64,000 bases of DNA from positions 1 to 64,000 of IMG/VR virus record IMGVR_UViG_3300014205_000015; one strand, written 5' to 3'. A model generated the notes under the pieces. It made no database searches. It was not told where the DNA came from and saw only the letters and a list, made by a program, of their open reading frames with translations. Shown here in pieces: positions 1 through 64,000 of this stretch. This DNA comes from a virus. Its lineage: Duplodnaviria; Caudoviricetes. How positions within the stretch are numbered: position 1 is the stretch's first letter; the number at the start of each line of letters is the position of its first letter. The translations under genes and the position numbers were made by a program.

Positions 1-1
1 A

Positions 2-565
2 TTGAATGGTGTATCGAAGTTTAAAGTTGACTACACAGGTGTCGCCACGCATTTTATCAATGGTTTGGCAGTAAAAGTTGGGGATAATGCTGGAATTGGA
101 AACGGAATTGGATCGCCTTTTGGCACCTACCTTGGGATTTACTCTGTAGGAGTACACCATAGTTCGTTTGACAATACCGGATTCTTCGTGCGATCAGACC
201 GTGCAATCGGCTGGGCGGCCAGCACGACACCTCATAGCAATATGGATGTAGCCCTCCTTCGCGATGCCGCCAACACCCTAGCCCTCCGCAACTCGACCAA
301 CGCACAAGCGTTCCGGTTCTACGGCGCCTATACCGACACGTCGAACTATGTTCGCGGAGTGATATCGGCAAGTTCAACACTGATTTCATTGCTGGCACAA
401 ACGGCTGGAACCGGCGCAGACGATATTGACATCGCAATCACTCCGGCAGGGGCTGGTTTAGTTCAGTTCGGCACACACTCGGCTGTGGCTGCCGAAACTG
501 TAACCGGCTACGTCTACTTCAAAGATGCCGGTGGAACAACTCGCAAACTAGCTGTTATTTCCTAG
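2..565 (+). CDS. C-terminal part of a tail fibre / virion structural protein (5' end outside window)
   Basis: Open from the window edge; G/A/T/S-rich beta-type sequence upstream of the tailspike cluster. Confidence 0.55.
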   Translation: MNGVSKFKVDYTGVATHFINGLAVKVGDNAGIGNGIGSPFGTYLGIYSVGVHHSSFDNTGFFVRSDRAIGWAASTTPHSNMDVALLRDAANTLALRNSTNAQAFRFYGAYTDTSNYVRGVISASSTLISLLAQTAGTGADDIDIAITPAGAGLVQFGTHSAVAAETVTGYVYFKDAGGTTRKLAVIS

Positions 566-1254
566 ACATGCTTCCATGTTCGACCGTCAGAAATGGCCCA
601 TATAGCACCGCTCGTAACACCGTACCGCTTAGCAATATGACAATGATTACCACCGCTGGCCAGTTCATACTTGATGTTACGCACGTCATCCTCAGTCATC
701 TTGTGGCTGCCGGTTCGCTTGCCTTCCATGTTGCTCCGGTCGAGATGCTTCCACGTTTCACCAGACCCTATCGCGGCTACGGTTTTACAACTGACACCGA
801 ACTTGTTGGCAATATCTCGCCTGTACTTTCCGTCACGAAGGCACTGGATGATTTCAATAGCCTGTTCCTCCGTGAGGCGAGAATTGGACGCATCCTCGCC
901 TGCGTACTTTCCATGAAGGTTACTGTCGTAAGCGTGCTTGATGTTTTCAGCGTGCGTTACCCACTCAAGGTTACTGAGCCGATTGTCAGTTTTGATTCCG
1001 TTAATGTGATTGGCAAACGGTTTCGATTCATCCTCGCCAATAAACGCAAACAATACCAACCTGTGAATAACATGAGGGCGCTGCTTTCTTCCGGGGCCAG
1101 TGAGCCCCACAGTGCAGTACCCCCTACTGTTTACCATCGGCTTGAGAATGCGATCCGACAGGCATTTTGGGCTGCCCGCAAGTCGTTTTATCAAACCAAG
1201 ATCGCTCGCCGCGTAGATACCTTCCCAGCCAGGGATACTTGCCCAGTTTTCCAT
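562..1254 (-). CDS. NUMOD4-HNH homing endonuclease with C-terminal HTH repeats
   Basis: N-terminal W..IPGWEGIYAASDLG (NUMOD4); HRLV..AF, NHINGIKTDNRLSNLEWVTHAEN (HNH); two 'SRLTEEQ/KMTEDDV..I' helical repeats; its stop overlaps the convergent gene's stop in CTAG. Confidence 0.9.
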   Translation of the reverse strand: MENWASIPGWEGIYAASDLGLIKRLAGSPKCLSDRILKPMVNSRGYCTVGLTGPGRKQRPHVIHRLVLFAFIGEDESKPFANHINGIKTDNRLSNLEWVTHAENIKHAYDSNLHGKYAGEDASNSRLTEEQAIEIIQCLRDGKYRRDIANKFGVSCKTVAAIGSGETWKHLDRSNMEGKRTGSHKMTEDDVRNIKYELASGGNHCHIAKRYGVTSGAIWAISDGRTWKHV

Positions 1255-1349
1255 CGTTCAATCTCCACTTGTTGACTGTTCACAATACCGAAAATTATAC
1301 CAGTTACGAGTTATTCACGCACTAGTGTTAAGTATTACTGAGGCAACAA

Positions 1350-1625
1350 ATGATCGACATTTCCAAGTTCACGACCAAGCAACAATCCGGCATCGCATGG
1401 GCAGCGGCAAAGCACAATGCGTCACTGCCTGATGGTGAGCCGGGATTAACATCCGAGCAATACGCCGAGCACGTCCTAGCTAACGCCGCAGACAGTTACT
1501 ACCGGCAGTCCAGCGAGGACACGCTGGAGCTGGTGAAGGAACGTCTAGCCGACGCGACCGACCAAGAGAAGGCTGCTGTGGTGGCAGCCTTACCTGCGAA
1601 GAAAGTGGCAGTAGTTAAATCATGA
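1350..1625 (+). CDS. hypothetical protein
   Basis: GAGG RBS; ATG; TGA overlapping next ATG. Confidence 0.7.
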   Translation: MIDISKFTTKQQSGIAWAAAKHNASLPDGEPGLTSEQYAEHVLANAADSYYRQSSEDTLELVKERLADATDQEKAAVVAALPAKKVAVVKS

Positions 1626-1885
1626 CCTTGAACGATACCCCAATCACCCGAGACGCTTGTAATCTGGCGATCCGTAATGGAGTGTCTGCCAACCAAATCA
1701 CAATGTACTCCCAATTCCAGAATGCAGCCAAGGCCAAAGAAATCTGTCGCGTCGACAAAGATGGCCGAGTATTCCGAGACGGTATCGATATCACTGACAA
1801 CGATGGAGCATTAGCCCAGTGCTTCATTGAGCAACTGAAACTCATCCATAACATCGAGGTAAAACGTGGCAACTGTATCGACTGA
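1622..1885 (+). CDS. hypothetical protein
   Basis: ATGA coupling to the previous gene. Confidence 0.5.
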   Translation: MTLNDTPITRDACNLAIRNGVSANQITMYSQFQNAAKAKEICRVDKDGRVFRDGIDITDNDGALAQCFIEQLKLIHNIEVKRGNCID

Positions 1886-2033
1886 CGAAGCCGCCGAAAT
1901 AATGGATCAGATCGGAGAAGCGAATTCGATCGAAGCAATTGCAGAAATTCTAGAAACGCTTGTTGATACCAAAATTGCTGAGGCTCTCAACGAGCAAGAG
2001 AAACAGATGCACAAATCCTGGAAGGACAAGTAA
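1866..2033 (+). CDS. small acidic helical protein (55 aa, below ORF-track cutoff)
   Basis: GAGGT RBS then GTG; translates to MATVSTDEAAEIMDQIGEANSIEAIAEILETLVDTKIAEALNEQEKQMHKSWKDK. Confidence 0.5.
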   Translation: MATVSTDEAAEIMDQIGEANSIEAIAEILETLVDTKIAEALNEQEKQMHKSWKDK

Positions 2034-2036
2034 AAC

Positions 2037-2297
2037 GTGGCAGCTAAGAAACCCACCCCAAAACTAACCGATGAACAAGCTCAGCAGTTCATTGACAACT
2101 CAAAGCCGAAGAACGATTCCATTGCTGTCACGCTCACACCAGAGCAATGGAAGCAAGTCGTCGGCATCCTAGAACAAGGCTCGGCTGTTGTACTAGCTCA
2201 AATGGCAATGCAACAGGGCGGACTGCCACAAGTAGCACAGCTGAGCAGCATGGCCAACGCGGTGATCGACGCAATCAAGCAACAGCTAGAAACCTAA
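2037..2297 (+). CDS. hypothetical helical protein (tail-associated)
   Basis: GTG start directly after previous stop; amphipathic Q-rich helices. Confidence 0.6.
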   Translation: MAAKKPTPKLTDEQAQQFIDNSKPKNDSIAVTLTPEQWKQVVGILEQGSAVVLAQMAMQQGGLPQVAQLSSMANAVIDAIKQQLET

Positions 2298-2500
2298 TGC
2301 ACCCACTTACCTCAATCACGATTCTGCTCCTACTCCTAGCCGGCTGCCAATACCAGACCGACCTGCAAACCCAACGCCGCAAACACCACGACCGACACCA
2401 GATACTCGAGGGCAAGCCAACCCAGTTTTATTCGCAGTGGGATGCGTCGGTGTGGAGCGATGGCATGTACGAACCGAGATTAACGAGCCGACGGAAATAA
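2297..2500 (+). CDS. putative lipoprotein (spanin-like?)
   Basis: ATG overlaps previous TAA; MHPLTSITILLLLLAG-C is a signal peptide with lipobox. Confidence 0.45.
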   Translation: MHPLTSITILLLLLAGCQYQTDLQTQRRKHHDRHQILEGKPTQFYSQWDASVWSDGMYEPRLTSRRK

Positions 2501-2501
2501 C

Positions 2502-2741
2502 ATGAAAGCACCAACCAGAGTTGGAATCGACATTAAGGGCAACCTCGTTAATCCAACCGGCGCGACTAAGCGCAATCTAGCCGGAGATATGAATCAGGGT
2601 CTGAAGAACCCGCATCATTATGTAGATGGAGTCTCCATCGGAGACGGTACTACAGATGCCAGGGCGGCGATTCTGCTAGCGGATGCTGGCTGTGGTGCAA
2701 GCCGCCCAAGCTCAACCCACCTAACACCGAGACCAACATGA
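2502..2741 (+). CDS. short ORF resembling a tailspike N-terminal fragment
   Basis: Contains GVSIGDGTTDARAAI, similar to the GDG-T-D-AA start motif of beta-helix tailspikes. Confidence 0.45.
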   Translation: MKAPTRVGIDIKGNLVNPTGATKRNLAGDMNQGLKNPHHYVDGVSIGDGTTDARAAILLADAGCGASRPSSTHLTPRPT

Positions 2742-2833
2742 CATGCATTCCAGCAATAGGTGTTAGGACAACTGTGGTATCGCTATCAGCATAGCCCACG
2801 GTCTATGAAACTTACTTTGATGAAACGTATAGC

Positions 2834-5800
2834 ATGAGCATAGCACAATACAGATCACTCCCAACGTCCGTTGCTACAGCAGCCGGTCTGGCGAGAACTA
2901 GCTCGCGCACTATCTCTGGTGGAGTCGTCTCTACCACTGGTAGATTGACTGCGGGTGACGGTGGGCGTGCCGACTATCTATATCGCCGCACTGGCAGGAG
3001 CGGCGTCACGATTGATGATGGAGCCTATATAGCTGGCCCTGGAAGTGACGACTACTGGGAACTGGCTAATCGCGATGACATTAACATTGCGGTGTTTAAT
3101 GTTGACCGGACTGGCGCGACCGACTGCCGCAGTAGTATCGTCTCGGCATTGGCTGTACTTAATGGCGAGGGAGTGCTGCGATTCCCGCGAGGTACTTATC
3201 TTGTTTCTACCAGCCTAGCAATAGATCACAGGATTGTTCTTGAGATTGGGGCTATTCTCAAAGCAGCCAACGGGGCGGTGATTACCCTGCCCAATAGTTA
3301 CGAAGCGGACGATCATCAGGTGTGCTTTGACATCTCCCTTGGCGGAAGTGTCTTGGCTAGTCGTGAGTATGTTTCGACTGTTCATTTTGGGGCGGATAAA
3401 ACAGGAGTGGCGGATTGCTCGACAATTCTCAACGCGGTTATTGATACATATAAAACCAGCCCCACCAAAATCAAGGTTCCGTCTAACGCAACGCACTTAT
3501 GTAACTCAACGCTTACGGTGTCTGGTAGTGGTAATCATCTCAACATATTTGGAGAAGGCGAGACTTCTTGGATTTACAGCCCCTCAGCTATAGTGGCGAT
3601 CAATAGTTCGCTCTCTAGTGCGTACACCACAATTCGTAATATGAAGATCAGTGGCAATGGACAGGCAGCAGATGGCATATACTGCCGCATTAGCGCCACA
3701 GACATAACGATTGAAAACTGCGATGTGTCTGGGTTTGGGCTTACTGGATCGACAGCGCAGATTAATTGCGAAGACTGCACGCGAGTTCGAATCGTTGGTA
3801 ATCGAGTTAGCGGTGGTGGTGATACAGAAGATTCGCTTGACTCAGATATTCGCATCCTAAACTGCCAAGACTTTGAGGTAGCCAGGAACCGATGCACATC
3901 AGGCAATAGTGAGGGCATTGCCATCAGTCAGACTACGACGGGTGGGCTCCGTGGGGTTGTAATCGGAAACATCATTACCGGGCATCGTCGTCATGGAATT
4001 TTATTTGCCTACGACAGCGACCAATGTGAGTTAGCGATTGTTGGAAACCGGATACACGATTGCCAGTGGACAGGCTTGTACTCCATTGAGGCTGACGTGC
4101 TGGAGCCGTCTAGCATTCAGGGTAAATGCGCTATTGTTGGTAACGTAGTGACGCATAGCGGCGGTGGCTACGCAGCCGATGCGGCTGGCAATGGTGGCAT
4201 CCACATTGCAGGTAGGCTCGGGACCACTGTTACAGGGAACACTGTCACAGACTGCGGCTATGACCCAGACGGCACTCTGCAAACGGTTTACGGTCGCGGC
4301 ATCTACCTCAATGGTTGCTCCAACGTAGCGTGCAGCGGTAATTCAGTAAAGAACTGTTCGAGAAGCGGAATTGAGATATTCACAAGCTGGGATGCAGACG
4401 GGATCGTGATCGGAAACAACTCAATCACAGACTGTGTGTTTGCGTGTATCACGATCAGTAACTCGGGGACAACTTACACGAAGTCTGACCTCATTGTGTC
4501 GGACAATGTTTTGCGACAAGTAACCCAGGACGGCTACGGCATCCTGATAATGGAGGATGCGGGCGGGATTGACGTGGCGATACATGGAAACACGCTCCAC
4601 GGAAGACGCGCCGGGACGAACATTCCGGCTATTTATCTGCTGCGCGAGCGAGCTAAGTCTATCTCGATCTTTAACAACACTATGGTCGAGTGGGACTATG
4701 GGCTACAAGCTGACTACGGCACAGGCGATGAGGAAGACTGGATTATCGGTATCGGCTGTCGGATGGATAGGAATACATTCATTAGTGTCGATACGCCATT
4801 TAAGACGCGGCCAGTGTACGCTGCTGTGGGTCGGTCGAATGTGTTTGTTAATTGCAACCCAGGGTTCTCGTCCTTTAAGGTTCCAGCAACTTATGAAAAC
4901 GGAGTGATGCGAGGTTATTACGTTGGCGGTTTACCAACTCGGCGATGCCGCAATGGCGATAGACTGGAGCCGCTAGAGGCCGACTCAACGCAGAACCTTG
5001 CCTGGATCAATAACGCCACGCCGCCTTCATCAAAGACGATTAGCAATTCGACGTTAGCAGACGACACTATCACTGTAACGAGCCACGGATTCACGGCTGG
5101 GCAGCGGGTGAAGGTGGCTGGTTCAAGCCTGCCAGCTCCGCTGGTTAGTGGGCAGGAGTATTACGTTAGGTCTGCACCAACTGCCAATACGCTTGTCCTT
5201 GAGGCTTTCAACTCAGCAACCAACGCTGTGGATATCACCGCAGATGGCGGCACTGGGACTATTCAGGCTCTTGACTACGATCCAAGCTGGGTGCAATACC
5301 CTGACCCTGAAGGTGCTCCACAGTCAACCTATGAAGACTTAGCCTTGTCTGCTGTCAATCGCTGGATGGGTGATGCCGATGGCGATACCAACGGCGATCC
5401 AGACGACAGTAATGGCAGTGCGGATTTAACATGGACTGGTGCGCCTGTGTATGGCGGTACGCTTCCGGTTGGCTCGGAAGGTAAGACGTTCACACTCAAC
5501 GGAACTGATAATGTCCTGACGAGCGGGGCTGGTGTTGGTGACTACACTGACAACTTTTCAGTGGGAGGCTGGATCAACCTGACGAACATTGATTCTGGCG
5601 ATAGGTTCATATCGAAGCGAGACGGGTCTAATGTGGCTTGGGATTTTGGGGTGGGTGGCGGCGGACTGATCTATATGTTTGATTCTGAGAATACTGGCCA
5701 TACTGGAAATCTCGATATTGTCACAGGGCAGTGGCAGCACATAGCTATTGTCATTAAGAATGGAATTGGCAAGTTCTACGTGGATGCAGTGCAGTCAGGT

Positions 5801-6397
5801 AACGATTTCTATCCCGTCATCAACAGTTATGCCAGTATCCCTATAACCATCGGCTCAACTCTCTCTGGGTTCTACATTACTGGTGAGATGTTTGACTGGC
5901 GAATCTACGGCAGTGCTTTATCCGATTCTGATCTTGCAAAGATAGTGGCTGGTCCGCAGACAAACTCTCGGATTGGCGATCTGAGCTACTTCAGCTTGAC
6001 GGGCACGGCTGTTGTGATTGCTACTGTGTCAGACGGCTCGACCAACATGGTCAAGGCTGACGTTGCAAGCACTACCGTTGATTCGCTGAGGTTTGACAAT
6101 GGCGGGGCTAATGACGGCAGGCTGCGGTATACGGGGAGTAATAGAAATGCTTTCGGTGTGACAGCAAGCGTTTCTGTCACTTGCGCCGCAGATAAGTTAA
6201 TTGTGGTTGGTCTGGCTCGCAATGGAACTGTTATTGCGGCGACTAAACTGCTAGCTACGGTCGGCACGGCTACAGTGGCTCTGACGCTGGATGCTCAAGT
6301 TGACCTTTACACGAACGATTACGTGGAACTGTTCCTTGGGAACACCACCGACGATGCTGACATTACAGTACATTCTCTCGCGTTGAGGGCAAGCTAA
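2834..6397 (+). CDS. tailspike / polysaccharide depolymerase (right-handed beta-helix plus LamG-like domain)
   Basis: GDGGRADY motif, two TG.TDC cap motifs, many 'I.GN...' beta-helix repeats, C-terminal FSVGGWIN...WQHIAIV...FYVD...WRIY LamG pattern. Confidence 0.85.
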   Translation: MSIAQYRSLPTSVATAAGLARTSSRTISGGVVSTTGRLTAGDGGRADYLYRRTGRSGVTIDDGAYIAGPGSDDYWELANRDDINIAVFNVDRTGATDCRSSIVSALAVLNGEGVLRFPRGTYLVSTSLAIDHRIVLEIGAILKAANGAVITLPNSYEADDHQVCFDISLGGSVLASREYVSTVHFGADKTGVADCSTILNAVIDTYKTSPTKIKVPSNATHLCNSTLTVSGSGNHLNIFGEGETSWIYSPSAIVAINSSLSSAYTTIRNMKISGNGQAADGIYCRISATDITIENCDVSGFGLTGSTAQINCEDCTRVRIVGNRVSGGGDTEDSLDSDIRILNCQDFEVARNRCTSGNSEGIAISQTTTGGLRGVVIGNIITGHRRHGILFAYDSDQCELAIVGNRIHDCQWTGLYSIEADVLEPSSIQGKCAIVGNVVTHSGGGYAADAAGNGGIHIAGRLGTTVTGNTVTDCGYDPDGTLQTVYGRGIYLNGCSNVACSGNSVKNCSRSGIEIFTSWDADGIVIGNNSITDCVFACITISNSGTTYTKSDLIVSDNVLRQVTQDGYGILIMEDAGGIDVAIHGNTLHGRRAGTNIPAIYLLRERAKSISIFNNTMVEWDYGLQADYGTGDEEDWIIGIGCRMDRNTFISVDTPFKTRPVYAAVGRSNVFVNCNPGFSSFKVPATYENGVMRGYYVGGLPTRRCRNGDRLEPLEADSTQNLAWINNATPPSSKTISNSTLADDTITVTSHGFTAGQRVKVAGSSLPAPLVSGQEYYVRSAPTANTLVLEAFNSATNAVDITADGGTGTIQALDYDPSWVQYPDPEGAPQSTYEDLALSAVNRWMGDADGDTNGDPDDSNGSADLTWTGAPVYGGTLPVGSEGKTFTLNGTDNVLTSGAGVGDYTDNFSVGGWINLTNIDSGDRFISKRDGSNVAWDFGVGGGGLIYMFDSENTGHTGNLDIVTGQWQHIAIVIKNGIGKFYVDAVQSGNDFYPVINSYASIPITIGSTLSGFYITGEMFDWRIYGSALSDSDLAKIVAGPQTNSRIGDLSYFSLTGTAVVIATVSDGSTNMVKADVASTTVDSLRFDNGGANDGRLRYTGSNRNAFGVTASVSVTCAADKLIVVGLARNGTVIAATKLLATVGTATVALTLDAQVDLYTNDYVELFLGNTTDDADITVHSLALRAS

Positions 6398-7018
6398 GTG
6401 GCTAACTATACGATTCCAGTAAGTTCACCTTTTATAGTGACTGGTGACGACGCATACGGCAAGCCGCTTGATACTGATTTCAGCGGTGTCAACTGGACGA
6501 CAGATGTAGTGAGTGCCGTCGAGGTTGCCAGTACAGGTATTTACGAAATCACACTAGACGACACTAAGGGTTATGCTCTGTACCGCAACGAGCACATCCA
6601 GTCATTCACTGCCGATGCTGGAACAGATGTCATTACAGCCGCTTCACATGGACTTCTGGACGGCGAGACACTTCGCTTTCAGGGCACTGACCTGCCAGCT
6701 CCGCTAGCACAGGGGACGCTGTACTATATCCGGGATGCAGCTTCTGGGACATTTAAGGTATCGCTCACGGCTGGCGGAACTGCTGTCGATATCACCGACG
6801 CAGGGACAGGCACAATGACATTCACCGCGCCAGGCGATAGGAGCATTGATGATACACTGATAGGAACAGTACCGATTGTTAATGCGGCAGCATTGACAGG
6901 CGAAGGGAGTGAAGCGCTAGTGTCTGCAATAGTGGCTAGTGAGGTCGGCACTAACTTAGCCGCTATCAAGGCTAAGACGGATTTGGTTGGAACAATCAGA
7001 TCACTGATTCGCTGGTAA
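6398..7018 (+). CDS. tail structural protein
   Basis: Shares an 'IT...HG....LPAPL..G..YY.R....VDIT' module with the tailspike; GTG abuts previous TAA. Confidence 0.75.
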   Translation: MANYTIPVSSPFIVTGDDAYGKPLDTDFSGVNWTTDVVSAVEVASTGIYEITLDDTKGYALYRNEHIQSFTADAGTDVITAASHGLLDGETLRFQGTDLPAPLAQGTLYYIRDAASGTFKVSLTAGGTAVDITDAGTGTMTFTAPGDRSIDDTLIGTVPIVNAAALTGEGSEALVSAIVASEVGTNLAAIKAKTDLVGTIRSLIRW

Positions 7019-7033
7019 CGGGGAGTAATAGCC

Positions 7034-8182
7034 ATCGCGCCTCGACGCTGCTGCTGTGACGTATCATGCTTGATTGGCAGCGATGACTTTAATCGCGCCG
7101 ACAACGATTCCCTGGGCTCGCTTTGGGTAGAGAAGTCTGGCGACTTTGATATCGACACCAACACGCTGATTACCGCCATGACCGGCGTGTGTCTGACTTC
7201 GCTGAGGCAAGCCAATCCAAGAAGCTCGGGCTATCACTACCAAGTGCTTGTTGATTTGGTGCAGACTGCTACGGAATGGGCGCTGATTTGCAAATACACC
7301 GACGCTAACAACTTCGATTGGATTCACTTCTACATCAGCGGCACTGACGTTCTGCCCCGCTTCTATCAGCGCGCTGGCGGCGTAGACACGATGATAATGG
7401 ATATCACGACGCATCCAGCTGGGGTCGGCTTCCCCATTACGGGCACCGATAACATCCAGATTGAAATGTGCTACTCTGAGGTAGGCTGGACGGTTGAGTC
7501 TGGCGACGAATCAAGCCGCTGGACAACATGCGACGTATCACCAGCCTCGTCCCTGCCAGCCGATACTGCCGTGGGCTTCGTTGGCTTCCTCTACGGCGAT
7601 TTCGACAACTTCTTCTACTACTACCATCGCCTGTCAAACCTGCCATGCCCGGTATGCGATTGTTCATGTGAAAACCCAGATGACGATTCTGACTATGCCT
7701 GCATGCCAGAGACGCTGACGATGACTCTGCGACCAACGGCGCCGTTTACCGATCCCTATGGTGGATGTGCGGCGGGCAGTGACGTGGTTATCAATCTGTA
7801 CCAGAGCTATCCGTCAGGCGTAGCGGCTCTCACAACACCGACGTACGACCCCTCGCCGCGCAAGGTTGAGTGGTATTCCGACATTCTGTACTTTCCTGAC
7901 CGTGGCATTGAGTTATGGTTTTTGCTAGTTTGTGATGCTGGTGAGTTTCGGCTGCACCAGCTACTCTATCCCGGAGACTTCCCAACGATTGGCTCGGGCT
8001 CTGGCGTGGTCGAGTGGCTAGGTACTCCGTATGGCACGTATCAGTTACCGGACGTGACTGAATGTAACCCAATCAACATGCACTTTGATGTGCTTCGAGT
8101 GACCAATCATGATGATGGCGTTAGCATTCCCTATTGCGATACGTTGCCAGACCTTGACTACGAGATTTTTATCACGTCATGA
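7034..8182 (+). CDS. Cys-rich virion protein (lectin-like fold); probable non-AUG start at ATC 7034
   Basis: ORF track starts at TTG 7070, but the frame is open upstream giving (M)APRRCCCDVSC with a GGGAG RBS 8 nt before ATC. Confidence 0.7.
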   Translation: MAPRRCCCDVSCLIGSDDFNRADNDSLGSLWVEKSGDFDIDTNTLITAMTGVCLTSLRQANPRSSGYHYQVLVDLVQTATEWALICKYTDANNFDWIHFYISGTDVLPRFYQRAGGVDTMIMDITTHPAGVGFPITGTDNIQIEMCYSEVGWTVESGDESSRWTTCDVSPASSLPADTAVGFVGFLYGDFDNFFYYYHRLSNLPCPVCDCSCENPDDDSDYACMPETLTMTLRPTAPFTDPYGGCAAGSDVVINLYQSYPSGVAALTTPTYDPSPRKVEWYSDILYFPDRGIELWFLLVCDAGEFRLHQLLYPGDFPTIGSGSGVVEWLGTPYGTYQLPDVTECNPINMHFDVLRVTNHDDGVSIPYCDTLPDLDYEIFITS

Positions 8183-8589
8183 CCCCCTGCACTTGCCCCC
8201 TAGCCGGTTATTGCGACCGACACCAGACCGAAAAGAATGAGCACTGGCACAGGCTCTGCCAGACTCATTTTGGCTACTACGATGCCTGGGAACGTGGTCG
8301 CGGTCCGGGGCAGGTACGGTCAGTGGAGGAGCGTGAAGCCCGGAGAGAGCGGGTGTTAGCCGCAGCCGCGCAGAAGAACCAGCTAATTGGCTGGCTGAAG
8401 CTACTCGGCTACCTGCATCCAACAGACCTTGGCATTGGAGACACGGCAGCCAGGGTTCTAAAGCAACGCAAGAAGTCTCGCGCCTGGATTGCTGACGACG
8501 CTCGCCATGCGGTTAATTGCCTGCTCAAGCAGTGTAGCTGCTCTCGTAAGGATGCCGTGGAGAGGCTTAATCAGCAGTATCCGTACTAG
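8179..8589 (+). CDS. Cys/His-rich hypothetical protein
   Basis: CTCPLAGYCDRH...HRLC motif; ATGA-coupled. Confidence 0.7.
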   Translation: MTPCTCPLAGYCDRHQTEKNEHWHRLCQTHFGYYDAWERGRGPGQVRSVEEREARRERVLAAAAQKNQLIGWLKLLGYLHPTDLGIGDTAARVLKQRKKSRAWIADDARHAVNCLLKQCSCSRKDAVERLNQQYPY

Positions 8590-8888
8590 CTAGCAGGTGG
8601 AATATGAGTAGTCCTGTCCCCGTTAATCACTAGTAGCCCAGAGCGGATTAAGCTGCACTGCTCCCGAATGTACGCTGGGCTGGGATCCCACGGGATGTTA
8701 CTTTTTCGCGTTGCCTTCTCTGACTTCTTTCTTGCCTTCTCTGCTTTGGTTTCTGCCGCTATTTGAGCCCGTACAGCCTGGTTCTGGACGAGCTGAGCAT
8801 CGCGGCACTCATCACTGCATGTCTTGCGGTTCTTGTGCGCAGGGTAGCGTCTCTTGCATACTGGACAGATTCGTACTGCTCTTGCCAT
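8586..8888 (-). CDS. zinc-finger hypothetical protein
   Basis: CPVC...CSDEC; last gene of the leftward operon, convergent stop overlap. Confidence 0.65.
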   Translation of the reverse strand: MARAVRICPVCKRRYPAHKNRKTCSDECRDAQLVQNQAVRAQIAAETKAEKARKKSEKATRKSNIPWDPSPAYIREQCSLIRSGLLVINGDRTTHIPPAS

Positions 8889-8947
8889 GTTGTCTCGCCT
8901 TTTGGTGAAAGTCTTAGCTTGCAGTCTACCACTACCAGTTTAATCAG

Positions 8948-9295
8948 TTAGCCTTGTGGTTCCTCCAGGACTTGGCATTCTGGAAAGTATCCTCCGTCCT
9001 TGCTTATCCAGCTACAAGAGCTGTCCGCATGAACCTTGAATCCATAAACATTGGACACTATCCACCTTCCATCGCTAGTCTTGAACCTTGCCTTACACGG
9101 TGCTCGCTTCAGGTCGTCTATTGTCGCGTCTCGCCAGACGTAGACGGGTTCTAGGATGGGGCGGCTAGAGAATTCATAGTCTACATCTGCCTTCGATATT
9201 ACATCTAGTGACTCCAAGAACTTCTCTCCATGTTTGGGCTTTCTGTACGCTACTACCTTGTACCCTGGTGGGTCTGGGATCTCTATGAGGCTCAT
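8948..9295 (-). CDS. hypothetical protein
   Basis: Coupled to upstream gene; phage-like composition. Confidence 0.65.
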   Translation of the reverse strand: MSLIEIPDPPGYKVVAYRKPKHGEKFLESLDVISKADVDYEFSSRPILEPVYVWRDATIDDLKRAPCKARFKTSDGRWIVSNVYGFKVHADSSCSWISKDGGYFPECQVLEEPQG

Positions 9296-9771
9296 GCTAG
9301 GCTCTCTTTCTGTGATGCTTGGTACTGCTGTCGAATAGCCTCTTCACGTCCCAGCTTCTCCTGTGCGCGTTTCTGAGACTCCGCGGCTTGTTCCGCTTCT
9401 ATCTGCTGGCGGGCTTCCTTGATTTCGGCTTCCAGTTCTTCGACCATAGCCAGAACGTCAGCCTGCCACGGACCATCCATAGTCCAGCTGCCACAGGACC
9501 AGATACCCACAAGTTCGCCTTTGTCGACAACAGGGAACGGATTACCACTCCCCCGAGAGTCGTTGCAACCAGCGCGCACAATAGCGTCCGGTTCGGTTAT
9601 TAGCGATATGTGGCAGTGGTTGTCTGTGTGCCAGTGGTCCACAATTAAGAACTGCCCTCGCCTCACCCAGCATGGATGGCTACGGTAGGCAGAACCGTCA
9701 CCTACGCCCTTGAGCTTTAATGCCCTGGCTGCACTTGGTAGGTGATGCACTTGTTTATTCTTTAATTCCAT
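9292..9771 (-). CDS. hypothetical protein with C-terminal coiled coil
   Basis: Likely start MELKNK at 9771 after AACACTAATAGGGAAGG. Confidence 0.7.
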   Translation of the reverse strand: MELKNKQVHHLPSAARALKLKGVGDGSAYRSHPCWVRRGQFLIVDHWHTDNHCHISLITEPDAIVRAGCNDSRGSGNPFPVVDKGELVGIWSCGSWTMDGPWQADVLAMVEELEAEIKEARQQIEAEQAAESQKRAQEKLGREEAIRQQYQASQKESLA

Positions 9772-9821
9772 CTCTCTCTTTCCTTCCCTATTAGTGTTTG
9801 TTTCCGAAATTGAACTGGGCG

Positions 9822-10184
9822 CTAGGCGGATTCCGCATCGAAGACTTTGTCGTCGAACCACGTTTCCACAAACCCAGCCACCCATACAACAGTGTCTGAG
9901 TCTATTCCGTTGTCCGGTGTCGCTGCATCCGGTTCCCGAGACTTGATAGCTTCGACACATTCTTCTTTGAGCTGCTTGAGCAGTTCAATCTTATCGCAAA
10001 TTTCCATACATTCCTCCCATCCGCCTTCGTGTTGTTCAATCTTAAAAACTCTCTTGTTTGTCCGGTTGTACTCTTGTAGCAGGTTTAGACGAAACTCTCT
10101 TTCGCCAATACCGTCCGGCATGACGTGCCTGCCTACTCGCAAGCGATGCCTAGTTCTCCGCCTGTAAAAAACTGAAAACCTCAT
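9822..10184 (-). CDS. hypothetical protein
   Basis: Follows a copy of the AACACTAATAGGGAAG motif. Confidence 0.65.
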   Translation of the reverse strand: MRFSVFYRRRTRHRLRVGRHVMPDGIGEREFRLNLLQEYNRTNKRVFKIEQHEGGWEECMEICDKIELLKQLKEECVEAIKSREPDAATPDNGIDSDTVVWVAGFVETWFDDKVFDAESA

Positions 10185-10225
10185 AGCAATCCCAGATTTC
10201 CTTCCCTATTAGTGTTGCGGGTGCA

Positions 10226-10486
10226 TTACCACCGTAGATTAGACGTTATTAGCTTGCCGAACTCTTCGTCGGTCATGTTCATAATATCTTCAGTAGTTAC
10301 GCCAGCATCATTTAACGCCTTGCACGCTAGTTGGCAATCTCGCTCGCTGGCAAATGGACAATCCCTATTGTCGAAGTAGTACGAGCGAGTCCCGTCACTC
10401 ACTCGCCAAGCGTCTGGGTAGTTTATTCCTACGTCGTAAAGCGCTCCAAAGTGTGGTTGCCACCGCAATGACTCGCTATTCCTCAT
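10226..10486 (-). CDS. hypothetical protein
   Basis: Follows a copy of the AACACTAATAGGGAAG motif. Confidence 0.65.
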   Translation of the reverse strand: MRNSESLRWQPHFGALYDVGINYPDAWRVSDGTRSYYFDNRDCPFASERDCQLACKALNDAGVTTEDIMNMTDEEFGKLITSNLRW

Positions 10487-10564
10487 GGTTTGCTTCCCTA
10501 TTAGTGTTTAGCGCCACTAGGGACGCTTTAGGACTCGATTCTGTGCTATTGCCTGACTCATGTT

Positions 10565-10798
10565 CTAAAAACCACGGGAATGGTCTTTGGGATAAAACAA
10601 CATGCCGCCGTATCCAGTGGCTTTGTCGCCGGCTTGGCACACGGGGCACGTTTCCCAAGAGAAGGAACCGCCTTCTCGCTGGTCGTGCGTGATGTGCGTC
10701 ATCTCTGACTGGTTCGCCTCTGCCTCTGAATTACAATTCCTGCATCTCCCAGCCCAGCTTAGTTCATCTGGCGGCGTACCCCTTTTCGTGATCTTCAT
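10565..10798 (-). CDS. zinc-ribbon protein
   Basis: CRNC...CPVC; GGAGA RBS. Confidence 0.7.
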   Translation of the reverse strand: MKITKRGTPPDELSWAGRCRNCNSEAEANQSEMTHITHDQREGGSFSWETCPVCQAGDKATGYGGMLFYPKDHSRGF

Positions 10799-10820
10799 CG
10801 TCTAGTTCTCCCATAAGGTG

Positions 10821-11126
10821 TTAATTGTTTTCTTCGAGAACATACCGCAATACACGTAGCGCCCATTGAAGTGCCCCGCGTTCAGCTTCGTCAAACGTCA
10901 AGTTTGAATCGCTACTCACTCGCTCTGCCAAATGGTCGTGCCTCCGCTGAAGCACGTCTAAGCGACGGTGGTTAAATTTGTTTTTGCGTAAATCTCTCAA
11001 TGAAACCAATTCTCCAGAAGGCTGAACGCTCGATTCGGAGTCGCGAGTCGGTTCATCTGGATTTGGCGTAGCTTGTTGTTCAATGTTGTCCACAGGTTTC
11101 TCTCCTATAAGGTGTTTAACTGTCAT
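10821..11126 (-). CDS. hypothetical protein
   Basis: Operon position. Confidence 0.6.
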   Translation of the reverse strand: MTVKHLIGEKPVDNIEQQATPNPDEPTRDSESSVQPSGELVSLRDLRKNKFNHRRLDVLQRRHDHLAERVSSDSNLTFDEAERGALQWALRVLRYVLEENN

Positions 11127-11424
11127 AGTGCTTCTTCAGCGCCTCAGAACATTGTTCGAACAGTTCTTGCGGCCCGAGTACCTCGTCTTCGCTAACCAGC
11201 GTGTAGTCGACCAACCTGTAATCAGCGTTTGGGTCAACTTTCTTAGCTCGATGCGTAACCTTCAGAACCACTATCCAGTCCGTGGTGGCTTCGTCCCATC
11301 CGTCAAATGCTTCTGCTCGGCTGACTGCAATGTGGGCGTTCGCCCTAGCGACTGCCTCCTCTTCAGTATCGAAAAAGTCTATCTCGGTGTCGCAGTGAAC
11401 TGCCCATGATGGCATCTTACTCAT
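11116..11424 (-). CDS. hypothetical protein
   Basis: Probable start MSKMPSW overlapping the upstream stop. Confidence 0.6.
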   Translation of the reverse strand: MSKMPSWAVHCDTEIDFFDTEEEAVARANAHIAVSRAEAFDGWDEATTDWIVVLKVTHRAKKVDPNADYRLVDYTLVSEDEVLGPQELFEQCSEALKKHYDS

Positions 11425-11758
11425 CGCCAAGTACCTTTGTGATAGCTTCACTTATTACAGGGTGCGGCGGTGCTTCTTCAGCCCAGTCGCCCATCGCAGA
11501 CCACTCTCTGCCGTCGTCGTGGGTCCAGAGCCAACCTTCGATTCCCTCCTCGTCGTACATACTGAACTTCTCTGGACAGCCGCACTCTTTAGCAATGAGC
11601 AGGGCTTCGAGCAGTTCAGGCGCTAGCGCAATCAGCTTCGCGTTGTCGTATCGTTGTTCGCCTTCACAGAGGGCAATGCAAGTAGCGTAGTGCTTAGAGA
11701 CTCGTTTGTGCACTGCGTTTCCGTTGGCTTCCCAGGGTCCAGGTGTGTGGTTACTCAT
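11417..11758 (-). CDS. phage early protein of the 'TPGPW...NA.LIA.APELL' family
   Basis: MSNHTPGPW...NAKLIALAPELLEAL; paralogue of 11751-12062. Confidence 0.75.
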   Translation of the reverse strand: MSNHTPGPWEANGNAVHKRVSKHYATCIALCEGEQRYDNAKLIALAPELLEALLIAKECGCPEKFSMYDEEGIEGWLWTHDDGREWSAMGDWAEEAPPHPVISEAITKVLGDE

Positions 11759-12062
11759 CGCCAGTCACCTCTGCTATCAAGAGCTTAGCGATGTTGATTT
11801 CTGCGTATGCGTCAGTCGAAGGGTCGTTGCTTTCGTCGTCTCGTTCAAACAGGTCGACCATTGACTGTAGGCGATAAAGCAGGTCGGGTGCTGCTTTAAT
11901 CAGTCGTGCGTTGGCTTCGCACTGAATATTTACTGACTCTGGTAGCTCGCTATTGCCGCGTGTCGTTCCAATGTACGTCCCGCCAACGCCTGGAATTTGC
12001 GTGTCTTCGTAGATGTCGAAACGTCGCATGACCTTCCAGGGTCCGGGTGTGAATTTACTCAT
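11751..12062 (-). CDS. phage early protein of the 'TPGPW...NARLI.AAPDLL' family
   Basis: MSKFTPGPW...ANARLIKAAPDLL. Confidence 0.75.
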   Translation of the reverse strand: MSKFTPGPWKVMRRFDIYEDTQIPGVGGTYIGTTRGNSELPESVNIQCEANARLIKAAPDLLYRLQSMVDLFERDDESNDPSTDAYAEINIAKLLIAEVTGDE

Positions 12063-12102
12063 CTTCTAGCTTCTCCCTTCGTCTTCTGTGGTGAATTCAA
12101 AC

Positions 12103-12303
12103 TCACATCCATTCAATCAGGGTAAGTGCCTCTTCGGTTAGCCGGCACTTCTTCTGCTCCACGTCCTTCTCGACCAATTCGTCCGGCATTGGGACGATCA
12201 GCTTCTCAAATAGGATTGGCGAGCACGTGCGCCAGCCATCGCCTCTGTCTGGCGAACGCATGAGTAAGTCCAACGTTGCCTTCTGTTCCTGGGTAATCTT
12301 CAT
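12103..12303 (-). CDS. hypothetical protein
   Basis: Preceded by AAGGGAGAAGCTAGAAG-ATG, identical to the leader of 11751-12062. Confidence 0.7.
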   Translation of the reverse strand: MKITQEQKATLDLLMRSPDRGDGWRTCSPILFEKLIVPMPDELVEKDVEQKKCRLTEEALTLIEWM

Positions 12304-12345
12304 CTTCTAGCTTCTCCCTTGGGGTTAAAACCTTCAATCGTCTTT

Positions 12346-12558
12346 TCATTCAGTTATCAAGGAATCCTTGACAACTGGTATCGCTTCCATCTCAACTTCA
12401 ACCGAAACGCACCGTAGTTGGTAGCGACCTCCACAATTACTGCACGCAGAACTACACCCGTCCTCAACATCGTCTGTGTATATTCCGCTATCTCCCAGCA
12501 CAAAGCCCTGGTTGCAGTGGGGGCATTCAAACTCGCATTCAATTTCGCATCTAGCCAT
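12346..12558 (-). CDS. zinc-ribbon protein
   Basis: CPHC...CSNC. Confidence 0.7.
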   Translation of the reverse strand: MARCEIECEFECPHCNQGFVLGDSGIYTDDVEDGCSSACSNCGGRYQLRCVSVEVEMEAIPVVKDSLITE

Positions 12559-12619
12559 CGCCTAGTTCTCCTGTTACTTCTCTGAATCCCGTCTAATGCG
12601 CTGCTTAGGACGCCTGGGA

Positions 12620-13348
12620 CTAAAACAGCAGTAAATCGTCGTGTTGTGGTGCTCCAGCCCAGACTGCAGCGGATTGGTGGGCTTCGATTCGCTCGGCAAT
12701 AATCGCCATGCGTGTCGAAGCGTTTGGTGGTTGGTACATCCCGAATCGTGAGTAACTCGATGAATTGCGGACGGCATTGGTGCTATCTGCGCTGGACAAT
12801 GGTAGCTTGGTGAAAACAGCAGGGTCTAGCATTCTCAGTCCGTGGGACTTCGTTCGCGGCTTACCGTCTACGCACATAACCTCCATAGCCTCTGACATGC
12901 GATGCCACCAGCCATCAGTTCCAACGGTCGCCCATTGTCCTGATGAACCGAAAGCCATTCGCGGCCACTTGCAGAGCCGGTCCAGGCGTTCCAGCGATTC
13001 GTGCATGTGCCAAACCGGAATGCCTTCAAGGTGGCTCGGCCACTCGTCCAGCAAAGCGTCGTTGTCGTCCTCGCTGCCGTCTATCACGTCTGGGATTATC
13101 GCCCAGTCAAAAGCAGGGTGACGATACCACTGTTCGCAGAACTCGTAGTATGGTGCCCAATCCAGGACAGCATGACCGTTCTTCCAGGCGCTAAACGCTC
13201 CGTTGTCGATGCAGAACGACTGACAGACTGCGGCAGCCGTTCCAATGTCCTCTGGGCGGTAGAACGAGATTAGAGCGTGTCGCCCGTTCAGAAATCTCGC
13301 TACGTCTTCGCGGGTAGCTCCGCATGGGGTTCCGTGGTAGTGAATCAT
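12620..13348 (-). CDS. TGT-fold (DpdA-like) base-exchange protein, candidate 7-deazaguanine DNA transglycosylase
   Basis: Motifs IDNGAFS, IIPDVI, IPVWH, FGSS, HGLRM, SADSTN follow the TGT/DpdA pattern; coupled to queD. Confidence 0.7.
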   Translation of the reverse strand: MIHYHGTPCGATREDVARFLNGRHALISFYRPEDIGTAAAVCQSFCIDNGAFSAWKNGHAVLDWAPYYEFCEQWYRHPAFDWAIIPDVIDGSEDDNDALLDEWPSHLEGIPVWHMHESLERLDRLCKWPRMAFGSSGQWATVGTDGWWHRMSEAMEVMCVDGKPRTKSHGLRMLDPAVFTKLPLSSADSTNAVRNSSSYSRFGMYQPPNASTRMAIIAERIEAHQSAAVWAGAPQHDDLLLF

Positions 13349-13713
13349 GACCGTATCACCACTCCGCTAGACTCTGTTTCTCGAACTTCGATACTCACTT
13401 TATGCCCAATTTCCATTTGAAGCTGACCGTGCAGGTACATAGCCAAGACTTCCGTTGTTGGATTGTCTCCAAACTTGTCATTCAGGTCCGTGTGGTCCAG
13501 CGGCTCGCCCACCTTCCCCCACGCTGCCTCGATATCACCGAACGGAATGGCAACATTCGTAGCAGCATCAACGTACCGATGGACTTCCACGCGAATCTTG
13601 TAGCAGTGCCCATGCTTTCGGCTGCATTTGTGTCCTTCTCCGAACACCTGAACGGAGTGTGCGCAATACAGCCGGAACTCCTTGAACACTGCGAATGATG
13701 GTACGTCACTCAT
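13345..13713 (-). CDS. queD: QueD / 6-pyruvoyl-tetrahydropterin synthase family protein
   Basis: CAH, CxxxHGH (CSRKHGH), LDH..LND, NPTTE, ETESS motifs. Confidence 0.9.
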   Translation of the reverse strand: MSDVPSFAVFKEFRLYCAHSVQVFGEGHKCSRKHGHCYKIRVEVHRYVDAATNVAIPFGDIEAAWGKVGEPLDHTDLNDKFGDNPTTEVLAMYLHGQLQMEIGHKVSIEVRETESSGVVIRS

Positions 13714-13752
13714 TCAAACCTCATTTCCGTTGTTAGTGTTATCGCTAAAAGT

Positions 13753-14073
13753 CTACTTCTCTGAGTCTCTCCTAATGCGCTGCTTAGGACGGTAATCCCT
13801 CTTGGGTTTCAACTTAATCTCTGGCAGTCGCGCAGCTCCCTCATGCGCGTTGTGCTCACTGAAGTAGCTCTTTAGCGCAATTCGAATCATCCAGTCTCCA
13901 TCAACGAAGTAGTAGGTGTTTCCTACACACAGAACAGGATGTCCGAAGTGCAGGGATCTCGTAGTCGTGAATTTGCGCCATGAGCCTGCATATCTGCTTG
14001 GATTTCGCTGATAAGTAAGCTTCTCGTGCTTGCAGACGTAGCATCGCAGTCCTGGCTTGATTGAGTATGTCAT
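13753..14073 (-). CDS. hypothetical protein
   Basis: Start MTYSIK after AAAGGG RBS; 3' end duplicated at 12575-12612. Confidence 0.65.
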   Translation of the reverse strand: MTYSIKPGLRCYVCKHEKLTYQRNPSRYAGSWRKFTTTRSLHFGHPVLCVGNTYYFVDGDWMIRIALKSYFSEHNAHEGAARLPEIKLKPKRDYRPKQRIRRDSEK

Positions 14074-14766
14074 GTCTGTCCCTTTCTGCATTTCAGCGCC
14101 AAAACACACAGGACTGACTGGCGCTAAATACCGGAGTGTACTGGATACTACTGATGTACTAACTAAAGCCTCGAAGACCCGGAACCGTACTAAAGTCTGG
14201 GCGCGATGACCCTATGCACAGGCACCCTACTGTTTTTCACCGAAACACTGGACCTCACGGTGCATATACGGGCATTATTCACGGGCCGTAGTGGGCATCC
14301 CCAGGCTGAGTTGCACAGCCGCTACGTCTATTCATAGCAGGTTTGTCTGCTACCGCTTGGGCGCGACCCCAGCAGCCGTTTTGGGCGTCTTGGGATGAAC
14401 CGATAACACGGACAGAGCCCCACATACCGTTTATGCTGTTTCGGCGGCAGACCTAAGCCGAGCCTCGCGCACGGTCGCGATATTCTTTGGGACGGGCTGA
14501 GAACTGCCAGCAATGTGCGGCTGAAGCCCTGAAACACAGAAAGCCAAGATCTTGGGAGATCCTGGCTTCTGCGTGAGATACGGCTGCCTGACGAGCGAAC
14601 CGGTAATAAGTTTAATACGATTCCGACTGTCAGGCAACTGATACTTCTCAAGGCATCAGCCATTTTCTTGTAATCCACTAGGGGGCTTAGCCGGAGCCAA
14701 ACCCCCATCGGGATTGCAAGAGAGTTCAAATATGACAGATTCTCGACCACAATGCAATACTTTAAA

Positions 14767-15000
14767 TCAGGGCGGGCAATTTTCTTCCAGGTTGCCGTCA
14801 AGCTCTTTCATTAGCAGTGCAGTCGCAGCCTTCATCAACCGCGTATCCTGCGATTTACAATGCTGGCAGAGCACCCACGGCGTTACGTTGTCCATGTGTA
14901 GCGATTCGCTGCCACAATCCCAGCATTTACGCCAATGGGCTCTGGGGGCGCCTCTCAGTATTTGGATAGAGCTGGGGTTGGCGTAGTCTGGCTGTATCAC
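14767..15000 (-). CDS. zinc-ribbon protein
   Basis: CWDC...CQHC; coupled to csrA. Confidence 0.65.
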   Translation of the reverse strand: MIQPDYANPSSIQILRGAPRAHWRKCWDCGSESLHMDNVTPWVLCQHCKSQDTRLMKAATALLMKELDGNLEENCPP

Positions 15001-15182
15001 TTTGTTTGTTCCTTTAACTTGTCCCTCTGTATCACGTCGTAGATTTCCTGACGGAAGACTGGGACTTCCTTAGGAGCCGTAATGCCGATTCTGATTTTGT
15101 CGCTGTCTACGCGGACGATAGTAACCTCAATATCGTCGCCAATCATGAATTTCTCACCCTCTTTGCGGCTAAAGATTAACAT
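14997..15182 (-). CDS. csrA: carbon storage regulator CsrA/RsmA homologue
   Basis: MLIFSRKEGEKFMIGDDIEVTIVRVDSDKIRIGITAPKEVPVFRQEIY; AGGAGG RBS. Confidence 0.95.
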   Translation of the reverse strand: MLIFSRKEGEKFMIGDDIEVTIVRVDSDKIRIGITAPKEVPVFRQEIYDVIQRDKLKEQTK

Positions 15183-15258
15183 AGCCCGTATCCTCCTTGT
15201 AAATGTAAAAACCAAACACTCGATGTTTTCTACCAATTTCCCGCAGTCGGGAACAAGG

Positions 15259-15543
15259 TCAGTTAACTGTTGCTGCTGATTTCAGCGTTCTGACATAGCC
15301 TAATCGTCGTAGCGCATCGACCGATAAATCATCTGGCACTGTTTCGTAGTCGCGAATAAGCTCGCCGGTCTCGGCATCAACAATGCGAATAGTACGATAC
15401 AAGCCTTGATGCTGACCAATGCCGTAACGACCGCCCCATTGACCGCGAACCCGAATACTTGCGTCACGTTTTCCTTGCCGGCTAGAGAAAAATGAGTCGT
15501 GCTCGCAAACCATGTAGTCCAAATTTCCAATTGTCACAAACAT
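15259..15543 (-). CDS. hypothetical protein
   Basis: GGAG RBS; operon position. Confidence 0.6.
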   Translation of the reverse strand: MFVTIGNLDYMVCEHDSFFSSRQGKRDASIRVRGQWGGRYGIGQHQGLYRTIRIVDAETGELIRDYETVPDDLSVDALRRLGYVRTLKSAATVN

Positions 15544-15573
15544 AACTAAGCTCCAAAAAGCGTTGAGAAAGTT

Positions 15574-15864
15574 TCACTTGTCACAATAGCCAGCCCTGAA
15601 GTCACTCCGGACTGGAGGTAGGTTGTACGTCTTCACTGCTGCCAGGAACCTGGAACGGGTCGCCCGGCGCACAGTGACGCACCAGTAGCCCGTTCCCATG
15701 CGCTCAGGATGGTTCATCACAGTGGCCGCAGAGATACCCAGGATGTTACAAAACTCGATTAGCGCATCAGATTCCGTTTCCTCCTGAATAGCCTTGGTTA
15801 CGTTGGTCACAAGCCCTCCTGGCAGCTCTCGGTGCGCTGATACTAGGTAGCGGGTGAGTTTCAT
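15574..15864 (-). CDS. hypothetical protein
   Basis: GGAGA RBS. Confidence 0.6.
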   Translation of the reverse strand: MKLTRYLVSAHRELPGGLVTNVTKAIQEETESDALIEFCNILGISAATVMNHPERMGTGYWCVTVRRATRSRFLAAVKTYNLPPVRSDFRAGYCDK

Positions 15865-16010
15865 GGTGCGATTCTCCAGGAGAGGTTATGGAAAGCCTAC
15901 TATCGGTTGATTCTAGCACTGGGGGTTAAGCCGCGCGCACAGTGTCCCGGGGAGGTGCCCCGCCACAGCCGACCAACGAGGTAGCGGGCAGGGCACCTAT
16001 CCCGGCTCGC

Positions 16011-16343
16011 TTAGTCCTGCGTGTCTTCTGCTTGCATCATCGCCAGTTCTTTCAGCTTCGGCAGTCCGCTTAAGAGATCGTCGACAATGGTAGCGCGACA
16101 GGAGTTTACTAGGTCTTTGGTTGGTTTTGGTGCCTTGTACCCGTCAGTAATGCCGACAGATGTAGCGTATGCCAGCAAGACGGCTTTAATGTCTTCGCCA
16201 AGCCACTCGCGCCCACCTGCTATCTTGGCTCGCCATGTATCCTTTAGCGCATGTGTTATCACGGAATGAACGTGGGTGATGAAATCTTCCGCTTTGCGCT
16301 GAGCTAATTTGTCGATTGTTTCCGACAAGCTTCTTTCGTTCAT
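16011..16343 (-). CDS. hypothetical protein
   Basis: TACCCGGAGG leader motif. Confidence 0.7.
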   Translation of the reverse strand: MNERSLSETIDKLAQRKAEDFITHVHSVITHALKDTWRAKIAGGREWLGEDIKAVLLAYATSVGITDGYKAPKPTKDLVNSCRATIVDDLLSGLPKLKELAMMQAEDTQD

Positions 16344-16454
16344 GGGATTACCTCCGGGTAGGGTGTATGCGTTGATTGGCTCGCCAGCCTTCGCCTAAAG
16401 TGAAGCGAGGAACGCGGCGTGGCCGAATGCCTCGCCGCGTGTCCTCGGCTCACG

Positions 16455-17414
16455 TTAGATATGGCAATCGAGAAGCGTAATCCACTGCGTAGGCTGAAGC
16501 GAAGCAACCATCTCGTTAAACTTCTCGTCCCACTGGTCGTCCTCGTTGCTGACGCAAGCCCACCAGCCCATTTCGCCTTGCTCGTACCATTTCCCGTCTT
16601 TGACGACAGCAAAGGCTGACAGCATCGGAGCGGAGTTAATCCAGTCGTCGAGGGTCTGTTCTCCGATTTCTGGTATCTCAAAGTTGTGGGAGTGAGCATC
16701 TGCCACGTTAGCATAGCCCGCATCGCGAAGCCACTGGAAGTATTCGCTACCACGCGGGCGGTCGCTGGCTGGAATCTCCATCCACTTGGCGTGTACCTCT
16801 TTGTGTAGCTGGCAGGCAGCACCAAAGTCCTCGCGTGACATTCCACACTTAGCGATACATTCATCAACCCAATTGGCTCGCCCTCGCTGGGCTTCCACCT
16901 TCATCTTGTCCCAGTCAATATCAGCAACACACGCTGAGTCAAAGCCCTCTGGTATCGTTTTCTCGTTCTTCCACTCCCAGCTTGGTTCGGTCGCCACGGC
17001 GGACGCTACACCGGATTTGACTTGAAGTCTCGCTCGATAGCGACCACCGACGCGCCAGTAATCCCATTTCTTGTTGGGATTAGTGCGGGTTATCACTTCC
17101 AGGACATTGCCATCGGCACCGACGCGCACATAGCCGTATTTGTGCTCTCCCTCTTTGTCGGGATCGGCTGGAGAAACTACAGGCTCCAGTCCATACCAGC
17201 CATTAATCCATTCCAAGAAGCCTTCAGCCGGTTCGGTTGCATTCTCCGTGTACTGGGCATACTCCGCTTTAGCTTCCTCAGTGCGGTCGATTGACTGCAC
17301 GTACTGGTCGTCGGTGCCAGTGCATTCAAACTCATGGTATGGCTGCATGAGTTTGGTTAGGATTTCATCGGTGGGTTCGCTGTCAGTTACCACCATCACA
17401 GAAAAATGTGACAT
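16455..17414 (-). CDS. conserved-looking phage protein (Trp-rich; NP..KWDYW..GGR motif)
   Basis: Long ORF; start MSHFSV after TACCCGGAGG. Confidence 0.8.
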   Translation of the reverse strand: MSHFSVMVVTDSEPTDEILTKLMQPYHEFECTGTDDQYVQSIDRTEEAKAEYAQYTENATEPAEGFLEWINGWYGLEPVVSPADPDKEGEHKYGYVRVGADGNVLEVITRTNPNKKWDYWRVGGRYRARLQVKSGVASAVATEPSWEWKNEKTIPEGFDSACVADIDWDKMKVEAQRGRANWVDECIAKCGMSREDFGAACQLHKEVHAKWMEIPASDRPRGSEYFQWLRDAGYANVADAHSHNFEIPEIGEQTLDDWINSAPMLSAFAVVKDGKWYEQGEMGWWACVSNEDDQWDEKFNEMVASLQPTQWITLLDCHI

Positions 17415-17452
17415 TATTCTTTCCTCCGGGTAGGGTTTCAACGGGTTTAGCT

Positions 17453-17509
17453 GCCTCGTCAGGTCATCCCCACTACGGGATAACTACGCCCACAAGTGAG
17501 CGTTTCGGC
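17453..17509 (-). ncRNA. type II hammerhead ribozyme
   Basis: Minus strand: GCC-GAAA-CGCUCAC-UU-GUGGGCG-UA-GUUAUCCC-GUAGUG-GGGAUGAC-CUGACGA-GGC. Full core (CUGANGA, GAAA, GUA triplet) with stems III, I and II. Confidence 0.85.
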
Positions 17510-17510
17510 T

Positions 17511-17828
17511 TCAACCAAACATTGCCGAGACACTAGCGACCACGGCGCCACCAGTAATCACCAGCCAAATCACACAGGTTTCGCCGTCAATCTTATGCGG
17601 CCAGGGCACGTTGCACTTGAGGCTATTGTGTACCTCGATGGCATTCGCATTGACCACCTCGGTCGCTGACCGATGGCGGGTAAGCAGGTCGACCGCTTCG
17701 TCAGCATGGCAGCCGAATAGGTCAATCATGGCGCTGACGCAATCGGCTTGGTCTGTCTTTGCCCGCTGCCAATCATGGCAAATTGCTTGCAATTCCGCAA
17801 AATCTTCGTCGCTAATGTGTAGTCTCAT
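17511..17828 (-). CDS. hypothetical protein
   Basis: Operon position. Confidence 0.6.
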   Translation of the reverse strand: MRLHISDEDFAELQAICHDWQRAKTDQADCVSAMIDLFGCHADEAVDLLTRHRSATEVVNANAIEVHNSLKCNVPWPHKIDGETCVIWLVITGGAVVASVSAMFG

Positions 17829-17854
17829 GATGTGTGGAGCCTTTGAGTAATTTG

Positions 17855-18250
17855 CTAAAGCGTACCTAATTTCGAGAGTAATTCTGCCACATGCGCGCGG
17901 GTGTCTGCCACGACATATTCATCGTGTAGTAGTAGGTTATCTTCGTCGCACTGGCCAGCGATATCCTGGTAGTCGATTTTAATTGCAGCAGGGAGCAGTT
18001 TCAGCAGTCCCACTAGCAGATTGCGCCCTTGTTCCACCGCCGTGTATCCTCCTGGTTGCACTTTACCATCGTGGCGCGGGTCGATGTTCCACCGCAATTG
18101 GCGCAATCCAGCTTCGACGGTGCAAAGCACATCGAGAACATGCGTTGTAGCCACTTCCTTGGTGGCTCGTGTTAGTGCCTGGACGTATTCAGCCTCAGAC
18201 GCTTCAAGTGGTCTTAACTCTTCCATAGCTTCTCTCCGGTTAATTGACAA
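17855..18250 (-). CDS. hypothetical protein
   Basis: Operon position. Confidence 0.6.
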   Translation of the reverse strand: MSINRREAMEELRPLEASEAEYVQALTRATKEVATTHVLDVLCTVEAGLRQLRWNIDPRHDGKVQPGGYTAVEQGRNLLVGLLKLLPAAIKIDYQDIAGQCDEDNLLLHDEYVVADTRAHVAELLSKLGTL

Positions 18251-18512
18251 ACAAAGTCACGACACCAGCCGCCGCAGCAGCACTAATCACGCACAGCACA
18301 GCCCAGCCCGCGAATTGCATAATCTCGTGTAAGACGCCGAATTCCCGTAGTTGCCCATCGTATTCTTGCTCGATTTCCAGGTGGCATCGCTGGCAAATAC
18401 GAATACGCCCCCAGTAGTACGCGCCTGCTGCGCCTAATGGCTCTCCGCATCGACAGCATTGTTCATGTGGAGATGGGGTGTAAGACTCACTTTGCCACTT
18501 TGGATTGTCCAT
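18240..18512 (-). CDS. zinc-finger protein with C-terminal membrane anchor
   Basis: CCRC...CQRC; hydrophobic tail. Confidence 0.65.
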   Translation of the reverse strand: MDNPKWQSESYTPSPHEQCCRCGEPLGAAGAYYWGRIRICQRCHLEIEQEYDGQLREFGVLHEIMQFAGWAVLCVISAAAAAGVVTLFVN

Positions 18513-18526
18513 TGGTTTGCTCCAGG

Positions 18527-18751
18527 CTATAGCTCGATGTCTAGGACATTGCGAAACGTATCCTTAACAGCCTCGATGAAGTCGGCAGCCGAATTAGCGG
18601 CTACTGATTCTTCTGGTTCATACGCGCCGTCTTCGTTGTACGAAAGGCGCTCGGCAATTTCCGTCAGCGCCTTTGCGAGCGTCAATAGTGACTTTCCTTG
18701 TATGTGATGCTCAGCGTCGACGATTTGATTGAATTCCATAATCTTGTCCAT
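18527..18751 (-). CDS. hypothetical protein
   Basis: AGGGAG RBS overlapping the 3' end of the twister. Confidence 0.7.
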   Translation of the reverse strand: MDKIMEFNQIVDAEHHIQGKSLLTLAKALTEIAERLSYNEDGAYEPEESVAANSAADFIEAVKDTFRNVLDIEL

Positions 18752-18761
18752 TGGTTTTCTC

Positions 18762-18825
18762 CCTTGGCTTGTGGCTGGTCAGCGAAGTGCTGAGCCGCAT
18801 TAGCGCCCGAAGGCGTCACTCTGCG
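18762..18825 (-). ncRNA. twister ribozyme (permuted; P1 capped by cUUCGg)
   Basis: CGCA-GAGUG-ACGCC-UUCG-GGCGC-U^AA-UGCG-GC-UCAGC(ACUUC)GCUGA-CCAG-CCACAAGC-CAAGG. P2 UGCG/CGCA, T2 GC/GC, T1 GUG/CAC. Confidence 0.8.
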
Positions 18826-19187
18826 TTGTTCACTTTGGCTTTGGCGATGGCGGCGCGGGTGGCTTTGATTTCGTTGGCGTAAACCGTCAGTAGTAGAGAG
18901 TCGTTATCAAACATCGAGTCGATCGACTCCAGCGCGGCCAGCAGTTCCGCCAGACGATCTTCGAGCATCATGCAGCGCTCAGCGTAGGCTGCCTCAGTGC
19001 GGGTGGAGAAACCGCCTAATTCATCTTCAAGGCCAGCGACAAACCATCGCTTTCCAGGGCAGTCGATGTGGTTATTGTGGACACAACCCACAGCGCCGTT
19101 ATCGTAGCGGTTATTTGTGTACCATCCGCCATGTCTCCATCGCTCTGGAAAGCTTGGCTGCCAGCGGCGCGTTTGTGTCGTGTTCAT
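18816..19187 (-). CDS. hypothetical protein
   Basis: TACCCAGAGG leader; last codons form part of the twister. Confidence 0.7.
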   Translation of the reverse strand: MNTTQTRRWQPSFPERWRHGGWYTNNRYDNGAVGCVHNNHIDCPGKRWFVAGLEDELGGFSTRTEAAYAERCMMLEDRLAELLAALESIDSMFDNDSLLLTVYANEIKATRAAIAKAKVNNAE

Positions 19188-19221
19188 TATGTTTCCTCTG
19201 GGTAAAAAGTGGTAAGCCTGC

Positions 19222-19274
19222 GACGTTACAGGGGCTCGGCTACCGCTGGGGGTAGCTCCGCCGCCGAAACGTCA
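19222..19274 (-). ncRNA. unclassified structured RNA motif, copy B
   Basis: GACGUUUCG...GCUACC/GGUAGC hairpin...CCCCUGUAACGUC directly after a stop codon. Confidence 0.5.
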
Positions 19275-19823
19275 CTAGATAGGGTAGATAGAGCTGAAAC
19301 TGACCGGCTGACCGTCACGCTCAAGCTGCTCACATTTGGCGATAATTTGCTTGGCGTGTGCTTTGTTTTCCTCTGTGTCATACAGCGCCGAGTGGCTATA
19401 GTGCTCGAATTGAATACCCCGCCAGTACACGTAGCCGTCGTATTCGATTCGTAGTCGCTCGTCGATGCCGTAGAGTGGTTCGCCGCGGTCCTCTACTAGC
19501 GGTGGATTGTCGCGTTCCGTCTGGGCAATTCGGAAGTGTACGCCAGCTACGCCATGCGTACTCGATTCTGCGCCATTGGTGATATCGCCGCAGCAGAGCT
19601 CCACGCAATCGTCACAGAGTCCGTATCCAGGCTCCTGGTTCCACCAGTCGCGCCCCTGGAGCGATTCGCCACAGCAAGTGCAGGACAGCCACTTAATTGG
19701 CTTCTTGCGCTCGTTGGCGTAGTCGTCTACTCTCGCTGCGCTGGCTTGCTTGTCTAGCGATTCCAGCCATGCGTTAGCTTGTTCTGTCGTCGTTATGGCG
19801 ATTGTCTCGATTCCGTGTCTCAT
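19275..19823 (-). CDS. hypothetical protein with zinc-binding motif
   Basis: CTCCG...GLCDDC; TACCCGGAG leader. Confidence 0.75.
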   Translation of the reverse strand: MRHGIETIAITTTEQANAWLESLDKQASAARVDDYANERKKPIKWLSCTCCGESLQGRDWWNQEPGYGLCDDCVELCCGDITNGAESSTHGVAGVHFRIAQTERDNPPLVEDRGEPLYGIDERLRIEYDGYVYWRGIQFEHYSHSALYDTEENKAHAKQIIAKCEQLERDGQPVSFSSIYPI

Positions 19824-19861
19824 GGTTTTGCTCTCCGGGTAGAGGGGTTTGGGGTAATTCC

Positions 19862-19920
19862 TGACGTTGCAGGGGTCACAGGGCTAGCAGGTGGGCTAGC
19901 CCAGGTCCCGCGAAACGTCA
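19862..19920 (-). ncRNA. unclassified structured RNA motif, copy A
   Basis: UGACGUUUCG...GGGCUAGC/GCUAGCCC hairpin...CCCCUGCAACGUCA starting at the stop codon. Confidence 0.5.
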
Positions 19921-20157
19921 GAATGCGAGTATGCGAGCTTTAATGTCATCTAATGCTTTAGCAAGTGCCGGGCATTCGTCGCTATACTTGTCGACACGAG
20001 CAAGCATAGCACAAAAGAGTAGGGCATCAGTCTTTCGCATACCTGTCGACCTAAGCGCGGCAACTACTCTATTGTTTGCCGCACGCATCGCCGTAGCTGA
20101 TTCAGCGAAGTAACCCACTCGGTTACATTGCTCTGCGTACGTTGGGCATTGTGTCAT
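19918..20157 (-). CDS. first gene of the leftward operon, hypothetical
   Basis: Start MTQCPT after TACCCGGAGGG. Confidence 0.65.
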   Translation of the reverse strand: MTQCPTYAEQCNRVGYFAESATAMRAANNRVVAALRSTGMRKTDALLFCAMLARVDKYSDECPALAKALDDIKARILAF

Positions 20158-20175
20158 GATTCCCTCCGGGTAAGG

Positions 20176-20277
20176 AAAAAGGAGCCCCCAGCGCGACAGG
20201 GCTACACAAGACCAGCCTATGAAGTCGGCTAGAATTGATTGTCGCGAGGGGGCATAGTTGTTTGAGTCCTGTGTAGC
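20176..20277 (-). promoter_or_regulatory. structured 5' leader (crossing helices plus U-tract; attenuator-like)
   Basis: 12-bp P1 (20266-20277/20201-20212) crosses a 6+7-bp P2 (20240-20253/20184-20198), followed by UUUUU. Confidence 0.55.
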
Positions 20278-20284
20278 TATCGTC

Positions 20285-20313
20285 ATTGTACGCTTCGGGG
20301 CCCATAGTGTCTA
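20285..20313 (-). promoter_or_regulatory. sigma70-like leftward promoter
   Basis: TAGACA-N17-TACAAT. Confidence 0.7.
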
Positions 20314-20415
20314 TGAGGAAAGTACAATAATTCTTGCATATTGGGAAAATACATCCAGAATATTTCTAGTTAGACACTTAGTATTGCGGGTCCATGCTAA
20401 TAGCAGGCTTGGATT

Positions 20416-20433
20416 TGTCCACAATTGTGGACA
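20416..20433. repeat. palindrome TGTCCACAATTGTGGACA, copy 1
   Basis: Perfect 18-bp palindrome between the divergent operons. Confidence 0.9.
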
Positions 20434-20621
20434 TTGCCAGTCCCCACCCGCCAGCGGGGGATTTTGGCTTCTTATTGAGATTGGAGCGGGTTTCGGGCAT
20501 ACTGAGGGCTAATCAGACGCACCAGAATGCCCCAGAATCGACGCGGAGCACTTCGCGTGACCCAGAACACCTGCCTTTTTCTCGTGCGTTGTACGCTCAG
20601 TCTCAATAAGGAATAGCAGCA

Positions 20622-20945
20622 ATGGTCCACCGTCCCAACCCAGTTCAGTCTATCCAACAGCAGCCGCAACAGTTCGGACAACAGCGCTATCAACCGCTCC
20701 AAATGGGAGCCGCCCAGCAGCCGCTCGCCGACCCAGCCGCAGCGATTCAAGGGCAGGTACAAGAACTGGCGTTAGAGATTTACGCTAGGCTGGTTGCCGG
20801 TCGCCACCTGGATCCCAGCTACACAACGGCGCTCGACCAGTCGCATTTGCGCCAGTTAGCCAAGGACAGCCAAGCCGCAGCCACCGCATACTTCAGCCAG
20901 CTAGGTGTACAATTCGAGGACCACCCCAACCAACCAGGGAGCTAA
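20622..20945 (+). CDS. Gln-rich hypothetical protein
   Basis: AAGGA RBS; first gene of the rightward unit. Confidence 0.7.
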   Translation: MVHRPNPVQSIQQQPQQFGQQRYQPLQMGAAQQPLADPAAAIQGQVQELALEIYARLVAGRHLDPSYTTALDQSHLRQLAKDSQAAATAYFSQLGVQFEDHPNQPGS

Positions 20946-20947
20946 CA

Positions 20948-22180
20948 ATGGCTAAACGCAAGACGACCACGAACGATGCCAGGCAGGACAACGGCGCAAA
21001 GAAGCCAAGAGCTAAGAAGGCAGCCAAGCAGACCTGCGGCAACTGTAAGCACTGGGTCAACGAAATGGGCGGCTGGGCTGATTGTGAGGTACACGACCTA
21101 AACCAGCCTGCATCGCAGTCATGCAGCGATTGGCTCAGCCTAACAGCACCTGACAGCCCAGAAGCACCGAGCGACCCCAAAAACATCCAAGGCGCAATAA
21201 GCACTACTAAGACCACCAACAGTAAAGAACCAACTAACCAGGCAGGCAGAGAAGGGGACAGCAGCGAGGACCAGCTAGCCACGCCAGGCAGCCGCACCCA
21301 GCAAAGCACCCCACAGCCAACCCCACCAACACGGCAAGCAGTCACCAATGACCCAAAACAAGACGAAGGCGCCAAAGCTCCAAGAGAGAAGAGAACGGGA
21401 AGTGTGGATACTAACCATCGAACTCGGGCTATTCTGGACAAAGCCAGCGAAACCCCACCAGCCGCAACCAGCCAAGCCACCCCACAACTAGAGCCAACCA
21501 CAAGGGAAATCAAAGCGGGGGACGATACCCTCTCCGTAGCCGAGTCCGCCACGAGCTACGTGGATAGCAGCCTCACGCGGGAAGAATCGCAGGCTGAAGC
21601 AACCAGGCGTTGGCGAAATTCAGGGATCGCCGAGCAGGTTGCGGTCTTTCGGGATCGGGTTCGCGAGGAGTACAAGGCGCAGAATCCAGGCTGCAAGCGG
21701 CGCGATGCCCATGAGTTTGCTTGGTCCAGTGCAATAGCCGCGTTTCCACCTCCAGGCGTTGATCCAGCCGAGCCCGAGCCCATAGCAGCCGCTGCGCCCG
21801 AGCCAGAAACGTCCACAATTGTGGACATCTCGCCCGCCCCAATAGCCTCGGACCAGGGCGTTCCAGGGCTAGGAACTCTGCCCGATAGCTGGGGGACGCT
21901 CGCAGCCAATGCCAGTCTCCAGGTTGAAATCTCATGGGTATCCGCCAATCGCCTAAGAGTAAGGGATGGCAACGGGGTCGATTTATCCAAGGCATTGAGC
22001 CCGGCACCGTCTTATAGCGCTCTGAGCTGGCTGGAGACTTCCATCCTGTTTCCAAGCAAGTTTGCCGACATCTCAGTGAAGGCCACGCAGAACCAAGAAG
22101 ACGAGAAAGAGCACATCCGCAGGGAAAAGCTGTCAATTGAGGAGGTCCGCGGGTTACTAAAGGAGATGCTGGAGGGCTAA
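20948..22180 (+). CDS. hypothetical protein (possibly terminase small subunit-like); disordered N-terminal half with CxxC..C..H..C motif
   Basis: Long ORF with GGGAG RBS and folded C-terminal domain; the terS call is a guess. Confidence 0.55.
   Translation: MAKRKTTTNDARQDNGAKKPRAKKAAKQTCGNCKHWVNEMGGWADCEVHDLNQPASQSCSDWLSLTAPDSPEAPSDPKNIQGAISTTKTTNSKEPTNQAGREGDSSEDQLATPGSRTQQSTPQPTPPTRQAVTNDPKQDEGAKAPREKRTGSVDTNHRTRAILDKASETPPAATSQATPQLEPTTREIKAGDDTLSVAESATSYVDSSLTREESQAEATRRWRNSGIAEQVAVFRDRVREEYKAQNPGCKRRDAHEFAWSSAIAAFPPPGVDPAEPEPIAAAAPEPETSTIVDISPAPIASDQGVPGLGTLPDSWGTLAANASLQVEISWVSANRLRVRDGNGVDLSKALSPAPSYSALSWLETSILFPSKFADISVKATQNQEDEKEHIRREKLSIEEVRGLLKEMLEG
21811..21826. repeat. palindrome GTCCACAATTGTGGAC, copy 2 (inside CDS, encodes STIVD)
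   Basis: Perfect 16-bp palindrome. Confidence 0.9.
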
Positions 22181-22182
22181 AC

Positions 22183-22244
22183 GTCCACAATTGTGGATAA
22201 GGACAACCCAGCTTAACATTCCAGGGATGTCCACAATTGTGGAT
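22183..22244. repeat. palindrome copies 3 and 4 (GTCCACAATTGTGGAT at 22183 and 22229)
   Basis: Two near-perfect copies 46 bp apart just after a stop; copy 3 includes a consensus DnaA box (TGTGGATAA). Confidence 0.9.
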
Positions 22245-22676
22245 ACTCACCCCTCTTCTGCTAGAAACTATCGTTTTCTCAGGGGTTTAGCTACTTTCTC
22301 CATCGTAGAGTATAAAGCCAATGCACAATCCAGCCTCGGCACCAGGGCAGGGATGTAGCGTAGGGGCAGCGTGGTAGGTGGGGCTATGGGCGAGGGAGCG
22401 TAGGCGCGTGGGGCTGGGCGAGGGCTGAGAGCCTGTGCGTGTAGTGGTGCAGGGGACGATGGACAGCGCCAAGTGCATGGCTGCTGGCTTCGAGGGCGAT
22501 GAGAGGCAGCAAGGGAAGGCGACCACATCGAAGGCGGACCTGGCATCGGAACGGAAAACGAACCGGACCGCCCCGCCCCCAGCGCGGGACTCCTTCTAAT
22601 GTCCCTCTTATCTGCCAACCCAATTTCAGCGTCATCTCACCTAGCAAGTAACAGGCATATATGTTATACTAGGAGC

Positions 22677-23579
22677 ATGAGCAAACCAATGCAGATTACC
22701 GCTGGCGACAAGTACGGGCGACTGACTGTTATTCGCGAGGTTGACGCGAAGTATTCTGGTGGTCATCGCCAGAGGTGCGTGGAGTGCCGGTGTGAGTGTG
22801 GGGTGGTGAAGGAGTATCGGCTTTACACGATTCGGAACGGGAACACTAAGTCGTGTGGGTGCTTGGCTAATGAAGTAGCTGGTGCGAATTTGCGGACGCA
22901 TGGTCTTTCGGATCGAGAGGAGTATCGGATTTGGCAGGGAATGCTTAATCGTTGCCGCAACGAGAATGAGGGCAACTACCACAATTACGGAGGTCGCGGG
23001 ATTGCGGTGTGTGAGCGCTGGAAGGAATCGTTCGAGAAGTTTTTTGAGGATATGGGTCCACGTCCGTCTGTGAAGCACAGCATTGACCGCATTGACAATG
23101 ACGGCAACTACGAGCCAGGCAATTGCCGGTGGGCGACATCGAAGGAGCAGTCTAGGAATAAGCGGGTCAATTATCTCGTATCGCATGATGGCGAAACCAA
23201 GTGTGTGTCGGAGTGGGCGGAGAAGCATGGTCTCAAGTCTTCAGTGCTTTACTATCGGCTGGTTAAGCTTGGGTGGACGTTTGAGAAGTCGGTTAGCTGG
23301 CCGTCATTTAACCGTTCTTCCGCTAGGTCTTGTAATCCGCATTACCGAGTTCCGATGAAGGAGCGGGATGCTTCATGGCAGCGAGAGCATGAGCGACTTG
23401 AGGTGATTCGCATTGCGAAAGATCGCCGAGAACTGGAGTCGTGCGGAGAAAGCTTAGCCAAGTCGCATCGACTGGACGCGAGCGAGTTTAAGTCTCGAGT
23501 GGATGCTGCGCTGGTCGAAGGCTGGACGTGGAAAGGCTCGGTTTTGCGTGCATTGCAAGAGATGGGCTCCGTTGAATAA
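22677..23579 (+). CDS. HNH homing endonuclease
   Basis: YGRLTV..CRCECG..KSCGC; YGGRGI.VC.RW; IDRIDNDGNYEPGNCRWAT. Confidence 0.9.
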   Translation: MSKPMQITAGDKYGRLTVIREVDAKYSGGHRQRCVECRCECGVVKEYRLYTIRNGNTKSCGCLANEVAGANLRTHGLSDREEYRIWQGMLNRCRNENEGNYHNYGGRGIAVCERWKESFEKFFEDMGPRPSVKHSIDRIDNDGNYEPGNCRWATSKEQSRNKRVNYLVSHDGETKCVSEWAEKHGLKSSVLYYRLVKLGWTFEKSVSWPSFNRSSARSCNPHYRVPMKERDASWQREHERLEVIRIAKDRRELESCGESLAKSHRLDASEFKSRVDAALVEGWTWKGSVLRALQEMGSVE

Positions 23580-23584
23580 TTGAC

Positions 23585-23613
23585 TTGCTTTCTGGGGTCC
23601 GTTCAGATATGAT
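23585..23613 (+). promoter_or_regulatory. sigma70-like promoter for the tRNA-like gene
   Basis: TTGCTT-N17-TATGAT. Confidence 0.65.
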
Positions 23614-23620
23614 GCTTTAT

Positions 23621-23694
23621 GGAGTCGGTAGCTCAGGGGTAGAGCAGCGGGGCATGTAATCCGCGGTTGATGGTTCGAATCCGTCCCGATTCCA
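23621..23694 (+). tRNA. atypical tRNA (Thr-UGU-like; 8-nt anticodon loop, 8-bp acceptor stem)
   Basis: Cloverleaf: GGAGTCGG/CCGATTCC, TA-GCTC..GAGC D arm, GCGGG/TCCGC stem with loop GCATGTAA, GATGG-TTCGAAT-CCGTC T arm; no separate encoded CCA. Confidence 0.75.
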
Positions 23695-23730
23695 TTTGTA
23701 GTACGTTACGGGCTTTGTGGGAGAAGAGGG

Positions 23731-23991
23731 ATGATTCCTAGACCGACCAACGATTGTTATGTCCCTATTGGCGACTTACCTATGGGTGAAGACAGGTTCA
23801 GGATGCTTTCGGAGGAAAACGCTAGGTTGCGGGCGGCTGGTGCACAGATGGCGATAGCGGCGCTGAGGGTGTCGACTGAGTACGACGGCGTTCATCGGTT
23901 GCTACTTGCTGTTTCTGTCTGGGCTAAGGCGATGGCTGATGAACATGGTCGTGGTGAGAAGGCAGGGGAGCAATCAGATGGTAGAGATTAA
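23731..23991 (+). CDS. hypothetical protein
   Basis: GAGGG RBS. Confidence 0.65.
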   Translation: MIPRPTNDCYVPIGDLPMGEDRFRMLSEENARLRAAGAQMAIAALRVSTEYDGVHRLLLAVSVWAKAMADEHGRGEKAGEQSDGRD

Positions 23992-24307
23992 AGCTGGTGT
24001 GGAGTTGGATAGGGCGGTAGCAGAGGCGATAGGCTGGCGGATTGAAGCATGTCGCCCATTGGACTGGATTGGTTCAAATGGCGTTTCTGTTGAGGAGTTT
24101 CGTCCTTCTGTGGATTTGAACTGGGCGTTTGCTGCTGCGGAGAAGGTGGGGCTGTTTGACCGCTGGGTAATTGGCCAATGGTCGAATCCACCACAATCTG
24201 GATGGGGCATAGAAGGCGATGATAGCCCAGTTACTTCCTTGTACCCTACCCCTGCACTTGCTATTTGCGCTGCGATACTTGCATTAGGGAAGGAGAGCGA
24301 ATCGTGA
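23978..24307 (+). CDS. NinX/DUF2591-like phage protein
   Basis: ELDRAVAEAIGW...FRPS.D...AF...ALAICAAIL pattern. Confidence 0.65.
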   Translation: MVEIKAGVELDRAVAEAIGWRIEACRPLDWIGSNGVSVEEFRPSVDLNWAFAAAEKVGLFDRWVIGQWSNPPQSGWGIEGDDSPVTSLYPTPALAICAAILALGKESES

Positions 24308-24546
24308 GCATACGTGTTACGGCGGTGTTGACTTGCGACACATGCGGTCGGGAATGTGGCTTGGAGCCAGTTTCTAAGGCTGGAGAGGCGACTGTCATTG
24401 CGCAACGGTTACGAGTCGCAGCGGAACATTGTGGTTGGAAGACTATTAGCCGTGGTAGATTCCATACTCCGACGCATTACTGTCCTTGTTGCCAGGACAA
24501 GCCGATGAAACCTGTGCCGCGGGCGAAGTGCGATTCGGGATTATGA
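24304..24546 (+). CDS. zinc-binding hypothetical protein
   Basis: CDTCG...HYCPCC; GTG overlapping previous stop. Confidence 0.65.
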   Translation: MSIRVTAVLTCDTCGRECGLEPVSKAGEATVIAQRLRVAAEHCGWKTISRGRFHTPTHYCPCCQDKPMKPVPRAKCDSGL

Positions 24547-24582
24547 CCCCTGCACTCATAGGCTCATAAAGCCCGCCAGTCG

Positions 24583-24864
24583 CTAGATAAACGTAGTATC
24601 GCCTACAACGACAGCCACCGAGTCCTGGCTGTAGCTCTTGCGGCAGTTCGTAATGGCTTCCTGTAGTTCATTAACCTGATTGCCAAGAATCTCACAGACC
24701 CAGCAGGCGTTCTGCCACGGGGCGTCCCAGTCAGACCCACCGCAGAAGTGGACGCGATATACATTGCTCCGAACCACTAGGTTCATCGACGCGGCGAAGT
24801 TAGCCCAATCGCCCTGAGTAAGCTTGTTGTCGGAATTTCCGATTTGAACTACCACTGTCTTCAT
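24583..24864 (-). CDS. hypothetical phage protein
   Basis: IGNSDNKLTQ..W motif; operon position. Confidence 0.7.
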   Translation of the reverse strand: MKTVVVQIGNSDNKLTQGDWANFAASMNLVVRSNVYRVHFCGGSDWDAPWQNACWVCEILGNQVNELQEAITNCRKSYSQDSVAVVVGDTTFI

Positions 24865-24868
24865 TGCT

Positions 24869-25576
24869 TTATTCCTGTGTTCGGTGGCTAGGAGAGTCAG
24901 CTACCATTTTTGCCAGCGCCCCAAACACTGCTATGAATGTCTCCTGTGAGACTGATCGCCAGTTGTCTGCGCGATGGCGGATGATGGATAGCTTGCACTG
25001 CTCGATTGCTTCGGCTAGGTCGTCTGGTAGGTCTCGCAAGGTATCCCAGTTGAGAATCATGGGCGGCGTTTCTTCTGATTTTGGTTCTGAGTGGCTTTTG
25101 TAGCGCTGGATTATCCGCATTGCAGTGTCGTATGCGCGGGCATCTTCCCATGAAGTCCATGAATTTAACCGGCAATCCATCTCTAGCGCTTCGGTAGTAT
25201 TTGATTCGACCCAAGCCTCAAAAGATTCGAGTGACCCATCGGAGTTCCCGGCTGGTTTTGGTTCATCCAGTTTCGATTCAACGGTCCTGAGCCGCATGTC
25301 TAGTTCAGCGATTGCGTCCTCCACGGGTCGAGATGGCAGGCGTCCCCGTAACTCATCAATTAGCGCTTCGACATCATCAACATTGTCCCAACCATCACCG
25401 CCAATGGCACGAAACTCTTCACGCCACTCCGCGAATGACTTCTGTTGTGGTGATGCTTCCTTGTCCGCTAGTCGGGCATCCGCGCCCGAACAAGCGGATG
25501 CAATAGGTTGGCTACCTCCGCACTTGGTACACACAGGTCCATCGTTCATGTAATTACACTTGCATATCCAAGTCAT
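24869..25576 (-). CDS. hypothetical protein with N-terminal RanBP2-like zinc finger
   Basis: WICKC..N....CTKC. Confidence 0.65.
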   Translation of the reverse strand: MTWICKCNYMNDGPVCTKCGGSQPIASACSGADARLADKEASPQQKSFAEWREEFRAIGGDGWDNVDDVEALIDELRGRLPSRPVEDAIAELDMRLRTVESKLDEPKPAGNSDGSLESFEAWVESNTTEALEMDCRLNSWTSWEDARAYDTAMRIIQRYKSHSEPKSEETPPMILNWDTLRDLPDDLAEAIEQCKLSIIRHRADNWRSVSQETFIAVFGALAKMVADSPSHRTQE

Positions 25577-25839
25577 CGGTGTTCCCTTTCCATTTCAATT
25601 TTAGAGCGTTTGACTTCTTGGATTGCTGCTTTAATTCCATCCTCTTTGGTTGGTCCGACACAATGCGTCATGGGCCAACCGCTGTGGAAGCGGTAGCTGT
25701 GCTGTCCGTCCATCTTCGGAGAGTGCATTTGCATCTGACCGAAAAAGAAGTCGAGCATGTCCGCTGCTTCGTCAATGTCTCCATCGTGGCATTTGTCGTA
25801 GTCACGTAGTCGCTCGAAAATTGGTCTCGAGTCAGTCAT
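25573..25839 (-). CDS. hypothetical protein
   Basis: Coupled stops and starts. Confidence 0.65.
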   Translation of the reverse strand: MTDSRPIFERLRDYDKCHDGDIDEAADMLDFFFGQMQMHSPKMDGQHSYRFHSGWPMTHCVGPTKEDGIKAAIQEVKRSKIEMEREHR

Positions 25840-26128
25840 TGGGTTTCTCCATTCGGGTAATTAAGAACTCACAGCACTCTCTCCATCCACGCTTATAGTC
25901 TGCTGAAGCGTCGACATCGAAAAGGGCATCGGCAGCGCCTCTGATAAGCGTCTCTTCCTTGGACCATGTAACGGGTTGGTCGCTCACAGCATCTGGTGAG
26001 CTGGCGACGGGTTGCGGCGTGTTCACGCGTGGAAACAGGGGCTTCACTATCAGCACTGCCATGCAACTCGCAAAAAAGACGGCAAGAAACATAACCAGGA
26101 CAGCAAGGGCGAAGTCGTACTTATTCAT
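25832..26128 (-). CDS. hypothetical membrane-anchored protein
   Basis: N-terminal hydrophobic helix. Confidence 0.6.
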   Translation of the reverse strand: MNKYDFALAVLVMFLAVFFASCMAVLIVKPLFPRVNTPQPVASSPDAVSDQPVTWSKEETLIRGAADALFDVDASADYKRGWRECCEFLITRMEKPND

Positions 26129-26181
26129 TGGTTTGACTCGGCACAAGGGGTAATTCAAACAACGACACTAATCTTACCACA

Positions 26182-26210
26182 TTGACCCAAAACAGCAAGT
26201 TGGTTATGAT
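26182..26210 (+). promoter_or_regulatory. sigma70-like promoter
   Basis: TTGACC-N17-TATGAT. Confidence 0.75.
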
Positions 26211-26221
26211 TCAGATTACTG

Positions 26222-26377
26222 GGGTGCAAGGAGCGGTGAAGTGTCCGCTACGGCTGCTAGAGGTCGACGTTGCCAGTTTCAACGGAATCAGCGAATTGAT
26301 GCGAGGCGACATGACGCGAAGCACAAACATTCGCTACCGGGCAGCGGCGCACGGTGGTTCAAGTCCATCGGCACCCA
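26222..26377 (+). ncRNA. tRNA-like RNA with an 81-nt structured insert replacing the anticodon loop
   Basis: Acceptor GGGTGC/GCACCC-A; D-like AGCGG/CCGCT; stem GCTGCT/GGCAGC; T arm GGTGG-TTCAAGT-CCATC. Confidence 0.7.
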
Positions 26378-26397
26378 CTTAGTCAAACAATGGGAGA

Positions 26398-26751
26398 GTG
26401 ATTGTGAACGAAAGCGATGATGGAGTTACGAGAGCTGAAAACATCCCTCAGGACGCAATGCAGTACATGGTCCTCCGTGGATGGATGGTTGAGAGTTTAA
26501 CTCGCGACGATTCCACGGTTCCACCAACACTGTACTACACTCTAAGGAGGAGTGATTCCATAGACTTGATGGACGTATTGCGAGACATGACAGCAGAGCT
26601 TCTGGATATGCTCAAGCGGTTTGCAGCCCACGGCGAGCAGTTGTGGGATGACGAAAACTTCCGGCAAGGCTACAAAAAGGTTTCTAGCGGCGATCTTGTC
26701 GATTGCCGGAATTTGTTGCGGAAGTTCGGTGTCACAGAATTCAACGAATGA
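26398..26751 (+). CDS. hypothetical protein
   Basis: GGGAG RBS. Confidence 0.6.
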   Translation: MIVNESDDGVTRAENIPQDAMQYMVLRGWMVESLTRDDSTVPPTLYYTLRRSDSIDLMDVLRDMTAELLDMLKRFAAHGEQLWDDENFRQGYKKVSSGDLVDCRNLLRKFGVTEFNE

Positions 26752-26759
26752 GGTGGAAG

Positions 26760-27071
26760 ATGAGAGGTTTACTGTTCCTGATGGCGATTCTGTTTGCAGC
26801 GCCCTGCTACTCCCAAGACAGTTACAACTACCGGGGAGGCTATGAACGGTTTGGTAGTCCCACGGCGAGATGGAGTACGAATCCACCCCGACTGTACTCA
26901 AGTGATGGGACGTATCTCGGGGAACTGAGTCAGAACAGGTATCGGGCTGACAGCGTGTCGAACCCCTATTCACGTTTCGGAAGCAGGTACAGCCCTGACT
27001 CAATCAACAATGTCCACGGACCTTACGGTAGGTATCGCACGCAGCCGATTTACGTTTATCCAAGGTGGTGA
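26760..27071 (+). CDS. secreted Tyr/Gly/Ser-rich small protein
   Basis: Signal peptide MRGLLFLMAILFAAPCYS; repeated SNPY/SRYSPDSINN motifs. Confidence 0.75.
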   Translation: MRGLLFLMAILFAAPCYSQDSYNYRGGYERFGSPTARWSTNPPRLYSSDGTYLGELSQNRYRADSVSNPYSRFGSRYSPDSINNVHGPYGRYRTQPIYVYPRW

Positions 27072-27077
27072 GCTATT

Positions 27078-27350
27078 ATGGTAAGTGGCGAACGGATTAT
27101 TGGCGGGAACATACAGTTCAGGCGTTTTGCGTACCTGCACAAACGGGATCGCAGTAAGTTCGGCTTGCTGGACGCGGTTGATTATCGGAACGCATGCGAT
27201 CATCTTGGCAGTGGCTATTACATTCGGACGACGTGGCTCACGTTAGAGGAAGAACACGCCCAAGGCTCAGATTGTGATCGTCGGAGGGAGATAGTCTCAT
27301 CGATATTTATGAATCCGGCATCAGTCGCATTTGTCGGTCGTGCTGAGTAA
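27078..27350 (+). CDS. hypothetical protein
   Basis: Operon position. Confidence 0.55.
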   Translation: MVSGERIIGGNIQFRRFAYLHKRDRSKFGLLDAVDYRNACDHLGSGYYIRTTWLTLEEEHAQGSDCDRRREIVSSIFMNPASVAFVGRAE

Positions 27351-27519
27351 TGAGCCAACCAAATCGCTACGAAGAAGAAACCACGGACTACCGCAGAGGA
27401 TTCGTGGAAGGACAAGCAGGCGAACGAGACGTTTACCTGCTCTACACTGGATGTACTGACGTGGAATAATACTGCCGTGGTTACTTGGATGGGATATTGG
27501 AACAGAAACAGGAGCCAAA

Positions 27520-27990
27520 ATGAGCGAACGATGGGACAATCATTTCTTGCGATTGTGTCAGGACCATGCAAGGATGTCGAAAGACCCAAGCACACGAGTT
27601 GGCGCTGTAATAGTCGGACCTGACGGGGAAATTAGGTCGGCTGGATTCAACGGTTTCCCACGCGGAATTCTCGATAGCGACGAACGCCTGAACGACCGAG
27701 ACACAAAGCTAAAGCTGATGGTCCACGGGGAAATGAACGCGATTTTAGCAGCTGCGAGAGTTGGGACGCCGGTGAAGGGATGCACGCTGTACCTCGCGGC
27801 TACTGATTCATCGGGGATTGTGTGGGGCGGTCCTCCGTGTGTGCGCTGTACAGTTGAAGTAATTCAGGCAGGCATAACAGAAGTGGTGTCTTACCCCAAA
27901 CGCAGTGTTCCATCAAAATGGCATGAGGATTTGGCAATGGCTGAAACTCTTTTACGTGAAGCGGGGATTGGTTACAGATGCGTCGATTAG
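27520..27990 (+). CDS. dCMP deaminase (ComEB-like zinc deaminase)
   Basis: SKDPST.VGAVIV, GFNGFPRG, HGEMNAI, PCVRC. Confidence 0.92.
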   Translation: MSERWDNHFLRLCQDHARMSKDPSTRVGAVIVGPDGEIRSAGFNGFPRGILDSDERLNDRDTKLKLMVHGEMNAILAAARVGTPVKGCTLYLAATDSSGIVWGGPPCVRCTVEVIQAGITEVVSYPKRSVPSKWHEDLAMAETLLREAGIGYRCVD

Positions 27991-28277
27991 AAATCAAACC
28001 CGGAGAAACCTACGGCGACCTCAAAATCATCAAGGAAGTCGAATCCAGGGGCAAACGTCACTTTTTATGCCAGTGTGCCTGTGGCGGAAGTCCGTCAGTT
28101 CACCGACTGGGGCACTTACGCTCAGGTCACGCCACGACATGCGGTCGCTGTGGTTTCGAATTTGAGGGACAGCGGAAGACAATCGCAGATTGGGCGGAAT
28201 TGTATGGGCTGAAGGAGTCTACGTTGCGAGCTCGGCTAAAGGTGATGGGCGTTAAAGAGGCACTGGAGCGGACATGA
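27978..28277 (+). CDS. HNH-family derivative lacking the nuclease core (zinc finger fused to HTH)
   Basis: YGDLKII..CQCACG..CGRC joined directly to G.RKTIADWAELYG..STLRARL. Confidence 0.7.
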   Translation: MRRLEIKPGETYGDLKIIKEVESRGKRHFLCQCACGGSPSVHRLGHLRSGHATTCGRCGFEFEGQRKTIADWAELYGLKESTLRARLKVMGVKEALERT

Positions 28278-28657
28278 GCCAAGCCGACGAATACATCCAG
28301 GAAGCACTGGAGCTAGCAGAGGACAATGCTGGTGACCGCTGCCCGCTGTCGTCCGATGCGTGTGGTGCATACTTCGAGCAGATACGGGACTTGTTACGGA
28401 AGGTGAGCGAAAACGCCGGACAGAACGTGAGCCAAGCCGATTCCGAGGAAATGCACACTGCCCTAGAGCAGATAGCAGCGCTAGCCCATCATGGTGGACT
28501 GATAGGATTCTCGGACGTAGACAAGTGCCTGAGAGAAGTACGGCGGATTTCGTTGAAGTGGTGGGACAAGAGCGAGTGTGCTAGGCTGCAAGAGGAAATA
28601 GACGCAGTTCCACCAGGGTTTTCAGATTCTTCGCACTTTCCTATTGACCCACAGTAG
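28274..28657 (+). CDS. hypothetical protein
   Basis: ATGA-coupled. Confidence 0.65.
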   Translation: MSQADEYIQEALELAEDNAGDRCPLSSDACGAYFEQIRDLLRKVSENAGQNVSQADSEEMHTALEQIAALAHHGGLIGFSDVDKCLREVRRISLKWWDKSECARLQEEIDAVPPGFSDSSHFPIDPQ

Positions 28658-28672
28658 CAAGCTGTATAAAGT
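28644..28672 (+). promoter_or_regulatory. sigma70-like promoter of the repeat-array operon
   Basis: TTGACC-N17-TAAAGT; spacer resembles that of the 26182 promoter. Confidence 0.6.
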
Positions 28673-28783
28673 ATTAAGTGTTGGCTCCCGGAAAAGACTC
28701 AACAATACAAACCGTCGATTTACTGTGCGTTTCTTTCCGGGAGCCAACGCAGTGATTCGGCGGTTTTTTATTGGAGTGATGCG

Positions 28784-29269
28784 ATGGCTATTGTTGAAAA
28801 AGCAAGAGTGAAATGGGCAGATAAAGAGGCGGCAATTCGGTCGCTCGAGTCTGGCGGTAAAATCGACCCACTGGATTTGATTGAAGCCGCTCGCGATCCT
28901 GAACATCCGTGTCACTCTGATTTCACTTGGGACATCGACCAAGCGGCTGCCGAACGGTGGCGGGATCAAGCCCGTGAGTTGATTCGCTCGTGCAAGTTTG
29001 AAGTGCGAGTGGAAGACGTAGGCAGCAGGGTTTGCATGTACGTTCCATCTGGCGACGAAGATGCAACATTCGTGTCACTACCAAAGATTCGCAGCAAGGC
29101 TCAGGCGTCTGCGGTTGTTCTAGCGGAGGTTGCCATGTTGCTTGGGAATGCTTCTCGGGCATACGGGATAGCGTTGTCGAAAACGAACATTGTTGGCGCT
29201 GACGTTGTTGTTCAGTTGAAAGCGATTCGCGAACTGGTGGCTACGCTGAAGGCTGAGCTAGAGGATTGA
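28784..29269 (+). CDS. accessory protein of the array system (helical, possibly DNA-binding)
   Basis: DLIEAARDPEHPCHSDFTWD...A...ARELIRS; first gene of the operon, directly followed by array 1. Confidence 0.75.
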   Translation: MAIVEKARVKWADKEAAIRSLESGGKIDPLDLIEAARDPEHPCHSDFTWDIDQAAAERWRDQARELIRSCKFEVRVEDVGSRVCMYVPSGDEDATFVSLPKIRSKAQASAVVLAEVAMLLGNASRAYGIALSKTNIVGADVVVQLKAIRELVATLKAELED

Positions 29270-29275
29270 TTCATT

Positions 29276-29593
29276 GGTCAAGGAATGTCGGGGCGTGGTT
29301 CGGCGTGGTGTTTCAGGTTTCGGTATGCTTGGGCGGTCATGGAGAGGTCGGGCTAGGTGCGCTCTTGCGAGTCGAGTCGAGGCGGTCGAGTCCGTGCGGG
29401 GTGCGGAGTGCTCTGGTTGGGTCGGTCCAGGTTGGGTTCGGCGGTCGCGGTTAGGAATGGCGTGCTGCGGCGAGTCGGGGCTCGTTCCGGTTGGGCGGTC
29501 AAAGTGGGTCAAGGCTTGGTGCGAAGTGGTGCGTCCTGGAAAGGCGGTCGAGGCGGGGATTGGAGTGGCCCGTATTGGTCCGACAAGGCGGTC
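29276..29593 (+). repeat. 5-nt periodic guide-like array 1 (6 units, GGTC-NN-[GGY-NN]n-GGC)
   Basis: Units start at 29276, 29335, 29384, 29443, 29497, 29546; lengths 59, 49, 59, 54, 49, 44 (all 5n+4). Confidence 0.92.
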
Positions 29594-29681
29594 AGAGAGA
29601 GAAGGTTTTTGGTTTGGAGAGTGTTTCTCCAGACTCCTACACAACAGGGGTGTTTCACCCCGCAATTAAGGAGAAGCCATT

Positions 29682-30446
29682 ATGGCAAAAGCATCTGGTG
29701 TTTTGGAAGCGATTGAAGTTGAACCACTACGAGTTGGCAGTATGCAAGTCTGGCTGCGTGGTATCACGCCGCTGATCTGTAATCGATTGGCGGCAAAGGC
29801 ACGGCGCGAGCTGTTGCTTCCGAAGGGACGAAAGTCGACGGCGGAAAAGCAGCAATCGCTGAAGCATGATCCGGTAGCTGAGTTCCGAGACAGCATGAAT
29901 GTGCGATCTGGTGTTGGACCTACACGAGTAGTGTTTCCTGCGCCCGCAGTGAAGGGTTCTATGGCTACTGCCGCGCTGGAGACGAAAGGCACGAACAAAA
30001 CGCAGATTGGTCGTTTGGTTCGTGTGGCTGGTTATTCACTGGATGTCTACGGAATACCAGAATTATTCATGGCTATTGTTCGTTCGGCGGACATGGCTCG
30101 GACGCCCGACGTTCGGACGCGAGCGATCTTGCGCGAGTGGTGCATGCCTGTTACCGTTCAGTACGTCAAGCCGCAGATGTCTGAGCAGGCTATTATGCAA
30201 TTGCTTGCCAACGGCGGAATTATCATCGGAGTAGGTGATTTTCGTCAAGAAAAAGGCAAAGGCGATTTTGGCTGCTACGAGGTCGTCACCGAAGCCGATT
30301 GTAAGGACATTATCAAAAATGGCGGGTTGAAGCAGCAAGACGCTGCGATCAAGACTCCCGTCTGCTTCGACAGTGACACTGAAGAACTTTTAGGCTGGTT
30401 CCAACAGGAAGTTAAAGTTAGAGGAAAGGGAGAACTGGTTGCCTAA
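29682..30446 (+). CDS. Cas7/RAMP-like RNA-binding protein (VIPR-like effector candidate)
   Basis: N-terminal beta strand 'WLRGITPLI', FPAPAVKGS helix, RTRA..W core, C-terminal Gly-rich loop GGIIIGVGDFRQEKGKGDFG; flanked by both arrays. Confidence 0.75.
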   Translation: MAKASGVLEAIEVEPLRVGSMQVWLRGITPLICNRLAAKARRELLLPKGRKSTAEKQQSLKHDPVAEFRDSMNVRSGVGPTRVVFPAPAVKGSMATAALETKGTNKTQIGRLVRVAGYSLDVYGIPELFMAIVRSADMARTPDVRTRAILREWCMPVTVQYVKPQMSEQAIMQLLANGGIIIGVGDFRQEKGKGDFGCYEVVTEADCKDIIKNGGLKQQDAAIKTPVCFDSDTEELLGWFQQEVKVRGKGELVA

Positions 30447-30455
30447 CTGTCAATT

Positions 30456-31106
30456 GGTCGCGGAGAGGTATGGCAACATAAGTCACGGTCCGGCGAGTCA
30501 TGTCCGGGCGGTCATGGAATGGTTGGGCACGGCACCATATGGTATGTCGCGGCTTGGCGTGGCGGTCCCGGTTGGGTCCGGTAAAGCTGGTCGGGGCGGG
30601 GTGTTGCGAGCCCGGGTTTGGCGGTCGGGGTACGGTTCGGCACGGCGGGTCGGAGCATGGAATGTTGCGGCGGTCGCGTCGAGGTGCGGTGCGTTTGGGC
30701 GAGTCCAGGCGCGTCGGGGTATGGTTGGGCGGTCGAGGTGAGGAAAGGCTGCGCTAGTTCAGGCGAGTCATGGCACTGGCGGTCGCGGTATGTCCTGACT
30801 AGTCATGTGAGGAAAGGCGAGGCGGGGCGGTCGAGTCGGGTCTTGGAGAGGTTCGGTCCGTTGCGGTCTGTCCGGGCGGTTTGTCAAAGCTAGGCTGCGC
30901 GTGGCGGTCATGGTGACGAGAGGCTGGGTATGGTACGTCGCGGCGGGTCTGGGGCCGGTGAGGCGGTCAAGATTCGTCAGGTCGCGGACAGGCGGGGCGG
31001 GGTACGCTTAGGCGGGCCTAGTCCTGGCGGTCGCGTCGGGGTCTGGAGTGGCACGGTCGGGCAAGGTGAGTCGAGCTCTGGCGTGGTGAGTATCGGCAAG
31101 CCGGTC
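30456..31106 (+). repeat. 5-nt periodic guide-like array 2 (12 units)
   Basis: Units start at 30456, 30510, 30564, 30623, 30672, 30731, 30781, 30829, 30878, 30906, 30965, 31029; junction GGC-GGTC. Confidence 0.92.
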
Positions 31107-31127
31107 GTGATTGACTGTTAAGAGGTC

Positions 31128-33059
31128 ATGCAGCACAATTGCTGCATGACCTCTCCTTTTTTTGATTTAGTCCCAAAAGACCCAATTGAGAATCTCCGTT
31201 GGCGCATTCGTTGCCGCGAGCGTGCATTGGCTGATAAGCGGTTTCGAGACTCGCTATATCAAGCGTGCATGAGTGATCTTTGTTTCTGGATGGCATTTGC
31301 CTGTTGGGGATACGACCCGCGAGCCCGCTTCAAGATCGTTCCATTTGTACCCTATCCACATCAACAAGCTGTGTTCGTGGCGATGGATGAAGCCATAAGC
31401 ACTGCCGAACGTGAAGAACGATCGGTCGACGTGATCCTGGACAAAAGTCGGGCTCAAGGTGGATCTTTTGGATATCTTTGGGTCGACCTTCGGCGCTGGC
31501 TGCGCGATCCAATGTTTTCAGCAGGTTTTGTTACGAAAAATGAAGATTCGATTGATTCAAAGAGCGACTCATCGACGGTGCTGTGGAAAGTGGCATGGGC
31601 GATTGAGCGATTGCCTTTCTGGATGAAGCCCAATTACGAACGGCATCTTGGTCAGCACACTTTCATTAACAACGACAACGGTTCGTTATTGCGAGGATAC
31701 TCTGCAGGGCAAGACGTGGCAGCCGGTGGCCGTACGACTGTGTTCACAGTGGACGAAGCTGGCGCGAGAGACTTCGTTTCAGGTGGCAAAGACGAAGCGG
31801 TTCAGGAGTCTATTCAAGACGTGTCCAACTGCATTCGCATGGTCTCTGCTCGTTACGTGGATGCAGGTGTCTTTCACGAAGCCTGCGAAAACCCAGACAC
31901 GAAAAAGAACGGTATTCATCTTATACTGGACTGGAAAGACCACCCCGCTCAAAGCAAGCACTCTTACATTGTGCGAGAGGGAATCGCGGTTGCCATAAAG
32001 CCGGAAGATCAAGCGGCGGTCACGGAATACCACCGAAAACACCCTGACCTGCGATCCCGACTGGAAAGAAAAGGATTTAAATTTGAAGTGGTTGTTCGCA
32101 GTCCGTGGTACGACTCTCGATGTTTGCGCCCGACAGCCACCCCGCGACTGATAGCTTCGCAGCTCGACCGCAACCCTCGCGGAGCAGTAGGTAAAGTTTT
32201 CGCATCAGACCTCTTGGACCGCATGAAGCGAGAGCACTGCAAGGGTCCAGTTTGGGTGGGCAATCCAGTATTTGACTCAGAAACCTGCAAACTAACGGGA
32301 TTGATTCCCAGGGATGACGGCTTGCTGAAACTGTGGTTCAAGCCGGGCATCGACAACTCACCGCCGCTGGGACCGTTCACCGCGGGATGCGACATCGCTT
32401 CGGGTGGAGTTGGGGCGTATTCCTCAAACTCGGTCATAACGGCGCTGGACGACAGAACCGGGGAGCAAGTCTTGGAGTACACGGTCAAGGGACTCGAGCC
32501 ACGACCGTTTGCACGCCGGGTGGTTGGGCTGTGCATGTGGCTTAGAAACGCACTGCTTGGCTGGGAGGATTCCGGGGTGTCTGGTGGTTTTGCTAAGGAA
32601 ATCATGGAAGTTCTTTATTATGGTTCCGTGTTCTATCGGGACGTAAACCAGCTCGGTTCCCAGAAGAAAAGCCGCAAGCCTGGCTGGCCGTGCCGTGACG
32701 CAGACAAAGCGGACGATTTTGAGCAAATGGCGCTGGCGATGGAGACTGGGAAGTTCGTTCCGCGTTCCGAGGAAATGATTGTCGAGTGTTCTGAATATGA
32801 GTGGGACGGCACCAAAATCATTCACGCACCGTCGAAAAACAAGGGGGCGGCTGACAAGAATCACGCCGACCGCGCTATAGCAATGGCAGGCTGTTGGAAG
32901 GTCTTTAGCACCGATAATGCAACCCGTAAGATTGACACAGACGTGGAAAACGGTCAGAATCCAGAGTACGGCTCGTTTTTATGGCGAGAGCAGCAAGAGC
33001 GCCGGAACGTGAAAACGGGTAGCCCGAAGTTCGGGATTAGGGACATTATTGGACGCTAA
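31128..33059 (+). CDS. terL: terminase large subunit
   Basis: PYPHQ, Walker A-like KSRAQGGS, Walker B VDEAG, RNase H-like GCDIASG, HADRAIA. Confidence 0.92.
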   Translation: MQHNCCMTSPFFDLVPKDPIENLRWRIRCRERALADKRFRDSLYQACMSDLCFWMAFACWGYDPRARFKIVPFVPYPHQQAVFVAMDEAISTAEREERSVDVILDKSRAQGGSFGYLWVDLRRWLRDPMFSAGFVTKNEDSIDSKSDSSTVLWKVAWAIERLPFWMKPNYERHLGQHTFINNDNGSLLRGYSAGQDVAAGGRTTVFTVDEAGARDFVSGGKDEAVQESIQDVSNCIRMVSARYVDAGVFHEACENPDTKKNGIHLILDWKDHPAQSKHSYIVREGIAVAIKPEDQAAVTEYHRKHPDLRSRLERKGFKFEVVVRSPWYDSRCLRPTATPRLIASQLDRNPRGAVGKVFASDLLDRMKREHCKGPVWVGNPVFDSETCKLTGLIPRDDGLLKLWFKPGIDNSPPLGPFTAGCDIASGGVGAYSSNSVITALDDRTGEQVLEYTVKGLEPRPFARRVVGLCMWLRNALLGWEDSGVSGGFAKEIMEVLYYGSVFYRDVNQLGSQKKSRKPGWPCRDADKADDFEQMALAMETGKFVPRSEEMIVECSEYEWDGTKIIHAPSKNKGAADKNHADRAIAMAGCWKVFSTDNATRKIDTDVENGQNPEYGSFLWREQQERRNVKTGSPKFGIRDIIGR

Positions 33060-33099
33060 AACAATCTATTCCAGCGGTAAAACCTGGAGGGAGAGAACG

Positions 33100-33291
33100 A
33101 TGGAAGAACTGTTTGAAGAGAAGATGAAAGTCGTGTTGGAGCGGCTACGCACGAACAACACTGGCGATGAAGCGCTGAAGTACACGCAGGCATTGGATAA
33201 CCTTGCCCGCGCACGAACCACATGGTTCGCAAACGAGAAATCAGAACCAACGGAAGCAAAAACGACCAAGAAACAAGGGGCCGGCGCGTAA
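33100..33291 (+). CDS. small hypothetical protein
   Basis: GGAGG RBS. Confidence 0.6.
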   Translation: MEELFEEKMKVVLERLRTNNTGDEALKYTQALDNLARARTTWFANEKSEPTEAKTTKKQGAGA

Positions 33292-33365
33292 GGCGTCCGA
33301 CAACAATAAGGGCATAAGACGGAGTAGCTACCGTCCAGAATGCCTCTAACATTCGCAGCCTTAGA

Positions 33366-33410
33366 GGGGTCGCGACGCTGAAAAAGCGTTTCGGCCCCCT
33401 TTTCTTTTTT
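33366..33410 (+). terminator. intrinsic terminator-like hairpin before the portal gene
   Basis: GGGGTCG..ACGC/GCGT..CGGCCCC followed by TTTTTCTTTTTT. Confidence 0.6.
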
Positions 33411-33420
33411 AGGCTGCTAG

Positions 33421-35220
33421 ATGATTGACCTCTCCAATCCCGAACGACGAGCAAGGCTGCAGAAGGCTATCAGGTCGTCACGAGACGCACTTGAGCCATT
33501 TCGTCGGGTACGGAAAGAACTAATCAAAGACTATGTTGGCTCGTGGTATCCAGGTGGAAGAGACAGCGAGAACGAAAGAGTCCTCGTTAATCTCATCAAT
33601 CAGACTGCCCGTATCTACACGATTGCCCTGGCAGCGAACAACCCGCAAGTCTTAGTCTCCACCCCACGGACTGAAAACATCGCCTTCGCTCGCAGGTTCG
33701 AAGTGAACCTGAACAAGCTGATTAGCGACATGACCCTGGACAAGACGTTCCGGCAGATTGTCACAGACGCCTTCTTCTGTCTGGGTTGTGGCGTGGTGAT
33801 GATGCGAGACACCAGTACCCGCTTCCACGGCTTACTAGAGTCTGAGGAGGACGTGTGGTTGGATCCAGGTGAACCGTGGCTCAATCGGGTTTCGCTGGAC
33901 GACCTCATCTTAGACATGCCAGCCAAAGAGCTTTCGAAGATGCGCTATTGCGGGCATCGCTACCGCGCCGACTACGAAAAGGTGATGGACGAGCCCGGCT
34001 ATTCGAAGAAGGCTAAGGACAAGCTCAAGCCAACCGGGAGAGAACACCACGACAGCACAGGCGCAGCTCGAGACATTGCTTCGGAGTACGGCAGCGCCCA
34101 AGACGACGACCTGAAAGACATGATTTGGCTCATGGATATTTGGGTGGCTGAGAACAATTCAGTCGTGACGATGGCATGTGACCAAGTTGACCTGGAACCT
34201 CTGATTGAGCGCGAATGGACTGGCTCTCAGGCGGGACCGTACAAGTTCCTCTCCCTGGGAGATACTCCAGACAACGTAATCCCAACGTCACCTGCAATCA
34301 ATCTGAAGGGAATGCACGACCTACAGAACAGGCTGCATCGCAGGATGGAGGATGATTCCGACGCGCACCGATTGGTGAACGTGTATCCGCCTGGCAAGGA
34401 GGATGATGCGAAGCGAATTCAGACGGCAGAGCGCAATTCGTGGCAAAGGATGACTAATCCTGCGGATATTAAGCAGGTTGAAGTTGGCGGTATTGACCAG
34501 CGCGACATGGCGATGGCTACGTTCATTCAAACGGAATACGACCGTTTCGCTGGTAACCTTCAAGCGATGGGCGGACTTGGAGCGCAAGCTGGGACAGTGG
34601 GGCAAGAGGAGTTGATTCACGGTCAGCTATCCAAGAACGTGGCTGACATGCGGATGGGTGTGGTGAACTTCGCGGCTGATTGCATCTTGGACCTGGGGAG
34701 GTTGATGTGGGAGGACCAGACGCTTGAACTGCACACTTCAATGCCAGTGGGCAACAGCGGGATTCAAGTCACCTCTGACTGGTCACCCGACTACCGCATG
34801 GGTGAGTTCGATGACTACGATTTTCGGGTCGAACCGTACTCGATGGTCTTCAAAACTCCCCAGCAGCACCTTCAGGAGTATTTCCAGGTGCTACGTGAGA
34901 TTGCCCCGCTCTGGCCTATGTTCCAGGCGTCGGGAGCTAGCCTCAACGTCCAGGTTTTAGTGGAAGAGATGGCACGTCTGTTGAATAAGCCGGAAATTAC
35001 GCAGTTGATTACGTTTGCGACTCCCGCTGAGATGCTCGGTGGAGACCAGAATACAGTCAGACAGAGCCCGAACACGACACGAACTAACATCCGCAAAAAT
35101 ATTTCGACTGGCGGCACCGAGCAATCGCGCAGCAATTCCTTGATTCGCGACCTCATGGCAGGGCAGTCCTCAAGTACCAACGGACAGCAACAAGCAGCTA
35201 TGGAAAGGGCACCCGCATGA
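33421..35220 (+). CDS. portal protein
   Basis: 599 aa directly after terL; helical; 'G...A.TVGQEELI' and 'DFRVEPYS' portal-like features. Confidence 0.85.
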   Translation: MIDLSNPERRARLQKAIRSSRDALEPFRRVRKELIKDYVGSWYPGGRDSENERVLVNLINQTARIYTIALAANNPQVLVSTPRTENIAFARRFEVNLNKLISDMTLDKTFRQIVTDAFFCLGCGVVMMRDTSTRFHGLLESEEDVWLDPGEPWLNRVSLDDLILDMPAKELSKMRYCGHRYRADYEKVMDEPGYSKKAKDKLKPTGREHHDSTGAARDIASEYGSAQDDDLKDMIWLMDIWVAENNSVVTMACDQVDLEPLIEREWTGSQAGPYKFLSLGDTPDNVIPTSPAINLKGMHDLQNRLHRRMEDDSDAHRLVNVYPPGKEDDAKRIQTAERNSWQRMTNPADIKQVEVGGIDQRDMAMATFIQTEYDRFAGNLQAMGGLGAQAGTVGQEELIHGQLSKNVADMRMGVVNFAADCILDLGRLMWEDQTLELHTSMPVGNSGIQVTSDWSPDYRMGEFDDYDFRVEPYSMVFKTPQQHLQEYFQVLREIAPLWPMFQASGASLNVQVLVEEMARLLNKPEITQLITFATPAEMLGGDQNTVRQSPNTTRTNIRKNISTGGTEQSRSNSLIRDLMAGQSSSTNGQQQAAMERAPA

Positions 35221-35414
35221 CCGACGTACCGAAGGATGGAGAATCGCAAGTGACCGTCTACGTCCGCGTTAGGTTGAGCGATGCAGACAGAAGCGTTAGC
35301 TGGAGGGCGGTTAAAGCGGATTCGCTAACAGCCGGCGTCAAGGTTGCCGAGCAAATGGATGATGTGGAAGTGTGTTTGGAAGCTAGTTTCATTGCAGGGG
35401 GTGCGGTGACGTGA
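35217..35414 (+). CDS. hypothetical protein
   Basis: ATGA-coupled to portal. Confidence 0.5.
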   Translation: MTDVPKDGESQVTVYVRVRLSDADRSVSWRAVKADSLTAGVKVAEQMDDVEVCLEASFIAGGAVT

Positions 35415-35562
35415 CCGTTCACGTACTCCCGATAGAGGACTGGATTGAACACACGGAAGACACAGCCTGCCTGTGTGAGCCAGAAGTTCAATTCGTTGAC
35501 CCAGAGACAGGCGAAGAGTATTCGGAAATGCTGGTAATTCATAACGCGATTGATGGACGTGA

Positions 35563-35907
35563 ATGATGAGCGGAATAGTCCAGAAGTACAACGGCAAGGT
35601 AGTCACTCAGGAAGAGTTAGACAAATTGCTTCCAAGGAAGAAAGACTGGCTCGAAGCGCCACCGATGTCAGCTAACACGTACACCGAACACGACCCGCTG
35701 ATTTCCGAAGCGCTGGGTGTTATGAGAAGCCAAGTACCGGAAATGAGAAAAACACTTGAAAAAGAGAAGATCCCTGGGGTTTCCATTTTGGACAACGGAC
35801 AGGCTCGCATCACAAGTCGCCGTGGTCGCAATCAACTGATGAAGCTTTACGAAGAGATGCGAGGAATGAAACACCACGATATTGATGGCGGATTTGGCGA
35901 TCATTAG
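35563..35907 (+). CDS. hypothetical head-region protein
   Basis: Position between portal and scaffold. Confidence 0.7.
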   Translation: MMSGIVQKYNGKVVTQEELDKLLPRKKDWLEAPPMSANTYTEHDPLISEALGVMRSQVPEMRKTLEKEKIPGVSILDNGQARITSRRGRNQLMKLYEEMRGMKHHDIDGGFGDH

Positions 35908-35951
35908 GGCGATTCAAAGCAAGTAAAGCACAACACACGGAGAACGATTCA

Positions 35952-36968
35952 ATGGCAGTCTCAGACCTACAAGACATCAATGCAACCACCAGCACGGACG
36001 AAATCAAGGCTTTTGCTGAGCAAGTGGCTAAGGAAGTAGAGCAGGAGCGCAAGGGCGAGCCTGAAACTAAGTCTGATGCGCAGATTACCAACGAACAAGC
36101 TGGTCTTCCACAACCAGCCGCCAAAACAAAAGAAACACCTGCCGAGGATAAGTCCGGCAGTGACACCGCCCTGGAGGGCGAGGATACCGGCGACACGCCA
36201 GAAGCCACTGAGTGGCTGACTGATGACGTGAAAGCCGAGGCAGCCGCGTATGGACTTGAAGAATCGGAAATAGCCGACTTCACCAGTCGCGAGGAGCTTG
36301 ACCGGGCATTACGCCTATTTGACAAGACTGCACTAGAAGCCGGTCGCAAGGCATTGGCGGAAAGTGACGCAAGTCCTACTCGTGACGAGAAAGGCAAGTT
36401 TGTCAAACAGGAAGCACCGAAAGCTGAACCACCCAAGGAGGCAGCTCCGCAGGATGGACGGTATCAGGTTGCACTGGAAAACGAGGATATATGGGACGAG
36501 GACATCGCGTCGGGTGTGAAAAAACTCGCAACCGGACTGCGCGACCACTTCGATTCTCGTTTGGAGGCATTGGAAGCATACTTTGCAGAGCAGAGGGTCG
36601 TTGCTAAAGAGCGGCACTTTGACAGCTTGGTTGATTCCCTTGGTCACCCCGATTTGTTCGGTGCGACGGACAAGGAAACTGCTCAGGAGAAGCAGCGCCG
36701 AGAAGACCTATTTGTAGAGGTTGAAACCTACCTAAAAGGTCGCGAAGCACTGGGTCGCCCAGCAGCAATGAATGACGCAATTATCAGCCGGATTGCTCGG
36801 TCCCTCTTTTCGGAGGAACTCGGCAAGAAGGAACTAAAAAAACGGACCAGCAAAATTTCCAAACAGAGCAACATGCGACAAGGTGGCAGTCCCACCAAGC
36901 CGCTGCCGCCACGGGATGACCCTCGTGACGAAGCGGACCGGCTCTACAAGGAATTGAGCAGGTCATAA
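35952..36968 (+). CDS. capsid scaffolding protein
   Basis: Acidic and helical, RDEKGKF motif, directly before the capsid gene. Confidence 0.75.
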   Translation: MAVSDLQDINATTSTDEIKAFAEQVAKEVEQERKGEPETKSDAQITNEQAGLPQPAAKTKETPAEDKSGSDTALEGEDTGDTPEATEWLTDDVKAEAAAYGLEESEIADFTSREELDRALRLFDKTALEAGRKALAESDASPTRDEKGKFVKQEAPKAEPPKEAAPQDGRYQVALENEDIWDEDIASGVKKLATGLRDHFDSRLEALEAYFAEQRVVAKERHFDSLVDSLGHPDLFGATDKETAQEKQRREDLFVEVETYLKGREALGRPAAMNDAIISRIARSLFSEELGKKELKKRTSKISKQSNMRQGGSPTKPLPPRDDPRDEADRLYKELSRS

Positions 36969-36988
36969 CCATATAAGGAAAGTGCATC

Positions 36989-38107
36989 ATGGCACTAGGC
37001 ATTGAGCAAATTGATGATTTCGTAGCCAGTATCCACGATAAATTCGCTGGAGAAGACCGGCTTGCCGCGCAGGATATCTCCCTGCCGCTGCAAGAGTACA
37101 AGTACGCATCGCGCCTTTTCAGCGGAAATCTGAAGAAGGACACGATGAGCACTTCGCAGTGTAAGTGGAAGGTCAAGGTTAACACCAACGACAACTTCCA
37201 GCCGGTCGGACTGTATCACCGAGATTCATCGACTCGGGTGAACGTCCTCAGTGAAGGCGAGTTGAAGTGGGCGTTGACGACCAACAACTACCACTACGAC
37301 ATCGACGAGGAAATCTTCCAGACTGGTGGTCGGCAGATTTACGACTACATCGAATCCATGGAGCGGGATTTGATGACTTCGTTCTACACAGGAATGGAAG
37401 ACTTGATTTTCGGACCTGGACCAGCCGGACCGACTGAATCCCCGTTCACGGTCGCTTCTCTGTTGTGGTGGATCACCGCTACGGACGACAGCACGACCGA
37501 GAACAATTCGGAAGAAGGGTTCGACGGCTACGCTCCGGTTGGTTGGGGCTCGACTGGTGTTGGTGGAATCGACCCCACGGTTTACGCACAGTGGAGGAAC
37601 CGAACGTTCCCCTACACCAATGTGGACCGGGACGATTTTGTGGAGAAGGTCATCAACTCGATGGACCTGTGCCAGTTCACTCCTCCTGTTCAGCGCCCTG
37701 ACATCGTGGACCAGAAGCGTCACGACTGGGAACTGCTGACCACCCACAGCCGTTTAGCCGCTGCACGCCGTCTGCTCCAACTGGGCAACGATAACATCGG
37801 TGACGACATGGCGGCGCACAGCGGCACGGTTTATGTCCGTGGTGTTCCGCTCAACTGGGTTCCAGCCTGGACTAATGCTGCCAGCGAAAATGCTCGCACG
37901 GACGGTATCATCCTGGGCGTTAACTGGGCTACCTTCCGAGCCTACTACGCTGCCGGTCGCCAGATGCGCAAGCGAAAGGCGTTCCAGCATCCTGAAATGA
38001 GCAACGTTCGCGTTCGCTGCATGGACGATGCAGTGCAGATGGTGTGCTTCAATCGCCGCGGTAACTTCCGTGGATATTGCACAAGCACTGTAACTGAAAC
38101 CGCTTAA
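36989..38107 (+). CDS. major capsid protein
   Basis: 372 aa after scaffold; strong codon bias; 'RGVPLNWVP', 'GILGVNW' HK97-like late strands. Confidence 0.85.
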   Translation: MALGIEQIDDFVASIHDKFAGEDRLAAQDISLPLQEYKYASRLFSGNLKKDTMSTSQCKWKVKVNTNDNFQPVGLYHRDSSTRVNVLSEGELKWALTTNNYHYDIDEEIFQTGGRQIYDYIESMERDLMTSFYTGMEDLIFGPGPAGPTESPFTVASLLWWITATDDSTTENNSEEGFDGYAPVGWGSTGVGGIDPTVYAQWRNRTFPYTNVDRDDFVEKVINSMDLCQFTPPVQRPDIVDQKRHDWELLTTHSRLAAARRLLQLGNDNIGDDMAAHSGTVYVRGVPLNWVPAWTNAASENARTDGIILGVNWATFRAYYAAGRQMRKRKAFQHPEMSNVRVRCMDDAVQMVCFNRRGNFRGYCTSTVTETA

Positions 38108-38110
38108 GGT

Positions 38111-38132
38111 TTTGTCCACAATTGTGGACAAA
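38111..38132. repeat. palindrome copy 5 (TTTGTCCACAATTGTGGACAAA)
   Basis: Perfect 22-bp palindrome 3 nt after the capsid stop. Confidence 0.9.
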
Positions 38133-38148
38133 TCTGAGGCTCAAGAAA

Positions 38149-38190
38149 ACGTCGTATGGGGGCGGTGACGTAAAACAAAACGCCCCTTGT
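38149..38190 (+). other. H-type pseudoknot or terminator-like element downstream of the capsid gene
   Basis: ACGTC/GACGT crossing GGGGCG/CGCCCC with an A-rich loop AAAACAAAA. Confidence 0.45.
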
Positions 38191-38243
38191 TTCGGTGATT
38201 ACTGTAACAGCCGCAAACATTCTAATGCGGCAAAGGATTTGAA

Positions 38244-39140
38244 ATGGCAATGCTTACTTTTAGTGAACTTCATGGTGACCGACTGTACTCTCCGAAGTTG
38301 TGGCGTGGGCTTGCGCCTCCGCTGACTTCGGGACCGTTCACGTCTCCATCTGGGAATCCAGCCATCGGCGTGTTCGATGACTTTGTGGGATTTGGCGGCA
38401 CGCTCAGTACGAATACTGGTTCGTACTACAGTGGGGTGAACCGCTACATCTCCTACCAGACCGCCAGCACTTTGCTGACGAACGTGGCTTTGACGCCGAC
38501 TCCGGCTAGTGTCGCACCAACAAGCATTGGGGCGGTTATCTTCCAACCGGCTTCGGGCATTACGGACAATGACCAAATCTCCTTGCAATGGGGCGGTCAC
38601 GAACTGACTCCGTTTGGGTCGTTCCCGTTTGCGGTCATTCCTGGCATGAGCAAGGACTTGGCGTTCGAGTGCCGTTTGAAGGTGAACACTATCTCCAACA
38701 GTATCGGGGATATCTTCATCGGCTTGGCTGGTGCAGCTGGAGTTGCTCCAGCAGCTCAAAATGTTCCTATTACTGCGACCGCCGACACGTTGGCGACTAC
38801 AGTGAGCCTGTTGGGCTTCCATAAGCTCTCTGGTGACGGTGACAAAGTTGATTTTGCTTACGAGCGTGCCAGTGGTACGACCGCATACAAGACCGACGTG
38901 GCTACCCTTGTTGCGGACACCTACATCAAGCTGGGCTTCCGCTACTCGGGACGGACTAAGACTGTCTCGCTGTTTGTGGATGGTGCGGAAGTGACTGCCT
39001 CTCGCGTGGCTGCTTCGGTAACGGGTGCAACTCCGTGGCCGAACGACTTCATGGCGCCGATGCTTGCAACCATGCAAGTCGATGGCACAACCGCAATGAC
39101 GCCGACAGTGGATTGGTACGCCTGCGCTCAGTACGTGTAA
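38244..39140 (+). CDS. minor capsid / cement protein (beta-sandwich)
   Basis: After capsid gene; T/G/A-rich beta pattern. Confidence 0.7.
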   Translation: MAMLTFSELHGDRLYSPKLWRGLAPPLTSGPFTSPSGNPAIGVFDDFVGFGGTLSTNTGSYYSGVNRYISYQTASTLLTNVALTPTPASVAPTSIGAVIFQPASGITDNDQISLQWGGHELTPFGSFPFAVIPGMSKDLAFECRLKVNTISNSIGDIFIGLAGAAGVAPAAQNVPITATADTLATTVSLLGFHKLSGDGDKVDFAYERASGTTAYKTDVATLVADTYIKLGFRYSGRTKTVSLFVDGAEVTASRVAASVTGATPWPNDFMAPMLATMQVDGTTAMTPTVDWYACAQYV

Positions 39141-39219
39141 CAGTCTGTAGAGTGGGGGCGGGCACTGGCTCGCCCCCAAGCTACGCTGGTTTTTAGTGTT
39201 GTCGGGTGAGAGGGAAGCT

Positions 39220-40470
39220 ATGACCACAAAAGCGGTAATCTCGACCTACACAACGGGGCAGACTCTGTACTGGTTCCCGATTAGCCGTTCGCTAGCTGAC
39301 TGGACGACATATCGAGTCTTAGCTACGGAAGCTAGTGCGCCCAATTTAGGCAGATACTCAGCCACACTGGACTCTGACAATGCTGACTTAACAGCAGATC
39401 CAGACGCAACGTTTGTATTGTTTTCGGGTACGGCTCAGCCGAGCAGTTTCACCGAAGCCTTGCAGACAACCGATGTAATCGACCAAACGGATACAGCATC
39501 AAGTGGCGTTGTCGATGCAAGCTCCTCAACGCTAGGGCAGCGAGTGGGGCATTACTTGTTTGGCATTCGCAGTGGGTTCTCGACAGACCAAGAGGACGAC
39601 ATCAACGACTGTGTGCATGATGGGCTGTACCGGGTGTACACTGCGCACGCATGGTCTTTCCTGCGACCCGTGGCTGACGTGACCACTACAGCGCCTTACG
39701 CCACTGGAACTATCACGGTAGCGTCAGGGGTGGTAACGCTCTCAGGAGGGACGTTCCCGTCATGGGCTGCAGATGGCACGCTGCAGGTTAGCAACCAGTA
39801 TTACTCGGTATCCAGCCGAGACAGTGACACACAAATCACTCTGGATTCGACATCAGCAACCGTTTCCTCTGCCGCAAGCTATCAGCTAGCCAGACCGGAA
39901 ATACCACTGGACGCTGCGTTCGACTCGGTGGCGAATGATAGCGACTTGACCTACTATCCAAGTCCCGACTACTGGTATCCGCCAGTGAGATGGCGGCACG
40001 ACTCGTTGATTCGCCAGCTCGAGGGCAACAATCCAGAGTTTGACCGACCAGTGTACTATTCGGTCAGAACGGTGACGTTCGATGCAACAGTCGGCAGTCG
40101 CAAGGTACTGGCGCTATACCCAGCACCAGACCAAGCCTACACGCTCAGGGTGCCGATGATTCTGAGACCAGTGCTGATTGACGATACAAACCTCTATGCA
40201 ATTGGCGGAGAGGTTCTGAGCCAGGTTATCTTGGAAGCGTGCTTGGCAGCTGCTGAGCACAACTTCGAAGAGAGAGAACACGTTCACGAGAAGCGGTTCA
40301 TGGAATTGATTGGTCTGGCGATTCGTGAGGACCAAGAGCGTTCTAGCCCTACGAGTTTAGGACCAGACGGCTCACGCTTTGGACGCGGCGGTTTTGGTGT
40401 GGTAGATTATGCGTACCGACTGCGAGAGCAGCGAATGGGTGGATTAACGCTGGATGGCACGAGTCTATAG
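39220..40470 (+). CDS. head-tail adaptor / tail tubular protein A-like
   Basis: DCVHDG..RVY..H.WSFL and LYPAPDQAYTL motifs typical of adaptor proteins. Confidence 0.7.
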   Translation: MTTKAVISTYTTGQTLYWFPISRSLADWTTYRVLATEASAPNLGRYSATLDSDNADLTADPDATFVLFSGTAQPSSFTEALQTTDVIDQTDTASSGVVDASSSTLGQRVGHYLFGIRSGFSTDQEDDINDCVHDGLYRVYTAHAWSFLRPVADVTTTAPYATGTITVASGVVTLSGGTFPSWAADGTLQVSNQYYSVSSRDSDTQITLDSTSATVSSAASYQLARPEIPLDAAFDSVANDSDLTYYPSPDYWYPPVRWRHDSLIRQLEGNNPEFDRPVYYSVRTVTFDATVGSRKVLALYPAPDQAYTLRVPMILRPVLIDDTNLYAIGGEVLSQVILEACLAAAEHNFEEREHVHEKRFMELIGLAIREDQERSSPTSLGPDGSRFGRGGFGVVDYAYRLREQRMGGLTLDGTSL

Positions 40471-40493
40471 CTCACTAGGAAGAGACCAATACT

Positions 40494-40877
40494 ATGTTTT
40501 CATCAGCCAAGGTTGACATTCTTACAGACGCCAGCGGCGATGCGACCGTTTACATTTCGCACGCGCAGAGCAGAGGGGTTAACGGTTTCCTGGTAATGCT
40601 GAAGTACACCCCAGGAACGCTGGCAACCGGGGCAGACTTGACGATTACCGGAGAGGCTAGTGGAGTGCCGATTTTGACGGTAACAAACGCTGGCACCGAC
40701 AATGTGTTTTACTACCCTCGCGCACTGAACAATGCAGTAGCGGACGCCGCAGCGGGTTCTGCTGGCACCGAATTCATACCGATTAAAGACGAACGCATTA
40801 AAGTTGTCATTGCTCAAGGTGGCAATGCCGGGGCGGGTTCAATTGAAGCCACCCTGATGGTTAATTCACCTTACTAG
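40494..40877 (+). CDS. virion structural protein
   Basis: Beta-rich; position in the structural module. Confidence 0.7.
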   Translation: MFSSAKVDILTDASGDATVYISHAQSRGVNGFLVMLKYTPGTLATGADLTITGEASGVPILTVTNAGTDNVFYYPRALNNAVADAAAGSAGTEFIPIKDERIKVVIAQGGNAGAGSIEATLMVNSPY

Positions 40878-40934
40878 ACCTTTGTTACTTCGGGCGCAAG
40901 CCTGTTCCTCCCCTTTTCCAAAAGGAATGCTGAA

Positions 40935-41294
40935 ATGTCACATCGAATCCACTACGACCTGTATAGAGCCGCAAAACAAATGGCGGACCCAGGCAATACG
41001 AAAACCATTCGCGTCACAGAAGACTTGAAAATCTGCGAGATGACGACTGGCGGTTCTGGCGAAACTCGCACACTCGCTAATCCAACCAAGGCGGGGCTGC
41101 GATTTGTTCTGCGCCTGCATACTGATGGTGGCGGGGATGCAGTTGTTACTGCGGCGAACGGTCTGAACGTGACCGGCAACACTCAGGCTACCTTCGCTGA
41201 CGCTGGCGACCTGCTGTCCTTGGTGTCTGTCACTCATACCACTGGTTACAGGTGGGAAATCGACGTAAACACTGGGAGTGTAGCACTCGCTTAA
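40935..41294 (+). CDS. virion protein, paralogue of 41342-41968
   Basis: Shared HRI..DLY..DPGN..ETRTLANPTK.G..RL.TDGGG core. Confidence 0.8.
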   Translation: MSHRIHYDLYRAAKQMADPGNTKTIRVTEDLKICEMTTGGSGETRTLANPTKAGLRFVLRLHTDGGGDAVVTAANGLNVTGNTQATFADAGDLLSLVSVTHTTGYRWEIDVNTGSVALA

Positions 41295-41341
41295 TATCTG
41301 GGTATTTAACCCTATTCCTCTTTTCCGAAAGGAAATGTTCC

Positions 41342-41968
41342 TTGAGTATTTCACCTCATCGTATTTTGCACGACCTTTATAGGGGTCCGAAGCTAATTAC
41401 CGACCCTGGTAACGGCGGCACCATTCTTGCCAACGCGGATCTCCAGGTATGCGAACTGACCAGTGGCGCGTCCGCTGAAACTCGCACACTTGCCAATCCA
41501 ACCAAGCCTGGGATACGCGCGGTTTTACGCCTTCTCACCGATGGCGGTGGTGCTATTACGGTCACTTCGGCAAACGGATTGAACGTAGCACTGACTACGA
41601 CCGTTGTATTTGCAGATGCTGGGGATAGCGTGTCGCTGATTTCCGTATCACGGACAGCAACCACGTATCGCTGGGAAGTGCTTGTGCGGACCGGCGCGGC
41701 GGTAGCTACAGCCACCGCAACAGCTACGTCCAGTGCAACGTCTACATCGTCCGTGACTGCCACTGGAACTTCGACTTCTACTGCCACAGCCACTGCAACG
41801 AGCAGTAGTACGCAGTCGATATCCGGTTCGGATACGGCTTCTGGAACGTTCAGTGCTTCGGCATCCAGAACTTCCACTGCAACAGCAACGTCCACTGGAA
41901 CGAGCACGACTTCGGTATCTGCAACTGGCACATCTTCGTCCACCGCAACGGCTACAGCAACTCAGTAA
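41342..41968 (+). CDS. virion protein with mucin-like Thr/Ser/Ala tail
   Basis: TTG start; paralogue core plus about 85-aa T/S/A tail ending TATATATQ. Confidence 0.8.
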   Translation: MSISPHRILHDLYRGPKLITDPGNGGTILANADLQVCELTSGASAETRTLANPTKPGIRAVLRLLTDGGGAITVTSANGLNVALTTTVVFADAGDSVSLISVSRTATTYRWEVLVRTGAAVATATATATSSATSTSSVTATGTSTSTATATATSSSTQSISGSDTASGTFSASASRTSTATATSTGTSTTSVSATGTSSSTATATATQ

Positions 41969-41983
41969 AGGAAGGTTCAGTCC

Positions 41984-42592
41984 ATGGCTTTTGATAAAAC
42001 GCCAACCACATGGCTGGCAAGCTGGTCGGAAAACGGCACGGACATTACCGTGCCGATTGCGACCTTTCCAGAGTTGACTGCAGCCGAGGCAGATGCGGCT
42101 ACCGGAGACATTCGCAAGATTGCCTTCGCCATCATCGAAAAGCTCTACAGTGTGTACAACAGCACGGTGGAAGCAGACCGTCCTATAAAATGGACGATTA
42201 GGAAATCTGCCTCAGTAGATGCTGTTCGCAACGTAATGAAGAGTCAGTACGTTGTCTGGTTCGAGACGGAAATCGGGACACAGGAAGTAGCTGACGAGAC
42301 TTCCAGTTCCGCGACGGCTACTGGTACATCGACAGCTTCGGCTACAGCAACATCGTCGTCCACTTCCACGGCAACTCCAACTGCTACGTCTACCTCGACA
42401 GGCAGCAGCACGAGTACCAGCACACAGTCGATCTCTGGGTCAGATACCGCTTCTGGTACATTCAGTGCTTCGGCTACTTCTACGGGTTCAGCTACCTCGA
42501 CATCGACATCGACGAAGACTGCAACACCGACAGCAACTTCCAGCAGCACGCTTTCAAGCACCGCAACAGCGACGGCTACAGCTACTCAATAA
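41984..42592 (+). CDS. virion protein with mucin-like Thr/Ser/Ala tail
   Basis: C-terminal about 95-aa T/S/A tract sharing STQSISGSDTASGTFSASA and ending TATATATQ. Confidence 0.8.
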   Translation: MAFDKTPTTWLASWSENGTDITVPIATFPELTAAEADAATGDIRKIAFAIIEKLYSVYNSTVEADRPIKWTIRKSASVDAVRNVMKSQYVVWFETEIGTQEVADETSSSATATGTSTASATATSSSTSTATPTATSTSTGSSTSTSTQSISGSDTASGTFSASATSTGSATSTSTSTKTATPTATSSSTLSSTATATATATQ

Positions 42593-42601
42593 GGATGGGC
42601 T

Positions 42602-43234
42602 ATGCAGTTTCAAGAGGCACTGGCAAGACGCTTCAATTTCGTTGGCAGGGCGGACAGGGACAATCTCCCGTCCGCTGCTATCCACCGAGCCAATTGGGGT
42701 CCGGCTGGAGACCACGGAAGGCAGTCGCTAGCTAGGATGCTTGGCGACTTGGGGTATCGGGAAGGAGTGGAAATCGGTACGCATCGCGCAGAGTCGTCAG
42801 TAATGTGGCTCAAGCGTGCCCCTGGTTTGCATTTGACGTGCATTGACCCGTATGCAACGTATGCCGCTAGACAATCCCAGAGGCTACAGGATTCTATCTA
42901 CGCTGGGGCGGTCGAAAGATTGAAGCCTTACAATGCAGACATTATCCGCGCAGCTAGCCTGGATGTTGTTGGTAGCTTCGAAGATGGCTCGATTGACTTC
43001 CTCTACATTGACGGGGACCACGAATTCGACCCTGTTATGCAAGACTTAATCTGTTGGGCGCCCAAGGTGCGTAGTGGCGGAATGATTGTGCTGCACGACT
43101 ACTGTGTAGTGTGGCGCGGCGGTGTGATGAAAGCAGTGGACGCTTACACTTCAGCGCACCGCATTGACCCGTGGTACGTCACTAGGGACGCCAACCCGTG
43201 TGCCTTCTGGGAGAAGGGAACAGAGCGGGCATGA
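42602..43234 (+). CDS. class I SAM-dependent methyltransferase (Methyltransf_24-like; probably a glycan O-methyltransferase)
   Basis: GVEIGT, IDPY, IDFLYIDGDH, GGMIVLHDY. Confidence 0.85.
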   Translation: MQFQEALARRFNFVGRADRDNLPSAAIHRANWGPAGDHGRQSLARMLGDLGYREGVEIGTHRAESSVMWLKRAPGLHLTCIDPYATYAARQSQRLQDSIYAGAVERLKPYNADIIRAASLDVVGSFEDGSIDFLYIDGDHEFDPVMQDLICWAPKVRSGGMIVLHDYCVVWRGGVMKAVDAYTSAHRIDPWYVTRDANPCAFWEKGTERA

Positions 43235-43851
43235 AGCGGCTATCAATTGGTAAATTGTGTGAATGTGGGTGCGGAAAGCCTGCGCCAATCGCAAAAAACA
43301 CAGATAAGCGCCGTGGCCATATTAAGGGACAGTCGCTCCGATTCATTCGCGGACACCACCCAGTTCCAAACAGGTATCGGTTCTGCGAGCAGGACAGAGC
43401 AAAGAGTGGTACGCCGCGAGGGTACAAATACTCCAGCGAACGCAATCGAAAGATTCGTGAGGCTAAGCTCGCTCGCGGCTTCAAGGGACCGACGTTTGGT
43501 CTTAAAAGTTCTACCGAAACAAAGGCAAAGCATAGGAGCATCGCCATTGAAAATAAACATCACCGGCACTTCCCGAACAGGACTGACGAAGCGTCGGCCA
43601 ACTGGAAGGGTGGAGGGATGTCGTACTGGAGGCGCAAAGCTCTGAAGCGTGATGAATATACGTGCCAGCGCTGTGGCCTGAGAGATGAAGACATTATGTG
43701 CGTAGACCACATAAAGCCAAAGGCTCTATATCCAGAACTGTACTTAGATTTGGAAAACCTACAGACATTGTGCCCTAATTGTCATGCGCGCAAAAGCAAT
43801 GCCGAGAAGAAGGTTATCCTGCAAGCAAAAAGGGCTTCTCAATGCGGTTAA
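43231..43851 (+). CDS. HNH endonuclease (NUMOD3-like N-terminus)
   Basis: CECGCG, RDEYTCQRCG, VDHIKP, NLQTLCPNCH. Confidence 0.88.
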   Translation: MKRLSIGKLCECGCGKPAPIAKNTDKRRGHIKGQSLRFIRGHHPVPNRYRFCEQDRAKSGTPRGYKYSSERNRKIREAKLARGFKGPTFGLKSSTETKAKHRSIAIENKHHRHFPNRTDEASANWKGGGMSYWRRKALKRDEYTCQRCGLRDEDIMCVDHIKPKALYPELYLDLENLQTLCPNCHARKSNAEKKVILQAKRASQCG

Positions 43852-44582
43852 GTTTGGTCGTGCCCGTACTCAACAGCCACCAGGCACTGCACAGGCAGCT
43901 GCTTCACCTGGAGCGCATTGGCTTACCAGAGGGCACGGAGGTAATCATTGTCGACGATGGAAGTGAACCTCCCCTAGAGAATACTTCCAATCTGCCAGTA
44001 ACCATTCATCAGACGCACGATACCCGCCCCTGGACGTGGGCACCAGCCAGGAATGCCGGCGCGAGGCTAGCCAAGGGCGAATACCTGCTGATGTTCGACC
44101 TGGACCACATTATCACCCGCGAACTGCTAGACTTTGTTGTGGCTCAGGATGCGCCCCGCATTCACTTCCAACGGCGCTTCGGAGTCCTGGACGAGAATGG
44201 TGAACTGCACACTGACCGCCAAACACTGAAGGACTGGGGGCTAATCGGTGAGCGCTCCCGAATCGAATCGCACCAGAACAGTTTTGCGATGAAGAAGAAT
44301 CTGTTCTGGGAACTGGGCGGATATCGGGAAGACTTGATTGGCAAGCCGTACCCACAAGGCGAAGACAGTGGTTTCTACGCCAAGTGGAAGGAGTACAGCG
44401 AGAAGACGGGTGTATCGTCCGTAGAAGGTCCAACGCTGTATGTCTTCCCGACTGGGCGGTTTTGTGGGGATGTCGACCATGATGAGCACGGGCTGTTTCA
44501 CAGTCTGTCGCGCAAAAGCAAGAACAATTACTGGTGGAATCGTCAAAGGAAACAGGAATGTCAGGATTTGCCAAAGACCTAA
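43842..44582 (+). CDS. GT2-family glycosyltransferase
   Basis: LSLVVPVLN, VIIVDDGS, ARNAGARLAKGEYLLMFDLD. Confidence 0.9.
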   Translation: MRLSLVVPVLNSHQALHRQLLHLERIGLPEGTEVIIVDDGSEPPLENTSNLPVTIHQTHDTRPWTWAPARNAGARLAKGEYLLMFDLDHIITRELLDFVVAQDAPRIHFQRRFGVLDENGELHTDRQTLKDWGLIGERSRIESHQNSFAMKKNLFWELGGYREDLIGKPYPQGEDSGFYAKWKEYSEKTGVSSVEGPTLYVFPTGRFCGDVDHDEHGLFHSLSRKSKNNYWWNRQRKQECQDLPKT

Positions 44583-45574
44583 GCGTAATCGTTGCGGGGC
44601 GCAATGAGGAATTTCACGCCCAGACCGTCGAGGACGTGCTGGCTCATGCCCACGCCGATACAGAGGTTATTTGTATTTTGGACGGTGGTTGGCCGCCTAA
44701 CCGGGGAATCCAAGACCATCCTCGAGTGAAGGTGGTCAAGACGACAGAAGCTATTGGACAAAGAGCAGCCACGAACCTTGGCGCGTCCATGAGTCGCGCA
44801 AAGTATATTCTTAAGCTGGACGCCCATTGCCACATGGATGACGGGTTCGACGTGAAGATGATGAATAGGATGGAGCCTGATTTCACCGCCACCCCAGCCA
44901 TGTATCGCTTGCATGCTTTCGACTGGGCGTGCAATGAGTGCGGGCATTGCGAGTACCAGGGTAGTCAGCCAGAGAAGTGCCCAACGTGTGATGCGAACAG
45001 CTGGTATAAGCTCTTGAGATGGGAACCGAAGTGGAAGGCTGGTCAAACAGTTTCATGGCGACTGGACAACGAACTTCACTTCCAATATTGGAATGACCAC
45101 CGGAAGCAACCAGAAGTCCAAGAACAGATGAAGTCAGGGGTTGTTGAAACCATGACCTGTATCGGCTGCTGCTTCATGATGGAGCGAGAGCGGTTCTGGG
45201 AACTTGGTGGCATGGATGAGGGGCACGGCGGGCAGGCGGGCTGGGGGCAGTACGGCTGCGAACTAGCCCTCAAGGCGTGGCTGTCAGGCGGCAAGATGGT
45301 CACGATAACTGATACGTGGGTGGCTCATCTCTTCCGCACTGGAAACTTCTCAGCGCGAGGTGAGAGCACATTCCCTTACCCCCTTTCGGGTTCGGACCAA
45401 GAACGGGCTAGGCTGTATTCGCGGGATTACTGGCGCAATGGTCGCTTTGACAAACAAGTACGTCCCTTGTCCTGGCTAGTAGAGAAGTTCTTCCCGATTC
45501 CAGGCTGGGACGAAGAAGACCTAGCGGAACAAAAGAAGAAAGAGCAATCACTGGAACTGGTGCATGCCGACTAA
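44558..45574 (+). CDS. GT-A glycosyltransferase resembling polypeptide GalNAc-transferases (GT27-like)
   Basis: RNE, KLDAHC (DxH), FWELGGMDEG, WG..GCELALKAWLSGG, VAHLFR. Confidence 0.8.
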   Translation: MSGFAKDLSVIVAGRNEEFHAQTVEDVLAHAHADTEVICILDGGWPPNRGIQDHPRVKVVKTTEAIGQRAATNLGASMSRAKYILKLDAHCHMDDGFDVKMMNRMEPDFTATPAMYRLHAFDWACNECGHCEYQGSQPEKCPTCDANSWYKLLRWEPKWKAGQTVSWRLDNELHFQYWNDHRKQPEVQEQMKSGVVETMTCIGCCFMMERERFWELGGMDEGHGGQAGWGQYGCELALKAWLSGGKMVTITDTWVAHLFRTGNFSARGESTFPYPLSGSDQERARLYSRDYWRNGRFDKQVRPLSWLVEKFFPIPGWDEEDLAEQKKKEQSLELVHAD

Positions 45575-46046
45575 GGAACTATTACCGACCCCACTCACGG
45601 AATTGATTGCGGGAACTTCGTTCGCAGACGGAAACCGCAAGGATGGCAAGCATTACTGGTTAACACCGCCAGACGTGCTTGCCAGACTGGATGAGGAATT
45701 TGGTTTCACGTTTGATGCGTGCCCATTTCCCAAGCCAGACGACTTTGATGGACTCATCGGCGAGTGGGGCGAATCGACGTATGTAAATCCGCCGTTTGGC
45801 TCCATTATCCATGACGGAAAGAAGAAGGGTCCAACGGCGTGGGCAAGGAAAGTAATCGAGGAAGCGGCTAAAGGCAAGACGGTCGTGATGGTCTACCCGA
45901 TTCCGAAGTGGGTGTTAATGCTCTTGGAGGCTGGCGCTGAGGTCAGGAATTTAGGCGACGTGAAGTGGTGTGCAACCGAAGACGGCACGCCTGGACCTGG
46001 GATTGGTCAGCACGTCGCGTGCTTCGTCTTCAATGCAAAGGCGTAA
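45564..46046 (+). CDS. phage DNA N6-adenine methyltransferase
   Basis: YWLTP, FTFDAC, YVNPPF. Confidence 0.8.
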   Translation: MPTKELLPTPLTELIAGTSFADGNRKDGKHYWLTPPDVLARLDEEFGFTFDACPFPKPDDFDGLIGEWGESTYVNPPFGSIIHDGKKKGPTAWARKVIEEAAKGKTVVMVYPIPKWVLMLLEAGAEVRNLGDVKWCATEDGTPGPGIGQHVACFVFNAKA

Positions 46047-46050
46047 TGTG

Positions 46051-46677
46051 TTATCTCTTTACGGGTTCAGTCAAAGCACGCTCTATGGACCAGCCACGCT
46101 TCAGTCGCATGTGCACCGTTTTATAGTTGATCCCCGATTTGATAGCCAAGTCCTTCAGGCAGAGGGTTTCACCCTCGAACGTCAGAAAGATGGTTGTTCG
46201 CCTGTTGCGAGCTTGCTCTCCTGGAGTTGCCCATCGGCAATTTTCAGGGAAATAGCCTTGCGAGCCATCTATTCTGTCAACGGTGTGAGACGGGGATGGT
46301 CTAGGACCCATATCAGAGTAGAAGTTCTGAAACGACTTCCATCTAGCGCATACTGCGATGCCGTTTTGCCCATAGCGATGGAAAGACTTGCAGTTCTGGT
46401 TGTTGCAGCGTTCCTTCATTTTTTGCCAAGAACAGTATTCTGGTGTGCCTTTCATGCCGTGCTGTTCTTGATTGCACGATTTGCAACCACGGCTACGATC
46501 CCCAGTCAGTGCGGTTCCGTTGATCGCCTTTTCTATTCCGCACTCGCACCGGCAGTTCCAGTAGGCATGCGTAGATGGATGGTTTGCTGCCTCACTAATG
46601 ACCGTCCATTTACCGAACCGTTTCCCGGTCAGGTCTTTGAATCTATTTCCCCGACGAGTAGAATCTCTGTCAGCCAT
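46051..46677 (-). CDS. HNH homing endonuclease (antisense insertion)
   Basis: KDLTGKRFGKWTV, CRCECG, YG..GI.VC.RW, VDRIDGSQGYFPENCRWAT. Confidence 0.9.
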   Translation of the reverse strand: MADRDSTRRGNRFKDLTGKRFGKWTVISEAANHPSTHAYWNCRCECGIEKAINGTALTGDRSRGCKSCNQEQHGMKGTPEYCSWQKMKERCNNQNCKSFHRYGQNGIAVCARWKSFQNFYSDMGPRPSPSHTVDRIDGSQGYFPENCRWATPGEQARNRRTTIFLTFEGETLCLKDLAIKSGINYKTVHMRLKRGWSIERALTEPVKR

Positions 46678-46777
46678 GATTTTGTTCCCTTGAAACAAGT
46701 TGTGGTTAGAACAGCCCTGGCGCTACAACGCCTTGGCTGTTTGTATTTTAACACTTCTGTCGTGGGAGAAGCAAGCC

Positions 46778-47932
46778 ATGGCAGTTAAAGAGATAGTCTG
46801 GCCCTCCGGAGTTGGGCGAGGACTTTCATTCAGACAAGAGGTCGGCAAGAGAGATCGATACACGGCTCCATGGGCTATGAACGTTCGCACCGAGGACTTC
46901 CAGGGTCGCAAGCGCGGAGGTTCCTGGACTCCAACAGCCGCAGCGGCGACAGTCGGAGTGGTCCACAGTGGCGGTTATATCGTTGCTGATCCAGGGGATG
47001 ATGCTCCAGGTGTGAGTAGCAACGCAGATTGCATTTTCCGCGATAGGTTCATTAGACCTGTTGGACAGGCGATATACGCAAGCCGTCAGGGCGACTACAC
47101 CGATTGGGCCATGAGTGCCGATATAAGTGATGTGGCTCGACCGTTTGTGATTCAACTATCCGAAGCTGGTGAGCAGGGAGGCAGTGTAACTGCGCTGATT
47201 CCCCACAAGGACTCCTACCTTCTGGCTGCAACTGCTAGTTCTCTGTGGGTGGTTCGAGGCGATCCGACCGCAGATGGTAGCCTGCAAAACATCTCCAGAG
47301 ACGTGGGAACGGTCGGTCCAAGAGCGTGGTGTCGGGACCATATCGACAGGTATTACCTGCTTTCGTCACATGGAGTCTATACGCTTAGCGCCGATGGATC
47401 GTCTTTGCAAGCCTTATCCGAAGATGTCATTCCTGAGGAGCTAACAGATATTGCGGACGAAGACACGGTGCTCGAGTACGACCATGCAACGCGGGGAGTT
47501 CGCATTTACATCCCTACAGCTGCGGTGAATTGGCTGTTTGAAACAGAAGAGAATGCTTTCTGGCCATTCAAAGTTATCGCTGGGTCACACGTTGCTATAG
47601 GTCCAGTGCGGATGAATGACGGGGACACCTACGGACGGCTGCTACGGATGCACGGCATCACAGCATCGGGGAGCGCCAATGTGATGTGGCGGGTGTTGGT
47701 GGGCGACACAGCGGAAGAGGTCAGTGTTAACGCCAAGGCGGCTATCGAAGCCCTGGTAGCAGGAGGCACACCATCGAACATTCACAGCAGCGGCACCTGG
47801 ACGGCAGGGGTTAATCATCGCAGTTACCCTCGCGCTAGGGGTCTGTTTATGATCCTGCTGCTATCGTCTGGCGGCGACTGGAGTTGGGAAGGTGCCGTGT
47901 GTTTTATGGAACCATCAGGAAAGTGGAGATAA
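46778..47932 (+). CDS. tail tubular protein B-like / beta-propeller nozzle
   Basis: Beta-propeller pattern (IYASRQGD, VTALIP..YLL, VGPRAW); position. Confidence 0.7.
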   Translation: MAVKEIVWPSGVGRGLSFRQEVGKRDRYTAPWAMNVRTEDFQGRKRGGSWTPTAAAATVGVVHSGGYIVADPGDDAPGVSSNADCIFRDRFIRPVGQAIYASRQGDYTDWAMSADISDVARPFVIQLSEAGEQGGSVTALIPHKDSYLLAATASSLWVVRGDPTADGSLQNISRDVGTVGPRAWCRDHIDRYYLLSSHGVYTLSADGSSLQALSEDVIPEELTDIADEDTVLEYDHATRGVRIYIPTAAVNWLFETEENAFWPFKVIAGSHVAIGPVRMNDGDTYGRLLRMHGITASGSANVMWRVLVGDTAEEVSVNAKAAIEALVAGGTPSNIHSSGTWTAGVNHRSYPRARGLFMILLLSSGGDWSWEGAVCFMEPSGKWR

Positions 47933-50146
47933 ATGTCAACACAAGAAATCCCACAAGTACCAGCGCAGAATCCAGGGCAAACGCCTATCGTATTCGACCG
48001 TATCGCCAATCCATTTCTGAGCATTTGGTGGAGTACGCAGACTGTTAGCCAAGTCCCAGAGAACGTCATGGGGTGGCTGGTTGCGCAAGGGTACGAAGTC
48101 ACTGGCATCACGCAGGATACCACGACAGTCCCGCCAACGAACTACTTTGCGTTGACTCGTGAGGGAATGCGTCCTTTACAGGTTCTGCTTAGCCTGTGCA
48201 ATTCCTACACGATTGCCGCCAACGAAGCGAGGGAGGCTAACCAGGCTCGGTATAACGAGGTGCTGGTCAACTGGACGCAGATGATTGACAGTTCTCATCA
48301 GCAGTTCAATGCGCAGACAGATGAGCAGAACGCGCAGGCTGGCGTGTTCATGACTGACCTAGATGACTACATGACGGCGATTGAAACGCTCATAGCGGAC
48401 AACCAAGCACAGGTTGTTAGTGATGCAGCCGATGCACAAGTCTCGCTAGAGTACATGGATTCCAGGCTAGCTGACCTAGAAACCAATGCAGCCGCTAATG
48501 CCGTCACTATCGGGACGTTGTTGACGGAGCAGGATACCAATCTTCAGACGTACATCACCGACTACGACAGCCATCTCGCGGAGTTGGAAGCGAACGTTAC
48601 TGCGCACATAGTCACGGTTCTGGCGGATGTGGCTTCGCTTGAATCGGTGCTAGATGTCCATGTTTCTGATTATGAGCAACGACTAGCGCTACTGGAGACG
48701 AACTACAATGCGCACCTAGTAGACATAGACGCCCTGCTGGCGAACATTGATGAGCATGTCGATACCTACGTCACGGATGTCAACGCAATCCTAGCTTTGC
48801 TAGCTGCGGACTACCAGGATATTGATACAGACCTGGAGGCAATTAGGACGAGTGCTGGAACCCTAGTCGACACTCATGCTTCGGACTACCAAGCAGTCTT
48901 GGACCTGCTGGCTACCGACTACTCCACAAGCGCGACGTTAACTAGGAGCATTATTGCCTTCCTGGCTACCGACTACACCCCGCACGCGACAACGACCAGA
49001 GGCATTACTGATTCCCTGGATGTTGACTACATCTTGCACGAAGACTTAGCGAGGGGCTTTCTGACTGGTCTTGGGGCAACGGAGCTTGCCAGAATCAACG
49101 AGGAGTTTGCAGCTAGACTTGGAACACAGTTGCAGATGCTGACCACGCGGGGGCTGTACACGTCCACGCTAGCGGCAGACATCACAGAGCGCAATGGACG
49201 AGACCGAGACGAGCAAATCCAGTTACTAAACGACCGCTTGAATCGTGAGAAGTTCGAGAATCAACACAAGCTGTACGACCAGCAACGAGCCATGCGTTCG
49301 CAAACGATGGACAACGAGCATCGACTGTACGAACAGCGCCGTGTCATGCGAACCCAGACGGCAGACAATGAGCACAGGCTGTATGAGCAGCAGTTGGGTA
49401 TGAGAACGCGGACGCTGGACGGTCAAAACCAGTTACACACGGTTCGCCAGGAGGTACTGCGGTATCAGGCATCGCTAATTAGCGGGGTCTACGCGCTACT
49501 TCAGGACATTCGCAATCGTACCTTGTCAGGCAAACAGGCAATCTTCAGCGCTAGAGACGCTGCGGAGCGACTAGGGATAGAAGTCAAATCCCAGCTGTAC
49601 ACACAGATTCAAGACGTTAGGCAGCGGACACTAGATGCGCTTGACCGTATTTACCAGCTACGGGACGTGTACGCGAAGTGGTCCACCACCGAGACGCACA
49701 GGCTTTACGAGCAGCTACAGCAAGTAGAGCAGTTGTTCGTGGAAGCAGCCCAGCGACAGCACGCAGCCAAGCAAGAGGTTACGCGGGGCGAGATGTCACA
49801 GCGGGACATTCTCCTTCAGCAGCTACAGACAGCGCTTACCGGGCTCCTGGGAGGCAAGGAGCGGTTCTCCCAGCTTCTGATGCAGAACGCCAACACACTA
49901 GCCGAGCACAAGCACCGAGCTATTGTCGAGAGGATGAACACAGCGACACAGCGGCTTGAGGGGTGGAAGTCGGTGGCAGACGACAATAGGAAATTGATGA
50001 GTTATATGCTCGACGAACGTAACAAACTACTCATCGGACTTTATTCCTTCGTCGAGCGGCGCGAGGATGTTGGACCGGAGTTTAGCGACATGGCTCGGTT
50101 AATTGCTGGCGTCGGCGACAGCGGTGGAGGCTGGATCCAACCCTAA
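47933..50146 (+). CDS. long coiled-coil virion / internal protein
   Basis: Heptad-rich, with 'ATDY' and 'EHRLYEQ' internal repeats. Confidence 0.7.
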   Translation: MSTQEIPQVPAQNPGQTPIVFDRIANPFLSIWWSTQTVSQVPENVMGWLVAQGYEVTGITQDTTTVPPTNYFALTREGMRPLQVLLSLCNSYTIAANEAREANQARYNEVLVNWTQMIDSSHQQFNAQTDEQNAQAGVFMTDLDDYMTAIETLIADNQAQVVSDAADAQVSLEYMDSRLADLETNAAANAVTIGTLLTEQDTNLQTYITDYDSHLAELEANVTAHIVTVLADVASLESVLDVHVSDYEQRLALLETNYNAHLVDIDALLANIDEHVDTYVTDVNAILALLAADYQDIDTDLEAIRTSAGTLVDTHASDYQAVLDLLATDYSTSATLTRSIIAFLATDYTPHATTTRGITDSLDVDYILHEDLARGFLTGLGATELARINEEFAARLGTQLQMLTTRGLYTSTLAADITERNGRDRDEQIQLLNDRLNREKFENQHKLYDQQRAMRSQTMDNEHRLYEQRRVMRTQTADNEHRLYEQQLGMRTRTLDGQNQLHTVRQEVLRYQASLISGVYALLQDIRNRTLSGKQAIFSARDAAERLGIEVKSQLYTQIQDVRQRTLDALDRIYQLRDVYAKWSTTETHRLYEQLQQVEQLFVEAAQRQHAAKQEVTRGEMSQRDILLQQLQTALTGLLGGKERFSQLLMQNANTLAEHKHRAIVERMNTATQRLEGWKSVADDNRKLMSYMLDERNKLLIGLYSFVERREDVGPEFSDMARLIAGVGDSGGGWIQP

Positions 50147-50165
50147 CAATGCCCCAGACTTGAAA

Positions 50166-51185
50166 TCATGGCTTACTGTAATGCTCGACAATTTGCTTCA
50201 TAGTCCAACCTTGCTTGAGTCGCATTGCGATAGTTCCATGAGACACTCCGATTCGTCGACCCCATTCCCGAAGCCCACAAGTTATGCCGTCATGTGTCAA
50301 CAGCCGGGTTTTGCTGGTATTCTGTCCCTGTTCCATCGCGGATGCCCATTTGCAGTTCGCAGGCCAGCCATTTGCGAGGCATTCCGTACAGTTTCCGCAC
50401 GAATAGTTCCCGTCGTTATTTATTCGCTCGATGGTTGCCTCTGGAAACGGCTTCGGTCCCATGTCAGCCATAAAGCTGACGAACGAGCTCCATCTCTTGC
50501 AGAAGGTTATCCCACGCCCGCAGTATCTGTGGTAACTGCGGTTGCTGCAGCGATGTTTCATGTGCTTCCAAGACTTGTATTCTGGGGTTTGGTTCCCCTT
50601 GCGAGCCGCGCCGCCAGATCGCGAGCGATTACAACCACAGGACACTTGGTCGCCCCTACGAAGGACAGACCCGCAGACAACGACGGTCTTGCCGCACTCA
50701 CAGCGACATACCCAGTGCAACTTCCCCCAATTGCGCACCGTACTGAGTTCCACGACTGTCAGCTTTCCATAGACGCTCCCAACTTCATCGGTGGTATTTA
50801 CGCATCCGCACGAATTTGTTACTCCGGCGCGAAGATCTCTGCCGAACAACACAGACTCGGTGCCACACTCGCATTGACAGTTCCACTTTGCGCCGCCTTT
50901 GCTTCTAGCGCGACTGATAACAGTCCACTTTCCATAGACATTCCCAGTCTCGTCTTTCATTCTTGGGTCGATCCGCAGTGGGCAGCTAAATCCGCAGCGT
51001 TTGCTACCGCCCGATGTAAGGTTGTTCCCAGCGACAAGGTTAGTCACGCCGCAGTCGCACAAGACGCTCCAGTAGGCGACCTTACCCCGCTTCTCTCCGA
51101 AGCCTGTTACCACAAGACTGCCGAATCGCTGCCCAGTGAGATCTTTGAAATTGTGGGCGCGTCGGATAGAATTACCCGCAGACAT
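50166..51185 (-). CDS. HNH homing endonuclease with three N-terminal zinc-finger repeats (antisense insertion)
   Basis: Three G.L/WTV...W.C.C.CG units; YCGRGI, IERINNDGNY, CKWA. Confidence 0.88.
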   Translation of the reverse strand: MSAGNSIRRAHNFKDLTGQRFGSLVVTGFGEKRGKVAYWSVLCDCGVTNLVAGNNLTSGGSKRCGFSCPLRIDPRMKDETGNVYGKWTVISRARSKGGAKWNCQCECGTESVLFGRDLRAGVTNSCGCVNTTDEVGSVYGKLTVVELSTVRNWGKLHWVCRCECGKTVVVCGSVLRRGDQVSCGCNRSRSGGAARKGNQTPEYKSWKHMKHRCSNRSYHRYCGRGITFCKRWSSFVSFMADMGPKPFPEATIERINNDGNYSCGNCTECLANGWPANCKWASAMEQGQNTSKTRLLTHDGITCGLREWGRRIGVSHGTIAMRLKQGWTMKQIVEHYSKP

Positions 51186-51285
51186 GATTCAACTCCCATA
51201 AAGTTGGATTATTGTGAGAGCCAAAGCGGTCCCCAAGACCTCTTTGGCTCGTTTCATTATAGCAGCTACGGAAGGCAGGTACAGC

Positions 51286-52113
51286 ATGTGGCGTAAAAGG
51301 AAGATGGCTGCGCCGAACTTCGGCCACGTTCCATACAACCCAATTCACGGCGACCAGGCTAGTCTGCGCCAGGACGGAACGTCGCCATTCTGTGCCATGT
51401 TCCAAATCGCCGCCGAAGATGTCTATGACGACTACGTAATATGCCGAGGGTTTGACCCAAGAATACTACGGTTTATTGATTACGCGGCAGGTGACGCCAA
51501 TAAGCCAGGCATCTCTGTAGCGAAGCCGTTCGGGAAGCGTACAGCTGGGACGTACGAGATTGCGGAAGTCTACCCAGCGTTCCTTCCGACACAGGGGAAT
51601 GCTGGATTTGCTGACTTTAGGCAGGTGGTTTACATGCCTCCGTCGCCTGAAACGGTTAGCTGGCGCGTTGGTCAGAATCCTGGAGTTGTGACTGGCGGTC
51701 TGGCAGGCGGTCAACCAGATAGTTTAAGCGATGCGATTGGGATACTGTATGATCACAATGAGAAGGTGGTCAATTGGCTGTTAATTGATTCGTCTAGCAG
51801 CACCGCGTTAGGCACGTTGACTGGCAAGGCAACAGCGGTTGGAACGCAGAGTGGTGGCGACCATGACGGGCTGGAATACGCAGACCTGCTTGTGTTTGAG
51901 TCCTCGGACCCAGCGTTAATTGGGACAACGGAAAGAGTGTGGGACCGCAAAGGGTGTATCTTGGAAATAGACGTGACCGACTACACCGTATGGGCACACG
52001 AAACGTGGGCAGCATCAATGGATACGGCGAAGGCTTGCGATGAGTTGGTAAAATACTGGGCAGCAGATGACCGCTGTTGTACAGCGTCTACGGCGGTCTA
52101 TCGCGCATGTTAA
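51286..52113 (+). CDS. virion protein
   Basis: Position in the structural module. Confidence 0.65.
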   Translation: MWRKRKMAAPNFGHVPYNPIHGDQASLRQDGTSPFCAMFQIAAEDVYDDYVICRGFDPRILRFIDYAAGDANKPGISVAKPFGKRTAGTYEIAEVYPAFLPTQGNAGFADFRQVVYMPPSPETVSWRVGQNPGVVTGGLAGGQPDSLSDAIGILYDHNEKVVNWLLIDSSSSTALGTLTGKATAVGTQSGGDHDGLEYADLLVFESSDPALIGTTERVWDRKGCILEIDVTDYTVWAHETWAASMDTAKACDELVKYWAADDRCCTASTAVYRAC

Positions 52114-52132
52114 AGTAAGAAAGCAGAACAAA

Positions 52133-53530
52133 ATGCCAATAACATTCAGACACCAAGCAGCCGGGGTAGTACCTCCTTCCAATGAGACTACTAGGAAGTA
52201 TGGGCAGTCGCTTGTCTTACAGCAGCAGCAACAGAAGTATGCCGGTCAACAAGCAGGATACGACCGATTGTTCCGAGCTGGTTCGCAGCTGCAGCAGCAG
52301 GACTGGCAGATGGGCAGGGATAAGGCGCAGAACGACTTCCAGTTGGGCAGGGACAAGCAGCAGTTCGATTGGAAGCAGCAAGAGGCGGAAGCGGCTAGGC
52401 AGCAAGGGTTTCTCGACGAGGCTAGGAAACAGAGCAGCCGATTCATTCTTGACGCGATTGACAAAGGGGAGTTTGACCCTGGTACTGCCCGAGAGCTACG
52501 GCAGAATCTGGTAGCCGAGTCAGAGGTGCTAGGCAATCCGCGACTGGACGCCACGCAGAGAGCCGAAGCGATTCAGAAGCTTCGTGCGCAGCGGTCAATG
52601 CTGTTAGCCAATCGCGCTCCAAAGGCACCAGAGCCAACACCACAGGAACAATTCGACCAGGGTGTTGTTACAGGTCCAGATGGCGCAAAGTATCGTCGTA
52701 ACTCAAAGGGAGACTTCGAGCCTCTACCAGTACAACCTCAGCAACCAGCACCACCAGCGACCGCTGATGATGCGTTTAAGGCTGACCCTAAACTGAGGAA
52801 ACAGTACATTGATGACGCGGTAAACGTACTCACAGAAGGCGGAACGAAGTCGCTTACTGTCGATATTCGCAAGCAAGCCGCCGAACTGGCAAGGGAACTG
52901 TACGACAACGACAACCCGCAACCAGCACAGACGCCAGCTACCACACCTGCTGCTGGGCAAGCCCCACCCGCTGCATCAGGAGCCTTTTCGCCATTACTGA
53001 GTGCGATTCAGGGTGCTGCGGCTGGAATAACGGGGCAGACCCCTGCTACTATTGGGCAGTCAGCGGACATACCAATAGCATCTCCAGATCCAGGCCGACC
53101 GCCAGCACCATCGACAATGCCCGCGCAAAACCAGTGGGCGGACGTGGCAACACCACCGCCACCGGCACAAGTTTCGCCATCGCCACCACTGAGTTCGCCT
53201 GCCGGAGCGAGTCCACAGCAGGCTCCAGCTACATCGCAAAGCGGACTACCACAAGCTGAAAAGCCAGACTTTGGCGCTATGGTAGCCAGTGCAAAGGACG
53301 ATGCAGACAGAGCGTTCGTCAGCAAGATGCAAGGTGTGTACGAGGGGCAGTCGCCTGCTATTCAGTCTGCAATAAGTGTCCTTATGAGCCCAGACTCGCT
53401 TGACGAGGATGCTGCACGCGCTCTTGCGTATCTAAAGGAAAATGGCATTGATATTGACCAACTGGCTGCGACTCCGAAGCTACCGAAGAAGAAAAGCAAC
53501 AGGGATTGGCAGAGCGGAAAGGGAATGTAG
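52133..53530 (+). CDS. internal virion (ejection) protein, Gln/Pro-rich
   Basis: Low-complexity helical and Pro-rich segments before the giant gene. Confidence 0.7.
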   Translation: MPITFRHQAAGVVPPSNETTRKYGQSLVLQQQQQKYAGQQAGYDRLFRAGSQLQQQDWQMGRDKAQNDFQLGRDKQQFDWKQQEAEAARQQGFLDEARKQSSRFILDAIDKGEFDPGTARELRQNLVAESEVLGNPRLDATQRAEAIQKLRAQRSMLLANRAPKAPEPTPQEQFDQGVVTGPDGAKYRRNSKGDFEPLPVQPQQPAPPATADDAFKADPKLRKQYIDDAVNVLTEGGTKSLTVDIRKQAAELARELYDNDNPQPAQTPATTPAAGQAPPAASGAFSPLLSAIQGAAAGITGQTPATIGQSADIPIASPDPGRPPAPSTMPAQNQWADVATPPPPAQVSPSPPLSSPAGASPQQAPATSQSGLPQAEKPDFGAMVASAKDDADRAFVSKMQGVYEGQSPAIQSAISVLMSPDSLDEDAARALAYLKENGIDIDQLAATPKLPKKKSNRDWQSGKGM

Positions 53531-53532
53531 CT

Positions 53533-56500
53533 ATGGGAACGATAACTGACAGAATAAGACGACTTGGCAGGCAGGATGCAGCCCCAAGTGAGGATGGCGC
53601 AGGTATTGGTCAAATCGATGAACGCGAGCAAGCTATTATCGACAGGTATACAAGTGCAGCGCCAGGCGTGAGCTTCTTGCAAAAAGCTGCCCGTGGGTCG
53701 GCTAAATTAGAAATAGATACTCGGCGACAGCAGCGAGCCTACGCCGAGAAACCAACGTCACCGCTCGCAGCTATAACGGTGGATCCAGCCAGGGAGATGG
53801 TTGCGAATCTTGGGGACCGAGCAAAGGTGCTCGACACCTACCGTAAGCTGTCACCTGAGCAGCGCCAGGAAGCATTGAGTTTGGCTCCTGGTATTGCACA
53901 GCAGTTAGGCGATGACCGAGGCGGAGTAGTTGGGCGTACTCTCGGCGCAGTAAGTCGTGGGATAAGTCATGGCGTATCGCAGCCACTCGCAGAGTTAGTT
54001 GGACTAGGCGGAACGCCAGAGGAGATTGAGTACATTCGCCAATTGGATGCGGCAGCGTCTCAAGAGTTTAGTCCTGCCCGTCCAGGCGACCCGTGGTATG
54101 AGCGTGGACCGCTACAAGCCGTGGAGATGGCTCCGTGGATGGCAACAGTGGTAGGCGGCGCTGGCGTAGGGCGTGCTGCGGCTACGGGGATTGCTGGGCG
54201 GCTTGGCATGGCAGCCCGTGGCACAGCGGCAGCCGCGAAGACTGGAGAGCTTGCGGGTATCACCACGGCAGCATTCCCCGGTCAGTACGCGCAAGAGGTG
54301 GACCAGCTTAAAGAACTGGGCATGGAAGACGGGACGAACCTGCGCCTGCTTGCTGGCGGGACAGCGGCAATTGCTGGTCTTATTGAGGGAATCGTACCCA
54401 ATCCGTTCAAGGCTGGACCCGTTCCGTTGACCGAAGGGGCTGTTAAGGCTGCCCGTCAGTACCTCTGGGAAGCAGCTAAGAGGGCTCCTGGGGAAATGTC
54501 TGAAGAATACCTACAGGGCGTTACAAGCGGTCTGGGCAGCCATGTAGCGCAATACCTCGATGAGAATGCTGAGGATAGGTCAATCGCAGACGCATTCCAG
54601 ACAGGCTGGGAACAAGCCAAAGAAGCAGCGCTACCAATGGCGTTCCTGCTTGGTGTTCCTGCTGTCGGCGGTGCTGGGCTATCGGCAGCGCGAGCACGGC
54701 GATTGACTCGTTTGCAAGAGGTTCTTGCTAAGGGACCAGTTTCCAGGAAAGCCGGTCGGGAACTTGGCATTGAAGGCAACCAGGATGAACGCACGGCGAT
54801 AGCTGCCGCAGAGAAGGCACAGCTAGAGCAAGAAGCAGCTCAGGTCAGCGCAACACCACCACTAACACAGGGACCAACAGATGCCAGCCAAGTACCAGCG
54901 GATGAAGCACGCAATGATGTCCAAGGGGATGGAGGAGAAGGAAGCCAAGTCGATAGCGGCAGCGAAGTATATCAGCCAGGGCAAGAGCAAGGAGTCTCGC
55001 AGCCAGAGAGCAAAGAGCCTGAAGCACAGGAAGTACAAGTAGCGCCATGGCAACAGACTCCCAGTGAATACGTTGCCGGCGAGACGGACGCAGATGCGGT
55101 AGCTGTCAGGAGGGCATCACACCCACAAGCTGTGAAGCGAGCGCTAACGGAAGGAGAGCAGGTTCCGCGTGCAGTGCTAGATGCTTATGCGAACAACACT
55201 TGGGCGAAGAAGGCTATCGAGCGGCTGTATCCTAACGAGCCAGGGCAGTTACCTACAGAGCCAGAAGCAGCAGCCACTCCCCCAGTCGCTCCAGCTACAG
55301 AAGTATCGCAACAACCATCGGAGGGGTCAGTGTCCACAATTGTGGACAAAGCCGAGAAACTACCAGTACCAGCCACACCAGAGCAGGCAGAGCCAGCAGC
55401 AGTCCCAGGAAGTCGGTTTGCAGGCAAGTCTGATAAGGAACTAGCTTCTATTCAGCAAATGTACGAAGACAACATCAAGACTAAAAAAGCCAAGAATGAG
55501 AAAGTCTCGCCTGAATGGGAGCGAGGGCTTGATGAAGTCAGAGCATTACGGGCTGGAGCGGATCCACAAACAGAAATAGTGACGGATACTAGCGTCTATG
55601 GGCATCCACAAAACCCGTCGTCGCGAGAGGGGCACCAAAATCTAATCCCAATCAAATTTGGCGCTGATGCAGACTTAGCGTGGCGATGGGACGAGATTCA
55701 AAAGCGAGCAGCCGTTCTGATGGCTGAGATAGGTGATGCGCAAAACCGGGCGTTGCGTGGCAAGACACCAGCGATACGCAAGAAGGCTTCTGACGAATTA
55801 AAGTCAGCTAATCATTCGGACAAGGAACAGGAACTCAAAGACCTGAAGGAAGCCCAGGCGTATCTCAATGAACTGAGTAAGAAACAGAGTGGACTAACTA
55901 AAAAGCAAGCAGTAGAGACAGGAAAGCCGTCGACGGCTGGGCTTTCGGAGGAAGTAATCGGTTCCCCGCCCGTTAGTCCCGACGCACTGGGGGAAACCCC
56001 AGAGACGAGTATGGGCAAAGCGGTAGGTAATGAACTGCCCTCCGAAGCCCGCGCCGAGGAAACTGAGCCGCAGCAGCCTGACTCCAAGTGGCAGTCCGAA
56101 ACCAGAACACTCCTAGAGGCTGTCCCAGCACTCAAGGGCGCCAATGTCGAACCAGACGAGAAGGCTGGAACGGTCAAGGTAACACGCCCAGACGGGCTCT
56201 CTACGACGATTCACTTCAATGCCGATAAAGAACTGGCAGAAGCGGCTAAGTCGAAACTGCGCAATCCTGAGTCGATTCACGGCTGGTATGTACGGAAGCC
56301 AGGAGAAGCCGAGGGACGCATCTACGTGCGCTCCGACGCCAACCACAGCAACATCCTTAACCATGAAGTAATGCACTGGCTTGAAGATGAAGGTGTTGTA
56401 ACCAAAGAGGAAGTCGAGAAGTACGGCGGACGGGAAGCAATTGCCGAGAAGTACGGCAAATGGGCTGAGCTAAAGAAGCGGAAAAAGGATTCAGTGTTCC

Positions 56501-59500
56501 AGCGAATCTACGACACGCTAGAGCCAGTGTTCTCAGCACAGCGCAGATTCTTTGAGGATGTGTCTAAGCGGCAAGCAGCCGAGAAACCGTCCGAGAAGCG
56601 CCGTGGTCCTAAAGACCAGCCAGGGGCACGAAGGATGGAGCCCACGGAAGAAGGTCGACCTGCGGATGGAAAGCCGATAATGCCAGGGGACCGTTTCTTG
56701 ACCAATACAGGTCGCGAAACAACGCCATACCCCAAGTACAGCGGCGCTACGAATCGCCAAGTAATCAATGCTGAGAAGAAGTCACAGCTATGGCTGATTG
56801 AGAATGCTATCGCTGAGGCTGAGTCTCGCGGTGACGACTTCAACCTCACGACATTCCGAGGTGAGCTTGAGGATGCACGCAAAGGAAAACTCCCTCCAGC
56901 GTCAAAGGACTCTGCGACCCTCTACGTGTTTGGAGAGGACATCCCAAAGGTTCCTAAACCATTCCTGAAGGAGCCAGGGGCAAAACCACTTTCGTCCGCA
57001 ACGGAACAGGCTCGGGAGAACCTTCGCAGGCGAGGTAAACGCAAGCCATCCCAGGCGGAACTGGACGCAGAAACAGCATCGGTGATTCGTGAGCGAGAGG
57101 CAGACAACAAGGTTCGTCAGGACTTCCAGTCGGACAGGGATGCCCAAAAAGCACAGGAAGCAAGGCGTGAGTTCGTCGGAAAGCAAAAGGCTGCTGCGAA
57201 CCCAGCTACCGTCGATTCGCTCGGTTATGGCGACATCGCTCAGGTGAACGATGACATCGAACGCGGACGGGTGAGCTACGAAGACGCAATCAAAGTAGCA
57301 GACGCATTCGTGGAAGCGGGTTATCTTCCACAGCTTCGTCGCGACCAGATCCGTAAGCCTACCCAAGCCAGTGCAAATCAAGTTAACGTCGATTCTGGCT
57401 CAGAAAGTAAAGTTAAGCCAGCAGAAGACCGTGTGAAAAATTTTACACAAGACTTACCTAGCTTAACACCGGAAGGGAAGGCTACTGGGAAACAAGTAGG
57501 GAACAAGCCAAAGCCAAAGCCAGAGCTAGCACCTGACACGGCACGTATTCAGGCTGAGCGGGAAGCAAGGGAGCAAGCCAAGGCAGGGAAGAAACAGCGA
57601 GTGGCTCCAGAAGGGTACGCTGCGCTACCAGAGATGACTCGCGCAAAGTTCGAAACAGCATGGGATGGAAGCGACCAGCAAGCGATGAAGGACCTACTTC
57701 ATTTGCCCAATAAGTCTCTGAGAGCTGAGTTCGAGCGGCGCACAGAACGCAAGCTACCGCGAACCATCAAGGGCACGTCAGAAGTTGTCGAGCAGGTTTA
57801 TGCTGCGCGAGCCAAGCCAAGTGAAGCGGTAGGAGTGGAAGCGGAACCGAAAAACGAAGAAACACAGCCCGCCCCCGTTTCTGTCAAAGCCGACTTCATA
57901 GAGCTTAAAGGTCAGAACGCGACTGGAGTGAAGCAAACGATTCGGGTAATCGCTGGAGAACGCACGTTACTGATGGAACGCAGTAAGCACGACAGCGAGT
58001 GGTCGATTAGGGAAGGGACAAAGTACACCGGCGCAATCAAAGGCAAAACACCAGTAAAGACAGGCGGTGAAATCCTCGCTAGTGGGATTGGCGAAACCAA
58101 AAGAGCAAAGGAAGTCGCACAGCAGATTATCGACGGCACTTTCGACAAGGACGCTGATAGTCTGTTTGTGCGAGAGGACACAAGAAACATTGGACTCCCT
58201 AATGCTAAGCTTGCCGCCGCAATAAAAGATTACCAGATAGCAAGGCGAGGCAGTTTCGCCAAGTTGCTTCGTGAGGAAAGACTGTACACCGATGGTCGTT
58301 TGCTGATGAAAGTGAACGACAAGGACCGAGACGCGATTCTGAAGGGGATTGGAGAGACTGACGAAGGCAGGGAGATGGGTGTCGTTGCGCAAATGATGGT
58401 CGACGGCAAGAAGGCGCTAAGTCGCTCAGCTAACGCCATGAAACCAATCGGATACCGTGGAGGCAACCTAACAACACGAACCGTTGTGCTTCAAAGCCAA
58501 GATGGCGATGCTGTAACCCTCGACAAGTCTTTACACGACACGGTTCTGAAAAAGCACCCCGACGCAGTGCCGTACTTCAGGGAAGAAGGTCGTCCGGTGT
58601 CCTACGCCAGTAACGACGACGTGGTGGCGATTGTGATGCCGATGAACATGGACAAGCCAGACGCCAAATTAAAGGAGTTGGTGGCTGGTAAGTATGACTT
58701 CGAGGCTGAAGCCGCCGTAGAGGACGAGACTGGCGATGGAGAGGGTGGCGCTGAGTTCGGGAAGGACGTTGGGTCGACGCTGGGAATCACGTCAGGCGTT
58801 CCGCTGGCTGGTCCACACCGAGGAATGGGGCGTTCTGTGCGGCATTTCTTCCAGCGGTTCTTTACCTCTCAGGGAGAACTTCCAGCTGACGTGTATGATG
58901 CAAAGGTACGGAAGGAAGGGCGGGCTGCCAAGGAAATGAACCGTCTTCGGAATCGCGCAACTGACCTCCGGCGTGGCATCAAGAAAGCCTTGAACGGCAG
59001 GGAATTGACTCAGGCAGATATCGAGAGAATGAACGCCGTGCTTCGCGGAGAGAAGGCTATGACCACTGTGCCGGTAGCAGTACGCGCACCACTCAAAGCG
59101 ATGCGAGACCACATTGATTCCCTATCAAGCCACTTGATTCTGGAAGGCGTGGCGCAAGGCGACTTAGTGGGAATCATCACGGAAAGCATGGGCGTCTATG
59201 CCACCCGGTCATATCGCGTATTCGACAACCCCAAGTGGCGCGACCAAGTTCCTAGTGCTGTTCGCAATCGTGCAGTAGCCGCTATTCGGGCGCTCGACCC
59301 ATCCAAGTCTGACGCTGAGGTAGCAGGAATCCTAGAATCGCTACTGTTCCGCGGTGCAGCAGATACCCCCGTGGCACTTCTGAAGGGTTCGAAGCTGGGA
59401 AGCAAGGACTTGAGCACGTTCATAGCACGAAAAGACATTCCGGAGTGGCTTCGGGACTTGTGGGGGGAGTACAAGGATGCTGGTGTGAATTACGCTCGCA

Positions 59501-61581
59501 GCGTGTTCAAGATGGCGCACTTGCTTGCCAATCAACAGTTCTTAAATGAGGTACGAGACGCTGGGCTAGGCAAATGGCTTCGCACGGACGAGGAAGGACC
59601 AATCATCAACGAGTATGGCGAAATCATCACGCCTATCGCAGCCGAGAGCAGTTCTGTCATGGAACCTCTAAACGGACTGCTCACTACGCCAGAAATAAAG
59701 AAAGCATTCGAGCGTTTCGATTCTCCTGGTGCCATGCCGGAGTGGCTGCGGGTGATGATGTCGGTGAATTACGCAGTCAAATACGGAAAGACCGTAGGGT
59801 CGGTAATGACGCACGTTCGTAATACTGTCTCTAACGTAGGGTTCGCAGTAGCCAACGGGCACTGGCGGCTTAGTAAGGCTGGAAGGGCGGTGTGGGGCAC
59901 AGCGACAGGAACATTCCAGCTTTCTGATGCAAAGTTCCGTGAATACTACAACCGACTCGCAGAACTGGGGATTGTTGGAGAAGACGTTCGAGCTGGCGAG
60001 CTAAAGGATGCGCTGCGGGACGCTTCGCAGGCAGATATCGACGAGTTCCTGTATAACCGCGAAGCGCGCCACGCAAAGAGGTTGGTCGGCATGGGGAGGG
60101 CTGGATTCAGGTTCCTAAACTCCCTATACCAAGCCGAGGATGGCGTTTGGAAAATCTACGCATGGGAGAACGAGAAGGCTCGCTACGCCAAGGCGTATCC
60201 AGGATGGTCGGAGCAGAAGGTTGAGGAGCACGCAGCCAATATTGTCCGAAACACCTATCCGACATACAGCAAGATCCCTGAAGCGATTAAAGCGCTTCGT
60301 CGGTTCCCGTTAGTTGGTACGTTTGTCAGCTTCCCGTCTGAGGTGGTTCGAACGACGTTCCACACTGTCGCGCTGGGCGTTGAGGAGATGCAATCGCCGG
60401 AAACACGGGCTATTGGAGCGCAAAGACTGGCTGGTACAGTGATGTCCATTGGAATACTGTCTGTGTTATCCCGCGCCATGATGGCGATGTACGGTATTGA
60501 TGATGACGAGGACGAGGACTTGAGGTGGTTTGTTCCTCCGTGGCAGGAGAATAGCCGATTCGTCTACCTTAACAAGCCGCAGGACGCCACGTTCCATTTT
60601 GTAGACTTGGGCTACTCCGACCCGCACGCATACCTCACTGACTCCGTGGTTGCGTTCATGCGAGGTGGCGACTGGAAGGACAGGCTAGGGAAAGCTACTG
60701 CGGAATTCCTTAGTCCATTTGCGTCGGAAGAGATATTAGCAAAGGCTCTAATGGACCTACGCAGTAATGCTGGCGACAAGATTTACAACACAAGGGATGA
60801 GATTGGGGAGCAGGCTAAGGATATTGTTGCGCATCTGTGGACCAGTGCTCTGGAACCAGGGACCGTTTCATCGGTGCGTCGAATCGTAACAGCCATAGGA
60901 GGAACTGACCCATCCAAGAGCGTGCGGGATGAAGTTTTAGCCGTCGCGACTGGGCAGCGACTACAGAAAGTCGATGTCGAGCATTCTCTTGGATTCCGTG
61001 CCAGGGACTTCGGTAAGACGCTGACTCAGATTCAAGGTATTGCCCGCAAGACTGTCACCTCGCGCGGAACAGCCACCGGCGCAATGGTCGCAACTGACTT
61101 GGCCCGCATGGAGAGGCTGCGGCTTGCGGCGTTTTCGGAAATGCAGCAGATCGCTGGGGCAGCGAGACGACTGGGTGTACCAGAGGAGTCTATTCGGACG
61201 ATGTTGACTGCGGAACTGCCGGACGATGTTGCGGAACAGTTGATGACGGGTGACTATTCATCCTACGAGATGACGCCCGAGACAGTGCGACAGATGATGG
61301 ACGCGAAGCCGGAGGAATTTATGCAACGTTTCTCCGCATGGCACGGACAACGGACGCCAGAGGCGATACGGTCATACGTTGGCCAGAGGCTTGCAAATAG
61401 CGAGCCAGCTGATATTAAGGGCGAACTGGATTTGCTGGGAATTACGCTTGAGGAGTGCAAGCAGGCACTGAAGGATTACTGGAAGTTTCGAGAGTGGCCG
61501 ATAAGTGAAAAAGGCATAATGGTAGACGCTTTGCAGAAAAGGTTTCGGAAACTGGAGGCACTTTACAAAACCGAGAACTAA
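53533..61581 (+). CDS. giant internal virion / large polyvalent protein (about 2680 aa)
   Basis: Gly/Ala helical N-terminus, HEVMH zincin-like motif, TGRETTPYP...WLIENA..EA..RGDDFN domain, helical C-terminus with RFPLVGTFVSF motif. Confidence 0.85.
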   Translation: MGTITDRIRRLGRQDAAPSEDGAGIGQIDEREQAIIDRYTSAAPGVSFLQKAARGSAKLEIDTRRQQRAYAEKPTSPLAAITVDPAREMVANLGDRAKVLDTYRKLSPEQRQEALSLAPGIAQQLGDDRGGVVGRTLGAVSRGISHGVSQPLAELVGLGGTPEEIEYIRQLDAAASQEFSPARPGDPWYERGPLQAVEMAPWMATVVGGAGVGRAAATGIAGRLGMAARGTAAAAKTGELAGITTAAFPGQYAQEVDQLKELGMEDGTNLRLLAGGTAAIAGLIEGIVPNPFKAGPVPLTEGAVKAARQYLWEAAKRAPGEMSEEYLQGVTSGLGSHVAQYLDENAEDRSIADAFQTGWEQAKEAALPMAFLLGVPAVGGAGLSAARARRLTRLQEVLAKGPVSRKAGRELGIEGNQDERTAIAAAEKAQLEQEAAQVSATPPLTQGPTDASQVPADEARNDVQGDGGEGSQVDSGSEVYQPGQEQGVSQPESKEPEAQEVQVAPWQQTPSEYVAGETDADAVAVRRASHPQAVKRALTEGEQVPRAVLDAYANNTWAKKAIERLYPNEPGQLPTEPEAAATPPVAPATEVSQQPSEGSVSTIVDKAEKLPVPATPEQAEPAAVPGSRFAGKSDKELASIQQMYEDNIKTKKAKNEKVSPEWERGLDEVRALRAGADPQTEIVTDTSVYGHPQNPSSREGHQNLIPIKFGADADLAWRWDEIQKRAAVLMAEIGDAQNRALRGKTPAIRKKASDELKSANHSDKEQELKDLKEAQAYLNELSKKQSGLTKKQAVETGKPSTAGLSEEVIGSPPVSPDALGETPETSMGKAVGNELPSEARAEETEPQQPDSKWQSETRTLLEAVPALKGANVEPDEKAGTVKVTRPDGLSTTIHFNADKELAEAAKSKLRNPESIHGWYVRKPGEAEGRIYVRSDANHSNILNHEVMHWLEDEGVVTKEEVEKYGGREAIAEKYGKWAELKKRKKDSVFQRIYDTLEPVFSAQRRFFEDVSKRQAAEKPSEKRRGPKDQPGARRMEPTEEGRPADGKPIMPGDRFLTNTGRETTPYPKYSGATNRQVINAEKKSQLWLIENAIAEAESRGDDFNLTTFRGELEDARKGKLPPASKDSATLYVFGEDIPKVPKPFLKEPGAKPLSSATEQARENLRRRGKRKPSQAELDAETASVIREREADNKVRQDFQSDRDAQKAQEARREFVGKQKAAANPATVDSLGYGDIAQVNDDIERGRVSYEDAIKVADAFVEAGYLPQLRRDQIRKPTQASANQVNVDSGSESKVKPAEDRVKNFTQDLPSLTPEGKATGKQVGNKPKPKPELAPDTARIQAEREAREQAKAGKKQRVAPEGYAALPEMTRAKFETAWDGSDQQAMKDLLHLPNKSLRAEFERRTERKLPRTIKGTSEVVEQVYAARAKPSEAVGVEAEPKNEETQPAPVSVKADFIELKGQNATGVKQTIRVIAGERTLLMERSKHDSEWSIREGTKYTGAIKGKTPVKTGGEILASGIGETKRAKEVAQQIIDGTFDKDADSLFVREDTRNIGLPNAKLAAAIKDYQIARRGSFAKLLREERLYTDGRLLMKVNDKDRDAILKGIGETDEGREMGVVAQMMVDGKKALSRSANAMKPIGYRGGNLTTRTVVLQSQDGDAVTLDKSLHDTVLKKHPDAVPYFREEGRPVSYASNDDVVAIVMPMNMDKPDAKLKELVAGKYDFEAEAAVEDETGDGEGGAEFGKDVGSTLGITSGVPLAGPHRGMGRSVRHFFQRFFTSQGELPADVYDAKVRKEGRAAKEMNRLRNRATDLRRGIKKALNGRELTQADIERMNAVLRGEKAMTTVPVAVRAPLKAMRDHIDSLSSHLILEGVAQGDLVGIITESMGVYATRSYRVFDNPKWRDQVPSAVRNRAVAAIRALDPSKSDAEVAGILESLLFRGAADTPVALLKGSKLGSKDLSTFIARKDIPEWLRDLWGEYKDAGVNYARSVFKMAHLLANQQFLNEVRDAGLGKWLRTDEEGPIINEYGEIITPIAAESSSVMEPLNGLLTTPEIKKAFERFDSPGAMPEWLRVMMSVNYAVKYGKTVGSVMTHVRNTVSNVGFAVANGHWRLSKAGRAVWGTATGTFQLSDAKFREYYNRLAELGIVGEDVRAGELKDALRDASQADIDEFLYNREARHAKRLVGMGRAGFRFLNSLYQAEDGVWKIYAWENEKARYAKAYPGWSEQKVEEHAANIVRNTYPTYSKIPEAIKALRRFPLVGTFVSFPSEVVRTTFHTVALGVEEMQSPETRAIGAQRLAGTVMSIGILSVLSRAMMAMYGIDDDEDEDLRWFVPPWQENSRFVYLNKPQDATFHFVDLGYSDPHAYLTDSVVAFMRGGDWKDRLGKATAEFLSPFASEEILAKALMDLRSNAGDKIYNTRDEIGEQAKDIVAHLWTSALEPGTVSSVRRIVTAIGGTDPSKSVRDEVLAVATGQRLQKVDVEHSLGFRARDFGKTLTQIQGIARKTVTSRGTATGAMVATDLARMERLRLAAFSEMQQIAGAARRLGVPEESIRTMLTAELPDDVAEQLMTGDYSSYEMTPETVRQMMDAKPEEFMQRFSAWHGQRTPEAIRSYVGQRLANSEPADIKGELDLLGITLEECKQALKDYWKFREWPISEKGIMVDALQKRFRKLEALYKTEN
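55331..55348. repeat. palindrome copy 6 (inside giant gene, encodes STIVD)
   Basis: TGTCCACAATTGTGGACA. Confidence 0.9.
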
Positions 61582-61583
61582 CC

Positions 61584-61769
61584 ATGAAAGACTCTGACCA
61601 CCCAATCTGGCCGCTAATCCGCATGTCCCTGATTCTCGGGACGTTGATATTCGTCCTGTGGATGAACGCCTCGCATTTTGACGACACCGAGATTAAGACC
61701 ATCCTGACCATGTTCCTAGCATTGCTGGGGGCAGAGGGTCTAGCTAAGACGTTCGCCGGCAAGTCCTAG
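61584..61769 (+). CDS. small two-helix membrane protein (holin-like)
   Basis: Two hydrophobic segments; last gene before the terminator. Confidence 0.6.
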   Translation: MKDSDHPIWPLIRMSLILGTLIFVLWMNASHFDDTEIKTILTMFLALLGAEGLAKTFAGKS

Positions 61770-61834
61770 ACTCTATTGCCTAGCCAGTCAAAACGGTTAG
61801 TATAGACGTGGCGTTCTGGCACGAACGCTAAGTT

Positions 61835-61874
61835 AGCCTCCCAGCGACCGGGTAATTCGTTGGGAGGCTTTTTT
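61835..61874 (+). terminator. intrinsic terminator of the late operon
   Basis: AGCCTCCCAGCGA/TCGTTGGGAGGCT 13-bp stem plus TTTTT. Confidence 0.85.
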
Positions 61875-61913
61875 GCATAAATAAGGAATTTTGCTTTTTT
61901 GGGTCAATGCCTA

Positions 61914-61942
61914 TTGATTCCCAATTTGCACGTTGTTATGAT
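61914..61942 (+). promoter_or_regulatory. sigma70-like promoter of the recombination module
   Basis: TTGATT-N17-TATGAT. Confidence 0.7.
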
Positions 61943-61987
61943 GGCTCCCGGTTAGCGAACATTACCCATATCTAGTTAGGAGCTACC

Positions 61988-62683
61988 ATGTCGAGTGCCG
62001 ACGACAGGAATTCTACTGCTATCCCAGCAGAGCTAATCCAGGGAACGCCAGAGTGGTATGCCGTGCGCTGTGGCAAGATTACAGCTAGCTGCTTCGGGAA
62101 GCTAGCTGGACAAGGGCGGTCTGGTGGAGGCTTTACCCAGACAGCGATTACCTACATGACGCAGGTATTGGCTGAACGGATTACTGGGAAGCCACAGGAC
62201 GAAATCTCTTCGAAGTATCTGGACCACGGCAATCAGCACGAGCCTACAGCACGGCAGTTGTACCAGTGGCATCTCAGCGCCAGACAGGAACTCAAGCAAG
62301 TGGGCTTCGTGGACCATCCGACGATTCCATTCTGCGGTGGTTCACCAGACTGTTTGATTGGCGACGACGGGTTATTGGAAATCAAGTGCCCGTACAACGT
62401 CCACAACCATTTGGCGAACATCGAGAGCGACGGAACGAGCGACCGTGATTACATCTGGCAGATGCAGGGCAATCTGTGGATTACGGGGCGCAAGTGGTGT
62501 GACTTTGTTTCGTTCCATCCCTTCGTACCAGAGTCACTGCGGTTTCATGTGGTGCGGTACGAGCGGGACGAGGATGTTATCGATGAGATTGAGGAACGGA
62601 TTCCAAGAGCGCTAGAGCAGGTGGAGATTCGAGTGAAGAACATCGAGCAGCGAGTAAGACTGTCAGTGGAGGGTGGTAAATGA
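61988..62683 (+). CDS. YqaJ / lambda-exonuclease family nuclease
   Basis: QGTPEW..R.GKITAS, GN.HEP.AR, GGSPDCLI, LEIKCP, WQMQGNLW. Confidence 0.92.
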   Translation: MSSADDRNSTAIPAELIQGTPEWYAVRCGKITASCFGKLAGQGRSGGGFTQTAITYMTQVLAERITGKPQDEISSKYLDHGNQHEPTARQLYQWHLSARQELKQVGFVDHPTIPFCGGSPDCLIGDDGLLEIKCPYNVHNHLANIESDGTSDRDYIWQMQGNLWITGRKWCDFVSFHPFVPESLRFHVVRYERDEDVIDEIEERIPRALEQVEIRVKNIEQRVRLSVEGGK

Positions 62684-63033
62684 GTAATCACGAAGCATTC
62701 ATAACCGGCTCGCATGCTTACGGCACTCCAACGGACGAGAGCGACATTGACTTAGTTGTTTGGGTTGGAGGCGATGCAAAAACGCTTCTCGCAAAGGAAG
62801 GCTACCCGATTCGCTTCGGAAATCTCAATTTAATCCTGGTTGACAGCGAGGAGCAATGGACTGCATGGGAAGCGGGGACGAACGCACTAAAGAGGATTGC
62901 TCCTGTATAAAGAGACGCAGCCGTAGCGTTTTTCATCGAACTCGGTGTTATTCAAGGCTTACAACCAAGCAAACCAAAATCGCAATTAATCGCTGAAGGC
63001 GAAATGGAAGGGACAATGAATCATTATGAGTAA
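62680..63033 (+). pseudogene. Pol-beta-type minimal nucleotidyltransferase with an internal TAA at 62908-62910
   Basis: ITGSHAYG...SDIDLVV motif; frame continues ..IAPV*RDAAVAFFIEL.. to a TAA overlapping the next start. Confidence 0.6.
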
Positions 63034-63706
63034 AGATACCGAGCTAGCAGCAGAAACTAGTGCTGAAGGCAAAGAGAACCTGAAGCTCTGGAGGTCTGTG
63101 GAGAAAACGCCACCAGACATGACAAAGAATGTCAGCTTTGGCAAGCGGCATTACACCACGGTCGACCCGCAGTGGCAAATGCGAGTGGCTACAGCCTTGT
63201 GGGGACCGTATGGCGCGAGATGGGGCATGCGCAACCTGGACTGGAAGATTGTGGAAACCCAAGAAAAGGATGCACAGGGGCAATACCAGTCCAGCGCTAT
63301 CATCATCAAGGCGGAATTCTTCTATCCACTCGACGGCGAAGAAGTGTCGTTCGAGATACTGAACGATGACCGCTTCAAGGCGGATGATGAGACGCTGAAG
63401 AAGCTGGTAACGAATACCCGCTCTAAGGCGCTCAGTTGGCTCGGGTTCTCCGCTGACGTGTTCCTGGGCAAGTTTGACGACACAACTTACGTCAAGGATT
63501 TACAGACGAAGTTTGGCGAGCAGGACGCATTCATGAACACTATAGCCACTGCGATTCGGACAGCGAAGGATATGGCTGCGCTAACCAAGTGCAAGGAGCG
63601 ACTGGAGGAAATCATTGCGGATAACACTCTTGATAATGTGGAAGCGGCTCAGGAGTTGATGGAGTTGGTTGCGGAACGTAAACGAGAACTAAAGACATCG
63701 GAGTGA
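63026..63706 (+). CDS. single-strand annealing protein (Rad52/Sak-like)
   Basis: GPYG..WG, KKLVT..RSKALS.LGFSADVFLG; adjacent to the exonuclease. Confidence 0.75.
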   Translation: MSKDTELAAETSAEGKENLKLWRSVEKTPPDMTKNVSFGKRHYTTVDPQWQMRVATALWGPYGARWGMRNLDWKIVETQEKDAQGQYQSSAIIIKAEFFYPLDGEEVSFEILNDDRFKADDETLKKLVTNTRSKALSWLGFSADVFLGKFDDTTYVKDLQTKFGEQDAFMNTIATAIRTAKDMAALTKCKERLEEIIADNTLDNVEAAQELMELVAERKRELKTSE

Positions 63707-63709
63707 ACC

Positions 63710-63934
63710 ATGATGGCAGGAAAATTCCGCGAATACAACTGGCGAGACATTCAGCGATTGATATTTGAGGACGCTGGATTAAAGACAGAGGTTGAAATGA
63801 GAACTCGCGGTGAGATGTGGCATGTCGGAGGGTTCGTCTCTCCGGCGCATGAGCGAGATACGTGCATCCGAGTGCAGGTATTCGACAAGCCGTTTGCGGA
63901 GCGCATAGAAGACCACGCAGGCGAAAAGCAATAG
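63710..63934 (+). CDS. hypothetical protein
   Basis: Operon position. Confidence 0.55.
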   Translation: MMAGKFREYNWRDIQRLIFEDAGLKTEVEMRTRGEMWHVGGFVSPAHERDTCIRVQVFDKPFAERIEDHAGEKQ

Positions 63935-64000
63935 CGATTACTTATTCATTTAGAACTATCAGATAGGAAAGCAAGAGAAATGAAAATCATTAGCTACGAA

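Follow-up and report, generated by a model that had tools for sequence, protein, structure and literature searches.

Ribozyme-punctuated operons of phages and prophages carry RNA elements that flank single genes and are thought to cut long transcripts into gene-length mRNAs. Since 2011, single phage genes flanked by multiple ribozymes have been known, an arrangement interpreted as a sign of transcript processing (Perreault et al. 2011, PMC3088659). The window, a 64-kb stretch of DNA, is part of G000, a complete 77,730-bp phage record with direct terminal repeats. Two gene junctions of an early operon on its minus strand hold copies, A and B, of one RNA element, and similar slots in this operon or in related phages hold hammerhead II, twister-P5, and pistol-like elements. 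Unlike the ribozymes of punctuated operons, this element is a rod-like hairpin with none of their catalytic cores and no Rfam match. The question raised by the locus is what such an RNA does in a slot of this kind.

The operon is preceded by a sigma-70-like promoter (20285..20313, minus strand, 10 of 12 consensus matches) that lies upstream of its first gene. Copy A is found at 19860..19920 on the minus strand by its fold and by a score of 51 bits (E about 1e-12) with R1, a covariance model of the basal helix. Judged from sequence and fold, the hairpin of copy A runs from 19919 to 19863, and a 3' tail continues to 19860. It is made up of the basal helix, two 1x1 mismatches, GGG/CCC, an internal loop, and an 8-bp tip with a 6-nt loop, in that order. 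The first bases overlap the UGA stop codon (19920-19918) of the upstream 79-aa gene. On the 3' side lie the conserved RBS region and the ATG (19823-19821) of a 182-aa gene (19821..19845, minus strand).

Copy B is located at 19217..19274 on the minus strand, again by its fold and by R1 (62.6 bits). Its hairpin, read in the same way, spans 19273..19222 and its tail 19221..19217. It begins 1 nt past the UAG stop codon (19277-19275) of the upstream 182-aa gene and is followed by the conserved RBS region and the ATG (19187-19185) of a 123-aa gene (19185..19205, minus strand). The tip of copy B has 6 bp and is unlike the tip of copy A. Relative to shuffled sequences, the fold of copy A (-35.6 kcal/mol) has a z of -5.8 and that of copy B (-31.5 kcal/mol) a z of -3.2. 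A 10-mer from the 5' side and a 13-mer from the 3' side each occur twice in the 64-kb window, at A and B only. A gapped A/B pattern has two matches in the whole 77,730-bp record, and its reversed control has none. The next intergenic slot of the operon contains a twister-P5-like element (18763..18825, minus strand) that scores 25.2 bits, below the gathering score of 37.6. A later slot contains a hammerhead type II ribozyme (17445..17510, minus strand; 50.6 bits, gathering score 37).

A preliminary description of this DNA had reported both copies and had placed each at a stop codon and ahead of an RBS. Re-reading of the minus strand confirms the two copies as described, and the stop codons, RBS regions, and start codons given above bear out their placement. 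The same description took UCG and CCCCUG to be conserved and unpaired. This part does not survive folding, in which the two segments pair with each other through a C-G pair, a G.U pair, and GGG/CCC. In the folded model, the A/B motif is one continuous irregular hairpin and not a helix around a conserved open core. The preliminary description also lacked a conserved tail directly 3' of the helix, which is able to form an alternative hairpin.

On sequence evidence, A and B belong to a genuine and uncatalogued family of RNA hairpins found in early operons of uncultured phages. The family is composed of 40 distinct copies from approximately 19 phage records and metagenome contigs, two of which are complete phage genomes. 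The alignment of the family, A4, holds 41 matches (40 distinct) from 19 loci. The sense orientation is observed in 40 of 40 copies. Pattern scans identified a third copy in the 65-kb phage G001 and one copy each in G007 and G008; outside these three, exact-core scans of viral contigs returned only chance matches without the inner hairpin. A metagenome scan added 13 true loci, with many chance matches alongside. Contigs encoding homologues of the protein that precedes the G001 copy contributed 11 further copies. The R1 search covered the fetched loci and found two to five copies per contig, diverged copies included. In 185,579 reference prokaryote genomes (one per species), only chance or unrelated palindromes were matched, and neither a prophage copy nor a hint at the host was seen.

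No family of Rfam 15 matches A or B, whether the window is searched at gathering scores or stretches of 9 kb and 761 nt are searched at E<=10 under lax filters. The copies on 11 metagenome loci are likewise without an Rfam match. The absence of a match even at E<=10 upholds the earlier view that the motif fits no known ribozyme consensus. Covariance models of the known classes (hammerhead, twister, twister-sister, pistol, hatchet, HDV-like, and hairpin) give no match for either copy. Re-readings by hand as HDV-like, pistol, or hammerhead RNAs fail, because P3 has no room and neither a three-way junction nor a core is present. A comparison with RAGATH-type motifs had also been proposed, and A and B remain unmatched by an Rfam family of any name. 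RAGATH motifs (Weinberg et al. 2015) are reportedly RNAs that occur in the vicinity of twister and hammerhead ribozymes. The name RAGATH is operational and does not denote a family, and only some of the motifs proved to be ribozymes. The element resembles them in that it was found as a conserved structure in ribozyme-rich neighborhoods.

G000 and G001 are diverged phages, with structural genes only 65-76% identical and early regions that are otherwise unalignable. Despite this divergence, the basal sequence of the element is identical in the two. Among the early proteins of G000, only the 182-aa protein has homologues in the other loci, in L008 and L138, and the L138 contig ends before the slot downstream of its homologue can be read. 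Pfam and PHROG searches with ten early proteins returned orphans and no candidate RNA-binding partner. Pfam searches with six further proteins, the largest of 2691 aa, did not indicate the phage type.

Members of the family share one layout. From base to tip, this consists of a 6-7-bp outer helix, a 1x1 mismatch, a C-G and a G.U pair, a second 1x1 mismatch, three G-C pairs, an internal loop, and the tip. The tip has 6-10 bp, is free in sequence, and has no sequence common to the copies. Stems are G+C-rich. In the 29 copies that fold as a clean single hairpin, the arms are 21-27 nt long (median 23) and contain 15-24 pairs. The internal loop has 2-5 nt per side and lies 11-13 positions above the base in all copies. 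Most copies possess a YGA/GAY internal loop, but the loop is not conserved between subgroups and is dissimilar among A, B, and the G001 copy. Every copy sits in the gap from a stop codon to the following RBS. In 39 of 40 copies, the helix begins at -2 to +7 nt relative to the stop codon (median 0); the next start codon follows the element at 8 to 55 nt.

The pairing of the basal helix is maintained while its letters change. In A4, which was fitted to the model structure so that pairing is somewhat favored, the 11 basal pairs are 93.8% paired. Two-sided changes are observed in seven of the 11 pairs (36 cells), which was matched by 0 of 500 shuffles. Slid registers of the same alignment pair far less, at only 35-59%, which argues that the signal is real. 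GGG/CCC compensates to GCG/CGC, GCC/GGC, GCA/UGC, or GAAU/AUUC, and the outer helix GACGUU/AACGUC becomes GAGAGU/ACUUUC. Both 1x1 mismatches are replaced by Watson-Crick pairs (G-C or U-A) in some copies, and the G.U pair by A-U or G-C, so that no invariant unpaired nucleotide is left. Every basal pair varies among the 40 distinct copies. The G.U pairs are valid on the sense strand alone.

The highest letter conservation is found in the 3' strand and in the 5-nt tail after the helix. The two can fold together into a hairpin of 5 bp, which has the 3' strand of the outer helix as its loop. In copy A, this alternative hairpin (19860..19873, minus strand) has a 4-bp stem, CCUG/CAGG, and a 6-nt loop, and is seen when the 5' strand is folded as unpaired. 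In copy B (19217..19232, minus strand), fold and family covariation give a 5-bp stem with one U.G pair and a 6-nt loop. The alternative hairpin and the basal helix are mutually exclusive. Three nucleotides pair in both, and two more lie in the basal mismatches. Zero linker nucleotides separate the two helices, so a pseudoknot is infeasible. The alternative stem is 97.4% paired in A4 and has compensatory changes in two pairs, with CCUGC/GCAGG becoming CAUGC/GCAUG in L116 and CUCGC/GCGAG in L212. Because the 3' hairpin excludes the basal helix and both covary, the element has two states. The conserved letters are explained by two alternative helices.

Two exclusive helices under selection, as expected of an attenuator or riboswitch, are indicated here by the covariation of both. 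With the 15 nt that follow the stop codon kept unpaired, to mimic a terminating ribosome, the alternative hairpin appears in almost all folds. Trp-type attenuator leaders, as commonly described, are similar in that two exclusive helices share one strand, and a ribosome at the nearby stop codon would choose between them. Unlike such leaders, the element has no terminator U-run, no visible masking of the Shine-Dalgarno sequence, and no fourth strand. Across 22 copies, the unpaired probability of the Shine-Dalgarno sequence shows no consistent shift between the states. A Shine-Dalgarno or terminator switch is rejected on this absence of a consistent accessibility change and on a negative terminator scan at A and B. 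An intrinsic terminator is rejected as well; the scan calls none at either copy on the minus strand, and the sequence after the helix is not U-rich. No promoter is called inside the element. Between copy B and the next gene there is a weak sigma-70-like match (window 19186-19215, minus strand, 9 of 12), which is at chance level by shuffles.

Overlapping alternative hairpins were also sought in other long intergenic hairpins. Eight of nine exceed the shuffle mean, with individual fractions of 0.01-0.37. A general rule that each long intergenic hairpin has an overlapping alternative is rejected, as the trend in these nine hairpins against shuffles is weak.

The slot that the element occupies is shared with ribozymes. 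The element occupies the slot downstream of homologues of the G001 197-aa protein in G001, L116, L091, L211, L212, L213, L214, and L218. In L217, the equivalent slot holds a twister-P5 ribozyme of 39.4 bits, above the cut-off of 37.6. The earlier proposal that the element sits in ribozyme slots is borne out by these eight phages and by the ninth with its above-cut-off twister-P5. Ribozymes with Rfam-recognized cores thus replace the element in this position, so the function of the slot is probably RNA cleavage. L211 additionally has a hammerhead II ribozyme.

Among the readings considered, the one favored, with a probability of roughly 0.45, is that the element is a non-catalytic processing and stability signal that would be cut by a host double-strand RNase and is laid out like the RNase III sites of phage T7. 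An idealized RNase III substrate has 22 bp, and at internal loops the enzyme can make single-strand cuts that leave stabilizing 3' hairpins (PMC3867540). The median arm of 23 nt in the 29 cleanly folding copies corresponds to about two helical turns (~22 bp). The element is also intercistronic and multicopy: G000 has two, and a contig can have as many as four or five. An RNase III gene is absent from five complete or near-complete related phage genomes, so the cutting enzyme must be assumed to be host-derived. A nuclease site is less expected in phages that already own three ribozyme classes. A stable hairpin could also act without any cut.

The early RNase III signals of T7 (R0.3, R0.5, R1, R1.1, and R1.3) are likewise present as several intercistronic copies per early operon. 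RNase III cleavage is proven for them. The T7 intercistronic regions folded here are taken to be sites R0.3 to R1.3, as the T7 RefSeq record carries no such annotation. Like the element, they are irregular hairpins with a lower stem, an internal loop, and an upper stem, of approximately two helical turns. In the folds, the lower part is conserved among the copies, and the tip is variable with compensating changes, as in the element. There is no sequence similarity between the two. The element is far more G+C-rich and has a longer lower stem. Unlike in the T7 signals, its helix starts at the stop codon, and its conserved tail with the covarying alternative 3' hairpin has no counterpart in the T7 folds.

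If the element is a host-nuclease site of this type, an RNase III-type endonuclease would cut the long hairpin at or near the internal loop. The upstream message would then end in the tip hairpin, and a few nucleotides at the start of the downstream message would precede the alternative hairpin. We infer that this hairpin might cap the new 5' end. Each terminating ribosome would melt the basal helix and allow the alternative hairpin to form. The element may double as a breakpoint for the exchange of gene cassettes among related phages.

The nearest alternative, an uncut two-state structure coupled to translation termination, is possible although unlikely. The ribosome would melt the basal helix, the 3' strand would refold, and the intergenic RNA would be structured in both states, as a shield against Rho loading, RNase E, or 3' exonucleases or as an insulator between cistrons. 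The fixed register of the helix with the stop codon, next to its loose spacing from the start codon, speaks for this, as do the covariation of both helices and the appearance of the alternative hairpin whenever the 5' strand is constrained. However, the accessibility of the Shine-Dalgarno sequence is not consistently changed, which leaves no visible regulatory output, and catalytically intact ribozymes fill the same slot in relatives, which points to cleavage. Arms kept near two helical turns are unneeded for a mere barrier. An operator for a phage or host RNA-binding protein, e.g., an antitermination or translational regulator, is harder still to accept and is rated doubtful. Its protein would bind one of three features, namely the small 3' hairpin, the basal helix, or the internal loop with its tandem G.A. 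Sequence conservation in the 3' strand and tail indeed goes well beyond the needs of pairing, the YGA/GAY loop recurs in most copies, many metagenomic copies precede another small hairpin whose 8-nt loop is conserved, and a CsrA homologue is encoded in the operons. Yet diverged copies leave no invariant position, as the outer helix, the G.U pair, and the small-hairpin loop all covary, and A, B, and the G001 copy have unlike internal loops. Nut-type sites also differ in number, as an operon here can have up to four or five copies, with one at each gene junction. A conserved partner protein was not identified, and the loops lack the GGA motif expected for CsrA. A lambda-type nut site is specifically rejected: the small hairpin lacks a conserved loop, its loop letters instead changing together with the 5' strand, and a copy lies at most gene junctions.

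Self-cleavage, as first proposed, is favored by association, as the element has the slots and operons of hammerhead, twister, and pistol-like ribozymes in common with them. Rfam lacks the family, and very small ribozymes built as stem, internal loop, and stem exist (PMC11620745). Those minimal ribozymes depend on 5-6-nt loops that are nearly immutable (PMC11620745), and the family has no such loop. Its subgroups do not even share an internal loop. Invariant, mostly unpaired nucleotides of the kind that make up an active site are not found among the 40 distinct copies, no junction is present, and the replacement of both mismatches and the G.U pair in some copies leaves no candidates. A new self-cleaving ribozyme class is therefore rated highly improbable. 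The original suggestion of a new self-cleaving or processing RNA class stands as to a new class, absent from Rfam, and is not supported as to self-cleavage; processing is the best reading of it, more probably through a host nuclease. A broader version would be a new, very simple self-cleaving RNA class or a termination-triggered two-state device that decides per cistron between cut and kept, either of which would be a fourth cutter interchanged with hammerhead, twister, and pistol. This is regarded as a long shot. A DNA-level recombination linker, a boundary sequence kept for cassette swapping with incidental RNA structure, is very improbable as the primary role. Two unrelated upstream and two unrelated downstream genes occur in all four combinations around one copy type, the E-type (L097/L105, L121/L147, L130, L163). 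An identical element with about 45 nt joins different genes in L101 and L138, and the shared basal sequence of G000 and G001 fits the same picture. These arrangements mark the element as a breakpoint of cassette exchange. Against a role in DNA alone, compensatory changes preserve two RNA helices, G.U pairs are valid on the sense strand only, and the copies have a fixed orientation and a fixed register with the stop codon. Recombination is more plausibly an effect of the conservation of the element than the function of the element, and cassette exchange probably helps to explain that conservation across diverged phages. Arbiol et al. in 2010 reportedly described PeSL, mobile promoter/stem-loop cassettes at gene boundaries of T4-type phages. 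PeSL are said to be conserved intergenic stem-loops at the breakpoints of shuffled cassettes, as the element is. Unlike PeSL, the element has no promoter detected inside it, and its constraint is demonstrably on RNA pairing.

Structured RNA is present at almost every gene junction of these early operons, and four kinds, namely three ribozyme classes and the hairpin, are swapped per slot. This swapping is a natural experiment on the purpose of intercistronic cleavage. A host-nuclease site would place a protein-dependent signal beside RNA-only cutters and, if it is of the RNase III type, would suggest that ribozymes and nuclease sites are interchangeable in phage mRNA processing. As to how a new 5' end may be protected, the covarying alternative hairpin offers an idea that is cheap to test. 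Self-cleavage, if true, would add a ribozyme class by the association logic behind pistol, hatchet, and twister-sister. The R1 model and the A4 alignment are ready as an addition to an RNA family database and as a marker for an uncultured phage group.

Several other RNA structures were observed in these phages and contigs. In L217, a pair of twister-P5 elements (3272-3344 and 3904-3966; 36.2 and 39.4 bits) brackets the homologue of the G001 197-aa gene. A pistol-like repeat is found in G001 at 30589-30640, 31745-31800, 33343-33396, and 34489-34544 (L024 10595-10638, 11753-11794, and 14497-14538). It is also present at G003:4278, 5873, and 6935, L211:8042, L212:2497, L214:5327, and L218:3345, and is absent from G000. 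The repeat matches only positions 22/24-68 of the Rfam pistol model, i.e., the 3' two-thirds, at 21.8-23.7 bits, below threshold. It has no P1 hairpin, and its 5' strand pairs straight to the pseudoknot segment. The helix equivalent to P2 (model positions 24-27 with 65-68) covaries as GGGG/CCCC, GGGU/ACCC, and GGGA/UCCC. From its sequence, the repeat is probably a pistol variant missed by the standard model. An intact hammerhead core (CUGAUGA, GAAA, and GUC) lies in intergenic sequence at G001:30228-30305 (L024 10228-10305), for which Rfam gives no report at the gathering score or at E up to 5.

A second small hairpin lies 5-20 nt on the 3' side of most metagenomic copies of the element; its stem varies, and its 8-nt loop, (A/C)GUGAGAC, is conserved. 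Examples are seen on the minus strand of L116 after 5126-5205, in L097 after 4544-4617, and in L214 after 6271-6346. This hairpin lies just 5' of the Shine-Dalgarno sequence, is absent at the G000 and G001 copies, and is a possible candidate for a protein operator. CsrA-family genes (Pfam PF02599) are found in the same early operons at L211:8117-8290 and L214:7987-8169.

Other slots of the operons contain plain long hairpins of 22-27 bp, e.g., window 16341-16457 and 15862-16013 on the minus strand and L214:7158-7273 and 7886-7989. By eye, on the printed sequences, these appear conserved between G000 and L214, and L214 shares the TACCCGGAG start motif. Hairpins of the same build as the element, with a lower stem, a UGA/GAY-type loop, and a variable tip, are present at L211:5490-5573 and 6349-6447, L212:5822-5922 and 7668-7759, and L213:5476-5581. 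R1 does not detect them, and several have their own overlapping 3' hairpin, for which the shuffle test is weak (fractions 0.08-0.37). In L008 (G002), a different pair of hairpins, at 2920-2965 and 3572-3615, flanks a homologue of the 182-aa gene (65% identity). The two hairpins share a conserved base of their own, CCAAGCCGC ... GCCCUUGG, whereas their tips are unrelated. The slot thus retains a hairpin with a conserved base although the sequence family is another.

What the first reader, a model, noticed from the sequence alone, without database searches (positions are those of the whole stretch)
28644..31119. RNA-guided-looking module: Cas7/RAMP-like gene between two 5-nt-periodic guide arrays
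Seen: promoter, then a 161-aa gene, array 1 (6 units), a 254-aa gene and array 2 (12 units), directly upstream of terL. Every unit parses as GGTC-NN-[triplet-NN]n-GGC. The triplet is near-invariant (mostly GGT/GGC; also GTC, GGA, GCT, GTT) and NN varies freely, e.g. 30623: GGTC gg GGT ac GGT tc GGC ac GGC gg GTC gg AGC at GGA at GTT gc GGC. Established: the protein ends in a Gly-rich loop (GGIIIGVGDFRQEKGKGDFG) of the kind that marks RAMP/Cas7 proteins, which coat guide RNAs with a fixed nucleotide period. Inference: each protomer binds a GGY and displays NN for base pairing. No Cas1/2/3/6 or nuclease is in the locus, so it would be a minimal binding/silencing system. From memory this matches phage 'VIPR' (viral interference programmable repeat) systems; I could not verify this.
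Basis: partly seen in the sequence, partly recalled or inferred. Interest (0 to 1): 0.97.

Follow-up and report, generated by a model that had tools for sequence, protein, structure and literature searches.

The report
Phage VIPR RNA-guided silencing module
This is a genuine VIPR system, a phage-borne and CRISPR-like RNA-guided gene silencer first described in 2026 preprints. Its guides spell out the terminase and VIPR genes of rival phages, a primase, and a bacterial CBASS defence enzyme.

Summary

- **Arrays.** Window 28644-31165 is a self-contained cassette in a complete 77.7-kb uncultured phage. Two same-strand arrays (29276-29593 with 6 units; 30456-31106 with about 11) consist of NN-GGY pentamers. 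NN carries 0-0.1 bits of information; G is 90% at pentamer position 3. Units are 5n+4 nt long and joined at GGC|GGTC. This is the 'staggered', 1-nt-overlap array architecture described for VIPR.
- **Protein.** The 254-aa protein has a Cas7/Csm3-type RAMP fold (pLDDT 96; Z 9.1). It hits the solved SUSP1 Vipr protein by sequence (profile E 2.5e-8). The GG-binding residues are conserved (R147, D186, F187, R188).
- **Partner gene.** The 161-aa gene is a conserved partner, a Vap candidate, found next to vipr in 97 of 164 homologous loci.
- **Targets.** Under the published 1-nt-skip rule, and not under 0- or 2-nt skips, five guides have strong wobble-aligned targets. Two hit terL of kin phages, one hits a conserved vipr motif, one hits a primase-helicase zinc ribbon, and one hits the catalytic motif of CBASS CapV-like patatin effectors. 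The phage's own terL and vipr sites stay below 80% match.

Verdict: a new member of a known kind. The CBASS-directed guide is the one possibly new point. This scan's first-stage readers had already noted this stretch and the decoded targets.

The parts
28644..28672 (+). Promoter-like site (TTGACC, 17-nt spacer, TAAAGT) at the head of the cassette
   Evidence: Consensus scan scores it 9 of 12. The same element, TTGACC...TATAGT, is conserved in kin phage L178, where it heads a different cargo gene.
28680..28775 (+). Conserved leader: a long hairpin (GTTGGCTCCCGGAAA ... TTTCCGGGAGCCAAC) followed by GGCGG plus a T-run
   Evidence: Read from the sequence and conserved in L178:488-585. No Rfam match. 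Function unknown.
28784..29269 (+). 161-aa Vipr-accessory (Vap) candidate
   Evidence: tblastn finds a homologue next to vipr in 97 of 164 loci. It lies upstream of vipr in this clade and directly downstream in distant clades. Matches phrog_15946 (unknown function) at 3e-14 and has no Pfam hit. ESM Atlas neighbours are 93-100% viral hypothetical proteins.
29276..29593 (+). vrRNA array 1: six staggered units (59, 49, 59, 54, 49 and 44 nt) closed by a terminal GGTC
   Evidence: Every unit is 5n+4 nt long and holds 8-11 NN-GGY repeats.
29647..29661 (+). Small GC hairpin (GGGGTG TTT CACCCC) between array 1 and the vipr ribosome-binding site
   Evidence: Its role is not tested.
29682..30446 (+). 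vipr gene: a 254-aa single-RRM RAMP protein with a thumb (R147) and a G-loop (G183-V-G-D186-F187-R188)
   Evidence: AF2 pLDDT 96.1. Foldseek top hits are Csm3 and type VII Cas7, E 2e-6. VIA-align Z 9.1 to Cmr4/Csm3 over residues 14-205. PDB 36pp_D 'SUSP1 Vipr protein' scores E 0.0027 with the single sequence and 2.5e-8 with the profile.
30087..30115 (+). Own vipr thumb-motif site (ADMARTPDVR), the non-matching counterpart of guide 30456
   Evidence: 15 of 20 NN bases match here. The consensus ADMNKTPDIR site in other vipr genes matches 17-20 of 20 in 136 of 165 loci.
30456..31106 (+). vrRNA array 2: 11 units (54, 54, 59, 49, 59, 50, 48, 77, 59, 64 and 74 nt) closed by a terminal GGTC. Unit 30829 is degenerate.
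   Evidence: Guides with identified targets start at 30456 (vipr), 30564 (primase-helicase), 30623 (patatin/CapV), and 30965 and 31029 (terL).
31121..31164 (+). Intrinsic terminator: 15-bp stem, 4-nt loop, T-run
   Evidence: The hairpin and the preceding GTCGTGATTGAC are shared with kin L177 and L178, which lack vipr. It therefore belongs to the insertion slot rather than to VIPR.
31443..31561 (+). Own terL sites homologous to the targets of guides 30965 (31443-31477) and 31029 (31521-31561)
   Evidence: Own sites match 19/24 and 22/28. Kin phages match up to 23/24 and 25/28. The differences include Ser TCA to AGT and Arg AGA to CGG codon-family switches.

Best explanation
The cassette is a VIPR (Viral Interference Programmable Repeat) system of the staggered-array kind, carried as an accessory module just upstream of terL in a complete, probably virulent, uncultured phage whose nearest prophage-borne relatives sit in Planctomycetota MAGs. 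Inferred mechanism, taken from the published SUSP1 work: the two arrays are transcribed from the cassette promoter towards the terminator at 31121. Vipr protomers polymerise along each unit, one protomer per pentamer. Each protomer sequesters the GGY triplet through the thumb arginine and the G-loop D-F-R, and displays the NN dinucleotide. The -1 register slip at every GGC|GGTC junction delimits the units, giving vrRNAs of 8-14 repeats. Each filament binds double-stranded DNA whose sequence reads NN-x-NN-x, and it blocks transcription. Shown here in silico: five of the 17 guides have targets far above chance, all under the 1-nt-skip rule and nearly all with the skipped base on the codon wobble position. 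The targets are the terL Walker-region of kin phages (two guides), a near-universal thumb-coding motif of other vipr genes (one guide), the zinc ribbon of a primase-helicase (one guide), and the catalytic GTSTGGIIA motif of CBASS CapV-type patatin effectors (one guide). The phage's own terL and vipr sites fall just under the published 80% match threshold, so it spares itself. The 161-aa protein is the system's Vap partner.
For: - Literature: VIPR is defined by a Vipr RAMP protein, a vap gene and GGY/NN vrRNAs, with a 1-nt-skip code, staggered arrays that overlap by 1 nt, and vipr-targeting guides.
- Protein fold: AF2 pLDDT 96; every top structural hit is Cas7/Csm3/Cmr4, at Foldseek E 2e-6 and Z 9.1.
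- Protein sequence: phmmer and profile hits to PDB 36pp 'SUSP1 Vipr protein' at E 0.0027 and 2.5e-8. These align R147, D186, F187 and R188 to R138, D177, W178 and R179. R147, G183, G185 and R188 are invariant, and D186 is at least 90% conserved, across 117 family members.
- Arrays: pentamer statistics. GGYNN runs cover 14,546 nt on the vipr strand against 495 nt on the opposite strand across 81 homologous loci. Anchor spacing is 4 mod 5 in 74 of 99 cases in relatives.
- Targets in kin loci: under skip 1 the best matches are 20/20, 23/24 and 25/28, against a shuffle maximum of 15-21. Skips 0 and 2 give nothing. All three are in codon phase 0.
- Targets in IMG/VR: guide 30623 has 59 exact hits and guide 30564 has 19. 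Four other guides gave 0-2 hits. Of the hits, 54/59 and 17/19 are coding-sense and wobble-aligned.
- Target gene families: Patatin plus PADLOC phospholipase effector at 1e-65 to 1e-102, and Zn_Ribbon_Prim+Toprim+AAA_25. CBASS cyclase genes lie adjacent in L267 and L196.
- Self-sparing.
- Vap linkage.
- Terminator.
Against: - Nothing here shows transcription, processing, RNP formation or silencing.
- Twelve of the 17 guides have no identified target.
- Equivalents of SUSP1 H17 and K33 could not be aligned.
- Homology to SUSP1 Vipr covers only the thumb-to-G-loop third of the protein.
- GTC (17%) and other non-GGY triplets are commoner than in the SUSP1 description.
- The patatin and primase hits lie in contigs of 28-64% GC, so they identify the targeted gene class through a conserved motif rather than the actual in-situ target.
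- Only 1 of 401 genomes of the candidate host phylum holds an exact patatin target.
- The phage has no tyrosine integrase. Silencing a constitutively expressed CBASS effector after infection might come too late to help.
Confidence: 0.93

Rival explanations
1. The G-rich repeats are DNA-level packaging signals (pac/cos sites bound by a small terminase), and the 161-aa or 254-aa protein is TerS. The position directly upstream of terL would fit this.
For: The cassette occupies the slot where terS and pac usually lie, next to an HNH endonuclease gene and terL.
Against: The 254-aa protein has a RAMP fold, not a TerS fold. The closest terL kin (82-89% identical) lack the arrays and vipr altogether. 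Homologues with arrays occur in unrelated phage backbones without this terL. The NN positions decode to other genes under the skip-1 rule. A protein-binding DNA repeat would not predict that.
Confidence: 0.02
2. It is a degenerate or minimal CRISPR-Cas system (type III or type IV-like) whose Cas7 binds conventional contiguous guides.
For: The nearest solved folds are Csm3, Cmr4, type VII Cas7 and type IV Csf2.
Against: There is no repeat-spacer array and no other cas gene in the cassette. The periodicity is 5 nt, not 6. Contiguous (skip 0) reading of the guides finds nothing. The best sequence match in the PDB is Vipr, not any Cas protein.
Confidence: 0.02
3. The arrays act as an RNA sponge or attenuator for a TRAP-like or CsrA-like triplet-binding protein, with regulatory titration and no guide function. 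The target matches would then be by-products.
For: Triplets spaced by 2 nt resemble the TRAP binding sites, (G/U)AG with 2-3-nt spacers (my own knowledge of the B. subtilis trp system).
Against: Under this model the spacer dinucleotides should carry no information. Instead they spell in-frame conserved motifs of terL, vipr, primase and patatin, with 19-59 exact database hits against 0-2 for the other guides. The unit structure and the Vipr homology are also unexplained.
Confidence: 0.02
4. It is a true VIPR locus that is decaying or partly inactive, with many units no longer functional guides.
For: Unit 30829 is degenerate: 77 nt, broken register and a run of non-G triplets. Units 30731 and 30781 carry a 1-nt register shift. 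Twelve guides have no detectable target.
Against: The vipr and vap genes are intact, and vipr keeps every family-invariant residue. Fourteen of 17 units keep perfect register. Five guides have perfect or near-perfect targets.
Confidence: 0.1

Closest known systems
VIPR systems with staggered vrRNA arrays (fig. S18 of bioRxiv 10.64898/2026.04.26.720920)
   Same: Shared features are a Vipr RAMP protein plus one accessory gene, same-strand arrays of GGY/NN pentamers, adjacent vrRNAs sharing 1 nt so that the unit period is 5n-1, no structured tail, and viral carriage.
   Different: The paper's supplementary data were not available, so the numbered type (I-VII) and vap class of this clade could not be assigned. 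Here arrays lie on both sides of vipr, and vap is upstream.
Type II VIPR of Escherichia phage SUSP1 (PDB 36pp; bioRxiv .720920, .720927 and 2026.10.15.759431)
   Same: Shared features are the thumb arginine and the G-loop G-V-G-D-aromatic-R, 8-14 repeats per guide, 1-nt-skip wobble-aligned targets in catalytic or conserved motifs, guides against other vipr genes, and self-sparing.
   Different: Only about a third of the protein aligns by sequence. W178 is F here. This protein is 254 aa against 202, with a C-terminal helical extension. It has no roughly 40-nt pseudoknot tail. It carries 17 guides against 4. GTC is a frequent triplet variant. Targets include terL of kin phages and a CBASS effector rather than a satellite recombinase.
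Class 1 CRISPR backbone proteins (Csm3/Cmr4/Cas7, types III, IV and VII)
   Same: Shared features are the RRM core, thumb and glycine-rich loop, and a helical filament along a guide RNA with periodic base flipping.
   Different: The period is 5 nt with three guide bases hidden, against 6 nt with one. There is no second RRM, no CRISPR array, no adaptation or nuclease genes, and sequence identity is 7-16%.
TRAP (trp RNA-binding attenuation protein) binding sites
   Same: Both have triplets repeated with 2-nt spacers on an RNA that is wrapped by an oligomeric protein.
   Different: The fold is unrelated. TRAP spacers carry no information, whereas here they carry the specificity.

Membership tests
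VIPR | Vipr protein: single-RRM RAMP fold with a thumb and a glycine-rich loop | tested here: met
   AF2 pLDDT 96. Foldseek top hits are Csm3 and type VII Cas7, E 2e-6 to 1e-4. VIA-align Z 9.1-7 to Cmr4, Csm3, Cas7-11 and Csf2 over residues 14-205.
VIPR | Sequence homology to an experimentally characterised Vipr protein | tested here: met
   PDB 36pp_D 'SUSP1 Vipr protein' scores E 0.0027 with the single sequence and 2.5e-8 with the 117-sequence profile. It is the only significant PDB hit. Only profile positions 149-197 align.
VIPR | GG/Y-recognition residues (SUSP1 R138, D177, W178 and R179) | tested here: met
   They align to R147, D186, F187 and R188. R147 and R188 are invariant and D186 is at least 90% conserved in the family; the family consensus has W at position 187.
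VIPR | SUSP1 H17 (beta-sheet contact to G1) and K33 (bundle contact to the target backbone) | tested here: inconclusive
   The N-terminal two-thirds does not align significantly to 36pp. No Vipr chain appeared among the matches in the fold library, whose entries run to 2026-04-08.
VIPR | Flanking same-strand arrays of GGY/NN (YNNGG) pentamers with conserved triplet and hypervariable NN; at least 4 repeats | tested here: met
   17 units of 8-14 repeats. NN carries 0-0.1 bits; G is 90% at position 3. The periodicity is unique to these arrays in the genome. It is present in 77 of 81 homologous viral loci.
VIPR | Staggered array: adjacent vrRNAs overlap by 1 nt | tested here: met
   Unit length is 5n+4 for 14 of 17 units. 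The same spacing holds in 74 of 99 cases in relatives. This matches the legend of fig. S18.
VIPR | Conserved 3' tail or pseudoknot after the repeat tract (type II/SUSP1 clade only) | tested here: not met
   Units abut directly at GGC|GGTC and there is no Rfam structure. This argues against type II membership but not against VIPR, since the paper describes staggered arrays as an alternative to the tailed type II architecture.
VIPR | Two-gene core: vipr plus a vipr-accessory (vap) gene | tested here: met
   A homologue of the 161-aa protein lies adjacent to vipr in 97 of 164 loci, in either order. Which of vap1-6 it is could not be tested.
VIPR | Targets obey the 1-nt-skip (NNx) rule, usually wobble-aligned in coding sequence, with no self-target at or above 80% | tested here: met
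   Only skip 1 gives hits above the shuffles. The hits are in codon phase 0. Own sites match 75%, 79% and 79%.
VIPR | vrRNAs are expressed, co-purify with Vipr and silence targets | not testable with these tools
   This needs sRNA-seq, pull-down and reporter assays.
VIPR | Minimal locus without a CRISPR array or cas genes; viral carriage | tested here: met
   The ORF list and repeat scans of the cassette show none. The genome is a complete 77.7-kb virus record with direct terminal repeats. A genome-wide cas search was not run.
CRISPR-Cas (class 1) | Repeat-spacer array plus a multi-gene cas operon | tested here: not met
   No direct-repeat/spacer array and no other cas-like ORF lie in or beside the cassette.

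The most novel reading that the evidence does not exclude
This phage may use VIPR as an RNA-guided anti-defence weapon as well as against rival phages. Guide 30623 is a perfect, coding-sense, wobble-aligned match to the catalytic-serine motif (GTSTGGIIA) of CBASS CapV-type patatin effectors. The matches include a cyclase-patatin operon in a genome of the phylum that holds this phage's nearest prophage relatives. The three VIPR preprints do not mention CBASS, patatin or phospholipase, and no paper in the searchable library links vrRNAs with CBASS. A second less-described aspect is reciprocal targeting of terL among kin phages. The resident terL escapes partly through synonymous Ser and Arg codon-family switches, which are the only silent changes visible to a reader of codon positions 1-2.
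Probability: 0.35. Interest if true: 0.7.

Novelty: new member of a known kind. Interest (0 to 1): 0.42.

Why it matters
[quoted passage not shown] This locus is an independent, sequence-distant example from an uncultured phage, with closest relatives in Planctomycetota MAGs. It obeys the same code: five guides could be decoded from sequence alone. That supports the generality of the 1-nt-skip rule and of the staggered architecture. It also widens the known target repertoire to the packaging ATPase of sibling phages, a primase-helicase and possibly a host CBASS effector. If the CBASS guide is functional, phages would have an RNA-programmable route to switch off abortive-infection genes.

Tried and rejected
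- Single-sequence AF2 was useless (pLDDT 32). The 117-sequence alignment fixed it.
- Pfam gave nothing for either cassette protein, and PHROGs gave only families of unknown function.
- Rfam found no family, so the arrays are not of the hammerhead-interspersed type.
Related loci came from the search for related loci instead. The first genome contigs attempt failed for lack of a conserved stretch and was redone with a smaller alignment.
- Guide searches that found nothing convincing:
  - The central 18 bases of guide 29384 gave 2 IMG/VR hits, at chance level and not wobble-aligned.
- The centre of guide 30672, full guide 30906 and full guide 29443 gave 0 hits.
  - Twelve guides had no hit above the shuffles in about 1.4 Mb of related loci and whole kin contigs.
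- The constant CG of the junction (C|GGTC) does not take part in pairing. The codons preceding the targets are Ser or Asp, not CGx.
- Skip 3 only recovers the arrays themselves.
- A family-wide all-against-all test of 313 relatives' guides gave only modest enrichment: 15 real against 5 shuffled at 90% match or better. The database covers little beyond the VIPR flanks.
- The ESM Atlas gave no functional lead for the 161-aa protein, and the PDB gave none either.
- The VIPR type number could not be assigned because the paper's supplements are not held.
Full report
**Observation.** The region holds two intergenic arrays on the + strand that flank a 254-aa gene. The heptamer GGCGGTC occurs 31 times in the window against 9.2 +/- 3.1 in shuffles, and 16 of those lie in the arrays. 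Anchor spacings are 44, 49, 54, 59 or 64 nt, that is 5n+4, for 11 of 14 intervals. Of the three exceptions, 50+48 equals 2x49, and the 77-nt interval is a degenerate unit. Each unit parses as GGTC followed by n pentamers of the form NN + triplet. Positions 1-2 of the pentamer carry 0.1 and 0.0 bits. Position 3 is G in 90% of cases, position 4 is G or T in 89%, and position 5 is C or T in 85%. The 5-nt periodicity of G is absent from the coding sequence between the arrays. Across the complete 77.7-kb genome it is confined to these two regions, at about 5 SD above the mean. A strict GGYNN-run detector finds nothing else on either strand. I count 11 anchored units in array 2. The glycine-rich loop is at residues 178-197, not at the protein's end.

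**What the literature says.** Three 2026 bioRxiv preprints describe Viral Interference Programmable Repeat systems.
- Components: a Vipr protein (a minimal single-RRM RAMP), usually one accessory gene (vap), and vrRNAs made of 9-16 YNNGG repeats.
- Mechanism: Vipr protomers bind one repeat each, hide the GGY triplet and present NN. The target DNA is read as NN-x-NN-x, the '1-nt skip', usually with x on the codon wobble position. The outcome is transcriptional silencing of competing satellites, prophages and other VIPR systems.
- Diversity: seven types are described, including 'staggered arrays' in which neighbouring vrRNAs overlap by 1 nt, and ribozyme-interspersed arrays.

**The protein.**
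- Pfam finds nothing, and PHROGs gives a family of unknown function.
- The family is large: 1,482 homologues in one search and 1,526 50%-identity clusters in another.
- With a 117-sequence alignment, AlphaFold gives a pLDDT 96 model.
- Foldseek and VIA-align return only Cas7-family backbone proteins at the top: Csm3, Cmr4, type VII Cas7, Cas7-11 and type IV Csf2. Scores are E 2e-6 and Z 9.1-7 over residues 14-205.
- By sequence, the only significant PDB match is 36pp, 'SUSP1 Vipr protein'. It scores E 0.0027 with the single sequence and 2.5e-8 with the profile.
- That alignment places R147, D186, F187 and R188 on the residues shown by cryo-EM to hold the two guanines and the pyrimidine (R138, D177, W178, R179). 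R147 and R188 are invariant in the family, D186 is at least 90% conserved, and the family consensus at 187 is W.
- The equivalents of H17 and K33 could not be aligned.

**Comparative evidence.**
- In 81 viral loci encoding homologues (44-89% identity), strict GGYNN runs cover 14,546 nt on the vipr strand and 495 nt on the other strand. Seventy-seven loci carry them, directly beside vipr or one gene away.
- In relatives that use the same GGCGGTC junction, including one at 46% protein identity, spacing is 4 mod 5 in 74 of 99 cases. Most of the remainder are 3 mod 5, the value expected when two units are separated by a degenerate anchor.
- The unit period 5n-1 is what a 1-nt overlap of two pentamer registers produces, so this is the staggered architecture.
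- Rfam finds no ribozyme.
- A homologue of the 161-aa protein accompanies vipr in 97 of 164 loci. It lies upstream in this clade and immediately downstream in distant ones. That makes it the accessory (Vap) gene of this lineage. Its fold and class remain unknown.

**Targets in kin phages.** I extracted the NN strings of all 17 units and searched them with 0, 1, 2 or 3 skipped bases. Shuffled guides served as the null. Only the 1-nt-skip reading gave hits above the null; skip 3 trivially recovers the arrays themselves.

*Guide 30456, the first unit after the vipr stop codon.* It spells A-D-M/I-N-K-T-P-D-I/M-R, the consensus thumb motif of the Vipr family. It matches 20/20 in 22 loci and at least 17/20 in 136 of 165 loci. 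The phage's own gene reads ADMARTPDVR and matches 15/20.

*Guides 30965 and 31029, the last two units.* They match the Walker-region of terL in kin phages at up to 23/24 and 25/28. This includes the closest terL relatives (82-89% identical), which have no VIPR at all. The phage's own terL matches 19/24 and 22/28. The differences include Ser TCA to AGT and Arg AGA to CGG, which are silent changes that alter codon positions 1-2. All three of these targets are in codon phase 0. Conversely, a kin phage's guide (L005) matches this phage's terL at 18/20.

**Targets in the wider collections.** These searches followed peptide-decoding leads in earlier first-reader notes.

*Guide 30623.* It has 59 exact matches in IMG/VR. 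Fifty-four are coding-sense and wobble-aligned, and all of those encode GTSTGG(I/M)(I/M)A. The three target ORFs sampled are patatin-like phospholipases that match PADLOC CBASS 'Effector: Phospholipase' models at 1e-65 to 1e-102. In L196 an oligonucleotide cyclase gene lies directly downstream of the patatin gene. Among 401 genomes of the phylum that holds the nearest prophage-bearing MAGs (Planctomycetaceae and Thermoguttaceae, 73% Vipr identity), one has an exact match. It sits in a cyclase-patatin CBASS operon.

*Guide 30564.* Its 22 specified bases have 19 exact matches. Seventeen are wobble-aligned and encode PCP(N/K)CGGVDRF, the zinc ribbon of primase-helicases of about 650 aa.

*The other guides tested.* Four gave 0-2 hits, which sets the empirical chance level. 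The target contigs span 28-64% GC, and this phage has no patatin or primase homologue. These hits therefore identify gene classes rather than the actual victims.

**Genomic setting.**
- The genome is a complete virus record with direct terminal repeats and has no tyrosine integrase.
- The cassette sits between an HNH endonuclease gene and terL.
- Its promoter-like site and a long leader hairpin are conserved in kin phage L178, where they precede a different cargo gene.
- The strong terminator hairpin at 31121-31154 is shared with kin that lack vipr.
- VIPR is therefore one of several alternative cargos in a variable slot. Vipr homologues also occur in phages with unrelated terminases.

**Mechanism.**
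- Shown by sequence and structure prediction: a Vipr-family RAMP protein with the GG-binding residues, a conserved partner gene, and staggered GGY/NN arrays whose variable dinucleotides spell conserved coding motifs of other elements under the skip-1 code while sparing the phage's own genes.
- Inferred from the SUSP1 work: transcription of the arrays, one protomer per pentamer, filament assembly, triplex-type R-loop formation and transcriptional repression.
- My own inference: the -1 register slip at GGC|GGTC ends one filament and starts the next, so unit boundaries are set by the register.

**Rivals.** The following are each contradicted by the fold, by the comparative data or by the information content of the NN positions:
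- a TerS/pac-site reading;
- a degenerate CRISPR-Cas system;
- a TRAP-like sponge.

Partial decay of some units is possible: unit 30829 is degenerate and 12 guides are orphans.

**Verdict.** This is a bona fide VIPR system, so the kind is already known from the 2026 preprints, and this locus is a new, distant member of it. Neither CBASS nor patatin appears in the two VIPR preprints searched, and no paper in the searchable library mentions both vrRNAs and CBASS. The CBASS-effector guide is therefore the most novel reading, and it is unproven.

Noticed in passing
window 28640-28790; L178:440-600: A promoter-like site plus a roughly 95-nt leader is conserved between this phage and kin L178, where it drives an unrelated gene of about 190 aa. 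The leader is a long hairpin followed by GGCGG and a T-run. It may be an attenuator or a small RNA that belongs to the variable slot upstream of terL. It has no Rfam match.
   Followed up: partly
L175:4392-4934 (-), L178:600-1175, window 28274-31120: The slot between the HNH gene and terL holds different cargo in different kin: the VIPR cassette here, a minus-strand 180-aa HNH-like ORF in L175/L176, and a gene of about 190 aa in L178. It looks like a cargo-exchange hotspot bounded by a shared terminator hairpin.
   Followed up: partly
L177:520-575: Kin phage L177 lacks vipr but has four clean NN-GGY pentamers (aaGGT gaGGT ttGGT cgGGC) right before the shared GTCGTGATTGAC and terminator. This could be a remnant or solo vrRNA, like those reported for VIPR-null SUSP1 relatives. 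It is too short to call.
   Followed up: no
window 31578-31606 and 31521-31549: Guides of kin phages (L005 unit at 2410; L002 unit at 4229) match this phage's own terL at 18/20 and 17/20. This suggests reciprocal terL targeting within the phage group.
   Followed up: partly
window 30087-30115 versus 165 homologous loci: Within the otherwise near-invariant Vipr thumb motif A-D-M/I-x-x-T-P-D-V/I-R, the two middle residues are polymorphic (NK, NR, AR, AK, KR and others). The anti-vipr guide reads exactly these codons. This could reflect escape from vipr-targeting guides, or simply a tolerant loop tip.
   Followed up: partly
window 27520-27990 and 27978-28277: A dCMP/cytidine deaminase gene (Pfam 1.6e-16) and an HNH endonuclease-like gene (phrog_374) lie just upstream. 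A 127-aa ORF at 28274-28657 has no homologue in any related locus.
   Followed up: no
window 31128-31170: The listed terL start codon at 31128 lies inside the terminator hairpin, and tblastx alignments to several kin (L175, L176, L179-L181) begin at about 31149. The true terL start may lie a little downstream.
   Followed up: no
L196:7318-11357: One IMG/VR contig that carries an exact target of guide 30623 has the patatin gene followed by a CD-NTase cyclase (7e-106), with a type I methyltransferase adjacent. This is a defence island on a 'viral' contig.
   Followed up: partly
Gordonia phages Pipp, UmaThurman, ODay and Ecliptus (MN234179, NC_031249, MW534375, OP820472): These are the only isolated phages in the GenBank phage set with a detectable homologue of this Vipr (24% identity, E 2e-9 to 9e-5). 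All are annotated as hypothetical proteins. They could be culturable models for a related VIPR clade.
   Followed up: no

What the first reader, a model, noticed from the sequence alone, without database searches (positions are those of the whole stretch)
30965..31562. Variable dinucleotides decode as codon positions 1-2: two units spell a relative's terminase
Seen: unit 31029 gives NN = GC GG CT GT AC CG AA GA GA CT GT GA TC AA. Read as NNx codons this is A-G-L-V-T-R-N/K-E/D-E/D-L-V-D-S-K. This phage's terL at 31521-31562 reads AGFVTKNEDSIDSK (10/14 dinucleotides identical, in codon phase). Unit 30965 gives AA TC AG GC CA GG GG AC TA GG TA CT = K-S-R-A-Q-G-G-T-Y-G-Y-L, versus own terL Walker-A region 31443-31478 KSRAQGGSFGYL (8/12). 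Rough hand binomial (p=1/16 per dinucleotide, about 1.3e5 positions): about 1e-4 and 1e-2 chance hits per guide, and both land in the same gene in frame. Inference: the target is NNxNNx..., skipping the wobble base, which blocks synonymous escape. The guide has mRNA polarity, so it would pair with the DNA template strand, not the mRNA. The likely targets are terL genes of related competing phages.
Basis: partly seen in the sequence, partly recalled or inferred. Interest (0 to 1): 0.95.

Follow-up and report, generated by a model that had tools for sequence, protein, structure and literature searches.

The report
Phage VIPR guide RNAs targeting terminase
The odd five-base repeats in front of this phage's terminase gene are guide RNAs of a VIPR system, a phage-borne RNA-guided gene silencer first described in 2026.

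Summary
Units at 30965-31028 (U9) and 31029-31102 (U10) are runs of NN+GGY pentamers. Read with one skipped base, their NN strings match this phage's terL in frame: 8/12 and 10/14 dinucleotides (order shuffles reach this 4/1000 and 1/1000 times). They match relatives' terL better (11/12 and 11/14). Skips of 0, 2, 3 or 4 bases give only background.

The locus is a VIPR system, as described in bioRxiv 10.64898/2026.04.26.720920, .720927 and 2026.10.15.759431:
- The 254-aa gene between the two arrays is a Vipr protein. Its profile hits PDB 'SUSP1 Vipr protein' (E 7.6e-7), its model has a Cas7/Csm3 fold, and the GGY-binding residues are conserved.
- A 161-aa neighbour accompanies vipr in every related locus that extends far enough to show it.
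- All eight supported guide-target pairs in this clade hit terL or vipr of relatives, on the sense strand and in codon phase.
- At the terL sites the skipped wobble base is the variable one (identity 0.42, against about 0.8 at positions 1-2).
- This phage's own genes match at 67-71% of NN, below the papers' 80% threshold.

No perfect match to U9 or U10 exists in IMG/VR or the JGI metagenomes. Verdict: a new member of a known kind. This scan's first-stage notes had already flagged the same locus.

The parts
28784..29269 (+). 161-aa accessory gene (vap-like), phrog_15946
   Evidence: A homologue lies next to vipr in the 11 related loci that extend far enough to show it (L016-L019, L021-L025, L027, L028); L015 and L020 do not reach upstream of vipr and L026 gave no hit. 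It sits upstream in close relatives and just downstream in distant ones. The model has pLDDT 81 with no convincing fold match; the best are PadR-like regulators at E 0.4.
29276..29593 (+). vrRNA array 1: six units of 8-11 NN+GGY pentamers, each opened by GGTC
   Evidence: Parsed. No target was found in the sequences held.
29682..30446 (+). vipr gene (254 aa), the RAMP/Cas7-like guide-binding protein
   Evidence: The profile hits PDB 36pp 'SUSP1 Vipr protein' at E 7.6e-7. The AF2 model (pLDDT 80.6) hits Csm3, type VII Cas7 and Cas7-11 at Foldseek prob 1.0. R147 and D186-F187-R188 align with SUSP1 R138 and D177-W178-R179. Of 14 homologous loci, 13 carry same-strand pentamer arrays.
30456..31106 (+). 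vrRNA array 2: about 11-12 units joined by GGC|GGTC junctions; irregular between 30860 and 30905
   Evidence: Across 160 pentamers of both arrays, G opens the triplet in 93%, Y closes it in 88%, and all 16 NN occur.
30456..30509 (+). unit U0, a guide against vipr of relatives (codons ADMNKTPDVR, the thumb region)
   Evidence: 19/20 nt against vipr of L019/L020, and 15/20 against own vipr at 30087-30116.
30965..31028 (+). unit U9, a guide against the terL Walker-A region (KSRAQGGTYGYL)
31029..31102 (+). unit U10, a guide against terL (AGLVTRNEDLVDSK)
31121..31163 (+). 15-bp hairpin plus T-run ending the array; it overlaps the first codons of terL
   Evidence: The hairpin is conserved in L003, L004 and L011.
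31128..33059 (+). terL (large terminase), carrying the partly matched own sites
   Evidence: tblastn hits annotated TerL of phages BcepB1A, 9NA and Sasha; phrog_5989.
31443..31478 (+). own terL site matched by U9 at 8/12 NN
31521..31562 (+). own terL site matched by U10 at 10/14 NN
30237..30269 (+). own vipr G-loop codons (DFRQEKGKGDF), matched by the single vrRNA unit of relative L011
   Evidence: 20/22 nt here and 21/22 in L018-L020.

Best explanation
The locus 28784-31163 is a VIPR (Viral Interference Programmable Repeat) system. It has a vap-like gene, a first vrRNA array, the vipr gene and a second vrRNA array ending in a terminator at the terL start. By analogy with the solved SUSP1 system, one Vipr protomer binds each pentamer, buries the GGY triplet and presents the NN dinucleotide. 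The filament then pairs with one strand of double-stranded DNA, skipping every third base, and blocks transcription. Units U9 and U10 are guides whose NN strings spell codon positions 1-2 of two conserved stretches of terL, including the Walker-A region, as found in related phages. U0 does the same for vipr. The likely role is to silence the packaging gene and the rival VIPR of related phages that share the host cell. The phage's own alleles differ at enough amino-acid-determining bases to stay below the matching level counted as targeting. Shown here: the anatomy, the skip-1 code, the codon phase, the better match to non-self, and the homology and fold of Vipr. Inferred from the papers and not tested on this phage: expression and processing of the units, filament formation, DNA binding and silencing.
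For: - Vipr identity: the profile hit to 'SUSP1 Vipr protein', the Cas7/Csm3 fold, and conserved thumb Arg and G-loop D-[F/W]-R residues.
- Protein-array linkage: 13 of 14 vipr-homologue loci, down to 40% identity, have same-strand pentamer arrays, whereas terL relatives without vipr at that position mostly have none.
- The code: only a skip of 1 gives outliers.
- The targets: 6 of 61 distinct guides exceed every shuffled control. Together with U10 and L015:1449 they give eight supported pairs, all in terL or vipr, on the sense strand, in frame and inside long ORFs.
- Self versus non-self (NN matches): U0 7/10 vs 9/10, U9 8/12 vs 11/12, U10 10/14 vs 11/14, L016/L017 last unit 6/10 vs 9/10.
- Codon position 3 is the variable one at both terL sites.
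- The published mechanism and natural-target patterns, including guides against relatives' vipr and solo vrRNAs, match this picture.
Against: - No perfect NNx match to U9 or U10 exists in IMG/VR or the JGI metagenome contigs. U10's best match is 11/14 NN (79%), just under the papers' 80% cut-off.
- Mismatch tolerance of this Vipr is unknown.
- No expression data could be obtained.
- Units lack the roughly 40-nt structured tail of the characterised type II vrRNAs, so processing and filament capping here are not explained by the solved structures.
- About 85% of guides in this clade have no identified target in the roughly 0.5 Mb of related phage DNA held.
- One guide (L015:1215) matches its own vipr at 8/9 NN.
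Confidence: 0.88

Rival explanations
1. Self-regulation. The guides act on the phage's own terL and vipr through their partial matches, for instance to delay packaging-gene expression, and the better match to relatives is incidental.
For: The array lies directly upstream of terL and downstream of vipr, the two genes it matches. Own matches of 67-71% NN are far above chance. One guide in L015 matches its own vipr at 8/9 NN.
Against: In 8 of 9 guide rows compared, the match to a relative's gene exceeds the match to the phage's own gene; the ninth (L015:1215) ties at 8/9 NN. L011 carries a guide against vipr with no vipr on its 17.9-kb fragment. The papers found no self hit at 80% NN or more and showed lower self than non-self scores.
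Confidence: 0.07
2. Relic guides. U9 and U10 once matched a rival exactly and have since drifted, or the rival is extinct, so they no longer act on any current target.
For: No exact match was found in two very large collections. U10 reads like a mosaic of alleles seen separately in L001-type and L018-type terL.
Against: The pentamer grammar of both units is intact. 11/12 NN to terL of L016-L018 is within the range the papers accept as targeting. Several relatives keep guides against the same terL site (L016/L017 last unit), which argues for ongoing selection.
Confidence: 0.04
3. Chance resemblance, or an artefact of G-rich period-5 composition.
For: The guides are short, and U0 alone is not significant against the phage's own genome (545/1000 shuffles).
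Against: U9 and U10 score 4/1000 and 1/1000 against the own genome. They land in the same gene and frame 78 nt apart, improve to 92% and 79% NN in relatives, and only at a skip of 1.
Confidence: 0.01

Closest known systems
VIPR systems (Vipr protein plus vrRNA), type II of Escherichia phage SUSP1 and the Pseudomonas fulva prophage (bioRxiv 10.64898/2026.04.26.720920 and .720927)
   Same: A phage-borne two-gene locus (vipr plus an accessory gene) flanked by intergenic arrays. The guides are alternating GGY/NN pentamers, 8-14 per unit here against 9-16 published. Targets are read with one skipped base that falls on the codon wobble position. The targets are competing mobile elements, including rival vipr genes, and self matches stay below 80% NN. 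The thumb Arg and G-loop D-aromatic-R residues that hold GGY are conserved.
   Different: This Vipr is 254 aa, and only about 60 residues align with SUSP1 Vipr (202 aa). Units have no roughly 40-nt pseudoknot tail; they abut through GGC|GGTC. About a third of triplets are GTC, GGA, GTT or GCT rather than GGY. The supported targets are terL and vipr of sibling phages, not satellites or prophage regulators. terL is not named as a target in the main text of either of the two papers searched for it (.720920 and 2026.10.15.759431).
'Staggered vrRNA arrays' of VIPR (fig. S18 of 10.64898/2026.04.26.720920)
   Same: The legend describes vrRNAs taken from positions that overlap by 1 nt, so that the end of one marks the start of the next. 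Here, in the YNNGG frame, the last pentamer of a unit (C-GG-TC) shares its final C with the first pentamer of the next. That gives unit lengths of 5n+4.
   Different: The figure is not held, so the identity of the architecture is inferred from the legend only. Which VIPR type this clade belongs to could not be determined.
VIPR-null solo vrRNAs of SUSP1-family phages (bioRxiv 10.64898/2026.10.15.759431)
   Same: Relative L011 has a single 11-pentamer unit at the same place upstream of terL. It has no vipr on its 17.9-kb fragment, and its guide matches the vipr G-loop codons of relatives at 21/22 nt.
   Different: L011 is only about 30% of a genome, so the absence of vipr from the phage is not shown. 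It belongs to a different phage lineage and has no pseudoknot tail.
Class 1 CRISPR-Cas backbone (Cas7/Csm3 filament on crRNA)
   Same: Both have a RAMP fold. One protomer binds each repeat of the guide, and a thumb breaks the guide-target duplex periodically.
   Different: The period is 5 nt of guide per 3 nt of target, instead of 6 per 6. There is no repeat-spacer array, no cas1/cas2 and no nuclease in the locus.

Membership tests
VIPR | Vipr protein: a minimal RAMP (RRM core, G-loop, thumb) homologous to described Viprs | tested here: met
   hmmsearch of alignment A1 hits PDB 36pp 'SUSP1 Vipr protein' at E 7.6e-7; the single sequence gives E 0.0027. The AF2 model hits Csm3, type VII Cas7 and Cas7-11 at prob 1.0, E 2e-5.
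VIPR | Residues that hold GGY: thumb Arg and G-loop Asp-aromatic-Arg | tested here: met
   The HMMER alignment puts R147 on SUSP1 R138 and D186-F187-R188 on D177-W178-R179 (roles). R147 and R188 are invariant in 23 homologues, position 187 is F or W, and position 186 is D in 20, E in 2 and G in 1. The match is by alignment only; no structure of this protein exists.
VIPR | vrRNA: tandem pentamers of a conserved GGY (or related) triplet alternating with hypervariable NN, at least 4 repeats, next to vipr | tested here: met
   There are 17-18 units of 6-14 pentamers in two arrays flanking vipr. G opens the triplet in 93%, Y closes it in 88%, strict GGY makes up 54%, and all 16 NN are used.
VIPR | Targets follow the 1-nt skip rule | tested here: met
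   Only a skip of 1 gives matches above shuffled and other-skip controls.
VIPR | The skipped base falls on the codon wobble position of coding targets | tested here: met
   All eight supported targets are in frame in terL or vipr. Position 3 identity is 0.42, against about 0.8 at positions 1-2.
VIPR | No self-targeting at 80% NN or more | tested here: met
   The best own-genome matches are 7/10, 8/12 and 10/14 NN. Relative L015 is an exception, with one guide at 8/9 against its own vipr.
VIPR | Adjacent accessory (vap) gene | tested here: met
   A homologue of the 161-aa gene lies next to vipr in the 11 related loci that extend far enough (L016-L019, L021-L025, L027, L028). Whether it is one of vap1-6, or binds DNA, is unresolved.
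VIPR type II (SUSP1 / P. fulva) | Each vrRNA ends in an invariant structured 3' tail (a pseudoknot in the SUSP1 clade) | tested here: not met
   Units abut through a 4-nt GGTC, with a hairpin only at the end of array 2. This fits the 'staggered array' variant named, so the locus is not filed under type II.
VIPR | vrRNAs are expressed and bound by Vipr; the RNP binds dsDNA and represses transcription | not testable with these tools
CRISPR-Cas | Identical direct repeats separating contiguous spacers, with cas1/cas2 adaptation genes | tested here: not met
   No repeat-spacer array is present, and there are no PADLOC or Pfam hits on the neighbouring genes.

The most novel reading that the evidence does not exclude
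This environmental clade has about 1,480 Vipr homologues in metagenomes, all unannotated. It may run a tail-less form of VIPR in which the GGC|GGTC junction alone sets unit boundaries and filament ends. Sibling phages would aim guides at each other's terminase Walker-A codons and at the GGY-binding codons of each other's vipr. That would be a reciprocal arms race, visible as amino-acid escape changes such as this phage's unique TKNEDS for TRNEDL in terL. If neither terL targeting nor this mode of unit definition is covered by the published data sets, it would add a new target class and a new processing or capping solution to VIPR biology.
Probability: 0.3. Interest if true: 0.5.

Novelty: new member of a known kind. 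Interest (0 to 1): 0.3.

Why it matters
The sequence-only reading independently recovered the noncontiguous 'skip the wobble base' code of VIPR, which supports the scan's ability to find real RNA-guided systems. The biological gain is modest. It extends VIPR to a large, unannotated clade of environmental phages, and it gives eight natural guide-target pairs with self versus non-self contrasts. It also points to the terminase ATPase motif and the rival's Vipr core as preferred targets, and it offers a compact tail-less array for studying how units are defined.

Tried and rejected
- Rfam scan of 29500-32000: no family found.
- Pfam and PADLOC on vipr and the 161-aa gene: nothing found.
- TRAP-like or CsrA-like protein-titrating leader RNA: considered at first because of the triplet-plus-2-nt-spacer period and the downstream terminator. 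Dropped because the NN positions carry codon-phased information about other genes, and because the neighbouring protein is a Vipr.
- NNG read as literal codons, or quintuplet decoding: rejected. TA-G would be a stop where the target has Tyr, and AA and GA each match both members of their split codon boxes.
- RNA-guided homing nuclease: no nuclease domain is in the locus.
- Exact-pattern scans for U10 and U9 in viral contigs and metagenome contigs: 0 hits each.
- Fold search of the 161-aa protein: no match with E <= 0.001; profile against PDB sequences: nothing.
- Guides of the second VIPR locus in relative G003: no target above background.
- Targets for U1-U8 and array 1: none above shuffled controls in the roughly 0.5 Mb held. 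The other first-stage notes on patatin, primase and tRNA targets were not tested.
- Supplementary tables of the VIPR paper are not held, so the VIPR type of this clade could not be assigned.
Full report
**What is in the sequence.** Between a 254-aa gene (29682-30446) and terL (31128-33059) lies a 650-nt stretch with no consistent reading frame and a strong 5-nt period in G.
- It parses into pentamers of two variable bases followed by a triplet. Across 160 pentamers of both arrays the triplets are GGC 45, GGT 42, GTC 27 and GGA 14. G opens the triplet in 93%, a pyrimidine closes it in 88%, and all 16 dinucleotides occur at NN.
- Runs of 6-14 pentamers are joined by a 4-nt GGTC that follows a GGC, so unit lengths are 5n+4.
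- A second array of six such units lies at 29276-29593, between a 161-aa gene and the 254-aa gene. An earlier first-stage note led me to it.
- Array 2 ends in a 15-bp hairpin plus T-run at 31121-31163, which overlaps the first codons of terL.

- Read with one skipped base, they match this phage's terL at 31443-31478 (8/12 dinucleotides, 19/24 nt) and 31521-31562 (10/14, 22/28 nt), both in the terL frame. These are the best sites in the whole 77.7-kb genome on either strand; the runners-up score 16 and 18 nt.
- Of 1000 shuffles of the dinucleotide order, 4 and 1 reach these scores. Skips of 0, 2, 3 or 4 bases give only 16-19 nt.
- In U9, Ser and Arg are written with the other codon family than in the gene, so the likeness exists at the protein level too.

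**The guides fit relatives better than self.** I fetched 14 loci with terL relatives and 14 with relatives of the 254-aa gene from IMG/VR, plus whole records of seven of them.

| Guide | Best non-self match | Own gene |
|---|---|---|
| U9 | 23/24 nt, 11/12 NN (terL of L016-L018, KSRAQGGTYCYL) | 19/24 nt, 8/12 NN |
| U10 | 25/28 nt, 11/14 NN (terL of several relatives) | 22/28 nt, 10/14 NN |
| U0 | 19/20 nt, 9/10 NN (254-aa gene of L019/L020, ADMNKTPDVR) | 15/20 nt, 7/10 NN |
| L016/L017 last unit | 19/20 nt, 9/10 NN (same terL site as U10, in L004/L012/L015) | 14/20 nt, 6/10 NN |
| L015:1400 | 17/18 nt, 8/9 NN (terL of L012) | 14/18 nt, 6/9 NN |
| L015:1449 | 17/20 nt, 8/10 NN (terL of L004 and L006-L008) | 13/20 nt, 3/10 NN |
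| L011 single unit | 21/22 nt, 10/11 NN (254-aa gene of relatives) | none on the fragment (best anywhere 14/22 nt, 5/11 NN) |

- Six of 61 distinct guides exceed every shuffled control. With U10 and L015:1449 that makes eight supported pairs. All are in terL or the 254-aa gene, on the sense strand, in frame and inside long ORFs.
- Matches to the phage's own genes are 60-71% of NN, with one exception (L015:1215, 8/9 NN).
- At both terL sites, pairwise identity among 15 distinct alleles is 0.78-0.84 at codon positions 1-2 and 0.42-0.43 at position 3.
- This phage's terL carries TKNEDS where every other sampled allele has TRNE followed by x-L, mostly TRNEDL. These changes lower the match both to its own U10 and to the relatives' guide. 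That they are escape substitutions is my inference.

**What the proteins are.**
- The 254-aa protein has no Pfam or PADLOC hit, but about 1,480 homologues in metagenomes, all unnamed.
- A profile of 23 homologues hits one PDB sequence, 'SUSP1 Vipr protein' (36pp), at E 7.6e-7.
- The AlphaFold model (pLDDT 80.6) matches Csm3, type VII Cas7 and Cas7-11 with Foldseek probability 1.0.
- In the HMMER alignment, R147 and D186-F187-R188 fall on SUSP1 R138 and D177-W178-R179. According to the structural paper these residues hold the two guanines and the pyrimidine of GGY. They are invariant or conservatively replaced in the family.
- Thirteen of 14 loci with a homologue, down to 40% identity, carry same-strand pentamer arrays beside the gene. 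In the distant ones the triplet is mostly GTY and the junction is GGC|AGTC.
- A homologue of the 161-aa gene sits next to the 254-aa gene in the 11 loci that extend far enough to show it. Its fold is unresolved.

**Comparison with what is known.** Three 2026 preprints describe exactly this kind of system: Viral Interference Programmable Repeat (VIPR).
- A phage-borne Vipr RAMP oligomerises on a vrRNA of alternating GGY and NN, one protomer per repeat. It buries GGY and presents NN.
- It binds double-stranded DNA with every third target base skipped, and it silences transcription from either strand.
- The skipped base generally falls on the wobble position, which the authors interpret as blocking synonymous escape.
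- Natural targets are competing elements, including rival vipr genes, and self matches stay below 80% NN. VIPR-null phages keep solo vrRNAs aimed at relatives' vipr.

**Where this locus differs.**
- This locus differs from the characterised type II systems in lacking a structured tail on each unit.
- In the YNNGG frame, the last pentamer of a unit (C-GG-TC) shares its final C with the first pentamer of the next. This matches the legend of the paper's 'staggered arrays', whose vrRNAs overlap by 1 nt. The figure is not held, so this is inference.
- terL is not mentioned as a target in the main text of either paper searched for it. The supplementary data are not held.

**Weak points.**
- Exact-pattern scans for U10 and U9 found nothing in IMG/VR or in the JGI metagenome contigs.
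- Mismatch tolerance is unknown.
- Expression could not be checked.
- Most guides of this clade have no target in the roughly 0.5 Mb of related DNA I held.

**Verdict.** The locus is a new, unannotated member of the VIPR family with a staggered, tail-less array. Its last two guides are aimed at the terminase of sibling phages and its first at their vipr. Interest is limited because the mechanism, the wobble-skipping logic and inter-phage targeting are already described. What remains of value is the terL and vipr-core target choice, the self versus non-self contrasts, and the compact array architecture in a very large environmental clade.

Noticed in passing
window 31121-31163: The array's terminator hairpin contains the Shine-Dalgarno-like AGAGG and the first ATG of terL (31128) in its 5' arm, and a second in-frame ATG (31146) in its 3' arm. 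The T-run encodes the conserved SPFFD. Relatives without an array (L001, L002, L005-L007) start terL differently, with a GTG and no hairpin. terL translation may be coupled to the folding or termination of the array transcript.
   Followed up: partly
window 30445-30454 and 31110-31119: Array 2 is bracketed by a near-perfect 10-nt inverted repeat (AACTGTCAAT / ATTGACTGTT, 9/10 complementary). The motif ATTGAC after the last GGTC is conserved in L003, L004 and L011, even where no pentamer units remain. It also ends the vrRNA tails of the second VIPR type in G003.
   Followed up: partly
L029 (G003:C1) about 9200-10500: The complete 72.9-kb relative behind L010 (terL 68% identical) has no VIPR in front of terL. 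It carries a different, smaller Vipr-like ORF (matched at 9825-9989, E 2.7e-5), flanked by vrRNAs of the classical kind: NNGGC repeats ending in AAGGCAAGGCAAGGTTTCA plus a hairpin tail. No targets were found for its guides in the DNA held.
   Followed up: partly
L023/L024 5310-6010: Distant members of the clade (Vipr 43% identical) use mostly GTC/GTT triplets and a GGC|AGTC junction, with the vap-like gene downstream of vipr instead of upstream. This is a variant consensus of the same array grammar.
   Followed up: partly
L011 3114-3177 and L003 about 525-560: There is a single 11-pentamer unit in L011 and a 5-pentamer stub in L003, at the same position upstream of terL, with no vipr on either fragment. 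These resemble the 'solo vrRNAs' of VIPR-null phages, but both records are fragments (30% and 9% complete).
   Followed up: partly
window 30860-30905, 30731-30830: Three units of array 2 depart from the 5n+4 grammar by single-base insertions or deletions, and one stretch is irregular (GGTCTGTCCGGGCGGTTTGTCAAAGC...). These may be decaying units.
   Followed up: no
window 27520-27990: A 156-aa ORF upstream of the locus hits the PADLOC dCTPase model (E 3.9e-18), so it is a nucleotide-depleting or MazG-like enzyme encoded by the phage.
   Followed up: no
L012 700-3504: The terL relative in L012 spans about 935 codons, against 643 here, which suggests an insertion such as an intein or a homing element in terL.
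   Followed up: no
window 53506-61581: A very long ORF (2691 aa) lies in the structural module. It was not examined.
   Followed up: no
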